DNA from: Escherichia coli
Lineage (GTDB): Bacteria > Pseudomonadota > Gammaproteobacteria > Enterobacterales > Enterobacteriaceae
Reading direction: 5' to 3' (one strand)
Length of the DNA stretch: 4,516 nt
Assembly: GCF_003334255.1 (NCBI RefSeq)
Contig: NZ_QOWU01000108.1
A model generated the notes under the pieces. That model did not search any database and was not told the origin of the DNA. It was given only the letters and a program-made list of their open reading frames with translations. Below, in pieces: positions 1-4,516 of the stretch. The translations under genes were made by a program, and so were the position numbers. Every line of letters starts with the position of its first letter. Positions within the stretch are counted from its first letter, which is position 1.

Positions 1-117
1 CTGGCGGCAGTAGCGCGGTGGTCCCACCTGACCCCATGCCGAACTCAGAAGTGAAACGCCGTAGCGCCGATGGTAGTGTGGGGTCTCCCCATGCGAGAGT
101 AGGGAACTGCCAGGCAT
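1..117 (+). rRNA. rrfB: 5S ribosomal RNA, 3' 117 nt (5'-truncated by about 3 nt at the window edge)
   Basis: Sequence from ctggcggcagtagcgcggtggtcccacctgacc to gggaactgccaggcat matches the E. coli 5S rRNA as I recall it, minus the leading tgc. It is followed immediately by the rrnB T1/T2 terminators, which is the basis for calling the rrnB copy. Confidence 0.93.
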
Positions 118-126
118 CAAATAAAA

Positions 127-164
127 CGAAAGGCTCAGTCGAAAGACTGGGCCTTTCGTTTTAT
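127..164 (+). terminator. rrnB T1 intrinsic terminator
   Basis: Hairpin with arms aaaggctcagtc (129-140) and gactgggccttt (145-156), GAAA tetraloop, one G-U wobble, then cgttttat U-tract. Matches the rrnB T1 sequence widely reused in expression vectors. Confidence 0.9.
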
Positions 165-199
165 CTGTTGTTTGTCGGTGAACGCTCTCCTGAGTAGGA

Positions 200-238
200 C
201 AAATCCGCCGGGAGCGGATTTGAACGTTGCGAAGCAAC
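200..238 (+). other. Two stable hairpins in the T1-T2 spacer
   Basis: 9-bp stem caaatccgc (200-208) / gcggatttg (214-222) with 5-nt loop; 5-bp stem gttgc (226-230) / gcaac (234-238) with gaa loop. Neither is followed by a U-tract. Confidence 0.6.
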
Positions 239-240
239 GG

Positions 241-285
241 CCCGGAGGGTGGCGGGCAGGACGCCCGCCATAAACTGCCAGGCAT
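241..285 (+). repeat. Degenerate partial copy of the 5S rRNA 3' end between T1 and T2
   Basis: GC stem ggcgggc (251-257) / gcccgcc (263-269) followed by taaactgccaggcat, which parallels the 5S terminal helix and 3' end gggaactgccaggcat. The 18-nt string aactgccaggcatcaaat occurs at both 105-122 and 273-290. Confidence 0.6.
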
Positions 286-295
286 CAAATTAAGC

Positions 296-330
296 AGAAG
301 GCCATCCTGACGGATGGCCTTTTTGCGTTT
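296..330 (+). terminator. rrnB T2 intrinsic terminator
   Basis: Hairpin aaggccatcc (298-307) / ggatggcctt (312-321) with 4-nt loop, followed by a T-run and gcgttt. Matches the rrnB T2 sequence as I recall it. Confidence 0.88.
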
Positions 331-405
331 CTACAAACTCTTCCTGTCGTCATATCTACAAGCCATCCCCCCACAGATACGGTAAACTAGCCTCGTTTTT
401 GCATC

Positions 406-409
406 AGGA
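406..409 (+). promoter_or_regulatory. Shine-Dalgarno for murB
   Basis: agga located 8 nt upstream of the ATG at 418. Confidence 0.6.
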
Positions 410-417
410 AAGCAGCT

Positions 418-1446
418 ATGAACCACTCCTTAAAACCCTGGAACACATTTGGCATTGATCATAATGCTCAGCACATTGTATGTGCCGAAGACGAACAACA
501 ATTACTCAATGCCTGGCAGTATGCAACCGCAGAAGGACAACCCGTTCTTATTCTGGGTGAAGGAAGTAATGTACTTTTTCTGGAGGACTATCGCGGCACG
601 GTGATCATCAACCGGATCAAAGGTATCGAAATTCATGATGAACCTGATGCGTGGTATTTACATGTAGGAGCCGGAGAAAACTGGCATCGTCTGGTAAAAT
701 ACACTTTGCAGGAAGGTATGCCTGGTCTGGAAAATCTGGCATTAATTCCTGGTTGTGTCGGCTCATCACCTATCCAGAATATTGGTGCTTATGGCGTAGA
801 ATTACAGCGAGTTTGCGCTTATGTTGATTCTGTTGAACTGGCGACAGGCAAGCAAGTGCGCTTAACTGCCAAAGAGTGCCGTTTTGGCTATCGCGACAGT
901 ATTTTTAAACATGAATACCAGGACCGCTTCGCTATTGTAGCCGTAGGTCTGCGTCTGCCAAAAGAGTGGCAACCTGTACTAACGTATGGTGACTTAACTC
1001 GTCTGGATCCTACAACAGTAACGCCACAGCAAGTATTTAATGCGGTGTGTCATATGCGCACCACCAAACTCCCTGATCCAAAAGTGAATGGCAATGCCGG
1101 TAGTTTCTTCAAAAACCCTGTTGTATCTGCCGAAACGGCTAAAGCATTACTGTCACAATTTCCAACAGCACCAAATTACCCCCAGGCGGATGGTTCAGTA
1201 AAACTGGCAGCAGGTTGGCTTATCGATCAGTGCCAGCTAAAAGGGATGCAAATAGGTGGGGCTGCGGTGCACCGTCAACAGGCGTTAGTTCTCATTAATG
1301 AAGACAATGCAAAAAGCGAAGATGTTGTACAGCTGGCGCATCATGTAAGACAGAAAGTTGGTGAAAAATTTAATGTCTGGCTTGAGCCTGAAGTCCGCTT
1401 TATTGGTGCATCAGGTGAAGTGAGCGCAGTGGAGACAATTTCATGA
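418..1446 (+). CDS. murB: UDP-N-acetylenolpyruvoylglucosamine reductase (peptidoglycan precursor synthesis, FAD-dependent)
   Basis: 342-aa ORF beginning [30 protein letters not shown], recognised as E. coli MurB, which is also 342 aa. Sits immediately upstream of birA as in the known murB-birA arrangement. Confidence 0.95.
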
Positions 1447-2408
1447 AGGATAACACCGTGCCACTGAAATTGATTGCCCTGTTAGCGAACGGTGAATTTC
1501 ACTCTGGCGAGCAGTTGGGTGAAACGCTGGGAATGAGCCGGGCGGCTATTAATAAACACATTCAGACACTGCGTGACTGGGGCGTTGATGTCTTTACCGT
1601 TCCGGGTAAAGGATACAGCCTGCCTGAGCCTATCCAGTTACTTAATGCTAAACAGATATTGGGTCAGCTGGATGGCGGTAGTGTAGCCGTGCTGCCAGTG
1701 ATTGACTCCACGAATCAGTACCTTCTTGATCGTATCGGAGAGCTTAAATCGGGCGATGCTTGCATTGCAGAATACCAGCAGGCTGGCCGTGGTCGCCGGG
1801 GTCGGAAATGGTTTTCGCCTTTTGGCGCAAACTTATATTTGTCGATGTTCTGGCGTCTGGAACAAGGCCCGGCGGCGGCGATTGGTTTAAGTCTGGTTAT
1901 CGGTATCGTGATGGCGGAAGTATTACGCAAGCTGGGTGCAGATAAAGTTCGTGTTAAATGGCCTAATGACCTCTATCTGCAGGATCGCAAGCTGGCAGGC
2001 ATTCTTGTGGAGCTGACTGGCAAAACTGGCGATGCGGCGCAAATAGTCATTGGAGCCGGGATCAACATGGCAATGCGCCGTGTTGAAGAGAGTGTCGTTA
2101 ATCAGGGGTGGATCACGCTGCAGGAAGCGGGGATCAATCTCGATCGTAATACGTTGGCGGCCATGCTAATACGTGAATTACGTGCTGCGTTGGAACTCTT
2201 CGAACAAGAAGGATTGGCACCTTATCTGTCGCGCTGGGAAAAGCTGGATAATTTTATTAATCGCCCAGTGAAACTTATCATTGGTGATAAAGAAATATTT
2301 GGCATTTCACGCGGAATAGACAAACAGGGGGCTTTATTACTTGAGCAGGATGGAATAATAAAACCCTGGATGGGCGGTGAAATATCCCTGCGTAGTGCAG
2401 AAAAATAA
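1443..2408 (+). CDS. birA: Bifunctional biotin-[acetyl-CoA-carboxylase] ligase and biotin operon repressor
   Basis: 321-aa ORF beginning [47 protein letters not shown] (N-terminal winged HTH). Contains the biotin-binding glycine-rich loop GRGRRGRKW (aa 115-123, nt 1785-1811). Length matches E. coli BirA. GGAG Shine-Dalgarno at 1431-1434; start overlaps the murB stop. Confidence 0.95.
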
Positions 2409-2433
2409 GAAAGGGGAGTATTCGCTCCCCTGC
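2409..2433. terminator. Putative bidirectional intrinsic terminator between convergent birA and coaA
   Basis: 7-bp stem aggggag (2412-2418) / ctcccct (2425-2431) with 6-nt loop tattcg. On the minus strand it is followed by ttcttattttt (complement of 2401-2411), a good U-tract for coaA. On the plus strand the downstream tract (caaattatttg) is weaker. Confidence 0.6.
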
Positions 2434-2436
2434 AAA

Positions 2437-3387
2437 TTATTTGCGTAGTCTGACCTCTTCTACCGCATGATTAGCACTTTTCGTCAGGATTAAACTGGCG
2501 CGCTCACGAGTAGGTAGAATATTTTGCTTTAAGTTCAGCCAGTTGATCTCTTTCCACAATGTCATGGCAGTCTTAATCGCTTCTTCTTTAGTTAATTTCG
2601 CGTAGTTATGAAAATAGGAATCCGGGTCGGTAAAAGCCCCTTCGCGGAATTTCAGAAAACGGTTGATATACCATGTCTGAAGTAAGTCTTCCGGTGCATC
2701 AACATATATCGAAAAATCGACAAAATCAGAAACAAATACATGATGTGGATCGTGTGGATAATCCATCCCGCTCTGTAAGACATTTAACCCTTCAAGAATT
2801 AAAATATCAGGCTGAACAACCGTTTTATCTCCATCCGGGATCACATCATAAATAAGATGTGAGTAAACAGGTGCTGTAACGTTTGGCACGCCGGATTTGA
2901 GATCGGAAACAAACTTCACCAGGCGATGCATATCATACGATTCCGGGAAGCCTTTCTTCTTCATCAGACCACGTTCTTTCAGAACCTGATTAGGGTGAAG
3001 GAAGCCATCTGTAGTGATCAGTTCAACACGACGATGTTCCGGCCAACGGCTTAATAGCGCCTGCAATACACGGGCGGTTGTACTTTTCCCCACCGCGACA
3101 CTGCCAGCAATACTGATAATGTAAGGAATGCGTTGCCCGTTGGTACCAAGAAACTGTTCCAGAACTGCCTGACGGCGCAGATTCGAGCTTATATAGAAGT
3201 TCAGCAAACGTGACAAAGGTAAATAGATCTCGGCAACTTCTTCTAACGAGAGATCTTCATTAATACCTTTGAGACGGGCGATCTCATCTTCCGATAACGT
3301 CATAGGTACGGAATCACGCAGAGCTGCCCACTGGTTGCGGTCAAACTGTAGGTAAGGCGTCATTAACGTTTGCTCTTTTATACTCAT
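2437..3387 (-). CDS. coaA: Pantothenate kinase (type I, CoA biosynthesis)
   Basis: Minus-strand ORF whose product from [20 protein letters not shown] to AVEEVRLRK is recognised as E. coli CoaA (316 aa). Walker A/P-loop GSVAVGKST at aa 95-103 (nt 3079-3105). The ORF track extends the frame to 3543 (368 aa), but I place the start at the ATG at 3385-3387 (MSIKEQ); the extension is only a stop-free in-frame leader. Confidence 0.9.
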
Positions 3388-3639
3388 AAGCATGTTTCTG
3401 GCGGTCATAGCTCTATCGGCAAAGCGATATTTGCCATGGCGCGTCACAGTTCTGTTGAATGGGTTAATGGGCAGGAGGGTAACACCAGATGGGGAGGAAT
3501 AATAAGAAAAAATCTCTGCCAGGAAGCTATCGTTGAAAAGCAATGTGACAGATATTCCATCTGATAAAAAGAATTATGGTTTAGCAGGAGCGCATTGTTG
3601 AGCACAATGATGTTGAAAAAGTGTGCTAATCTGCCCTCC

Positions 3640-3705
3640 GTTCGGCTGTTTCTTCATCGTGTCGCATAAAATGTGACCAATAAAACAAATTATGCAATTT
3701 TTTAG
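3640..3705 (+). promoter_or_regulatory. AT-rich upstream activating region (UP element / likely Fis-binding region) of the tRNA-tufB promoter
   Basis: Strongly A+T-rich tract (cataaaatgtgaccaataaaacaaattatgcaatttttt) directly upstream of the -35. Stable-RNA promoters, including the thrU(tufB) operon promoter, are known to be Fis-activated through upstream sites. Individual sites were not resolved by eye. Confidence 0.45.
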
Positions 3706-3742
3706 TTGCATGAACTCGCATGTCTCCATAGAATGCGCGCTA
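3706..3742 (+). promoter_or_regulatory. Sigma70 promoter of the thrU-tyrU-glyT-thrT-tufB operon
   Basis: -35 TTGCAT (3706-3711), 17-bp spacer, -10 TAGAAT (3729-3734), then GC-rich discriminator gcgcgc (3735-3740), which is typical of stringently controlled stable-RNA promoters. The predicted start is about 7-8 nt before the first tRNA. Confidence 0.8.
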
Positions 3743-3748
3743 CTTGAT

Positions 3749-3824
<76 letters not shown>

Positions 3825-3832
3825 TCAAGTCC

Positions 3833-3917
<85 letters not shown>

Positions 3918-4033
3918 ATTTCGGCCACGCGATGGCGTAGCCCGAGACGATAAGTTCGCTTACCGGCTCGAATAAAGAGAGCTTCTCTCGATATTCAGTG
4001 CAGAATGAAAATCAGGTAGCCGAGTTCCAGGAT

Positions 4034-4108
<75 letters not shown>

Positions 4109-4114
4109 AGATGT

Positions 4115-4190
4115 GCTGATATAGCTCAGTTGGTAGAGCGCACCCTTGGTAAGGGTGAGGTCGGCAGTTCGAATCTGCCTATCAGCACCA
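4115..4190 (+). tRNA. thrT: tRNA-Thr (anticodon GGU)
   Basis: 76 nt. Acceptor stem gctgata/tatcagc, anticodon stem caccc/gggtg with loop tTGGTaa (anticodon GGT), T-loop ttcgaat, encoded CCA. Begins 6 nt after glyT. Confidence 0.93.
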
Positions 4191-4268
4191 CTTCTTTTCT
4201 CCTCCCTGTTTTTTCCTTCTGTTTATTGCATTCAACAAGTCGGGCATGTTGCCTGGTTGATGTGGTGA

Positions 4269-4516
<248 letters not shown>

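Follow-up and report, generated by a model that had tools for sequence, protein, structure and literature searches.

The second copy of the 5S rRNA 3' end at the distal end of Escherichia coli rrnB is the hallmark of a tRNA-linked repeat

Introduction

The segment that separates terminators T1 and T2 behind the rrnB operon of E. coli has been described as rrB, one of 22 tRNA-linked repeats (TLRs) of strain K-12 (Stenum et al. 2021, PMC8144298). The family, the recognition of which is credited to Egan & Landy 1978 and Rudd 1999, is conserved in at least 31 species, with the hallmark that the last 18-19 bp of the upstream tRNA or rRNA gene recur identically at the 3' end of the repeat (PMC8144298). 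The 18-bp repeat of rrnB is underlined in Fig. 1A of the same paper, and the segment annotated and deleted there as rrB corresponds, after conversion of coordinates, to approximately positions 177-280 of the DNA analysed here. RrB was detected as a discrete RNA co-transcribed with 5S by northern blot, S1 mapping and cRACE (PMC8144298). Its 5' end lies 3 nt past the mature 5S end, at a known RNase E site (PMC8144298, citing Roy 1983), and its 3' end was placed by S1 mapping 3 nt beyond the second repeat, which is 13 nt past the annotated end; the authors proposed that RNase E recognizes the second copy (PMC8144298). A form of about 115 nt binds Hfq and CsrA in vitro or by pull-down, with a half-life of about 2.5 min, phenotypes of rrB deletion and overexpression are modest, and tRNA-linked TLRs obtained CsrA-binding scores below 0.01 from the predictor used in that study (PMC8144298). 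The efficiency of termination was given as 87% for T1 and 100% for T2 (Orosz 1991, cited in PMC8144298).

An initial annotation, made from the letters of the rrnB distal end, took the second copy for a relic partial duplication of the 5S end and trailer, which might offer an additional processing substrate or simply mark the way in which the tandem terminators arose. Both the second copy, which represents the TLR hallmark, and the processing hypothesis are already published; the 18-bp repeat itself is nothing new, being the defining trait of TLRs since 1978/1999. What can be added to the known rrB is the register of its closing helix, which is that of 5S helix I, the existence of two subtypes of 5S-linked TLRs elsewhere and a presence/absence polymorphism at rrnB. 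The helix I register and the polymorphism, together with evidence for homology of T1 and T2 and with a free-standing module found in other bacteria, bear on the question of how TLRs gain the copy of their host gene end.

Results

The sequence of the window, i.e. the whole stretch of 4,516 nucleotides that was analysed, starts at position 4171640 of E. coli K-12 MG1655 and is identical to it. The window contains the distal end of rrnB and neighbouring genes in the order rrfB-T1-T2-murB-birA-coaA-thrU-tyrU-glyT-thrT-tufB, with only the start of tufB included. Annotation of rrfB in MG1655 (4171637-4171756) puts the end of this gene at window position 117. The features used below are the following.

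1-117, plus strand: rrfB 5S rRNA gene, nt 4-120 of the mature RNA (Rfam 5S_rRNA and MG1655 annotation)
1-115: Rfam match to 5S rRNA, 82.6 bits
105-122, plus strand: first copy of the repeat, composed of the last 13 nt of 5S (105-117) and the trailer CAAAT (118-122)
121-170, plus strand: terminator T1, with a hairpin of 20 bp (121-164) and a U-rich tail behind it (terminator scan, fold)
121-293, plus strand: RrB RNA, 173 nt, processed read-through product (S1 mapping in PMC8144298, coordinates converted)
169-179, plus strand: 5' strand of the predicted closing helix, UGUUUG-U-CGGU, pairing with the second copy in MFE and centroid folds
200-222, plus strand: hairpin A (CAAATCCGC-CGGGA-GCGGATTTG) with GGA in the loop (inverted repeat; compensatory changes elsewhere)
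223-249, plus strand: TLR core motif AACGTTGC-GAA-GCAACGGCCCGGAGGG, hairpins B and C (exact match)
250-270, plus strand: hairpin D (TGGCGGGC-AGGAC-GCCCGCCA), the "GC-rich helix" of the initial annotation (inverted repeat; fold of -19 kcal/mol)
273-290, plus strand: second copy of the repeat, the TLR hallmark, in which 274-277 and 279-284 are the 3' strand of the predicted closing helix
294-329, plus strand: terminator T2, hairpin 298-307/312-321 and a T run (inverted repeat, fold, comparison with rrnG)
418: start of murB, the feature directly after the T1-T2 region
minus strand: coaA
3749-4187: four tRNAs (Rfam)

Both T1 and T2 have the GC-rich hairpin followed by a U tract that is typical for intrinsic (Rho-independent) terminators, with hairpin fold energies of -32 kcal/mol (z = -10) and -22.7 kcal/mol (z = -5.3; T run at 321-325), respectively, and the counterpart of T2 in rrnG is the sole terminator of that operon. 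It was rightly noticed before that T2 (hairpin 298-321 plus T run) stands behind the second copy just as T1 (121-164) stands behind the real 5S end. Positions 106-140 and 145-179 make up a 35-nt inverted repeat with 80% complementarity, which lengthens the T1 hairpin outward. Segment 163-179 could pair with either the real 5S 3' end or the second copy, and an alternative structure is therefore possible in the read-through precursor.

The 18-mer AACTGCCAGGCATCAAAT occurs on the plus strand of the window exactly twice, at 105-122 and 273-290, with all 18 of 18 bases identical, as was originally stated. Chance occurrence was controlled by 200 dinucleotide-preserving shuffles with up to 2 mismatches tolerated, and no match was registered in any of them (0/200). 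In register the similarity runs to 30 nt at 87% identity (105-134 versus 273-302), and positions 286-290 of the second copy repeat the trailer CAAAT, the equivalent of the one belonging to the RNase E site. Over 14 sequences from about ten genera the second copy is invariant, except for a G->A variant of the rrnD type.

A scan of segment 120-420 against Rfam at E <= 10 gave no match to 5S and only a weak match to RtT RNA, which became the lead to TLRs. With 17 bits (E = 0.7, a local match confined to model positions 42-89) rrB stays below the gathering threshold of RF00391 (45 bits), the consensus of which ends in the 3' end of tRNA-Tyr, and the model is apparently of the tRNA-Tyr type. Comparison with the founding 178-bp TLR unit of tyrT gave a score of 29 versus 16.2 +/- 2.3 for shuffled sequences, none of which (0/1000) reached this value, and both units are collinear relative to the terminal copy. 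The core motif AACGTTGC-N3-GCAACGGCCCGGAGGG has one exact match in the window (223-249), with none expected by chance, and rrB contains the sequence shared by the family, AACGTTGC-N3-5-GCAACGGCCCGNAGGG, together with the hairpin that follows it. As a TLR should be, it is located directly downstream of an rRNA gene (rrfB end at 117), on the same strand and in the same operon, and it ends with a copy of the gene end identical in 18 of 18 bases, with the nuance that 13 nt belong to mature 5S and 5 nt to the trailer. With high confidence we thus regard segment 123-290 as the TLR rrB, which adjoins the 5S gene at its 3' end.

A search for extra copies of gene 3' ends revealed 16 of the 22 K-12 TLRs, residing behind lysT, lysW, lysY, lysZ, lysQ, lysV, argV, argZ, argQ, tyrT, tyrV (three copies), rrfA, rrfB and rrfF. 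In all 16 the core is succeeded by a variable hairpin, which about 3 nt separate from the copied end of the local gene, and the core of rrB is common to TLRs behind Lys, Arg, Tyr and Pro tRNA genes. Together with the tyrT comparison and the exact motif match, this excludes that segment 223-270 has no relation to the cores of tRNA-linked TLRs. In contrast to tyrT and tyrV, no TLR was found behind tyrU of the window (3833-4033), where the gene 3' end ATCCTTCCCCCACCACCA is present only once (3900-3917). At lysQ and lysV the TLR lies between two nearly identical copies of the tRNA end and of a complete terminator; in lysQ the duplication comprises 54 nt of exact identity, terminator included. This layout is the tRNA-operon counterpart of T1-TLR-T2 in rrnB.

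Among the other rrn operons of K-12, rrnA and also rrnD, after rrfF, carry the same 168-bp unit, in which T1 is succeeded by the spacer, the hairpins and the copied 5S end, and behind which a T2-type terminator is located. In rrnG the T2-type terminator comes directly after the 5S gene, so that rrnA and rrnG are a filled and an empty site differing by exactly one unit, with the sequence beyond T2 shared. Behind the 5S end of rrnH, of rrnE and of rrfD, CAAATT(A/T)... gives way to other sequence. Specificity of the duplication for rrnB, for which a comparison of the rrn operons had been suggested, is therefore not the case, as rrnA, rrnD and many enterobacterial genera have it as well. The rrfF gene contains a compensated helix I pair (C3U/G117A), the A of which recurs in the TLR copy located 168 nt downstream. 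A paired variant of this type with its matching copy was also registered in Citrobacter, which means that the copy tracks its own gene over long periods.

To look at other species, the core was searched as an exact pattern in one genome per species, giving at least 120 loci, mostly in Enterobacterales. Among the matches listed there are at least 155 cores, 119 of which have a same-strand gene within 420 nt upstream: Lys (33), Arg (31), Pro (31) and Tyr (10) tRNA genes or 5S (14). An exact copy of the upstream gene end follows the core in 105 of these 119 listed cases. Copies of tRNA ends have a median length of 18-19 nt and start in the T-loop, copies of 5S ends always consist of 13 nt plus 0-9 nt of the trailer, the repeat reaches up to 162 nt past the gene, often through the terminator, and species-specific variants of gene ends are mirrored in the TLR copy; all this refers to the matches listed. 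5S-linked TLRs are of two subtypes. The first, found in E. coli, includes T1 and has a distance of 168-169 nt between the copies. The second is devoid of T1, its copies are 136-139 nt apart, its 5' strand GGCAGTT is perfectly complementary to AACTGCC, and at times the 5S gene precedes it while a distal tRNA-Thr or tRNA-Asp gene comes after it. We also observed a module of about 74 nt with three to four hairpins, which contains the TLR core with hairpins A and D and occurs free-standing or in tandem, unlinked to tRNA or 5S genes. Among the matches listed the free-standing form was found in Pectobacterium, Pseudomonas, Marinobacter, Alloalcanivorax and Stenotrophomonas; it has GGA motifs in its loops, and scanning of these loci with Rfam gathering thresholds assigned them to no family.

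In the predicted fold of RrB (121-293; MFE of -87.2 kcal/mol, z = -8.2) positions 169-174 pair with 279-284 and positions 176-179 with 274-277. A closing helix around the core hairpins appears in the MFE fold of every TLR type, and a helix of the same kind is present in the consensus structure of RtT in Rfam. In the established structure of 5S rRNA helix I extends from U1-A119 through G10-C110, and segment 169-179 differs from its 5' strand by U in place of C3, C4 and G7. It is therefore this long-range pairing, 169-179 with 274-284, that is predicted by folding to mimic helix I, and not the hairpin 251-269, to which the similarity had been ascribed. A hairpin does precede the second copy (250-257/263-270), as was noticed, but as a mimic of the terminal 5S helix it was rejected: in other genera its place is occupied by unrelated compensated sequences, and it is also present in elements that have nothing to do with 5S. 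The likeness of 169-179 to the 5S 5' end could be a result of either descent or convergence on the same partner strand.

Over the 14 5S-linked TLRs the closing helix has 84% of its cells paired, while sliding of the partner reduces this value to 25-46%, and five inner pairs (columns 18, 20-23) are formed in nearly all sequences. Since the 3' strand is invariant, two-sided covariation is impossible in the closing helix of the 5S type; for the same reason the shuffle control on this helix alone gave no information, and the slide control was the usable one. Compensatory changes were found in hairpins A and D across the same 14 TLRs from about ten genera. For Lys and Arg TLRs the 5' strand forms on average 5.63 of 7 pairs with its own gene end and 3.99 of 7 if the ends are swapped, with compensatory changes such as CCAAGGAGGAT facing ATCCTCCTGG and GGAAGAT facing ATCTTCC. 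A fixed-offset pairing test applied to all tRNA-linked TLRs did not discriminate (3.04 versus 2.85 of 5), since in the Tyr and Pro types an additional hairpin separates the 5' strand from the core. Judged solely by duplex energy, the 5' arm of hairpin D is an equally good partner for the 18-mer, and the matrix of duplex energies for TLR bodies and gene ends had no discriminating capacity, since the GC-rich body of rrB is promiscuous and the shared ATCC prefix blurs tRNA types. Taken together, fold prediction, conserved complementarity and covariation at the level of the family argue for the predicted closing helix of rrB.

The processing role that the initial annotation offered for the second copy is already the published explanation, which includes both 3' end mapping and the RNase E proposal (PMC8144298). 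With the published 3' end of RrB at 293, 5 nt downstream of the site that corresponds to the first RNase E cut (288/289), strict equivalence of the two cuts is not given. According to the data available, the pathway may be as follows. About one transcript in 8 is reported to pass T1, and cleavage by RNase E 3 nt beyond the mature 5S end gives, as published, the 5' end of RrB at position 121. The second copy would then form with 169-179 a helix that is rich in G.U pairs and has the register of 5S helix I, and this predicted helix would enclose a domain of several hairpins (A-D), the loops of which carry GGA motifs. A second cut, probably made by RNase E in the repeated AU-rich trailer 3' of the closing helix, would release the 173-nt RrB with the published end at 293, which is reported to be trimmed to about 115 nt and then to bind Hfq and CsrA (in vitro or by pull-down). 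T2 would halt leftover transcription ahead of murB. In the predicted loops of rrB three GGA motifs are found, at 209-213, 244-246 and 258-262, and none of the Csr/Rsm families of Rfam matched rrB at threshold. In K-12 csrA precedes the serV-argVYZQ cluster with its three TLRs on the same strand, at a distance of about 315 bp. The T1-T2 cassette with rrB is used in very many expression vectors, so that these plasmids additionally code for an Hfq- and CsrA-binding RNA.

The population of E. coli turned out to be heterogeneous at this locus. When 5,426 complete genomes were searched with window positions 60-520, a query coverage of at least 80% at rrf-murB was obtained for 2,513 of them (~46%), and in the others the locus spans about 293 bp versus 461. 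Thus, in over half of the complete E. coli genomes the rrnB locus is devoid of the 168-bp unit comprising T1, the TLR and the second copy, and any function of the unit at this locus is dispensable. This presence/absence polymorphism is not mentioned in PMC8144298. The shorter alleles were inspected in three example strains. In strain 2018-05-5CC T2 comes immediately after a single copy and the flanks are 100% identical to those of K-12, which makes this locus a precise empty site. O157:H7 NE 1092-2 and IPCEC48 possess just one terminator, in which a hairpin centre of T1 type is bordered by flanks of T2 type; this terminator is 67-78% identical to each of T1 and T2, while T1 and T2 are 58% identical to one another. 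The weak similarity of the T1 and T2 regions has p ~ 0.0085 in a control that preserves base composition only and ignores the common architecture of terminators. Comparison of these sequences suggests that T1 and T2 may be diverged copies of one terminator, and their tandem is most likely a by-product of the duplication associated with the TLR. The idea that the repeat marks the origin of the tandem terminators is hence plausible, given that terminal TLR copies often include a terminator and that the allele of O157:H7 type is intermediate.

Discussion

Based on the data obtained, the duplicated 5S end is very probably a functional end-module of a known repeat family rather than the remnant of a decayed 5S gene. 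How it came into being is a separate question. One may suppose that the repeats are the footprint of a duplicative insertion, i.e. a scar resembling a target-site duplication or an att site and left by a small non-autonomous element that targets 3' ends of stable RNA genes. T1 and T2 would then be two copies of the duplicated target. This account concerns origin and is compatible with the functional explanation. We consider it a tentative possibility, somewhat less probable than not being the case. Several observations are in line with it: one 168-bp unit is exactly what distinguishes filled from empty sites, both for rrnA versus rrnG and for K-12 versus 2018-05-5CC; the left boundary of the duplication is fixed (tRNA position 58/59 or 5S nt 108), while the right one varies up to 162 nt; 54 nt together with the terminator are exactly duplicated at lysQ; the copy follows variants of the local gene; the core is also found free-standing and in tandem in the five genera named above; and the single terminator of O157:H7 is intermediate between T1 and T2. 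However, neither an integrase nor a transposase is present beside the element, murB being directly next to it, and the ends of the 168-bp insert have no terminal inverted repeats, so that features expected for an integrative element or a transposon scar were not found. Duplications of 18-160 bp far exceed ordinary target-site duplications, empty alleles could equally well arise by deletion between direct repeats or by gene conversion among rrn operons, and the 58% identity of T1 and T2 has its p-value from a composition-only control.

An extended version of this scenario, which we regard as unlikely in its entirety, would derive TLRs including rrB from an uncharacterised type of duplicative insertion. 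It would start at a fixed point in the 3' part of a stable RNA gene (T-loop of tRNA, nt 108 of 5S), copy a variable length of the downstream sequence, in some cases together with the terminator, and install the common core of three hairpins with the strand complementary to the copied gene end; T1 and T2 would be diverged copies, the core would originate from the free-standing tandem module of about 74 nt in gammaproteobacteria, and turnover would continue in E. coli. If it is true, the rrB unit is still in motion, as rrnB is filled in about 46% of genomes and the unit is precisely absent from the rest.

Much less can be said in favour of a decayed second 5S gene, comparable to rrfF in rrnD, which would have arisen by partial tandem duplication and of which 251-290 would be the surviving 3' helix and end. 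The 18-mer is indeed identical to the 5S end with its trailer, rrnD does have a real second 5S gene, and segment 169-179 resembles nt 1-11 of 5S and pairs in the register of helix I. Nevertheless, alignment of 60-125 with 225-295, by which extended homology to the 5S helix would have become visible, recovered solely the repeat (21 nt). The 5S body (1-104) gave with 123-272 a local score of 14, which is at the level of chance (15.0 +/- 2.3 in shuffles), an anchored global alignment of the 45 nt upstream of each copy had p = 0.64, and Rfam detected no 5S in 120-420 at E <= 10. Homology expected of a pseudogene or partial duplicate beyond the terminal repeat, in helices II-V or upstream of nt 108, is therefore lacking. 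The interior is instead represented by the TLR core, which is also found behind Lys, Arg, Tyr and Pro tRNA genes and free-standing, and hairpin D varies freely in other genera. Thus, what stood of the supposed relic partial duplication is a genuine duplication of the 3' end and trailer, while its interpretation as a relic of the 5S gene had to be abandoned because 5S homology upstream of the 18-mer is absent; we find this origin very improbable. Chance, an artefact of cloning or assembly or a feature peculiar to the K-12 rrnB clone may practically be dismissed: although the unit is missing at rrnB-murB in more than half of complete genomes, no shuffle (0/200) reproduced the repeat, the identical arrangement exists in rrnA and rrnD, at least 2,513 independent complete genomes have the unit at rrnB, and it occurs in about ten other genera.

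Comparison with known systems

Integration into tRNA genes reportedly also leaves identity blocks, the attL/attR pairs of tRNA-integrated elements with a sublocation in the T-loop, of which Williams is said to have written in 2002. Unlike these elements, the TLR insert has only 100-180 bp and no integrase, and a pre-formed attP copy is no explanation for TLRs, as one and the same core occurs behind a variety of genes, 5S among them. A duplication of 5S sequence in the distal part of an rrn operon is likewise known from rrnD, where Duester and Holmes reportedly found in 1980 the second 5S gene (rrfD-thrV-rrfF); but rrfF is a complete functional gene, whereas just 13 nt of 5S are duplicated at rrnB.

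As an RNA, RrB resembles 3'ETS-leuZ in its RNase E-type release from the trailer of a stable RNA (discussed in PMC8144298). 3'ETS-leuZ, in contrast, is not a TLR, has no copy of a gene end and functions as a base-pairing sponge for RyhB and RybB. Reminiscent of RNAs of the CsrB/CsrC/RsmZ type are the GGA motifs in the predicted hairpin loops of RrB and its binding to CsrA, reported in vitro (PMC8144298). Compared to CsrB it has far fewer sites, about ten-fold lower affinity and no dedicated promoter. Closer is RtT RNA (Rfam RF00391), encoded by the 178-bp repeats of tyrT-tyrV, which has the same core of hairpins B and C and a closing helix with the copy of the gene end as its 3' strand, although the upstream gene of rrB is 5S rather than tRNA-Tyr, and rrB additionally contains hairpin A and T1. 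Complete correspondence is found with the TLR rrB of Stenum et al. 2021 (PMC8144298), described there along with the sRNAs RrA, RrB and RrF: the locus, the repeat, the position between T1 and T2, the core and the 173-nt RNA all agree, and it is the same element.

Follow-up and report, generated by a model that had tools for sequence, protein, structure and literature searches.

A shared, strain-variable rrn terminator module and a putative weak promoter between the rrnB 5S rRNA gene and murB-birA of Escherichia coli

The window analysed here, a stretch of 4,516 nucleotides of Escherichia coli DNA, begins within a 5S rRNA gene and continues through murB and birA. A sequence search with its first 700 positions gave 100% identity with E. 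coli K-12 MG1655 and with many other strains, and window positions are converted to coordinates of NC_000913.3 by adding 4,171,639. The same positions also gave matches at 80 places on plasmids. According to the RefSeq annotation, the gene order is rrfB (5S) – T1 – T2 – murB – birA – coaA – thrU/tufB, with coaA on the opposite strand and followed by thrU-tyrU-glyT-thrT and tufB; Rfam placed the four tRNAs at 3749-4187. The 5S gene ends at position 117 and the ATG of murB lies at 418, so that the gap between them is 300 nt long. The features of this gap and of the genes on either side are collected in Table 1.

Table 1. Features of the 5S-murB spacer and the adjoining genes (window positions)
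Feature	Positions	Strand	Description and evidence
rrfB, 5S rRNA	1..117	+	Last 117 of 120 nt; Rfam 5S_rRNA 82.6 bits, match 1-115; RefSeq rrfB 4171637-4171756
168-bp module	118..285	+	T1, three hairpins and 5S 3'-end remnant, bounded by direct repeat; repeat spacing 168; presence/absence in strains
rrnB T1 intrinsic terminator	121..164	+	20-bp stem, 4-nt GAAA loop, U-tract (tail TTTTAT); terminator scan
Hairpin 1, without U-tract	200..222	+	Inverted repeat, 9 bp perfect; -12.9 kcal/mol, z = -4.8
Hairpin 2, without U-tract	225..239	+	-7.2 kcal/mol, z = -3.2; seen in the whole-spacer fold
Hairpin 3, without U-tract	250..270	+	Inverted repeat, 8 bp perfect; -19.0 kcal/mol, z = -5.3
Copy of last 5S bases	273..289	+	AACTGCCAGGCATCAAA; part of repeat 273-302
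rrnB T2 intrinsic terminator	296..330	+	Inverted repeat, 10 bp perfect; tail TTTTTGCGTTT up to 330
Moderately conserved block, -35 zone	358..369	+	ACAAGCCATCCC; column conservation 0.64-0.97, 80 species
Near-invariant block with putative -10 TAAACT (383-388)	377..389	+	ATACGGTAAACTA; columns at least 95% in 80 species, except 379 = 75%
Predicted murB start G, inferred	395..395	+	7 nt after the putative -10 hexamer; G in 80/80 species
Predicted 23-nt leader	395..417	+	G, T-run 396-400, GCATC, Shine-Dalgarno AGGA 406-409
murB, UDP-N-acetylenolpyruvoylglucosamine reductase	418..1446	+	ORF; RefSeq
birA	1443..2408	+	ORF; RefSeq; start overlaps murB stop (ATGA)

The rrnB T1 terminator is used in countless vectors. 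In the window its hairpin had a folding energy of -31.4 kcal/mol (z = -10.4 relative to shuffled sequences). RNA 3' ends were present at 4171799/4171800 (window 160/161), inside the U-tract, in the accessible part of the Term-seq data of Adams 2021. For T1 alone, termination efficiencies of 93-95% in vitro and of 99.1% in vivo with a reporter have been published. T1 therefore has the properties of an intrinsic terminator, with a G+C-rich hairpin, a U-tract, RNA 3' ends and a published efficiency. The preliminary description of this DNA was right to place T1 here, but its span of 127-164 covers the G+C-rich core only, and the full stem begins at 121. The second terminator, T2, was correctly located at 296-330 in that description, as the perfect 10-bp stem, the energy and the T-tail confirm. 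Its stem (298-307/312-321) is extendable to 294-326 and folds with -23 kcal/mol (z = -6.3), and the G+C-rich hairpin stands directly before the U-tract. T2 was not called by a simple terminator scanner, a failure probably explained by a stem that can reach into the T-run. In the accessible part of the same Term-seq data no plus-strand RNA 3' end was present between 4171800 and 4172639, T2 included, and the next one after T1 falls within murB, at window position 1000. If nearly all polymerases already stop at T1, an absence of 3' ends at T2 is to be expected.

The region between the two terminators is also structured. Two non-terminator hairpins had been reported earlier at 200-238, and they were recovered at 200-222 and 225-239, neither with a T-tail. 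A third and strong hairpin (250-270) had been overlooked. Also overlooked was a direct repeat of 30 nt, 105-134 versus 273-302, whose copies are 87% identical; in the second copy, ahead of T2, sequence from the 5S 3' terminus and the beginning of T1 is found again. The entire spacer, 118-417, was much more stable than its shuffles (z = -6.7), and the earlier picture of a 5S-murB gap filled by T1, hairpins and T2 holds, with all of the listed structures present.

Comparison with the other rRNA operons of MG1655 showed that this arrangement is not peculiar to rrnB. The unit of T1, hairpins, 5S remnant and T2 is almost base for base alike in rrnA, rrnB and rrnD, in the last case after rrfF. The rrnG operon has only a T2-type terminator directly after 5S, the form in which T2 also sits in most other Enterobacteriaceae; rrnE ends in a different single terminator, and in rrnC and rrnH tRNAs come first. 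Rather than being specific to murB, the T1-hairpins-T2 block forms a 3' module that rrn operons share. The similarity among the rrnA, rrnB and rrnD copies stops at window position 326, which leaves murB no more than about 90 nt of its own, in agreement with the earlier remark that little space is left for a murB promoter.

The module also varies between strains. The long form before murB, recognised by positions 200-417 matching in one piece, was present in 2,521 of 5,426 complete E. coli genomes (~46%), and most of the remaining genomes carried T2 alone before murB. In the short-form genomes sampled, the match started at window position 273 and overlapped the annotated 5S gene. Alignment of K-12 with SMS-3-5, OkiPb01704 and E69 gave a clean gap of 168 bp and a single terminator: in these short-form strains a complete 5S gene occupies the place of the 273-289 remnant and is followed by one terminator. 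Beyond E. coli, a co-oriented 5S gene was found 114-369 nt upstream of murB in 19 of the 20 Enterobacteriaceae loci with enough flanking sequence, with one or two terminators in between, and Kluyvera carries the full K-12-type module before murB. The closeness of 5S and murB across the family means that the short promoter space is general; the tandem arrangement is not. Since the T1/hairpin module may be present or absent within one species, it is no fixed part of murB control. The module most likely arose through duplication at a repeat of 17-30 nt derived from the 3' end of 5S; it is exchanged among rrn operons and is not tailored to murB. Where it is present, T1 stops nearly all rRNA transcription and T2 would act as a back-up, with the three tail-less hairpins between them.

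These distributions also bear on a location of the murB promoter inside the T1-T2 spacer (165-295), where T2 would serve as an attenuator. Weak matrix matches do occur there, at 249-276 (GTGGCG-16-TAAACT, 5.7 bits) and at 172-200. However, murB is not preceded by this spacer in about half of the E. coli genomes or in most other genera, and identical DNA follows rrnA and rrnD, where murB does not come next. We regard such a location as extremely improbable. A small ORF at 314-385 (23 aa) was likewise rejected; its start lies within the T2 stem and it had no support.

The murB-proximal region was studied in an alignment of murB upstream regions from 80 species representatives of the Enterobacteriaceae, to which the Salmonella and Klebsiella pneumoniae loci were added afterwards; genus-level conservation was calculated with one sequence per genus for 20 genera. 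A search with the MurB protein returned Enterobacteriaceae only, with at least 77% identity, and the comparison spans that family. At the level of consensus matching, the statement of the preliminary description that 331-417 contains no convincing sigma70 -35/-10 pair was borne out by both a promoter scanner and a weight matrix. The scanner reported no sigma-70 site in window 1-700. The best weight-matrix score in 321-425 was 4.66 bits, the mean of the shuffles being 5.5 ± 2.2, and 309 of 500 shuffles scored as well; the known thrU/tufB promoter in the same window reached 10.2 on the same matrix. The candidate -35, AAGCCA at 360-365, agrees with TTGACA at three of six positions and lies within the pattern ACAAGCC.TCC, which is moderately conserved and a poor match to TTGACA. 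Across species the best -35 candidates at a spacing of 15-19 bp were AAGCCT, AAGCCA, AAGCGC and ATCACC, and in most species no -35 was recognisable. No TG extension was found upstream of TAAACT (383-388). The upstream region of Leclercia is unrelated in sequence; even so, it holds a CCGACA placed exactly 17 bp before the hexamer. The pair containing TAAACT was the top weight-matrix match in about half of the 80 species. Judged as a sigma-70 promoter, the putative murB promoter possesses a hexamer with the T-12, A-11 and T-7 of a -10 element and, Leclercia excepted, lacks both a TTGACA-like -35 at 16-18 bp and the TG extension.

Conservation gave a different view of the hexamer, which had earlier been dismissed as weak, with the implication that a dedicated promoter might be lacking. 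This dismissal was not supported, because TAAACT lies in a near-invariant block and is followed at start-site distance by an invariant G. The hexamer was TAAACT in 74 of the 80 species, TACACT in four and TAAAAT in two, and it was TAAAAT also in Salmonella, one of the loci added later. T-12, A-11 and T-7 of the putative -10 were invariant in the 80 species, and the variants touch only the two positions best tolerated by a sigma-70 -10. The gap between the hexamer and G395 was 6 nt in 75 of 80 species; from this G to the ATG there were 22-25 nt in all 80. Downstream lies a second conserved block which consists of the invariant G395, followed by T397-C405, G407-A409 and 411-413. At the genus level, conservation was 0.62 for 352-376, 0.96 for 377-389, 0.58 for 390-394 and 0.90 for 395-413; within murB, it was 0.58 at codon position 3 and 0.87 at positions 1+2. 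The pattern of selection is that of a promoter, with conserved elements and a gap, 390-394, that is free in sequence and fixed in length. Within E. coli the murB-proximal 86 nt were found once per genome, with at least 95% identity, in 5,419 of 5,426 genomes.

A signal acting at the level of RNA was not detected at these positions: folding of 372-417 (z = +0.65) and of 395-440, which takes in the leader (z = +0.84), did not differ from shuffles in the direction of a stable structure, and no Rfam family exceeded its threshold at the conserved blocks. Attempts to find a murB transcription start site in published data were not successful. None was present in the accessible parts of the SMRT-Cappable-seq, Cappable-seq, Conway 2014 and Kim 2012 supplements, whose partial coverage makes this weak evidence, and the same is true of the likewise partly covered supplements of Shigella dRNA-seq, ROSE, the Rend-seq annotation and EDL933 Cappable-seq. 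A literature search on a murB or birA promoter returned nothing relevant, and a genomic SELEX study of promoters recognised by RpoD holoenzyme alone does not name murB in its main text (0 occurrences). The start site of murB may already stand in databases.

One record departed from the uniform picture within E. coli. In E. coli 'L-formLTE' the region upstream of window position 387 appeared to be lost, but the record contains the 3' end of GFP, a T1 copy of vector origin and stretches of N. This record is a plasmid/chromosome chimera or a misassembly at the shared T1 and is not informative.

Taking these observations together, we consider it probable that murB-birA is driven by a weak promoter of its own, of the sigma-70 type and with a start near position 395, and that the upstream rrn module does no more than insulate this promoter. 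The conserved hexamer, the free gap of fixed length, the invariant purine and the short leader with AGGA make a dedicated promoter the most likely source of transcription. On the evidence of the alignment, the conserved block is most likely the -10 element, and the start is most likely at or next to G395. Transcription of murB-birA would then proceed from a weak promoter within the 90 nt after T2, with TAAACT (383-388) as the -10, AAGCCA (360-365) as a poor -35 and initiation at or next to G395. The transcript would carry an unstructured leader of 23 nt in which AGGA serves as the ribosome-binding site, and birA would be expressed through translational coupling to murB by way of the ATGA overlap. 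In genome coordinates (NC_000913.3), this amounts to a specific prediction of a -10 at 4,172,022-4,172,027 and a start near 4,172,034.

The conservation is in some respects broader than a -10 element would need, as it includes ATRCGG at -18 to -13 and an A at -6 (A389); the block may therefore overlap a site bound by a protein, or may have another function. Accordingly, we also considered that 377-389 and 395-405 might be the operator of a regulatory protein or another DNA signal, the real promoter being elsewhere or dependent on a protein. Apart from the conserved bases outside the hexamer, ATRCGG and A389, such a reading could account for the lack of a usable conserved -35, and a bipartite operator would likewise consist of a pair of conserved blocks at a constant distance, with variable sequence between them. 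However, substitutions in the hexamer occur only where a sigma-70 -10 tolerates them best, while T-12, A-11 and T-7 do not vary; the weak dyad AAAC-N7-GTTT of E. coli does not persist in the 27 species that have GATTTT; the motif has no second copy in the window; and the downstream block holds the Shine-Dalgarno sequence. Nor does the 80-species alignment offer a promoter further upstream, since it contains no conserved -10-like hexamer there other than TAAACT. An operator that overlaps or replaces the -10 element therefore appears quite unlikely.

Several known sites were compared with the conserved blocks by eye, using their consensus sequences, and were rejected, although such comparisons give no more than leads. 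The BirA operator has GTAAAC in common with the block, but its half-sites would be spaced by 5 nt instead of about 16. For a Sigma-E promoter the spacer would be 14 nt instead of 16, and the mRNA would lose the Shine-Dalgarno sequence. As for a Sigma-54 promoter, TTGCA is present, but the GG element is missing and shows no conservation. Partial matches to Sigma-32 and class II CRP sites occur in E. coli and are not conserved.

In fast growth, transcription of an rrn operon starts about once per second, and if a residual leak of 0.1-1% through its terminators is assumed, roughly 0.06-0.6 transcripts/min would enter murB, a rate comparable to that of a weak promoter. Read-through from the very strongly transcribed rrnB operon was the second option named in the preliminary description. 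It could be argued that such read-through contributes substantially to murB-birA mRNA, for instance 20% or more of it, and couples the synthesis of cell-wall precursors and biotin ligase to that of rRNA. By the published efficiencies T1 alone leaks 0.9-7%, murB is co-oriented with an rrn operon at a distance of 114-369 nt in 19 of 20 Enterobacteriaceae loci, and the dedicated promoter is weak by sequence. Yet the number of terminators before murB varies, about half of the E. coli genomes having one and half having two, while the proximal 86 nt stay at least 95% identical. A difference in leak of 10- to 100-fold is evidently tolerated in front of a constant promoter region, which argues against a tuned dependence on read-through. 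A conserved -10/+1 footprint would also be unnecessary were read-through the main source. The lack of a T2 RNA 3' end in the accessible part of the Term-seq data fits few polymerases passing T1 and is weak evidence in the same direction. A substantial share from read-through is therefore held to be unlikely; beside a dedicated promoter it would be a minor contributor to murB-birA expression.

A side lead came from the sequence that follows the predicted start. If G395 is +1, the first transcribed bases are GTTTTT in 45 of the 80 species and GATTTT in 27; counted from this predicted start, a run of at least three T beginning at +2 or +3 occurs in 72 of 80. Salmonella and Citrobacter sedlakii have GATTATG, and the T-run is missing. 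By analogy with known promoters, RNA polymerase might slip at the T-run of G395 in reiterative transcription, and the output of murB-birA might then follow the UTP pool. We think this very unlikely, and the T-run in the murB leader may simply aid translation. To our knowledge, murB has no known link to pyrimidine supply. If true, a response to UTP would link the UDP-sugar pathway of cell-wall precursors to the supply of pyrimidine nucleotides. According to a recent preprint, T-tracts located at start sites cause slippage throughout the genome; murB is not mentioned in its main text.

For the field as a whole little changes, as rrnB T1/T2 is textbook knowledge and an essential gene of low abundance with a weak promoter is unremarkable. 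The anatomy of the terminators was already known, and the additions made here are modest: the sharing of the module with rrnA and rrnD, its polymorphism before murB and the promoter footprint. Conclusions about 'tandem terminators' based on K-12 nevertheless fail for about half of E. coli, because the T1/hairpin module varies between rrn operons and strains. Strains with one and with two terminators before murB constitute a natural experiment on rRNA read-through into an essential gene.

The region corresponds to several known systems. The classic rrnB T1-T2 terminator region of E. coli is said to have been described by Brosius et al. in 1981 and reportedly was dissected by Orosz et al. in 1991; the sequence here is the very same, with no difference. 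Reiterative transcription at UTP-sensitive promoters was reportedly worked out by Turnbough and co-workers for carAB P1 (GTTTGC) and for codBA and upp (GATTTTTT...). Like these, the predicted murB start is a G or GA followed by at least four T; unlike these, the murB start is a predicted one, and in Salmonella and Citrobacter sedlakii it reads GATTATG. Brandis, Cao & Hughes 2019 (PMC6735719), in the part of the article available, regarded murB, birA and coaA as genes inserted between rrnB and tufB, reported terminator-promoter overlaps (operon concatenation) for neighbouring operon pairs, and gave there no data on read-through from rrnB into murB. The present case shares with concatenated operons the neighbourhood (rrnB ... 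tufB-secE-rpoBC), a terminator of a strong operon close before the next promoter and a conserved co-oriented adjacency (19 of 20 loci). It differs in that the terminator and the putative promoter do not overlap, the T-tail of T2 ending at 330 and the -35 zone of murB starting at about 360. Compared with weak sigma-70 promoters having a good -10 and a poor -35, the murB candidate lacks a TG extension and, in most species, a recognisable -35, and its start is a predicted one; it likewise has T-12, A-11, T-7 and a purine 7 nt downstream, with a discriminator whose length is constant while its bases vary.

Among complete E. coli genomes, about 46% carry the module formed by T1 and the hairpins in front of murB. 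E. coli SMS-3-5 was found to have one hybrid terminator there, in which the stem resembles that of T1 and the tail is that of T2.

Window positions of the features discussed
Feature	Window position	Description
T1-plus-hairpins module	118-285	168-bp indel with clean edges, bounded by the direct repeat given in the next row
Direct repeat	105-134 and 273-302	copies of the 5S 3' end
T2 to conserved block	331-376	19 C and 4 G in 46 nt
ATGA	1443-1446	murB stop overlapping birA start
Hairpin AGGGGAG...CTCCCCT	2407-2431	between convergent birA and coaA; A-run and T-run on its flanks
TTGCAT-17-TAGAAT	3706-3734	+ strand, 10.2 bits

The segment leading from T2 to the conserved block, the putative murB -10 region, is C-rich and G-poor, a composition typical of Rho loading sites. 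Because of this likeness, it could be a candidate site of this kind, acting on untranslated read-through RNA. In Escherichia sp. MOD1-EC7003 (locus L006, 1-421), about 330 nt intervene between the rrn terminator and murB, with a short ORF and REP-like sequence, and the murB-proximal sequence is kept from window position ~332 on. From its translation, our guess is that the ORF is a truncated transposase.

Two kinds of anomalous records were encountered. Between 23S and murB, E. coli 'L-formLTE' (NZ_CP169632.1; locus L095, 2020-2510) carries the 3' end of GFP, plasmid sequence, N runs and a vector copy of rrnB T1; this record is a plasmid/chromosome chimera or a misassembly at the common T1 sequence. 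Enterobacteriaceae-type murB loci or proteins, 77-79% identical to E. coli, also stand under labels of unrelated phyla, namely a contig titled Chryseobacterium sp. 18061 (locus L057) and a protein named Vagococcus sp. WN89Y (P0057), likely through contamination or mislabelling.

Further downstream, the ATGA overlap suggests translational coupling and co-transcription of murB and birA. The published Term-seq data place an RNA 3' end within murB at window position 1000 (NC_000913.3 4172639, + strand; ORF position 582), seen in at least two conditions, and neither a hairpin nor a T-run was seen around it. The same data put the coaA 3' end at window position 2407 (4174046, - strand), and the hairpin between birA and coaA is probably a bidirectional terminator.

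Another gene packed straight behind an rRNA operon is yjaA, which starts only 74 nt past rrfE, the 5S gene of rrnE (locus L087, 541-735; NC_000913.3 4213040-4213234), with a single, different terminator in the gap.

On the + strand, nothing else in the window matches sigma-70 as well as TTGCAT-17-TAGAAT, which lies immediately upstream of thrU, where the known promoter of the thrU-tufB operon is situated.

Follow-up and report, generated by a model that had tools for sequence, protein, structure and literature searches.

The question raised by this locus is whether birA, whose start codon overlaps the stop codon of murB, is translated by ribosomes delivered from murB, by ribosomes that bind afresh at its own site, or by both. 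The window, that is the whole stretch of 4516 bases analysed, covers the E. coli rrnB–murB–birA–coaA–tRNA–tufB region, which we take to be the rrnB–tufB interval of the E. coli map. It matches E. coli chromosomes at 100% identity, and at least 80% of its length is present in 5420 of 5426 complete genomes. It opens with the last stretch of an annotated 5S rRNA gene belonging to an rrn operon (1-115), followed on the plus strand by murB (418-1446, encoding the UDP-N-acetylenolpyruvoylglucosamine reductase of 342 aa, with a TGA stop) and birA (1443-2408, encoding the biotin-protein ligase and bio operon repressor of 321 aa), both as given by the ORF list and RefSeq. Beyond these lie coaA on the minus strand (2437-3387, RefSeq), four annotated tRNA genes (3749-4190) and the annotated start of a tuf gene downstream of them. 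The identities that an earlier note on this DNA had assigned to MurB and BirA are borne out by NCBIfam models and by end-to-end PDB matches: MurB scores 539 bits with NF000755 (cut-off 277) and aligns over 342/342 residues with 1mbb_A, and BirA scores 655 bits with NF008849 (cut-off 474), carries the repressor domain TIGR00122 at residues 6-76 and aligns over 321/321 residues with 1bia_A. The coaA product, a type I pantothenate kinase, scores well above its curated NCBIfam cut-off. Its minus-strand frame is open upstream as far as a TTG at 3543 (368 aa), the annotated start being the ATG at 3387 (316 aa), and the alignment with the family model begins only at residue 9 of the annotated protein.

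At the junction, two genes of the same strand share stop and start bases in the sequence and in RefSeq alike, the birA ATG (1443-1445) and the murB TGA (1444-1446) forming ATGA at 1443-1446. The 3' end of the murB frame reads GTG GAG ACA ATT TCA TGA, so that the last murB codon lends its third base to birA as the A of the ATG. The birA Shine-Dalgarno (SD) motif, GGAG at 1431-1434 (+), consists of the last G of the murB codon Val338 (GTG) and the Glu339 codon (GAG). It is thus embedded in murB, and its spacing of 8 nt from the ATG is a workable one for initiation at birA. There is no ambiguity about where birA starts, because no start codon occurs between the in-frame stop at 1416-1418 and position 1443. 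The murB stop, the birA start, the ATGA and the GGAG had been placed by the earlier note at precisely the positions found in the sequence, the ORF list and RefSeq. The bare motif means little, since shuffling the window 200 times yields one or more copies of GGAG-N8-ATGA in 26 cases (13%) and ATGA itself shows no excess (37 observed vs 43 expected). What stands above chance is the position of the motif and its conservation.

Conservation was scanned using one genome per species. The scan reached about 40 Enterobacterales genera and gave 80 loci, in which BirA is 78-99% identical; the 79 scanned loci that hold DNA upstream of birA make up, together with the reference locus L001, 80 loci in which the junction can be read. 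All 80 have the overlap of four bases (ATGA or GTGA), with MurB identity falling as low as 63%, and the one truncated locus of the scan carries the same GGAGACCATTGCATGA at the junction. Both the length of the murB tail and the overlap are invariant in 80/80 loci, while several residues of that tail vary freely. Among the 79 loci scored, the murB stop is always TGA and the birA start is ATG in 47 and GTG in 32; this A/G difference is synonymous in murB, whose last codon has only A or G as its third base. The overlap conservation may in part be a mutational lock, as a change in the T or G of TGA would destroy the start codon of birA, an essential gene.

A sharper signal comes from codon choice within the SD. 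Glu339 is encoded by GAG in 78 loci and by GAA in one, whereas the invariant Glu codons at -9 and -18 of the same murB tail are mostly GAA (64 GAA to 15 GAG and 57 GAA to 22 GAG, respectively). Although these counts come from related species and are not independent observations, the contrast at Glu339 is real, because neighbouring synonymous sites are close to saturated. The Glu339 codon has the lowest synonymous entropy among the 222 scorable codons of murB, Val338 is GTG in 60/70, and the most synonymously constrained window of the gene is its last seven codons (0.49 vs a gene mean of 0.81). Pairing of the site with the anti-SD of 16S rRNA amounts to -6.4 kcal/mol in E. coli and to a mean of -7.5 over species, as compared to a mean of -3.2 for control windows inside murB. 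The SD and the birA start codon are thus under selection at the nucleotide level, and the earlier claim that an SD of birA resides within the murB coding sequence is correct. A trade-off between start codon and SD strength was considered and rejected, as mean pairing energy does not differ between ATG and GTG species (p = 0.88). The GGAG core is kept in 32/32 species with a GTG start, and all 13 species lacking it use ATG (loci L002-L081), several of these having a shifted GAGG(T) instead. Being counts over related species, these co-occurrences give a hint of possible stabilising selection on total initiation strength.

Beyond Enterobacterales, examined through 50%-identity representatives and their contigs, representatives whose BirA is 39-62% identical still have murB as the immediate upstream neighbour of birA, and the two genes overlap by 4 to 14 nt: 4 nt in L085/L086, L089, L090 and L091, 13 nt in L083/L084, 14 nt in L093, and 8 nt in L087/L088 (or +1 with the next ATG). 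One distant contig has birA with no murB match upstream. In L082, where BirA is 58-60% identical, murB and birA are separated by an MFS transporter gene (1366-2517), the end of which is overlapped by the called birA start by 17 nt; evidently a gene other than murB can become the upstream partner of birA. A pantothenate kinase gene is a lasting neighbour of birA across gammaproteobacteria and comes in two unrelated types. Type I coaA (PF00485) is convergent to birA in E. coli, L083 and L085; in L093 the three genes coaA-murB-birA follow one another on the same strand. Type III coaX (PF03309) overlaps the birA 3' end in L089, L091 and L092. The adjacency of murB and birA is old, and the exact 4-nt form common, not obligatory. 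Taken with the overlap in 80/80 loci and the constraint on the Glu339 codon, the persistence of the murB-birA order in distant gammaproteobacteria argues that the ribosome-binding site and the overlap are functional and under selection.

Coupling of translation presupposes a shared mRNA. A hexamer resembling a -10 element, TAAACT (383-388, +), with a weak match to consensus, lies about 30 nt upstream of the murB ATG as a putative murB-birA promoter. It is contained in the block GGTAAACTA (381-389), which is at least 90% conserved in 67 species and is likely to represent a murB promoter or regulatory site. This block lies directly downstream of the rrn terminators, and between it and murB the 5' UTR GtttttgcatcaGgA around the likely murB SD (AGGA, 406-409, +, 8 nt before the murB ATG) is also conserved. 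The rrn terminator hairpins that follow the 5S gene are located at 121-164 and about 290-325 (+), with a Term-seq 3' end at 161. Since murB starts about 90 nt past the second of them, read-through from the very strong rrn promoters could feed murB-birA transcription. Within murB-birA, a simple scan detected no terminator-like or promoter-like sites on the plus strand; a laxer scan for an internal murB promoter gave only weak consensus matches, such as TGgTAAAAT at 692-700, and this candidate was discarded. In published data, murB and birA mRNAs shift in the same direction in the same two comparisons of a Shigella RNA-seq study. Literature searches retrieved no transcript mapping of murB-birA, and the names murB and birA are absent from the SMRT-Cappable-seq supplements.

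The earlier note had named an independent promoter and transcription start for birA as evidence that would speak against coupling, and a single weak candidate was found for the start and no recognisable promoter in front of it. It is a 5' end backed by only five reads, which Table S4 of Kim et al. 2012 (PMC3415461) assigns to birA among the leaderless mRNAs. Its coordinate on NC_000913.2, 4171104, corresponds to window position 1442 (+), 1 nt before the ATG. Were it a genuine start, birA might be made mainly from its own, for instance nearly leaderless, mRNA beginning inside or at the end of murB, and the transcription and translation of murB would then matter little. We regard such a separate transcript as highly improbable. 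A sigma-70-like scan identified no -10 or -35 element at a workable distance upstream of 1442, and the DNA preceding birA is variable across species, the SD excepted. An SD would be of no use to a leaderless mRNA, yet no murB codon is more constrained than the one within the SD, and among the 222 scorable codons there is no second cluster of constrained synonymous sites that would hint at an embedded promoter. The end at 1442 could instead be a processing product or a cleavage next to, and protected by, a ribosome.

Other mapped ends bear on the mRNA levels of the two genes and on the boundary with coaA. Term-seq data (Adams et al. 2021, PMC7815308) include a weak 3' end inside murB at window position 1000 (+), 582 nt into the gene and insensitive to Rho inhibition; termination there would leave less mRNA for birA than for the 5' part of murB, so that the two mRNA levels would be somewhat uncoupled. 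At the other end of birA (2402-2436), where birA and coaA converge, the spacer of 28 nt contains a single GC-rich hairpin (2412-2431), which is terminator-like on the minus strand, and a strong Term-seq 3' end at 2407 on the minus strand marks the 3' end of coaA (Adams et al. 2021, PMC7815308). The hairpin thus terminates coaA, whose 3' end falls inside the birA stop codon, so that the 3' ends of the birA and coaA mRNAs overlap. Read on the plus strand, the hairpin is followed by a poor T-run, and the Term-seq data report no plus-strand birA 3' end at this hairpin; it possibly also ends the murB-birA transcript. A Rho-dependent 3' end antisense to birA at 2153 (-) in the same study (PMC7815308) presumably derives from coaA read-through into birA.

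Given a common mRNA, the tightness of any coupling should depend on whether the birA site is accessible to free ribosomes. Reporter tests of five E. coli ATGA pairs (hyfHI, astDB, ydbH-ynbE, menDH and bioBF; Huber et al. 2019, PMC6728339; 2023, PMC10666635) revealed coupling in four, of which three were strictly coupled and menDH by about 60%, while bioBF was uncoupled (PMC6728339). Where coupling was strict, the downstream start was predicted to be stably structured, and unmasked starts were accompanied by de novo initiation (PMC6728339). If birA behaved as the strict pairs do, it would be translated only by ribosomes that have just finished murB, its start being otherwise unavailable, and BirA would be a fixed fraction of MurB. 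Apart from the precedent of these three pairs, what could be cited for this is the minimum-energy fold of the E. coli sequence, in which stems flank the site on both sides (1419-1431 paired with 1454-1466), and the cost of about 8 kcal/mol for opening the 30-nt site, which is not negligible. However, the SD and the ATG lie in a 22-nt loop of that fold, whose z-score of -1.7 is unremarkable, and an RNAalifold consensus of 80 sequences, one per species, contains no conserved base pair around the birA start. Opening the 30-nt site costs 8.4 kcal/mol overall, as compared to 10.9 for control windows taken elsewhere in the same mRNAs, and in 74 of 79 species the site is easier to open than the controls are on average. 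A hairpin masking the birA start, as suggested by the single-sequence fold, was therefore rejected as unconserved, the site being open. The stable local structure blocking de novo initiation that accompanied strict coupling in E. coli (Huber et al. 2019, PMC6728339) is thus not found at murB-birA. With no conserved structure and above-average openness the site should be available to free ribosomes, hence coupling would be partial at most. Strict dependence on murB is accordingly rated as unlikely. As to the tight coupling that the earlier note had proposed for this arrangement, the ATGA type is one for which coupling was seen in four of five tested pairs, and it is the word "tight" that fits poorly with an unmasked, open site and describes the less likely form.

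An accessible site also raises the opposite reading, in which murB and birA share an mRNA and every ribosome on birA binds afresh at the GGAG and ATG, the 4-nt overlap being compact packing that is hard to mutate away and murB translation having little effect. We give this reading a minor though appreciable share of credence. The lack of masking, the above-average openness and an SD of normal strength that is under selection are all what it predicts, overlaps of 8 to 14 nt are tolerated in distant relatives, and bioBF, an ATGA pair equally free of structure, behaved in just this way without any coupling (PMC6728339). The protein levels agree with it as well. According to Dataset EV6 of Mori et al. 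2021, which reproduces the ribosome-profiling values of Li et al. 2014 as molecular weight times copies per generation, about 228 MurB and 131 BirA are synthesized per generation, similar rates that differ by a factor of 1.74; by xTop proteomics the mass fractions are 0.92-1.02e-4 for MurB and 4.4-5.3e-5 for BirA, approximately 2:1. A MurB:BirA synthesis of 1.7:1 rather than 1:1 accords with separate initiation, and it fits reinitiation of about half efficiency equally well. The translation efficiency of murB is 1.01 in Burkhardt 2017, which has no row for birA. The earlier note had the junction linking the stoichiometry of the cell-wall enzyme to that of the biotin ligase, and this link was overstated, given that about 228 and 131 copies are made per generation and that the two proteins are flagged as not forming a complex (Huber et al. 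2023, PMC10666635).

Several points count against initiation that is independent throughout. Coupling was observed in four of the five E. coli ATGA reporter pairs (PMC6728339), and reinitiation is reported to depend steeply on intergenic distance in three native E. coli pairs (PMC10666635). In the coupled pairs removal of the SD reduced reinitiation by 60-100%, a moderate SD having mattered in four of five (PMC10666635). Selection on the birA SD fits fresh initiation as well as reinitiation. As the stop and the start share bases, terminating ribosomes are inevitably delivered to the birA start, and the freely varying residues of a murB tail that never changes in length are not what mere packing would lead one to expect.

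Full-text literature searches retrieved no study of coupling or co-transcription specific to murB-birA. The reading that we favour, with a confidence somewhat better than even and by analogy with the pairs tested elsewhere, is a bicistronic mRNA with two routes into birA, termination-reinitiation accounting for part of its translation and fresh SD-directed initiation for the rest. The two cistrons would be transcribed together from the conserved promoter-like element just upstream of murB. A ribosome terminating on murB would have the birA start 1 nt behind it, with the SD holding the small subunit, and some of these ribosomes would restart on birA. Free ribosomes would bind the birA site directly as well, since it is not buried and its SD is of ordinary strength, and the two routes would divide birA initiation between them. 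Reinitiation together with direct binding would leave birA output partly, not strictly, coupled to murB translation. The outcome would be a steady low level of BirA, made at roughly half the rate of MurB, with neither a promoter nor regulation of its own; the lack of expression signals for birA, other than an SD buried in murB, could explain why its expression is low and steady.

The overlap as such was already known from genome annotation and a published table (PMC10666635), and it is an ordinary operon junction. Indeed, ATGA overlaps are the commonest configuration of same-strand gene pairs in E. coli (PMC6728339, PMC10666635), and 24% of such pairs lie at distances of -8 to +6 (PMC10666635). 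The murB-birA junction is real, functional and strongly conserved, and yet a routine example of the commonest type of bacterial gene junction. Its practical importance is that the 3' end of murB holds the only recognisable expression signal of an essential regulator gene, hence editing of the murB 3' end, or replacement, tagging or knockdown of murB, may affect birA, and the GAG of Glu339, which looks synonymous, really belongs to the birA ribosome-binding site. A more ambitious and quite doubtful idea is that the junction, along with the pantothenate kinase gene, constitutes an ancient dosage-setting module under selection. BirA both biotinylates AccB and acts as the sensor and repressor of biotin synthesis, so that its cellular level sets the switch point of the circuit, and how strongly it represses depends on how much BirA there is in proportion to unbiotinylated AccB. 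Were the idea true, this sensor, lacking both a promoter and a feedback loop of its own, would have its level determined by the flow of ribosomes through an essential cell-wall gene, and biotin and fatty-acid control would be tied to envelope growth, with a second, nearly leaderless birA transcript perhaps providing a floor independent of murB.

The junction can be compared with known systems. It shares with the ATGA pairs of Huber et al. both the ATGA and an SD inside the upstream gene, and it is listed at distance -4 in their E. coli pair table, outside the tested set (Huber et al. 2023, PMC10666635). Overlapping pairs are enriched for subunits of complexes (PMC10666635), unlike murB-birA, which is flagged there as non-complex. 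Since it lacks the local structure of the strictly coupled pairs, its nearest counterparts would be menDH, which is coupled in part, or bioBF, which is not. The classical cases of translational coupling in E. coli operons are trpE-trpD and trpB-trpA, with overlapping stop and start, and galT-galK. In these, as in murB-birA, the second gene starts where the first one stops or right beside it; the trp and gal pairs, and probably murB-birA as well, have both genes on one mRNA and a yield of the second that depends on ribosomes coming from the first. The products of the trp and gal pairs are subunits of a single enzyme or carry out steps of a single pathway, for which equimolar output is rational, whereas MurB, acting in peptidoglycan synthesis, and BirA, acting in biotin attachment and bio repression, have no common pathway or complex. 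A different parallel is offered by the birA-coaX pairs of other bacteria, which appear in the table of Huber et al. as COG0340@COG1521 (PMC10666635), in L089, L091 and L092 as overlapping genes and in fused form as NCBIfam NF009862. In these pairs birA likewise stands in tight same-strand overlap with a housekeeping cofactor gene, but as the upstream partner, whereas in E. coli it is downstream of murB, and the E. coli pantothenate kinase is the non-homologous type I coaA, which is convergent to birA and does not overlap it as coaX does.

Follow-up and report, generated by a model that had tools for sequence, protein, structure and literature searches.

A hairpin between the convergent genes birA and coaA as a probable bidirectional intrinsic terminator, decayed on its birA side in Escherichia coli

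The convergent birA and coaA genes of Escherichia coli probably share a compact bidirectional intrinsic terminator, a hairpin at 2412–2431 that is canonical in the coaA direction and decayed in the birA direction, with Rho backing both. The element is of an ordinary, already mapped kind; a literature search returned no paper treating a birA–coaA terminator specifically. The window, that is, the whole stretch of 4,516 nucleotides that was analysed, is the K-12 segment rrnB–murB–birA–coaA–thrU…tufB, with birA and coaA facing each other, as identified from the sequence, its list of open reading frames (ORFs) and the RefSeq annotation of the identical K-12 sequence, and the gene ends given in that annotation are those read from the sequence itself. 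Window positions are used below (Table 1) and are converted to MG1655 coordinates by adding 4171639, a value fixed by the birA coordinates.

Table 1. Positions of the genes, the hairpin, its tails and the mapped RNA features in the window
Feature	Position	Strand	Details and source
birA CDS, 321 aa	1443–2408	+	ORF list, RefSeq K-12; MG1655 4173082–4174047
Downstream termination zone, antisense to birA	2153–2321	−	Second 3′ end 2321; Rho peak 2153
U-tract of the coaA terminator, UUUCUUAUUUUU	2401–2412	−	6 T in first 8 nt; T score 4.04
coaA mRNA 3′ end	2405–2407	−	Term-seq 4174046; TRS 4174044 and 4174045
Intergenic gap between the two stop codons, 28 bp	2409–2436		Sequence
Hairpin common to birA and coaA	2412–2431		Arms 2412–2418 and 2425–2431, loop 2419–2424, GC core 2413–2430
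Degenerate birA-side tail, UGCAAAUUAUUU	2431–2442	+	3 T in first 8 nt; T score 1.10
birA mRNA 3′ end, 6 nt beyond the GC core	2436	+	TRS on RNAtag-seq, signal 0.63; no Adams Term-seq entry
coaA CDS, 316 aa, type I pantothenate kinase, convergent with birA	2437–3387	−	ORF list, RefSeq K-12; MG1655 4174076–4175026
Downstream termination zone, antisense to coaA	2610–2655	+	Rho peak 2610; second 3′ end 2655
p19-captured, RNase III-cut dsRNA within coaA	3127–3148		AAUGCGUUGCCCGUUGGUACCA from the PMC7373196 supplement, mapped onto the window

The hairpin, its two tails and their conservation

The birA start codon overlaps the murB stop (ATGA at 1443–1446), and the gene ends on TAA at 2406–2408, facing the coaA stop at 2437–2439, which reads TTA on the + strand and TAA on the − strand. 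Between them lie the hairpin arms AGGGGAG and CTCCCCT and the loop TATTCG. A first-pass annotation of this DNA had placed both stop codons, the 28-bp gap and the 7-bp-stem hairpin at these same positions, and the sequence and ORF list show all of them to be correct. In the + strand RNA an additional U2419–G2424 wobble brings the stem to 8 pairs and shortens the loop to 4 nt; the − strand stem, in the coaA direction, has 7 pairs, 5–6 of them G–C. The 28-nt gap folds at −14.3 kcal/mol (+) and −12.3 kcal/mol (−), with z-scores of −3.6 and −3.3 and with 0–1 of 200 shuffles folding equally well, and the GC-rich stem-loop of an intrinsic terminator is present in the coaA and birA directions alike.

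The tails were counted from the GC core, since stems extended through A–T pairs consume the tracts, and a weighted T score was computed over the 15 nt after the core. This score was 4.04 on the coaA side versus 1.10 on the birA side, and rrnB T1 and T2, which also lie in the window, scored 3.97 and 4.05. A scan for consensus terminators called only the − strand at this site, with the tail TTCTTATTTT, which together with the T scores confirms the earlier claim that a U-tract is evident for coaA only. The birA-side tail of K-12, UGCAAAUU, holds 3 U in 8 nt and fails as a U-rich tract, and its distal UUAUUU is the coaA stop codon together with the last coaA Lys codon; the coaA U-tract in turn overlaps the birA stop codon and the final birA codons. 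Of the symmetric layout, with an A-tract 5′ and a T-tract 3′ of the stem, K-12 keeps the A-tract side alone.

Counted over the whole window, terminator-like sites were not above chance (5 sites versus 4.4 ± 1.7 in shuffles), and it is conservation at the same place in related species, rather than the scan count, that marks the hairpin as a non-chance feature. We compared 67 Enterobacteriaceae species that possess the birA–coaA pair, 61 of them outside Escherichia. The gap measures 23–65 bp, mostly 23–37, a GC-rich hairpin lies between both stop codons in 66 of the 67 species, and in 67 of 68 sequences the native hairpin outdid 99% or more of its shuffles. Stem pairs were tabulated by 3′-arm column on each sequence's own hairpin, so that pairing is 100% by construction and variation in pair type alone is informative; a MAFFT alignment of the hairpins was not used for counting, its 5′ arms being out of register because loop lengths differ. 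These tables revealed compensatory double changes at 5 of the 6 core stem pairs, one pair being A–T in 57 species and G–C in 9. An origin as a REP or other repeat element, or as a known RNA family, was ruled out: Rfam gave no match at 2400–2440 at the gathering threshold, and each E. coli genome has a single copy of the 71-nt region.

Both tails carry at least 5 T in 8 nt in 52 of the 61 non-Escherichia species, which argues for a symmetric bidirectional intrinsic terminator, and the birA-side U-rich tract by itself is present in 56. Outside Escherichia the 8-nt tails average 6.18 T on the birA side and 6.00 T on the coaA side, against 2–5 T on the birA side in Escherichia. The comparison thus indicates that the element was symmetric in its ancestral form, with the weak birA-side tail apparently a derived Escherichia state. 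Among 5426 E. coli genomes the birA-side alleles TGC, TGA and TTT were counted 3019, 1279 and 383 times; the TGC or TGA variant occurs in 79% of the genomes and leaves the birA-side T-tract largely gone, and other E. coli lineages carry UUUAAAUUAUUU as the birA-side tail. The scan, the tails across species and the T scores together uphold the view, already taken in the first-pass annotation, that one hairpin serves both genes.

Mapped RNA 3′ ends, Rho-sensitive regions and antisense RNA

Every published 3′-end list that covers the locus places the coaA end at 2405–2407, inside the U-tract: the Term-seq position is found in two condition lists (Adams 2021), and the TRS termini 4174044 and 4174045 have signals of 0.60 and 0.85 (Bar 2023). 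For birA, the TRS data give a primary terminus at 4174070–4174080, with a dominant position at 4174075, a signal of 0.63 and a 29-nt 3′ UTR (Bar 2023), called from RNAtag-seq read starts at very low coverage (about 0.19 read starts per nt for birA); the Adams 2021 Term-seq tables contain no + strand entry at 2436. Both ends lie 6–8 nt beyond the GC core and both are of moderate strength (R = 0.60 for coaA and 0.63 for birA, where strong terminators exceed 0.9). The two positions imply that the mature mRNAs overlap by about 30 complementary nt, and the locus combines features of a bidirectional terminator, namely one hairpin, a short convergent gap and 3′ ends that overlap across the hairpin.

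RNA is also found beyond these ends on both strands. On the + strand, antisense to coaA, a further terminus lies at 4174294 (window 2655; signal 0.57; Bar 2023) and a Rho-sensitive region peaks at 4174249 (window 2610; score 3.58, p = 1.3e-7; Adams 2021, supplementary file 2), coverage in 800-nt windows going from 75 to 36 across 2610 without bicyclomycin and from 82 to 141 with it. On the − strand, antisense to birA, the corresponding terminus is 4173960 (window 2321; signal 0.64; Bar 2023) and the Rho region 4173792 (window 2153; score 4.11, p = 1.2e-8; Adams 2021, supplementary file 2), with coverage going from 115 to 19 without the drug and from 203 to 138 with it. These Rho scores are taken from 800-nt windows, and the hairpin site itself is below their resolution. 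The − strand RNA within birA at 2153–2321 is C-rich and G-poor, and the GC skew of the + strand over 2430–2710 lies between −0.14 and +0.21, with no clear C-richness.

Deep within coaA, sense and antisense RNA coexist at 3127–3148, where 800 dsRNA reads fall on the + strand and 92 on the − strand (PMC7373196 supplement). The antisense RNA at this point could be birA readthrough or the product of an internal promoter; with bicyclomycin, + strand coverage is higher downstream than upstream (141 versus 82), so that antisense RNA may partly start at a promoter inside coaA. A sigma-70 scan returned two weak + strand matches there (2717–2744 and 2777–2805, 9/12), which were set aside because such matches are no commoner in the window than expected by chance, and the Cappable-seq supplements searched hold no entries at 41740xx–41745xx.

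These data bear on the earlier suggestion that birA transcripts terminate inefficiently and run antisense into an already poorly expressed coaA. Weak expression of coaA is confirmed (0.36–0.54 read starts per nt, where tufB has about 20), and antisense RNA over coaA is real, as seen in the 2655 end, the 2610 Rho region and the dsRNA. Inefficient termination as a trait of birA fares less well, however: birA has a called 3′ end whose signal is close to that of coaA in the same dataset, and the coaA direction leaks too, as indicated by the 2321 end and the 2153 Rho region within birA.

Proposed mechanism and alternatives

In the arrangement that we consider likely, each gene's stop codon would sit within the U-tract of the opposite gene. 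In the coaA direction, the GC stem followed by UUUCUUAUUUUU would set the coaA mRNA 3′ end. In the birA direction, the decayed ancestral U-tract of Escherichia (UGCAAAUU in K-12) would leave a weak terminator or pause, and the stem-loop would define and protect the birA mRNA 3′ end at 2436. Polymerases passing the hairpin in this direction would be halted by Rho within about 200–250 nt, antisense to coaA, and leakage in the coaA direction would be backed up by Rho inside birA. We infer that the birA end is split between intrinsic termination and Rho termination with exonuclease trimming. Terminating ribosomes, at stop codons 3–5 nt from the stem, would presumably weaken the hairpin both ways, as the ribosome represses a terminator that follows a stop codon by a few bp, and full efficiency is reached only beyond about 30 bp (Li et al. 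2016); weakly translated genes may be exempt from this step.

The 2436 end might instead be the product of trimming only, with Rho terminating all birA transcripts at about 2600–2660 and 3′–5′ exonucleases stopping at the protective hairpin. This possibility, to which we give some weight while doubting it, draws on the birA-side tail, which is not U-rich, on the Rho region at 2610 with the second end at 2655, and on the likeness of this pattern to that of the Rho-dependent genes of Dar and Sorek 2018. However, one proximal U and the distal UUAUUU are still present in K-12, and the Rho effect is modest (score 3.58), with downstream RNA that is not C-rich. The tail UUUAAAUUAUUU of other E. coli lineages and the full U-tract in most genera also speak against trimming alone and make some intrinsic activity in the birA direction plausible.

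We regard it as unlikely that the hairpin terminates coaA only, with birA and murB–birA transcripts mostly reading through and a putative convergent or antisense transcription measurably lowering coaA expression. The weak birA-side tail, the lack of a + strand 3′ end in the Adams Term-seq data and the + strand RNA over coaA (coverage of 36 versus 75 without drug, the 2655 end and the dsRNA at 3127–3148) are what one would expect of such an arrangement, but the + strand end at 2436 is called at the same strength as the coaA end, Rho cuts off the antisense RNA within about 200 nt, leakage on the − strand is equal, and transcription of both genes appears so rare that polymerase collisions should be infrequent.

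Collision-driven termination, in which polymerases from the two genes pause at the hairpin and run into each other head-on, those trailing behind then dislodging them, seems improbable here. The layout would suit it (one hairpin in a short gap between convergent genes, and 3′ ends that overlap), and a pausing role of the hairpin is part of the published SEnd-seq model; the same authors find, however, that termination is less efficient in weakly expressed pairs and that it requires trailing polymerases, birA and coaA are weakly expressed, and the canonical intrinsic terminator on the coaA side has no need of collision. That the hairpin is a chance palindrome or repeat remnant without a role in transcript ends has a negligible probability: although terminator-like matches in the window are no commoner than in shuffles, its conserved location in 66 of 67 species, the compensatory stem changes, the T-rich flanks, the 3′ ends on both strands directly after the hairpin and the lack of an Rfam match there all weigh against it.

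If the bidirectional terminator with Rho backing is correct, birA–coaA offers a clean conserved case of one terminator for two convergent genes with stop codons embedded in the opposite U-tracts, and of one-sided terminator decay in which Rho and the surviving stem-loop still confine both transcripts. Beyond correct annotation its importance is probably small, and no new mechanism is suggested. The natural alleles (TGC, TGA and TTT), together with an IS4-disrupted strain, would be handy material on the contribution of the proximal U-tract in vivo. It is highly improbable, in our estimate, that loss of the birA-side U-tract is functional, such that antisense RNA and dsRNA with coaA mRNA adjust CoA synthesis at its rate-limiting enzyme, in step with growth rate or with expression of the biotin ligase, and Rho determines the gain; were it so, murB–birA would be the antisense source, perhaps with added leakage from the very active upstream rrnB, and the natural alleles would differ in coaA expression.

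Comparison with known systems

The tonB/P14 region of E. coli, reportedly described by Postle and Good in 1985, is said to be a classical bidirectional Rho-independent terminator between convergent genes. The birA–coaA element resembles this class in its GC-rich hairpin, its short convergent gap and its flanking A-tract and T-tract, the layout that 52 of 61 non-Escherichia relatives show, and departs from it in K-12 and in 79% of E. coli genomes, where the element is asymmetric and the birA-side T-tract largely lost. Rho, in work ascribed to Peters and colleagues from 2012, reportedly suppresses antisense and readthrough transcription. The bicyclomycin-sensitive antisense regions within about 200–250 nt past each gene end are like those of Rho antisense suppression (Adams et al. 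2021), with nothing distinctive about them; they are 2 of roughly a thousand such regions in that dataset.

Overlapping bidirectional terminators have also been described by SEnd-seq and explained by a model of colliding polymerases (Ju, Li and Liu 2019; Wang et al. 2022, preprint). The birA–coaA locus is similar in being a convergent pair with a boundary hairpin and complementary overlapping 3′ ends; the SEnd-seq elements, however, are described as unlike intrinsic terminators and best in highly expressed pairs, whereas birA–coaA has one canonical side and weak expression. Finally, Dar and Sorek 2018 reported that the 3′ ends of Rho-terminated transcripts lie directly behind stable stem-loops without U-tracts, and that rut sites follow shortly beyond. 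The birA side matches these stem-loops in its lack of a U-rich tail, its 3′ end a few nt beyond the stem and its Rho-sensitive region downstream, but unlike them the birA–coaA loop serves the opposite gene as a true intrinsic terminator, and it appears to have descended from a two-way intrinsic terminator.

The birA-coaA junction and its surroundings

Around the birA-coaA hairpin, 501 bases match E. coli K-12 MG1655 at 100% identity, and this stretch was found in 5421 of the 5426 complete genomes of E. coli. The K-12 record gives the gene order as 5S rRNA (rrnB), murB and birA, with coaA on the opposite strand, then tRNA-Thr, -Tyr, -Gly and -Thr, and tuf; separate checks confirmed the annotation of the tRNAs and 5S rRNA in the window. 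Published gene coordinates (birA 4173082-4174047, coaA 4174076-4175026) set the offset, window position + 4171639 giving the MG1655 coordinate. The first-pass annotation had placed both stop codons, the gap and the hairpin correctly (Table). It had also described one hairpin common to both genes with a U-tract on the coaA side only, and this is borne out: a consensus terminator scan calls the hairpin on the - strand only, and the T score, a weighted T content of the 15 nt past the GC core, reaches 4.04 towards coaA (- strand transcript) versus 1.10 towards birA (+ strand transcript). The former equals the scores of both rrnB terminators (3.97 and 4.05), used as in-window calibrators. The gap RNA folds at -14.3 kcal/mol (+ strand) and -12.3 kcal/mol (- strand), with 0-1 of 200 shuffles as stable, and both stop codons lie 3-5 nt from the stem.

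Features of the birA-coaA junction and other terminators (L-numbers denote individual genome loci)
Feature	Window position	MG1655	Strand	Evidence or signal
birA stop (TAA)	2406-2408		+	sequence and ORF list
coaA stop	2437-2439		-	sequence and ORF list
28-bp gap	between birA and coaA stops			sequence
Hairpin arms AGGGGAG; CTCCCCT	2412-2418; 2425-2431			sequence
rrnB T1	core 127-158			published 3' end at 161
rrnB T2	core 300-319			published 3' end at 326, signal 0.945
3' end (Bar 2023)	2405	4174044	-	signal 0.60
3' end (Bar 2023)	2436	4174075	+	signal 0.63
3' end (Bar 2023)	2321	4173960	-	signal 0.64
3' end (Bar 2023)	2655	4174294	+	signal 0.57
Rho region antisense to coaA	2610	4174249	+	score 3.58, p 1.3e-7
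Rho region antisense to birA	2153	4173792	-	score 4.11, p 1.2e-8
coaA/ABC-ATPase terminator in L035, L048, L051, L056, L059, L061, L063, L064, L065, L070, L078, L080	downstream of coaA

The end of rrnB fills window 1-330, with 5S rRNA at 1-115 (Rfam 82.6 bits) ahead of its two terminators. The sole - strand gene is coaA, lying amid co-oriented units of which some are very highly transcribed (rrnB, murB-birA, the thrU-tufB operon); according to Brandis et al. 2019, murB-birA-coaA is an insertion between the rrnB and tufB operons, which were ancestrally adjacent. The murB stop and birA start overlap as ATGA (1443-1446), which suggests co-transcription and translational coupling, so that what reads through the hairpin on the + strand would be murB-birA RNA and perhaps also leakage from rrnB; continuing across coaA, such readthrough would enter the thrU-tufB operon. 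In the divergent coaA-thrU spacer (3388-3748), a genomic SELEX study (PMC8743547) placed an NtrC binding peak at ~4173336 (older coordinates). The longest ORF containing coaA begins at a TTG at 3543 (368 aa), the annotated start being the ATG at 3387, followed in frame by another ATG eight codons on. Finally, a short terminator-like hairpin (- strand, 3989-3977) lies in the 116-nt tRNA-Tyr/tRNA-Gly spacer (3918-4033), which in E. coli is the location of the small tpr gene.

Symmetry of the terminator across Enterobacteriaceae

A CoaA scan with one genome per species yielded 80 Enterobacteriaceae loci, in 67 of which birA is convergent with coaA across a gap of 23-65 bp (mostly 23-37). A perfect GC-core hairpin lies between the stops in 66 of these 67 species and a bulged version in the remaining one, the commonest stem being GGGAGC/GCTCCC or GGGGAGC/GCTCCCC; in 67 of the 68 sequences, at most 1% of shuffles did as well as the hairpin. 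Stem changes are compensated: 57 species have A-T at one pair where 9 have G-C, and double changes occur at five of the six core pairs. In the genus Entomohabitans, an unrelated hairpin occupies the same location. Outside Escherichia (61 species), T accounts for a mean of 6.18 of the 8 nt next to the core towards birA and 6.00 towards coaA, and both tails have at least 5 T in 52 species. The species comparison places the stop codons within the tracts, their median distance to the core being 6 nt on either side. These T-rich tails on both strands indicate, at the level of sequence, that the ancestral element was a bidirectional intrinsic terminator, built symmetrically as A-tract/hairpin/T-tract. 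Towards coaA, the six Escherichia species retain 6 T; towards birA, they have only 2-5 (3 in K-12). Comparison with their symmetric relatives marks the U-tract asymmetry as real and as derived in Escherichia: a terminator that was ancestrally symmetric has decayed in this lineage, a point that the first-pass annotation had missed.

A natural control is provided by 13 species (Enterobacter, Leclercia, Lelliottia, Silvania and others) in which coaA is convergent not with birA but with an ABC-transporter ATPase gene, of the dipeptide/oligopeptide type. This gap holds a different, likewise symmetric terminator, AAAAAAACCGGCGATAATCGCCGGTTTTTTT, whose form A7-CCGGCGAT..ATCGCCGG-T7 is perfectly symmetric and common to both genes. 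At the Tenebrionibacter locus (L042), no obvious terminator was seen within the first 110 nt downstream of coaA.

Within E. coli, the three bases past the stem are polymorphic, exact 42-mers of each allele being present in 3019 (TGC), 1279 (TGA) and 383 (TTT) of 5426 genomes. The loop and inner pair (2419, 2423) also vary: K-12 has GAG-T-ATT-C-GCTC with a closing U-G wobble, O145 and O157 strains, like other Escherichia species, read GAGC-ATTA-GCTC and so form a C-G pair, and strain SF-468 combines a C/A mismatch at this position with the TTT tail. In the complete genome of E. coli RMDEC465 (L085), IS4 lies inside the 3' arm after GCTC (locus 100-160, equivalent to window ~2427), parting birA from coaA; this strain is a viable natural mutant whose terminator is destroyed.

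RNA 3' ends, Rho and antisense transcription

Published Term-seq lists (Adams et al. 2021, PMC7815308) report a primary coaA 3' end at 4174046 (-; window 2407) under two conditions and show none on the + strand close to the birA stop. Four ends come from a single RNAtag-seq dataset (Bar et al. 2023, PMC10687069; Table), in which signal is peak read starts/(peak + downstream read starts), 1 meaning no readthrough, and strong terminators score 0.9-1.0; a further sheet lists 4174045 (-) at 0.85, and the 3' UTR table names 4174075 and 4174044 as the primary termini of birA and coaA. By these calls, both mRNAs end 6-8 nt past the GC core, and thus overlap by ~30 complementary nt.

Bicyclomycin-sensitive regions (Adams et al. 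2021, supplementary file 2; 800-nt windows) lie beyond both gene ends. Coverage from upstream to downstream changes from 75 to 36 without and from 82 to 141 with the drug on the + strand, and from 115 to 19 and from 203 to 138, respectively, on the - strand. Thus, some transcription gets past the hairpin both ways and is halted by Rho before it has gone more than a few hundred nucleotides. Within birA, the - strand RNA is C-rich and G-poor, as expected of a Rho loading region; + strand RNA within coaA is roughly neutral in C/G composition. A p19 pull-down study (PMC7373196) captured RNase III-cut dsRNA (800 reads +, 92 -) that maps inside coaA at 3127-3148, and antisense RNA is therefore present deep in the gene. 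Since + strand coverage with bicyclomycin is higher downstream than upstream, part of this RNA may begin inside coaA instead of at birA.

The earlier proposal, that birA terminates inefficiently and runs antisense into coaA, is thus partly supported: + strand RNA does pass the hairpin and occurs in coaA, but birA appears to have a 3' end set by the hairpin, leakage occurs in the coaA direction too, and Rho limits both leaks. Any interference with coaA expression is, in our view, unlikely to be large. Elsewhere in the window, murB carries the best promoter-like match (- strand, 961-934, TTGGCA-16-TACAAT, 10/12), p19-captured dsRNA (938-959) and an internal + strand 3' end (4172639, window 1000; Adams et al.), which together hint at an antisense transcript.

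A proposed mechanism and its known counterparts

In the coaA direction, the element most likely acts as a canonical intrinsic terminator; in the birA direction, E. coli has kept the stem-loop intact but not the proximal U-tract. In the work of Li et al. 2016, the terminating ribosome almost fully repressed a terminator placed a few bp after a stop codon, and full efficiency was reached only beyond ~30 bp; the closeness of both stop codons to the stem would probably make both directions leaky. Low expression probably adds to this both ways, as SEnd-seq data show that low-expression convergent pairs terminate less efficiently; birA and coaA are very weakly expressed, at 0.19 and 0.36-0.54 read starts per nt, against ~20 for tufB. 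The polymerase-collision model of the SEnd-seq group fits the convergent architecture, but needs dense polymerase traffic, which these genes do not have. We think that the birA end arises in two ways, partly by weak intrinsic termination and partly by termination through Rho with later trimming.

It is already established that convergent genes can share bidirectional terminators, that stem-loops protect Rho-dependent transcripts and that Rho silences antisense readthrough, and the 3' ends at this locus are in published tables; our literature search found no paper specifically on birA-coaA, and the comparative picture and allele frequencies are small additions. Dar and Sorek 2018 described how transcripts terminated by Rho are trimmed as far as a protective structure, and the birA side resembles their pattern: a stable stem-loop without a U-tract, a steady-state end a few nucleotides on, and Rho sensitivity just downstream.

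Follow-up and report, generated by a model that had tools for sequence, protein, structure and literature searches.

Among the genes that are translated from two in-frame starts, infB is the classical case, and its isoforms, IF2 alpha and beta, differ in function. The coaA gene of Escherichia coli departs from this example in that the short form of CoaA lacks just a non-conserved tail, its two forms are not known to differ in function, and some relatives do not have the second start; our search found no functional data on the two CoaA forms. Closely spaced dual initiation has been described for infA and secB (M1/M9 in both), raiA and pgk (PMC13245402), and coaA likewise has two AUGs on one mRNA, with peptides for both. 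In its mode of working coaA probably belongs with SD-independent leadered initiation. The mRNAs of that class have A/U-rich, weakly structured start regions and are assisted by ribosomal protein S1; that of coaA carries no Shine-Dalgarno (SD) sequence within 20 nt of M1, and its start region is A-rich and, judging from its sequence, predicted to be accessible.

The promoter finds its analogues in the sigma-70 promoters that combine an extended -10 element with a poor -35 element. In coaA, TG occupies -16/-15, the T, the A and the final T are preserved in the hexamer TACCCT, the transcription start site (TSS) lies 8 positions after that final T, and TTATTA, a 3/6 match, precedes the -10 with an 18-nt spacer. 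Conservation at coaA extends through the discriminator to +2 and includes a T-tract, which exceeds the usual need of a promoter.

The nearest described system is E. coli coaA itself. The stretch of DNA analysed here, 4,516 nucleotides in length and referred to below as the window, corresponds to murB-birA-coaA-thrU of E. coli, and it is 100% identical to E. coli genomes. Locus and M1/M9 starts are the same as in PMC13245402, and the TSS is the same as the one quoted in the Reg-Seq supplement. Nothing differs from the described system, of which the open leader and the ATG at codon -2 are not part. The start of the RefSeq coaA coding sequence (E. coli EC600; MG1655 4174076-4175026) falls on window position 3387, the 316-residue CoaA is identical to PDB chain 1ESM (316 aa), and Pfam domain PF00485 is found on CoaA homologues. 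The gene is also named panK and rts. Features are collected in Table 1; counts of relatives refer to 51 of 80 Enterobacteriaceae loci, compared through alignment, and are not independent since the sequences are phylogenetically related.

We are confident that what the window contains is the ordinary, already described 5' end of E. coli coaA: a transcription start at A3468, an SD-less 5'UTR of 81 nt, starts at M1 and M9, and a leader that is open by chance. Transcription starts at A3468, under a weak sigma-70 promoter that has an extended -10 element (TGT-TACCCT); the conserved block is read as this promoter. The 30S subunits would load on the A-rich, weakly structured, SD-less stretch and start at AUG 3387; a fraction of them would instead use AUG 3363, 24 nt downstream, where a marginal GAG lies some 8 nt ahead of the codon. 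The outcome is a 316-aa and a 308-aa pantothenate kinase, and the frame upstream of M1 is left untranslated in the protein and mostly untranscribed from coaAp.

Table 1. Features of the coaA region, in window coordinates
Feature	Position	Strand	Basis
coaA CDS, type I pantothenate kinase, 316 aa + stop from M1	2437..3387	-	ORF list; RefSeq; Pfam; PDB
M9 AUG, the second of the in-frame starts; yields the short form of 308 aa	3361..3363	-	N-terminal peptide; PDB 1SQ5; conservation
M1 AUG, main annotated start, no SD upstream	3385..3387	-	N-terminal peptide; conservation; SD duplex; predicted unpaired probability 0.79
coaA 5'UTR, 81 nt	3388..3468	-	TSS at 3468
AUG at codon -2 (MLMSIK...), in 5'UTR	3391..3393	-	sequence; usable in 42/51 relatives; no upstream initiation site reported for coaA
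Reported MazF cleavage site: ACA 8 nt from start, overlaps the -2 AUG	3393..3395	-	PMC5001579 Table 1; sequence
AUG at codon -7, in 5'UTR	3406..3408	-	sequence; usable in 14/51 relatives; predicted in stem
Near-invariant block of ~54 nt, read as coaA core promoter	3462..3515	-	51-genome conservation; TSS at 3' edge; footprint
Leader part upstream of TSS, promoter/spacer DNA, not coaAp mRNA	3469..3573	-	TSS; TAA 3576-3574; open lengths in relatives; shuffles

Transcription start and the conserved promoter block

The coaA transcript starts at MG1655 4175107, which corresponds to window position 3468. The Reg-Seq supplement credits this start, mapped by primer extension, to Song & Jackowski 1992, and gives it as the only experimentally validated TSS of coaA. 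From sequence alone, the invariant TGnTAnnnT places the start at 3468/3469. A leaderless mRNA was considered and rejected, the primary TSS lying 81 nt upstream of the AUG. The gene was not found among the rows listed in the Cappable-seq and Kim 2012 supplements. Further upstream lies another sigma-70-like match, TCAACA-17-CATAAT (3601-3573), which, if active, could transcribe the whole leader.

Most of the 5'UTR is hypervariable among genera in both length and sequence (mean identity, 0.45). A scan of the leader for a terminator or attenuator found none, and an Rfam search of it returned only noise (E of at least 1). Hairpins occur upstream of the T-tract in many genera; alifold gave no consensus structure there. 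In 3'-end mapping, the terminator at MG1655 4174046 is the sole coaA entry, with none in the 5' region.

The block inside the leader is of a different kind, with identities of 0.96-0.98 in three 10-nt bins across the 51 genomes, no codon periodicity and unalignable flanks. It consists of the T-tract (3512-3507), the -35-like TTATTA (3505-3500), the 18-nt spacer, TGT (3484-3482), the -10 hexamer TACCCT (3481-3476), the discriminator CCTGCCC and the TSS, A3468. Mixta and Pantoea, which are Erwiniaceae, have kept it as well. TGT-TACCCT and the TSS agree with the extended -10 pattern (TGn, TAnnnT, TSS 6-9 nt downstream), and TGnTAnnnT is invariant in the 51 Enterobacteriaceae and 2 Erwiniaceae. 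Sigma-54, -32, -E and -28 were considered for the block by eye and rejected, their spacing or conservation being unfit. In 5421 E. coli genomes the block occurs as a single copy and bears no annotation, and at blastn sensitivity no second copy that might hint at a regulon was found elsewhere in E. coli.

In Reg-Seq, mutagenesis of the coaA promoter revealed a repressor-like footprint from -37 to +1, for which the Reg-Seq account of this promoter names no factor; our block coincides with that footprint. It is tempting to speculate that the near-invariance of the promoter (-20 to +2, and the T-tract) reflects the operator of a further repressor, a tentative reading that we consider rather unlikely. 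The GGT-N3-ACC core overlapping the -10 element suggests a protein of the GntR/FadR type. The operators of these proteins follow a 17-bp palindromic consensus, aaCTGGTCnGACC(T/A)Gtt (PMC9329746), and FadR sites in the fad promoters overlap the -10 element, as does the candidate site in coaA. In this site, ATCTGGTGTTACCCTCC (3490-3474), the left half is a perfect CTGGT and the symmetry is GGT-N3-ACC; the site agrees with the consensus at 8/12 specified positions, its right half keeps only ACC, and about 0.2 such sites are expected by chance per block (our own estimate), which on its own is chance level. Our literature search found neither a link between FadR and coaA regulation nor any transcriptional regulator of coaA. 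The FadR motif in the coaA promoter is a lead rather than a finding.

Two N-termini and the start region of CoaA

That coaA starts at both M1 and M9 is real and has been documented before. An N-terminomics study of 2026 (TRAINSPOTTER, PMC13245402, Table S2 row 65) assigns it two initiation sites, MG1655 4175026 (window 3387, M1) and 4175002 (window 3363, M9), and coaA is among the 68 E. coli genes for which that study gives two or three sites in frame. M1 is supported by a peptide covering residues 2-17 (SIKEQ...), which fits removal of the Met; M9 is supported by the peptide MTPYLQFDR (residues 9-17), in which the Met is kept (PMC13245402). The initial annotation had mentioned alternative initiation sites in coaA and named a single start at 3387 as the outcome that would speak against them; given two N-terminal peptides, that is not what was found, and the alternative sites turn out to be M1 and M9. 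Both ATGs are in frame and downstream of the TSS. Both chain lengths are also represented in the PDB, by 1ESM (316 aa) and by 1SQ5 (308 aa, aligned to residues 9-316). Residues 1-8 appear to be a dispensable tail, because distant PanK homologues and structures align only from residue 6-10 onward. The main text of the retapamulin preprint does not mention coaA, nor was the gene found among the rows listed in the tetracycline-profiling supplement.

The three ATGs pointed out at the outset, at 3393-3391 (codon -2), 3387-3385 (M1) and 3363-3361 (M9), are all present and in frame, but the list was incomplete: ATG 3408-3406 (codon -7) and GTG 3447 (codon -20) had been overlooked. The cluster goes beyond chance in the sense of being conserved among the 51 Enterobacteriaceae. 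M1 is ATG in 48 of them, and a usable -2 ATG occurs in 42, a conservation as wide as that of M9. At codon 9, ATG is found in 42/51, and 5 more have it at codon 7; the latter arrangement is that of Franconibacter and Buttiauxella, whose ninth codon reads ACG. The second start has no counterpart in the C. freundii group, one Superficieibacter, Mixta and Pantoea.

The 19 nt preceding M1 on the minus strand read gaccgccagaaacatgctt. That M1 lacks an SD, as first noted by eye, is confirmed by calculation: paired with the 16S 3' end, the 20 nt upstream of it form at best a duplex of +0.2 kcal/mol, as compared to -4.3 and -6.4 kcal/mol for the neighbouring murB and birA and a median of -2.2 for all 20-mers in the window. 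At M9 the pairing is weak, at -2.1 kcal/mol, and involves a GAG some 8 nt upstream. The predicted probability of being unpaired is 0.79 for M1, 0.68 for M9, 0.34 for the -2 AUG and 0.01 for the -7 AUG, and A makes up 45% of the sequence around M1. In stability, the 5'UTR fold does not stand out significantly from shuffled sequences (z = -1.43), which makes the structural argument a weak one. Absence of an SD-like motif is documented for 192/806 E. coli initiation sites, and these are A-rich (PMC13245402). A-rich, SD-independent loading may be what selects M1 and M9, and weak signals would keep CoaA scarce; a link between the missing SD and a low translation level, proposed in the initial annotation, is plausible.

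One could imagine a third start at the -2 AUG (3393), used constitutively at a low level or after MazF cleavage and yielding a product that begins MLMSIK. We regard this as improbable. In addition to its usability in 42/51 relatives, CATGCTTATG is conserved, and in Atlantibacter, where M1 has become AAA, the -2 codon is the sole available start. Many database entries are called from it (318 aa), one cluster comprising 1432 members. Furthermore, coaA is listed as a MazF-cleaved mRNA found on polysomes, with the cleaved ACA 8 nt from the coaA start (PMC5001579, Table 1 of that paper); such cleavage would leave an 8-nt leader. On the other hand, GTG 3447, ATG 3408 and ATG 3393 all lie within the UTR, none of the three has a peptide in the published E. 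coli N-terminomics set, and that set reports no coaA initiation site upstream of M1 while containing 17 upstream sites at other genes (PMC13245402). Moreover, the -2 ATG is missing in Kosakonia, Phytobacter, Lelliottia and Pantoea, and its predicted unpaired probability is just 0.34. The MazF specialised-ribosome model itself has been contested.

Somewhat less probable still is that M1 is the only start and that the 308-aa form results from proteolytic trimming after Leu8. The M9 peptide could in principle represent a neo-N-terminus left by a protease; however, the workflow takes only N-termini that obey the initiator-Met rules at start codons and enriches formerly formylated peptides, and the M9 peptide keeps its Met (PMC13245402). 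Trimming would be in line with the marginal SD of M9, which is level with the background median, and with the absence of M9 from the C. freundii group and Erwiniaceae, from which the short form appears dispensable. Yet the codon-7 ATG of Franconibacter and Buttiauxella resembles a second start that has been retained, not a cleavage site. Two coaA translation products, ascribed to two starts, were reportedly described by Song & Jackowski in 1992 (J Bacteriol 174:6411), which also speaks for initiation at both codons.

Coding potential of the DNA upstream of M1

The conserved block might be thought to belong to a gene on the plus strand, either a mini-ORF (3489-3536, plus strand) whose ATG is accompanied by a perfect AGGAGG or a structured RNA. 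The plus strand reads GGGCAGGAGGGTAACACCAGATG, the AGGAGG is invariant in all genomes and the mini-ORF translates cleanly. It was rejected for want of a conserved start codon: Klebsiella, Raoultella and Pseudescherichia have ATT in place of the ATG, Enterobacter sp. Bisph1 has ATA, and the ATG is displaced by one base in Atlantibacter and Pluralibacter and missing in Mixta and Pantoea (CCAGTAAA and CCAGTATA). The length and frame of the ORF vary, without codon periodicity. As for an RNA, the block has neither an Rfam match nor a mapped 3' end. With the mapped coaA TSS and the Reg-Seq reporter footprint accounting for the block, we consider a plus-strand gene very unlikely.

On the coaA strand, the leader was initially taken to be open for 52 codons, up to 3543, and to contribute to the ambiguity of the start. 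The frame is indeed open, but its true extent is 62 codons, closed by TAA 3576-3574, and 3543 is merely the first TTG in it. The leader is not coding; it is open by chance and overlies the promoter and the untranslated region. When the 361-nt intergenic region was shuffled 5000 times with its dinucleotides preserved, at least 62 open codons were obtained in 5.3% of the shuffles and at least 52 in 8.5% (median, 15); with a probability of 0.053, an open frame of this length is not remarkable. Among the 51 Enterobacteriaceae the upstream open length ranges from 2 to 83 codons with a median of 13, 24 of them being closed within 9 codons, and most relatives have stops in the frame or indels whose length is not divisible by three. 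Identities at the three codon positions are 0.91/0.90/0.80 in the coding sequence; for the block they are 0.84/0.81/0.89, and for the remaining UTR 0.42/0.46/0.49. A bias toward synonymous sites, suggested beforehand as a sign of a longer protein, is thus not seen across these genomes. TTG 3543 sits 75 nt upstream of the mapped TSS, so that mRNA contains neither this codon nor 25 of the 52 codons counted in the leader, the codons upstream of -27 being promoter DNA. With this TSS, a frame broken in most relatives and no upstream initiation site, the leader drops out of the question of the start.

That the annotated start is wrong and a longer protein begins at TTG 3543, GTG 3447 or ATG 3408 is already largely refuted and hardly credible. 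In its favour are the 62 open codons, the versions of 368 and 424 aa that automatic gene calling has put into public collections (59 and 71 member sequences) and a promoter-like match (3601-3573) upstream. Against it, that match is one of 2 found where 0.8 are expected, the open frame is at chance level, the TSS rules out TTG 3543, the frame in most genera ends after 2-29 codons (just 21 in E. albertii) and carries indels that are not multiples of three, its third position is not relaxed, the N-terminus SIKEQ... fits M1 minus Met (PMC13245402), and the 424-aa version reads through the thrU tRNA promoter.

These results carry little weight for biology and some for annotation. The combination of a chance ORF and an ATG cluster misleads automatic gene callers, and this one protein is present in public collections with lengths of 308, 313, 316, 318, 325, 368 and 424 aa. 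The sole point worth following up is the unusually conserved promoter block with its repressor-like footprint. If the block did prove to be the operator of a further repressor, CoA synthesis would be controlled at transcription besides feedback inhibition of the enzyme.

Start codons in use at coaA

What the analysis recovers is the already known 5' end of coaA, the gene for pantothenate kinase (CoaA, PanK). Song and Jackowski reportedly described in 1992 two coaA products, of 36.4 and 35.4 kDa, arising from alternate starts, and UniProt presumably holds two isoforms for E. coli CoaA. The region under study matches E. coli chromosomes at 100% identity and occurs in 5421 of 5426 complete genomes. 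Window coordinates convert to those of MG1655 by adding 4171639; MG1655 coaA occupies 4174076-4175026 on the complement strand.

Genes and coaA promoter elements, in window coordinates
Feature	Position	Strand	Source
murB	418-1446	+	
birA	1443-2408	+	
coaA, type I pantothenate kinase	start 3387	-	RefSeq annotation
coaA promoter: T-tract; TTATTA; then 18-nt, more variable spacer	TTATTA 3505-3500	-	
coaA promoter: TGT; TACCCT (extended -10); then CCTGCCC and mapped transcription start (TSS)	TGT 3484-3482; TACCCT 3481-3476; TSS A3468	-	
tRNA genes thrU-tyrU-glyT-thrT	3749-4190	+	

The initial annotation had mentioned a report of alternative initiation sites for coaA, and two can now be named. Table S2 of the TRAINSPOTTER 2026 N-terminomics study lists coaA (b3974) starts at 4175026 and 4175002, offset by 8 codons, each with an N-terminal peptide (residues 2-17, and MTPYLQFDR, residues 9-17) (PMC13245402). 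These positions correspond to window 3387, the RefSeq start (M1), whose Met is removed before Ser, and to window 3363, the in-frame AUG at codon 9 (M9). No upstream start is listed for coaA, though the method detected 17 upstream sites in other genes (PMC13245402). The M1/M9 pattern of coaA recurs in infA and secB in the same table (PMC13245402), and the dual start belongs to a common class, that of closely spaced in-frame starts. The PDB entries for E. coli PanK also include both forms: the chains of 1ESM and 1ESN have 316 aa, and that of 1SQ5, with 308 aa, aligns to residues 9-316. Because alignment with the Coxiella and Mycobacterium PanK structures begins only at residue 6-10, residues 1-8 of CoaA are a non-conserved tail.

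The MG1655 locus tags around 3388-3748 pass from b3974 (coaA) to b3976 (thrU), b3975 being missing from the current annotation of this intergenic region. Read by eye, the promoter of the thrU-tufB tRNA operon lies at 3700-3745 on the plus strand, divergent from coaA and ~270 nt from its TSS, as TTGCAT-17-TAGAAT with an A/T-rich upstream region and a GC-rich discriminator, GCGCGC.

Initiation without a Shine-Dalgarno sequence

The three in-frame ATGs pointed out initially, at 3393 (codon -2, counting upstream from M1), 3387 (M1) and 3363 (M9), are all present on the minus strand; an additional ATG at 3408 (codon -7) and a GTG at 3447 (codon -20) had been overlooked. The claim that M1 lacks a Shine-Dalgarno (SD) sequence also holds: M1 is preceded by gaccgccagaaacatgctt, and the best pairing of the preceding 20 nt with the 16S 3' end amounts to +0.2 kcal/mol, compared with -4.3 for murB, -6.4 for birA and a median of -2.2 for the window's 20-mers. 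M9 has a marginal GAG ~8 nt upstream and a pairing energy of -2.1 kcal/mol.

Loci of coaA were fetched from 80 species, and 51 loci from about 25 genera were aligned over 300 nt upstream and 60 nt of coding sequence each. The resulting counts come from related genomes, and the events are not independent. M1 is an ATG in 48 of the 51 relatives; the other three are Atlantibacter-type sequences with AAA, where the start must therefore be the -2 ATG. The latter is usable in 42 relatives and the -7 ATG in 14. An internal ATG occurs at codon 9 in 42/51; in Franconibacter and Buttiauxella it stands at codon 7, codon 9 being ACG, and three species of the C. freundii group are devoid of any internal ATG. 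Among Erwiniaceae, Mixta and Pantoea lack M9, and Pantoea lacks the -2 ATG too. Judging from these counts, a second start is widespread yet dispensable; only M1 is nearly universal.

A 10-codon, out-of-frame uORF is also present in the 5'UTR (3405-3437, minus strand), its TGA overlapping the -7 ATG (ATGA). It has no SD, and its ATG is confined to Escherichia, reading ATT in other genera inspected by eye.

The coaA transcript combines a leader, no SD and two N-termini. Initiation would be SD-independent and would depend on the start region being A-rich and weakly structured. Around M1, a 33-nt stretch is 45% A and 64% A+U. In the predicted ensemble, the probability of being unpaired is 0.79 for M1, 0.68 for M9 and an intermediate 0.34 for the -2 AUG; the -7 AUG (0.01) and the GUG at -20 (0.02) are buried. 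The whole fold is no more stable than shuffled sequences (z = -1.43), so that accessibility lends weak support to an A-rich, weakly structured start. Since 192 of 806 mapped E. coli starts are A-rich and have no SD-like motif (PMC13245402), coaA falls in a common class. The weak signals at both AUGs would fit a low abundance of the enzyme.

MazF-cleaved mRNAs found on polysomes include coaA, cut at an ACA 8 nt from the start (PMC5001579). An ACA at 3395-3393 overlaps the -2 AUG, and a putative MazF cut would yield a near-leaderless RNA, a conditional route to use of the -2 or M1 AUG. The MazF model is disputed.

A conserved promoter block and the mRNA start

Upstream of the start region lies a block of ~54 nt (3515-3462; in the coaA sense, GATTTTTTCTTATTATTCC-N5-CATCTGGTGTTACCCTCCTGCCCATTGTCC) that is almost invariant over about 25 Enterobacteriaceae genera and recognisable in Erwiniaceae, with unalignable flanks. 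Identity in 10-nt bins is 0.97 (3510-3501), 0.66 (3500-3491), 0.98 (3490-3481) and 0.96 (3480-3471). The block reads as the coaA core promoter, and Mixta (TGTTAACCT) and Pantoea (TGGTACCCT) also retain the TGnTAnnnT motif. From sequence alone, the extended -10 had already pointed to an mRNA start at 3468/3469; Reg-Seq puts the gene's sole experimentally validated TSS at MG1655 4175107, an A at window 3468, and credits a 1992 J. Bacteriol. paper. Reg-Seq assigns the coaA promoter one repressor-like site from -37 to +1 (window 3505-3468) and identifies no factor. A TSS at 3468 gives a 5'UTR of 81 nt (3468-3388).

Conservation through the discriminator to +2 exceeds the usual need of a promoter. 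The block is single-copy and unannotated, and its identity reaches 99% or more in 5386 of the 5421 E. coli genomes; no Rfam family matches it. Within it, ATCTGGTGTTACCCTCC (3490-3474, minus strand) overlaps the -10 and combines a perfect CTGGT half-site with GGT-N3-ACC symmetry. It matches the FadR consensus aaCTGGTCnGACC(T/A)Gtt at 8 of 12 specified positions, by estimate chance level when taken alone, and a literature search for a FadR-coaA link found no paper; as a possible FadR site it is only a lead. The plus strand of the block carries a perfect AGGAGG followed by an ATG and a 15-codon ORF (3489-3536). Coding by this mini-ORF was rejected, since many genera have ATT or ATA in place of its ATG, or have it shifted or missing; the invariant AGGAGG in all likelihood simply mirrors, on the opposite strand, the conserved CCTCCT discriminator.

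Just upstream of the T-tract, many genera (L019-L081) have a hairpin, GTGATGCTTTC...GAAAGCATCAC, in which some changes are compensatory; alifold gave no consensus. E. coli has a different stem, of 7 bp, at 3513-3556 (minus strand; TCTGTCA/TGGCAGA, -10.5 kcal/mol) abutting GATTTTTT. Terminator-like on the coaA strand, this predicted stem could insulate the coaA promoter; no E. coli 3' end is mapped at 3513-3556. Genome-wide 3'-end mapping shows none in the coaA 5' region; the one that it lists is the coaA terminator at 4174046. A predicted sigma-70-like match, TCAACA-17-CATAAT (9/12; 3573-3601, minus strand), precedes the entire open frame. It belongs to a set of 2 such matches, where 0.8 would be expected; its -10 includes the frame-closing TAA, and the region around it is unalignable outside Escherichia.

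The open frame upstream of M1

The coaA frame is indeed open upstream of M1, as initially noted; it extends over 62 codons rather than 52, being closed by a TAA at 3576-3574, and position 3543 is merely the first TTG in it. With the TSS at 3468, this TTG and everything upstream of codon -27 are promoter DNA. The openness of this leader is no more than chance: when the 361-nt intergenic region is shuffled with its dinucleotides preserved, at least 62 open codons occur in 5.3% of shuffles and at least 52 in 8.5%, with a median of 15. Among the 51 relatives the open stretch is 2-83 codons long, and its median, 13, is near that of the shuffles; a stop occurs within 9 codons in 24 of them, and E. 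albertii has 21 open codons.

A longer protein, which synonymous-site-biased conservation of the upstream codons was to reveal, fails this test. Identity to E. coli at the three codon positions is 0.91/0.90/0.80 over codons 1-20 of the coding sequence, the expected third-position relaxation; upstream this relaxation is missing, both in most of the UTR (0.42/0.46/0.49) and in the conserved block (0.84/0.81/0.89). From about -8 to -75 nt, the alignment is hypervariable, and its indels have lengths not divisible by three. The leader is a chance ORF across promoter and UTR.

Public collections contain 308-, 313-, 316-, 318-, 325-, 368- and 424-aa calls of this kinase (proteins P0001, P0002, P0005, P0021, P0070 and P0079, relatives of 2437-3711). 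The 424-aa form comes from strains with CAA for the TAA at 3576-3574, in which the ORF continues into the thrU promoter. These varied lengths are a clear case of start-codon mis-calling due to the chance ORF, a practical nuisance for annotation in public protein collections.

Follow-up and report, generated by a model that had tools for sequence, protein, structure and literature searches.

Two promoter modules and the inverted repeats of the coaA–thrU(tufB) intergenic region of Escherichia coli

Genes and features of the interval

The window, a stretch of 4,516 nucleotides of Escherichia coli DNA, contains the end of rrfB followed by murB, birA, coaA and the thrU-tyrU-glyT-thrT-tufB operon (E. 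coli K-12; RefSeq annotation). Positions 3388–3748 are the long-studied intergenic region between coaA and the divergent thrU-tufB operon, and this interval is 100% identical to MG1655. An Rfam E-value scan of 3300–3830 gave the tRNA alone above threshold, the other matches lying far under their gathering scores. For comparison we used 85 upstream sequences from the Enterobacteriaceae and Erwiniaceae; the core promoter was compared in 78 distinct upstream regions from the Enterobacteriaceae, aligned without gaps, and in 6 Erwiniaceae as well. Two mutually independent promoter modules are found in the interval, that of thrU(tufB) at ~3607–3748 and that of coaA at 3462–3513. The coordinates of their elements are given in Table 1, together with those of two inverted repeats, IR1 (ATGCAA-N8-TTGCAT) and IR2.

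Table 1 Features of the coaA–thrU interval and its flanking genes, in window coordinates; positions relative to the thrU start take A3742 as +1
Feature	Position	Strand	Remarks
coaA (pantothenate kinase)	2437–3387	−	ATG at 3387–3385; RefSeq annotation
coaA core-promoter block, 52 bp	3462–3513	−	Near-invariant; covers −45 to +6
coaA transcription start	3468	−	Genome 4175107, reverse strand; Reg-Seq supplementary file
coaA putative extended −10, TGtTACCCT	3476–3484	−	TG at −16/−15, TACCCT at −13 to −8; near-invariant
IR2, CATTGT-N5-ACAATG	3593–3609	.	Real; local conservation at background, 0.09–0.28 bits
Fis-type 15-mer GTTGAAAAAGTGTGC	3612–3626	+	Centre −123; consensus in 53/85, G-N13-C frame in 67/85
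Weaker Fis-type 15-mer GGCTGTTTCTTCATC, Escherichia lineage	3644–3658	+	Centre −91; fits GNNNRNNWNNYNNNC; at this position in 14–17/78 species only
Fis-consensus 15-mer GCATAAAATGTGACC, proximal	3664–3678	+	Centre −71 (3671); consensus at this position in 85/85 sequences
A+T-rich (83%) segment	3683–3705	+	−59 to −37; T6 tract 3698–3703; 3689–3705 near-invariant
IR1 left arm, ATGCAA	3692–3697	+	Real; varies (GTGCAA, ATGCGA, CTTTAA, CTGCAA, TCGCGA, CAGTGA, others)
−35 hexamer TTGCAT (IR1 right arm)	3706–3711	+	Same in 77/78 Enterobacteriaceae, 6/6 Erwiniaceae
17-bp spacer	3712–3728	+	Length constant in every aligned species; sequence partly conserved
−10 hexamer TAGAAT	3729–3734	+	TAAAAT in some genera; 78–100% conserved per position (78 Enterobacteriaceae)
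Discriminator GCGCGCT	3735–3741	+	G+C-rich; invariant in 78 Enterobacteriaceae
Predicted start A3742 and 7-nt 5′ leader ACTTGAT	3742–3748	+	A3742 is genome 4175381; leader invariant in Enterobacteriaceae
thrU, tRNA-Thr(UGU), first gene of the operon	3749–3824	+	ARAGORN; Rfam tRNA 73.8 bits; RefSeq

The thrU(tufB) promoter and its Fis-type sites

An earlier, sequence-only reading of this DNA proposed a core promoter made up of TTGCAT, a 17-bp spacer, TAGAAT and, at 3735–3740, GCGCGC, and this layout is borne out by the sequence. The same reading called the promoter near-consensus. The label fits the −10 alone, since TAGAAT agrees with TATAAT at 5/6 positions whilst the −35 agrees with TTGACA at only 3/6, a total of 8/12; a consensus promoter scan requiring at least 4/6 in each hexamer did not call the thrU promoter. 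The positions of the hexamers are invariant across 84 related genomes, with 14 nt between the end of the −10 and the tRNA-Thr, and the discriminator of the Erwiniaceae reads GCGCGTC or GCGCCTC. Deduced from the position of the −10, the thrU +1 would be A3742, and the module would be a sigma-70 promoter starting there or thereabouts. G+C-rich discriminators give short-lived open complexes, and so make initiation sensitive to ppGpp/DksA and to growth rate; according to the literature the discriminator is the feature tied to negative stringent control. Where the G+C-rich discriminator of promoters under such control is discussed, the references given include a paper on the tufB operon.

Fis sites were sought with a 15-bp core having G at −7, a purine at −3, A/T at 0, a pyrimidine at +3 and C at +7, a consensus of five critical positions with a background of 0.9% per position. 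Because this consensus is degenerate, its matches across the window are no commoner than in shuffled sequences, and the case for Fis sites rests on positional conservation and the literature. When GNNYRWWWWWYRNNC was scanned with at most one mismatch, the sole intergenic match was the proximal 15-mer at 3664–3678, whose flanking G−7 and C+7 are 100% conserved. The numbering of the sites depends on the predicted start; with +1 at A3742 the Fis-type sites fall at the canonical −71 and −123. A thrU Fis site is listed among the experimentally verified natural sites, and the Fis sites of tyrT have been described at −71/−91/−122. The layout at thrU, −71/−91/−123, mirrors that of tyrT, −71/−91/−122, the proximal −71 being common to the class. 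Fis binding and activation at thrU are taken here from the literature; Fis dimers bound upstream, at the proximal −71 site and at others near −91, −102 and −123, would activate the promoter.

The upstream DNA is A+T-rich, as had been noted previously (3660–3711 has 27% G+C). The T-tract at −44 to −39 is near-invariant in the comparative set and is retained in the Erwiniaceae. Compared with the UP-element consensus NNAAAWWTWTTTTNNAAAANNN, the segment from −59 to −37 has 8 mismatches, a poor match. The segment 3683–3705 is probably contacted by the RNA polymerase alpha-CTD in the manner of an UP element, and the invariant A+T-rich stretch at −53 to −37 with its T-tract probably aids docking of the polymerase, either by alpha-CTD contacts or by DNA curvature. 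One observation counts against this account: the G and C of the IR1 left arm are 94% conserved in the Enterobacteriaceae, which goes beyond the needs of a generic A+T-rich UP element.

Much of this is familiar from other stable-RNA promoters. The spacer of rrnB P1 is 16 bp, against 17 bp at thrU. Like rrnB P1 and tyrT, the thrU promoter drives stable RNA and combines a G+C-rich discriminator with upstream DNA rich in A+T; it differs from them in its −35, TTGCAT, and in the poor UP match at −59 to −38, where a T-tract takes the place of the A-tract proximal subsite. The architecture expected of growth-rate and stringently regulated promoters, as put forward in the sequence-only reading, is upheld by the discriminator, the A+T-rich upstream DNA and an involvement of Fis that is indicated by both conservation and the literature. 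The thrU-tufB promoter of MG1655 is the same locus; it has been reported to be activated by Fis and to be under both stringent and growth-rate control, the latter being described as involving Fis. The interpretation as the thrU-tyrU-glyT-thrT-tufB promoter is thus correct, yet already known, and since thrU-tufB is a classic model of Fis and stringent control, confirming its architecture adds nothing new.

Inverted repeats within the interval

IR1 exists as it was first described, with ATGCAA separated by 8 bp (TTTTTTAG) from TTGCAT, so that its right arm is the −35 hexamer itself. The perfect repeat is found in 48 of the 78 Enterobacteriaceae and in none of the 6 Erwiniaceae. In the remaining 30 Enterobacteriaceae and in all 6 Erwiniaceae the left arm is altered, in no case with a compensating change in the −35, and the sole change in the right arm (TTGCAA, in one sequence) is likewise uncompensated. 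A dyad operator would have both arms conserved or changes in one compensated in the other, and IR1 shows neither. The 8-bp spacer has just three forms, all ending in the same base, and therefore varies no more than the left arm does. In the local composition, the chance that the −35 hexamer has an inverted copy starting no more than 15 bp upstream of it is ~0.7%, a figure from a test that was picked after the repeat had been seen. As a hairpin or cruciform IR1 was rejected, the single-stranded DNA fold reaching only −3.9 kcal/mol (z = −1.4). From these comparisons the dyad itself appears not to be the selected feature; in the Enterobacteriaceae IR1 probably arises because the palindromic partner of a fixed −35 happens to lie within a conserved upstream segment.

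IR2, previously placed at 3594–3610 with 5-bp arms, is real, although it lies one position earlier and is better described with arms of 6 bp. Conservation upstream of thrU drops to background at about −135 and IR2 lies upstream of that point, in spacer DNA that is not conserved, and most probably arose by chance. Inverted repeats as a class are within chance expectation in the 361-bp interval. With 6-bp arms and a spacer of at most 10 bp there are 3, against 1.27 ± 1.37 in dinucleotide-preserving shuffles, 16% of which contain at least 3; with 5-bp arms there are 9, against 4.85 ± 2.69. We know of no description of IR1 or IR2 as functional elements. Comparative support is needed before a short inverted repeat that takes in a promoter hexamer is read as an operator, and such support is absent here.

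The unconserved DNA contains further matches. Two are promoter-like, against 1.1 expected: the minus strand has TCAACA-17-CATAAT (3601 to 3573), the plus strand GTGACA-18-AAGAAT (3545 to 3574). An NtrC-like 17-mer, AGCACAATGATGTTGAA, at 3601–3617 overlaps IR2 and agrees at 10/14 positions; 7% of shuffles match it, and it lies in poorly conserved DNA, barely better than chance. None of the scans for NtrC, CRP, the CytR octamer or the UP element clearly beat the shuffles.

Taking all of these data together, we are largely confident that the interval holds the known Fis-activated thrU(tufB) promoter and a separate coaA promoter, with the inverted repeats incidental. Among other readings, IR1, centred at ~−40.5, might be an operator lying over the −35 for a dimer other than Fis, either a repressor or an activator of class II type (NtrC, CytR-like or another). 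Its dyad centre is at the usual location of class II sites and, like those for CRP and FNR (centre −41.5), it is a 20-bp dyad that includes a weak −35 (3/6). The left arm is 72–100% conserved per position in the Enterobacteriaceae, G and C included, and CAT, the half of the −35 that departs from the consensus, does not vary. The right arm, GTTGCATG, agrees at 7/8 positions with GTTGCATT, which we take to be the CytR octamer, but this match is equalled in 26% of shuffles. With the NtrC box IR1 shares the form TGCA...TGCA; the spacing of the two is however 1 bp too long, and against the 17-bp box TGCACCAnnnTGGTGCA there are 7 mismatches at the 14 specified positions. In contrast to class II sites IR1 matches neither the CRP nor the NtrC consensus, and its dyad is not kept in relatives, being imperfect in the sequences noted above (down to 2/6 pairs) with at least 7 variants of the left arm, none compensated. 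The small number of spacer variants is also unlike typical dimer sites, and the chance-level density of 6-bp inverted repeats weighs in the same direction. We consider this reading improbable. A genomic SELEX peak for NtrC (in vitro, 63% intensity) has been located in this spacer at about window position 3674; it speaks for such an operator, and is not accounted for by the known regulators in the explanation that we prefer.

The conserved segment from −78 to −52 could instead be mainly a class I CRP site, TGTGA-N6-(A/G)AACA at 3672–3687, centred at ~−62. Its left half, AAATGTGA, fits a CRP half-site perfectly, the whole has 2 mismatches to TGTGA-N6-TCACA, and in the alignment of most genera it sits in a larger imperfect palindrome, AAAATGT-N10-ACATTTT. 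However, the right half is without the critical C, and a match as good is found elsewhere in the interval and in 16% of shuffles. The two 100% conserved bases G3664 and C3678 lie respectively outside the CRP site and in its spacer, and correspond to −7 and +7 of the Fis site. Our search found no link in the literature between CRP and the thrU promoter, and we regard a site of this kind as very unlikely.

That both inverted repeats are sites for Fis or other nucleoid proteins serving the thrU and coaA promoters jointly, as the sequence-only reading had suggested, is the least credible of the alternatives and is already largely contradicted by the comparison of related genomes. The thrU promoter is indeed acted on by Fis according to the literature, the region around the repeats is A+T-rich, and a 15-mer at 3588–3602 that overlaps IR2 has 4/5 of the critical Fis positions. 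Every 15-mer around IR1, however, has at least 2 mismatches at the five critical positions, and the 15-mer at IR2, the best there, counts as ‘category 3’ for want of the outer C and lies in an unconserved region; the conserved Fis-type sites lie elsewhere, at 3664–3678 and 3612–3626. Nor does the geometry suit a shared site. The two starts are 274 bp apart, IR1 is at −224 to −243 relative to that of coaA, and the spacing between the modules is not fixed: the intergenic length ranges from 316 to 1091 bp, and the coaA block lies 60–116 nt from the coaA ATG and 227–957 bp from thrU among species. In some genera a whole gene has been inserted between the modules, such as the GNAT-like (acetyltransferase family) ORF in Kosakonia sacchari, L021. 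No single site with fixed geometry between both starts was found in this comparison, which indicates that the divergent thrU and coaA promoters share no control region.

The coaA promoter block

Pantothenate kinase, the product of coaA, is the enzyme that controls the rate at which coenzyme A is made, and to our knowledge there is essentially no description of how enterobacteria regulate CoA biosynthesis at the level of transcription. The 52-bp coaA block was found in 79/79 Enterobacteriaceae loci and in 5/6 of the Erwiniaceae; it is present as one copy per E. coli genome and is unannotated. The start at 3468 is preceded by a putative extended −10 and by a poor −35, and the promoter, on the minus strand, is predicted to be weak. 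In its entry for this start, the Reg-Seq supplement credits the sole experimentally validated coaA TSS to Song & Jackowski (1992). Reg-Seq (Ireland et al. 2020) gives coaA no activators and one repressor, with a repressor-type site at −37 to +1 for which the factor is unassigned. This site (window 3505–3468) lies inside the block, so that the coaA promoter would be overlain by it.

What is new with respect to Reg-Seq is the conservation of the block across two families and its independence from thrU. The promoter is poor, and the invariance of its non-consensus bases in both families is hard to explain by recognition by RNA polymerase alone. Tentatively, then, the block may be the operator of a repressor that is conserved in the Enterobacteriaceae as well as the Erwiniaceae and determines the level of coaA transcription, although we hold this to be somewhat doubtful. 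This deeply conserved block is the sole lead here with forward value; if a conserved coaA operator is real, the transcriptional control of CoA biosynthesis becomes directly testable.

Several other readings of the block were considered. A small ORF (AGGAGG, 10 nt, ATG at 3489) was rejected because a 1-nt indel breaks the frame in Enterobacter and its relatives, and because the ATG is ATT, TTG or absent elsewhere. Recognition by sigma-32, sigma-54 or sigma-E was set aside after comparison by eye with their consensus sequences, the block being without the matching second element in each case; the E. coli CCCCATCT falls in its variable part. For a structured coaA 5′ UTR the folding gave z = −1.4. 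Our literature search found nothing linking FadR to coaA. The sequence ATCTGGTgttACC presumably resembles a FadR half-site and, if true, FadR at the coaA block would link CoA synthesis to acyl-CoA sensing.

The thrU(tufB) promoter

The window is an E. coli K-12 region that opens with the end of rrfB and the rrnB terminators, continues with murB, birA and, on the minus strand, coaA, and then takes in thrU-tyrU-glyT-thrT and the first part of tufB; the gene order is taken from the MG1655 record. ARAGORN finds four tRNA genes, tRNA-Thr(UGU) beginning at 3749. The interval 3388–3748 is 100% identical to MG1655 4175027–4175387 (genome = window + 4171639), and megablast located it in 5418 of 5426 complete E. 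coli genomes, listed as 'coaA' and 'tRNA-Thr'.

All of the elements named in the sequence-only reading exist (both arms of the inverted repeat IR1, 17-bp spacer, -10 and GC discriminator), and that reading had correctly recognised the promoter of the tRNA-tufB operon, which is a known one, and its stable-RNA class. One review counts a tufB-operon paper among its references for the G+C-rich discriminator found in promoters under stringent control. The description of the promoter as near-consensus was an overstatement: TTGCAT and TTGACA have only TTG in common, the overall match is 8/12, and a standard consensus scan did not call it.

Elements of the thrU(tufB) promoter, read from the sequence, with conservation in 78 Enterobacteriaceae sequences
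Feature	Position	Strand	Conservation
15-mer	3664-3678		first G and last C invariant
Segment TTTATGCAATTTTTTAG	3689-3705		nearly invariant
IR1 left arm ATGCAA	3692-3697	+	
Gap between IR1 arms, 8 bp	3698-3705	+	
-35 TTGCAT (IR1 right arm)	3706-3711	+	99-100% per position
Spacer, 17 bp	3712-3728	+	
-10 TAGAAT	3729-3734	+	100%, third base excepted (G/A)
Discriminator GCGCGC	3735-3740	+	100%
7-nt leader			100%

A single CoaA scan of a species-representative collection yielded 80 syntenic Enterobacteriaceae loci, and six Erwiniaceae genomes were added through exact-protein look-ups. The 135 bp 5' of thrU gave a gapless alignment of 78 distinct Enterobacteriaceae sequences. Taking A3742 as the probable +1, conservation stays above background as far as about -135 (window about 3607), upstream of which it drops to 0.07–0.10 bits. 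The -35, T-tract, -10 and a Fis-type 15-mer at -71 are all retained in the six Erwiniaceae. On its thrU side the interval is unremarkable and has already been accounted for.

Inverted repeats and regulator-like sites upstream of thrU

The second inverted repeat (IR2, CATTGT-N5-ACAATG) is present but had been placed at 3594–3610; it lies one base to the left, at 3593–3609, with 6-bp arms. Short inverted repeats in the interval are no more numerous than in dinucleotide-preserving shuffles (three with 6-bp arms vs 1.27 ± 1.37, equalled by 16% of shuffles), and as single-stranded DNA the IR1 hairpin reaches only -3.9 kcal/mol (z = -1.4).

In the 78 Enterobacteriaceae sequences IR1 pairing is perfect in 48, 5/6 in 23 and ≤4/6 in 7. 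TTGCAT is kept as the right arm in 77 of them and the left arm, besides ATGCAA, takes seven forms (GTGCAA, ATGCGA, CTTTAA, CTGCAA, TTGCGA, GCGCGA and AAGCAA), with no compensating changes; the inter-arm spacer has three variants only, its last base invariant, and varies no more than the left arm does. The left arms of the six Erwiniaceae (TCGCGA, CAGTGA, TCGCAA, CTGCGA, TCGCGA and AAGCAA) form 2 to 5 of the 6 pairs. This uncompensated variation, with the -35 and T-tract retained, indicates that selection acts on the -35 and the upstream segment containing the T-tract and not on the IR1 dyad.

The suggestion that the inverted repeats are Fis or nucleoid-protein sites is not supported. Against a published Fis consensus, Gnn(c/t)(A/g)(a/t)(a/t)(T/A)(t/a)(t/a)(T/c)(g/a)nnC, with five critical positions, the best 15-mer in IR1 mismatches at two of the five; the sole Fis-like neighbour of IR2 is without the outer C, and IR2, at -133 to -149, is outside the conserved module. 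The five-position pattern matches upstream of thrU at 3612, 3621, 3625, 3644 and 3664, and elsewhere also, and the stricter pattern (≤1 mismatch) has a sole intergenic match, at 3664–3678. Degenerate Fis patterns are no commoner across the window than in shuffles, so that weight is placed on positional conservation. The consensus occurs at -71 in 85/85 sequences and at -123 in 53/85 (background 0.9% per position); the G-N13-C frame at -102 is retained in 60/85, and the -91 match is found in only 14–17 species, Escherichia among them. The Bosch laboratory reportedly mapped Fis-dependent activation to a region between about -58 and -98. Given +1 at A3742, the Fis-type positions reproduce the tyrT arrangement (-71/-91/-122). 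Fis action at the thrU promoter is backed by the literature, in which Fis takes part in the growth-rate-dependent control of thrU, and 'thrU-87' is a natural Fis site with experimentally verified binding (10.9 bits).

In vitro, a genomic SELEX study of phosphorylated NtrC found a peak in the coaA/thrU spacer, at 4,173,336 in older coordinates and with 63% of maximum intensity; this is equivalent to about window 3674, the resolution being some 100 bp. IR1 departs from the NtrC box at 7 positions. The best NtrC-like 17-mer, AGCACAATGATGTTGAA (3601–3617), overlaps IR2 and matches at 10/14 (4 mismatches), which 7% of shuffles equal; it also forms one half of another repeat, AGCACA-N15-TGTGCT (3601–3627). 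Neither a CRP-like half-match at 3672–3687 nor a CytR-octamer-like GTTGCATG at the -35 is above chance. Overlapping the -71 Fis-type site is a larger imperfect palindrome, GCATAAAATGT / ACAAATTATGC (3664–3695, 82% complementary), which looks like a CRP site of which one half is good; its form in most other genera is AAAATGT-N10-ACATTTT, with the centre near -62.

The coaA promoter block

Alignment of whole intergenic regions revealed an unexpected second near-invariant block at 3462–3513, found in 79/79 Enterobacteriaceae loci and 5/6 Erwiniaceae, and 80–100% conserved at nearly all positions in 85 sequences. It occurs once per genome and is unannotated. The Reg-Seq supplement (Ireland et al. 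2020) gives the coaA start as 4175107, reverse strand ('only experimentally validated TSS ... Song & Jackowski 1992'), which is window 3468. On the coaA strand the block comprises TTTTTTCTTATTATTC at -45 to -30, a variable stretch of 6–8 nt and ATCTGGTGTTACCCTCCTGCCCATTGT at -22 to +6. By its sequence TGtTACCCT would be the coaA extended -10, in agreement with the mapped start; the core promoter is weak and its -35 region poor. Reg-Seq assigns coaA one repressor and no activator, with a newly found repressor-type site at -37 to +1, no factor identified, corresponding to window 3505–3468 within the block. The coaA side holds one deeply conserved promoter block with a candidate regulator site. 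A small plus-strand ORF in the block (AGGAGG, 10 nt, ATG) was rejected, its frame and start codon not being conserved.

That sites are shared with the coaA promoter had also been proposed. IR1 lies at -224 to -243 relative to the coaA start, and 274 bp separate this start from that of thrU. In the 79 Enterobacteriaceae loci the block remains 60–116 nt from the coaA ATG and lies 227 to 957 bp from thrU; the whole intergenic region measures 316 to 1091 bp. In Kosakonia sacchari, one of the loci with about 1 kb of intergenic DNA, a GNAT-like ORF intervenes between thrU promoter and block. The separation of the starts, the variable distance and this insertion make common binding sites very unlikely. 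The ORF (1691–2278 of that locus, about 190 aa, coaA orientation) is probably the counterpart of Salmonella STM4141.

The mechanical coaA ORF (2437–3543, minus) reaches an upstream TTG at 3543 (368 aa), and public collections hold CoaA versions of 368 and 424 aa (proteins P0001–P0003). With transcription mapped to begin at 3468, the native mRNA cannot encode such N-terminal extensions, which are therefore over-calls. The 5' UTR (3388–3468, minus) is 81 nt in E. coli, differs in length among genera and contains no obvious Shine-Dalgarno sequence before the ATG. Many species have a GCCAT...ATGGC stem around a variable loop; in E. coli the folding falls short of significance (z = -1.4).

Elsewhere in the window, AACTGCCAGGCATCAAAT occurs twice within 100–330 (about 105–122 and 273–290), with a G+C-rich hairpin and then a T run after each copy; these are presumably the rrnB T1 and T2 terminators, 3' of the 5S rRNA. 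The murB stop and birA start overlap (ATGA, 1443–1446), and a single hairpin, GGGGAGtattcgCTCCCC (2409–2436), likely a bidirectional terminator, separates the convergent birA and coaA. The tyrU-glyT spacer (3918–4033) is unusually long at 116 nt; the remaining spacers of the tRNA cluster are 6–8 nt.

Follow-up and report, generated by a model that had tools for sequence, protein, structure and literature searches.

The internal transcribed spacer (ITS) of metZ-metW-metV, known as ITS-metZWV, pulls down the small RNAs RybB and MicF, and the 3′ external transcribed spacer of leuZ, 3′ETS-leuZ, sponges sRNAs. According to a review of 2021, no stable ITS had been reported. The tyrU-glyT spacer of Escherichia coli resembles the sRNA-sponging tRNA spacers in their common feature, being a transcribed spacer of a tRNA operon that lies between co-transcribed tRNAs. 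The operon to which it belongs, tRNA-tufB, encodes four tRNAs and about a third of the cellular EF-Tu and has been under study since 1980. No description of this spacer was found in the literature, although the older primary papers on the operon may have mentioned a potential structure.

The window, that is, the whole stretch of E. coli DNA analysed here, comprises 4,516 nt with the gene order rrfB–murB–birA–coaA–thrU-tyrU-glyT-thrT–tufB. It starts in the 3′ end of rrnB, with the 5S rRNA at 1-115 followed by the two rrnB terminators. In the terminator region (116-330), hairpins are seen near 125-165 and 296-322, with ~120 nt between them. The coaA gene lies on the minus strand and is followed by the tRNA-tufB operon, the structure of which is confirmed by the literature. 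The intergenic region between coaA and thrU (3388-3748) is listed as a binding site of NtrC and RpoN holoenzyme in a genomic SELEX study (PMC8743547), which is unexpected for the promoter region of a stable RNA. The genes of the operon, of which the tRNAs were located by both ARAGORN and Rfam, are:

thrU (UGU), positions 3749-3824
tyrU, positions 3833-3917
glyT (UCC), positions 4034-4108
thrT (GGU), positions 4115-4190
tufB, start at position 4315

These coordinates bear out the spacer lengths of the preliminary description, namely 8 nt for thrU-tyrU, 116 nt (3918-4033) for tyrU-glyT and 6 nt for glyT-thrT. The same description had found no ORF with a start and SD in the long spacer, and rightly so, as no start-codon ORF is contained in it and every listed ORF extends into the tRNA genes. 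A mini-ORF from the ATG at 4032-4034 was dismissed; its NTG is made up of U(−1) and G+1 of the tRNA, and the would-be SD lacks proper spacing. No Rfam 15 family matched 3918-4033, either at the gathering score or at E ≤ 10. In 5,421 RefSeq genomes of E. coli, the spacer is single-copy and carries no annotation.

For comparison, one genome per species was scanned with a pattern of the glyT-thrT junction, which is neutral to the length of the tyrU-glyT spacer, and 120 loci were obtained; CoaA homologs gave ten further loci of Enterobacteriaceae and Erwiniaceae. The comparison set for Enterobacterales holds about 45 loci. The gene order Thr-Tyr-Gly-Thr is universal among the sampled Gammaproteobacteria. 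The Tyr-Gly spacer measures 82-245 nt in Enterobacterales outside Orbaceae; within Orbaceae it measures 51-56 nt in most and 149 nt in one genus, Zophobihabitans. Spacers of 28-56 nt are found in Pasteurellaceae, Vibrionaceae, Pseudoalteromonas and most Alteromonas. A long tyrU-glyT spacer is typical of the order Enterobacterales. Tyr-Gly spacers of 106-127 nt in a few Alteromonadales have arisen independently. Another observation is that a 44-kb plasmid of Serratia liquefaciens carries the whole thrU-tyrU-glyT-thrT-tuf operon (locus L153, 1144-1683) with a Tyr-Gly spacer of 198 nt.

An alignment of spacers from 12 genera (A1) was submitted to RNAalifold, and the consensus structure consists of three adjacent hairpins, H1, H2 and H3, flanked by single-stranded parts. 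In E. coli coordinates, the elements of the spacer are:

3918-3922, plus strand: U-rich head AUUUC, directly after the tyrU CCA; candidate RNase E site for release of the tyrU 3′ end
3923-3942, plus strand: H1, GGCCACGC-GAUG-GCGUAGCC, with a C.A mismatch in E. coli and Salmonella
3944-3969, plus strand: H2, GAG.CGAUAAG-UUCG-CUUACCG.CUC, with an internal A.C mismatch
3970-3996, plus strand: H3, outer helix GAAUA/UAUUC and inner helix GAGAG/CUCUC, the 5′ arm A-rich and the 3′ arm U-rich
3997-4012, plus strand: A-rich single-stranded linker GUGCAGAAUGAAAAUC, unpaired in the consensus structure, identity 0.63
4013-4028, plus strand: invariant block CAGGUAGCCGAGUUCC, with the core GGUAGCCGAGUU at 4015-4026, unpaired in the consensus structure
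4029-4033, plus strand: proximal glyT leader AGGAU, the last base of which is U(−1), next to the RNase P site at G4034

The hairpins are kept by compensatory change. H1 has 7 pairs, 4 of them changed on both sides, with 92.6% of the cells paired at a sequence identity of 0.64; the corresponding values are 10 pairs, 8 changed, 88.3% and 0.59 for H2, and 8 pairs, 7 changed, 84.2% and 0.54 for H3. Over all three hairpins in Enterobacteriaceae and Erwiniaceae, standard pairing is found in 88.2% of the cells as against 33-49% in controls with the partners slid by 1-3 columns. Double-sided changes affect 19 of the 25 pairs, as against 4-8 after sliding, and the covariation score of 0.447 compares with about 0.11 after sliding; none of 500 shuffles reached the observed values. 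Since pairing is kept at an identity of only 0.54-0.64, comparable to the 0.55 of promoter-side intergenic DNA, selection acts on the pairing and not on the sequence. When A1 was turned into a covariance model, spacers of Enterobacteriaceae and Erwiniaceae scored 71-113 bits, with 71-112 bits for loci outside the training set (Pantoea, E. albertii, M. plantisponsor); Yersinia scored 35 bits, and spacers of other Enterobacterales matched weakly, in the tail only. Elsewhere in ~300 kb, the model found no comparable match and one borderline match (E = 0.52, 11.9 bits).

The preliminary description had called the spacer internally structured. That does not follow from the E. coli sequence alone, where the sense strand (MFE −31.8 kcal/mol, z = −0.64) is no better than its shuffles, and single-sequence folding was discarded as evidence; it is the covariation that bears the statement out. 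The antisense strand of the E. coli spacer folds at −40.5 kcal/mol, far better than its own shuffles (z = −3.44), because of two C.A mismatches, in H1 and H2, which are common to E. coli and Salmonella only. Across the stems of Enterobacteriaceae, 28 sense-only G.U pairs stand against 13 A.C, and in the Morganellaceae hairpin, which is different, single and long, sense-strand G.U pairs are abundant; both indicate that it is the transcribed strand that folds. The number and the sequence of the hairpins vary by family, with one short hairpin in Orbaceae, one long in Morganellaceae, three in Enterobacteriaceae and extra ones in Pantoea. The block stays constant throughout, which fits a spacer that has to be folded and to carry the block. 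When the entire precursor is folded in silico, H1-H3 are predicted as local hairpins. We also considered a helix that would close the spacer by pairing the U-rich head with the A-rich tail, and rejected it, as it is possible in only ~7 of the 12 genera, low in information and absent from the RNAalifold prediction.

Of the two features singled out earlier, neither is what matters most. The small hairpin GAGAG-CTT-CTCTC at 3977-3989 is present and turns out to be the inner helix of the larger, covarying H3. The imperfect direct repeat (3937-3946 and 4016-4024) is present as well, but does not rise above chance, an equivalent 10/9 repeat occurring in 12.6% of shuffled spacers. It was rejected as a functional duplication, as its first copy falls on the H1/H2 junction and varies between genera, while the second lies inside the invariant block and is conserved.

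The core GGTAGCCGAGTT (4015–4026), in the single-stranded 3′ tail, is essentially invariant from Escherichia to Orbaceae. Over 14 genera, the block has a mean identity of 0.94, as compared with 0.97-0.99 for the tRNAs themselves. The string GTAG.CGAGTT is invariant in 15 genera, drawn from Enterobacteriaceae, Erwiniaceae, Yersiniaceae, Morganellaceae, Orbaceae and an unclassified MAG. In a set of 133 spacers, GGTAG[CT][CT]GAGTT occurs in 45, one copy per locus, comprising all Enterobacterales loci but Zophobihabitans, whose copy lacks one G (AGTAGCCGAGTT), and it occurs in none of the spacers from outside Enterobacterales. The distance from the block to the 5′ end of glyT varies between loci from 2 to 8 nt. 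The neighbouring single-stranded parts are less uniform. The head reads YUUUC in most Enterobacteriaceae (mean identity 0.77), and the linker in most genera is ACAGAAAGAAC, of which CAGAA is invariant. The proximal glyT leader has an identity of 0.94 in Enterobacteriaceae, Erwiniaceae and Yersinia and is different in Morganellaceae and Orbaceae.

In the last ~30 nt before glyT, other orders have conserved leader motifs of their own. Five Alteromonadales loci share a conserved leader motif, ATGAGGTGGCC, which is at the same position as the block, is similar to it and apparently sits in a hairpin loop (CUCU...AGAG). In three Vibrionaceae loci, glyT is preceded by AAUAGCUC-NNN-GAGUUAC, a mini-hairpin GCUC-NNN-GAGU the loop of which differs between genera. 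The block was also sought in tRNA-Gly genes of phages, and the 14 pattern matches in viral contigs were put down to chance, none of them adjoining a tRNA.

Of 5,421 complete E. coli genomes, 5,416 have the spacer at an identity of 99% or more, and 5 fall below 99%. Two control segments of 116 nt from the adjacent coaA-thrU intergenic region fall below 99% in 392 and 459 genomes, respectively. Polymorphism of the spacer within E. coli is about 80 times below that of the neighbouring intergenic DNA. The tufB leader (thrT-tufB, 4191-4314) is below 99% in one of the 5421 genomes and 80% conserved across genera, and the glyT-thrT spacer AGATGT (4109-4114) is 95% conserved over 14 genera, so that other non-coding parts of the operon are tightly constrained too. 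The preliminary description had named poor conservation as the result that would speak against its proposal. What was found is strong conservation, of structure, of a sequence of 12-16 nt and within E. coli, and the spacer is therefore clearly under selection. Taken together, the tyrU-glyT spacer is an RNA element under selection, in which the hairpins covary and one box is invariant across the order; its transcription context, conserved structure, invariant sequence and purifying selection are shown here. The finding is more substantial than the reasons first given for it suggested.

The origin of the tail was approached by aligning the last 40 spacer bases of each genome to its own tRNAs, with z-scores against background. 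In five genera of Morganellaceae the leader matches its own thrU at nt ~24-56 with z = 4.6-5.3 (p about 0.001-0.003), and in Morganella, Yersinia and Orbaceae at the same nt ~24-56 with z = 2.5-3.2, although these lineages share one ancestor, so that the similarity counts in effect as one observation. For E. coli, Klebsiella and Pantoea, z does not exceed 1.2, and spacers from outside Enterobacterales give no signal. Against tyrU and glyT the scores do not rise above background, and against the paralog thrT they are weak. The matching part of thrU comprises the anticodon arm, the variable loop, the 5′ strand of the T-stem and the start of the T-loop. The block alone gives z of about 3.2 against thrU 44-56 (AGGUCCCGAGUUC), and the part upstream of it is not significant alone. 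An alignment of the block to the 3′ end of thrU (T-stem 3′ strand, acceptor strand, CCA) was rejected, as the alignment to nt 24-56 scores better. The T-arm of E. coli thrU (3797-3813) has the T-stem ACCAG/CCGGU with an A52.C62 mismatch. In Yersinia, Morganellaceae, Ferrimonas and Oceanisphaera the T-stem is CCGAG/CUUGG, and it is this type that the spacer block resembles.

Models specific for tRNA did not report a remnant: ARAGORN found only the four known tRNAs, and the Rfam tRNA model (cmscan, E ≤ 10) had no match inside the E. coli spacer and none in the spacers of Photorhabdus, Xenorhabdus, Proteus, Moellerella and Gilliamella. A BLAST search of the tail together with glyT against phages and plasmids returned clusters with 3-4 nt between a tRNA-Thr(UGU) and the tRNA-Gly(UCC) downstream of it. 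In Escherichia phage JLK-2012 (locus L152, 1362-1595), tRNA-Asn, Thr(UGU) and Gly(UCC) come right after the antiterminator Q, and in a plasmid of Cedecea neteri (locus L154, 1442-1596), 4 nt separate Thr(UGU) from the Gly(UCC) that follows it. The apparent leader match in phage JLK-2012 was dismissed as the 3′ end of a tRNA-Thr. It is plausible, with the chances for and against about balanced, that the tail descends from a truncated tRNA-Thr(UGU) that once lay just upstream of glyT, in which case the block would correspond to nt ~43-56, that is, the variable loop and the 5′ strand of the T-stem.

With respect to function, we tentatively favor, at somewhat less than an even chance, that the spacer acts in cis as a maturation and insulation module of the thrU-tyrU-glyT-thrT-tufB precursor, with a specific ligand for the block. 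The three self-contained hairpins would fold the spacer onto itself, so that it neither invades the folds of the flanking tRNAs nor offers unstructured RNA to Rho or exonucleases. The U-rich head, one nucleotide past the tyrU CCA, would serve as an RNase E-type site. The 3′ tail would form the 5′ leader of pre-tRNA-Gly and offer two signals, a further RNase E-type site (GAG|UU) and, for RNase P, U(−1), which the bacterial enzyme prefers. The invariant core would be read by a specific partner, either protein or RNA. We infer such a partner since the core is too strictly conserved for degenerate nuclease signals alone; the cleavage sites and the insulation are likewise mechanistic steps that we infer. 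The signature of RNase E asks for a U two nt downstream of the cut in a single-stranded segment (PMC5222698). Two candidate matches to this signature (RN|WUU), both unpaired in the consensus, are CA A|UUU at 3916-3921 (cut after A3918) and GAG|UUC at 4022-4027. The cis role is consistent with the position between co-transcribed tRNAs, the covarying hairpins that are predicted to form locally in the precursor, the low variation within E. coli, the fit of the head and of GAG|UU to the RNase E signature, and the identity of the block (0.94 against 0.54-0.64 in the hairpins and 0.55 in intergenic DNA). Nevertheless, the degenerate preferences of RNase E and of RNase P for leaders cannot explain an invariant sequence of 12 nt, and the variable distance of 2-8 nt between block and glyT argues against RNase P reading the block directly at a fixed spacing. 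As a hypothesis, insulation is soft and would fit almost any set of hairpins, and other Gammaproteobacteria manage with spacers of 28-56 nt without such hairpins.

The preliminary description had speculated that the spacer is a stable, possibly regulatory by-product of processing. Of the checks that it named, conservation came out strong, and the one in RIL-seq data was negative: the feature tables of Bar et al. 2021 hold no intergenic entry tyrU.glyT. A spacer RNA acting in trans, either excised (about 80-115 nt) or as precursor, would use the block as a seed for an sRNA or mRNA or for binding by Hfq or ProQ, and serve as sponge or regulator. An invariant single-stranded stretch of 12-16 nt beside a stable structured body is indeed the conservation pattern of an sRNA seed; the linker in most genera is a purine-rich tract of A-R-N type, AGAAAGAAC; and ITS-metZWV and 3′ETS-leuZ are precedents. 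We nevertheless regard this as unlikely, though the strongest competitor of the cis role. The scan of the plus strand of the spacer found no terminator-like site, and with no intrinsic terminator or U-tail on the sense strand there is no Hfq-binding 3′ module of the 3′ETS-leuZ type. The 3′ single-stranded tail left by RNase P would be open to exonucleases, the 2021 review knew of no stable ITS, and no complementary partner was identified. Comparison of the block with sRNA seeds and RNase P RNA gave only short matches at chance level, which are not counted as evidence. The only chimeras listed for glyT are with ChiX, which also ligates to other tRNAs. In stationary-phase RIL-seq, ChiX is the sole partner both of glyT (783 chimeric fragments) and of aspU (10,306) (PMC8175672, supplementary table 1), which could be a curious association on Hfq or a ligation artefact. 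Slightly less probable again is that a dead tRNA-Thr fragment was co-opted as an invariant single-stranded recognition site, at which an RNA or protein reads or regulates the precursor, or, alternatively, that the ITS, stabilized by its hairpins, acts in trans once released. The same remnant might instead be a fossil only, the hairpins being filler and conservation arising, for example, by hitch-hiking on the tRNA genes. The match of the leader to its own thrU at nt ~24-56 (z up to 5.3), and not to tyrU or glyT, would agree with this, as would the mobile clusters with Thr(UGU) 3-4 nt upstream of Gly(UCC). Yet neutrality would not keep one part of a relic invariant from Escherichia to Gilliamella while the part next to it decays, the compensatory changes show selection for pairing, polymorphism in E. 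coli is ~80 times below neighbouring intergenic DNA, and the Rfam tRNA model finds no partial tRNA. A mere fossil is quite improbable.

Three further readings have less to offer than the cis role. The block might pair transiently with the tRNA downstream, GGUAGCC annealing co-transcriptionally to glyT nt 17-25 (GGCUAUUAC) until it is displaced by the acceptor stem, and so guide or delay the folding of tRNA-Gly, much as rRNA leaders chaperone the folding of 16S rRNA. MFE folds of the growing transcript keep this helix at 3′ ends from 4058 to 4100 and lose it at 4108; leaders of other orders (AAUAGCU in Vibrio, UGAGGUGGCC in Alteromonas) are also complementary to glyT 17-29; and z is about −2.4 to −3.4 for glyT windows 10-30. 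However, z is equal or stronger against windows of thrU and thrT (−3.2 in E. coli, −4.5 in Gilliamella), so that pairing with glyT is not separable from chance. A match of 7 bp with wobble is expected by chance, the invariance of glyT leaves no room for two-sided covariation, and Pasteurellaceae give no signal, which makes this pairing improbable. A signal at the level of transcription is rated a little below even the fossil. Here, H3 with the U/A-rich tract after it would pause transcription or attenuate it leakily, or else the block would signal a pause or antitermination; the effect in each case would be to set the ratio of thrU/tyrU to glyT/thrT/tufB or to shield the untranslated transcript from Rho. 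A U-run follows H3 in Yokenella (CCUCUUUUUUG), Shimwellia (GUCAUUUUUC) and Cronobacter (UUUUUUG), and GGTAGC is common to the block and the RfaH ops element. The consensus sequences are GGCGGTAGCGTG for ops and GCTCTTTAACAA for boxA. By inspection against them, the E. coli spacer has only the GGTAGC of ops, without its C3:G8 pair and 3′ GTG, and no boxA-like run; the spacer has no promoter-like site, the AU-rich stems of H3 are weak, and no terminator is called on the sense strand in E. coli, the sole site of the terminator scan lying on the minus strand at 3989-3977, in the H3 region. Less probable than any of these is an antisense element, in which the block would be part of a promoter or RNA of the minus strand, for instance a sigma-E-like −35 (GGAACTC) with TCTG 14-17 nt downstream. 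Motifs of the form AACTC...TCTG were seen by eye in several families, and in E. coli the antisense strand, unlike the sense strand, folds better than its shuffles (z = −3.44). This z is due to the two C.A mismatches common to Salmonella only, sense-only G.U outnumber A.C across genera, the spacing of the motifs varies from 14 to 17 nt, and the invariant GGCTACC would sit in the spacer region of the promoter, which should not be conserved. By scan or inspection, promoters of sigma-70, -28 and -54, ops, boxA and antisense sigma-E were all rejected as not fitting.

With a covarying structure and a sequence about as conserved as the tRNAs, the spacer is a defined and mutable target. It could shed light on the processing and insulation of long tRNA spacers, or prove to be the second well-founded functional internal spacer of tRNAs after metZWV. 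Descent from tRNA-Thr, if true, would illustrate the reuse of remnants of tRNA genes; and if the fragment were indeed co-opted, this would mean a regulatory spacer RNA across all Enterobacterales, in an operon that ranks among the most highly expressed of the cell.

Among known systems, tRNA pseudogenes and partial copies, such as the tRNA-Tyr 3′ segments downstream of tyrT and att-site remnants, resemble the spacer tail in that the latter is colinear with thrU nt ~24-56 in Morganellaceae, Yersinia and Orbaceae and in that mobile clusters place Thr(UGU) directly upstream of Gly(UCC). The tail differs from them in being missed by ARAGORN and the Rfam tRNA model, in ending at the T-loop and in being partly invariant across an order. 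Leader and spacer elements of rRNA operons (boxA/boxB/boxC, leader-16S) likewise combine hairpins with a short invariant single-stranded box in a stable-RNA operon, but the tyrU-glyT spacer has no match to boxA or boxC, and its leader-tRNA pairing could not be told from chance. A further likeness is to the metZ-metW-metV ITS and to the 3′ETS of glyW-cysT-leuZ. Like the tyrU-glyT spacer, these are transcribed as spacers within polycistronic tRNA precursors, are conserved in enterobacteria and contain a short single-stranded stretch that is conserved; they are released by RNase E and RNase P, which for the tyrU-glyT spacer is putative. The metZWV ITS and 3′ETS-leuZ have demonstrated partners (RybB, MicF, RyhB); 3′ETS-leuZ carries an Hfq-binding terminator, unlike the sense strand of this spacer; and the met ITSs measure 33 nt, as compared with 116 nt and three covarying hairpins between tyrU and glyT.
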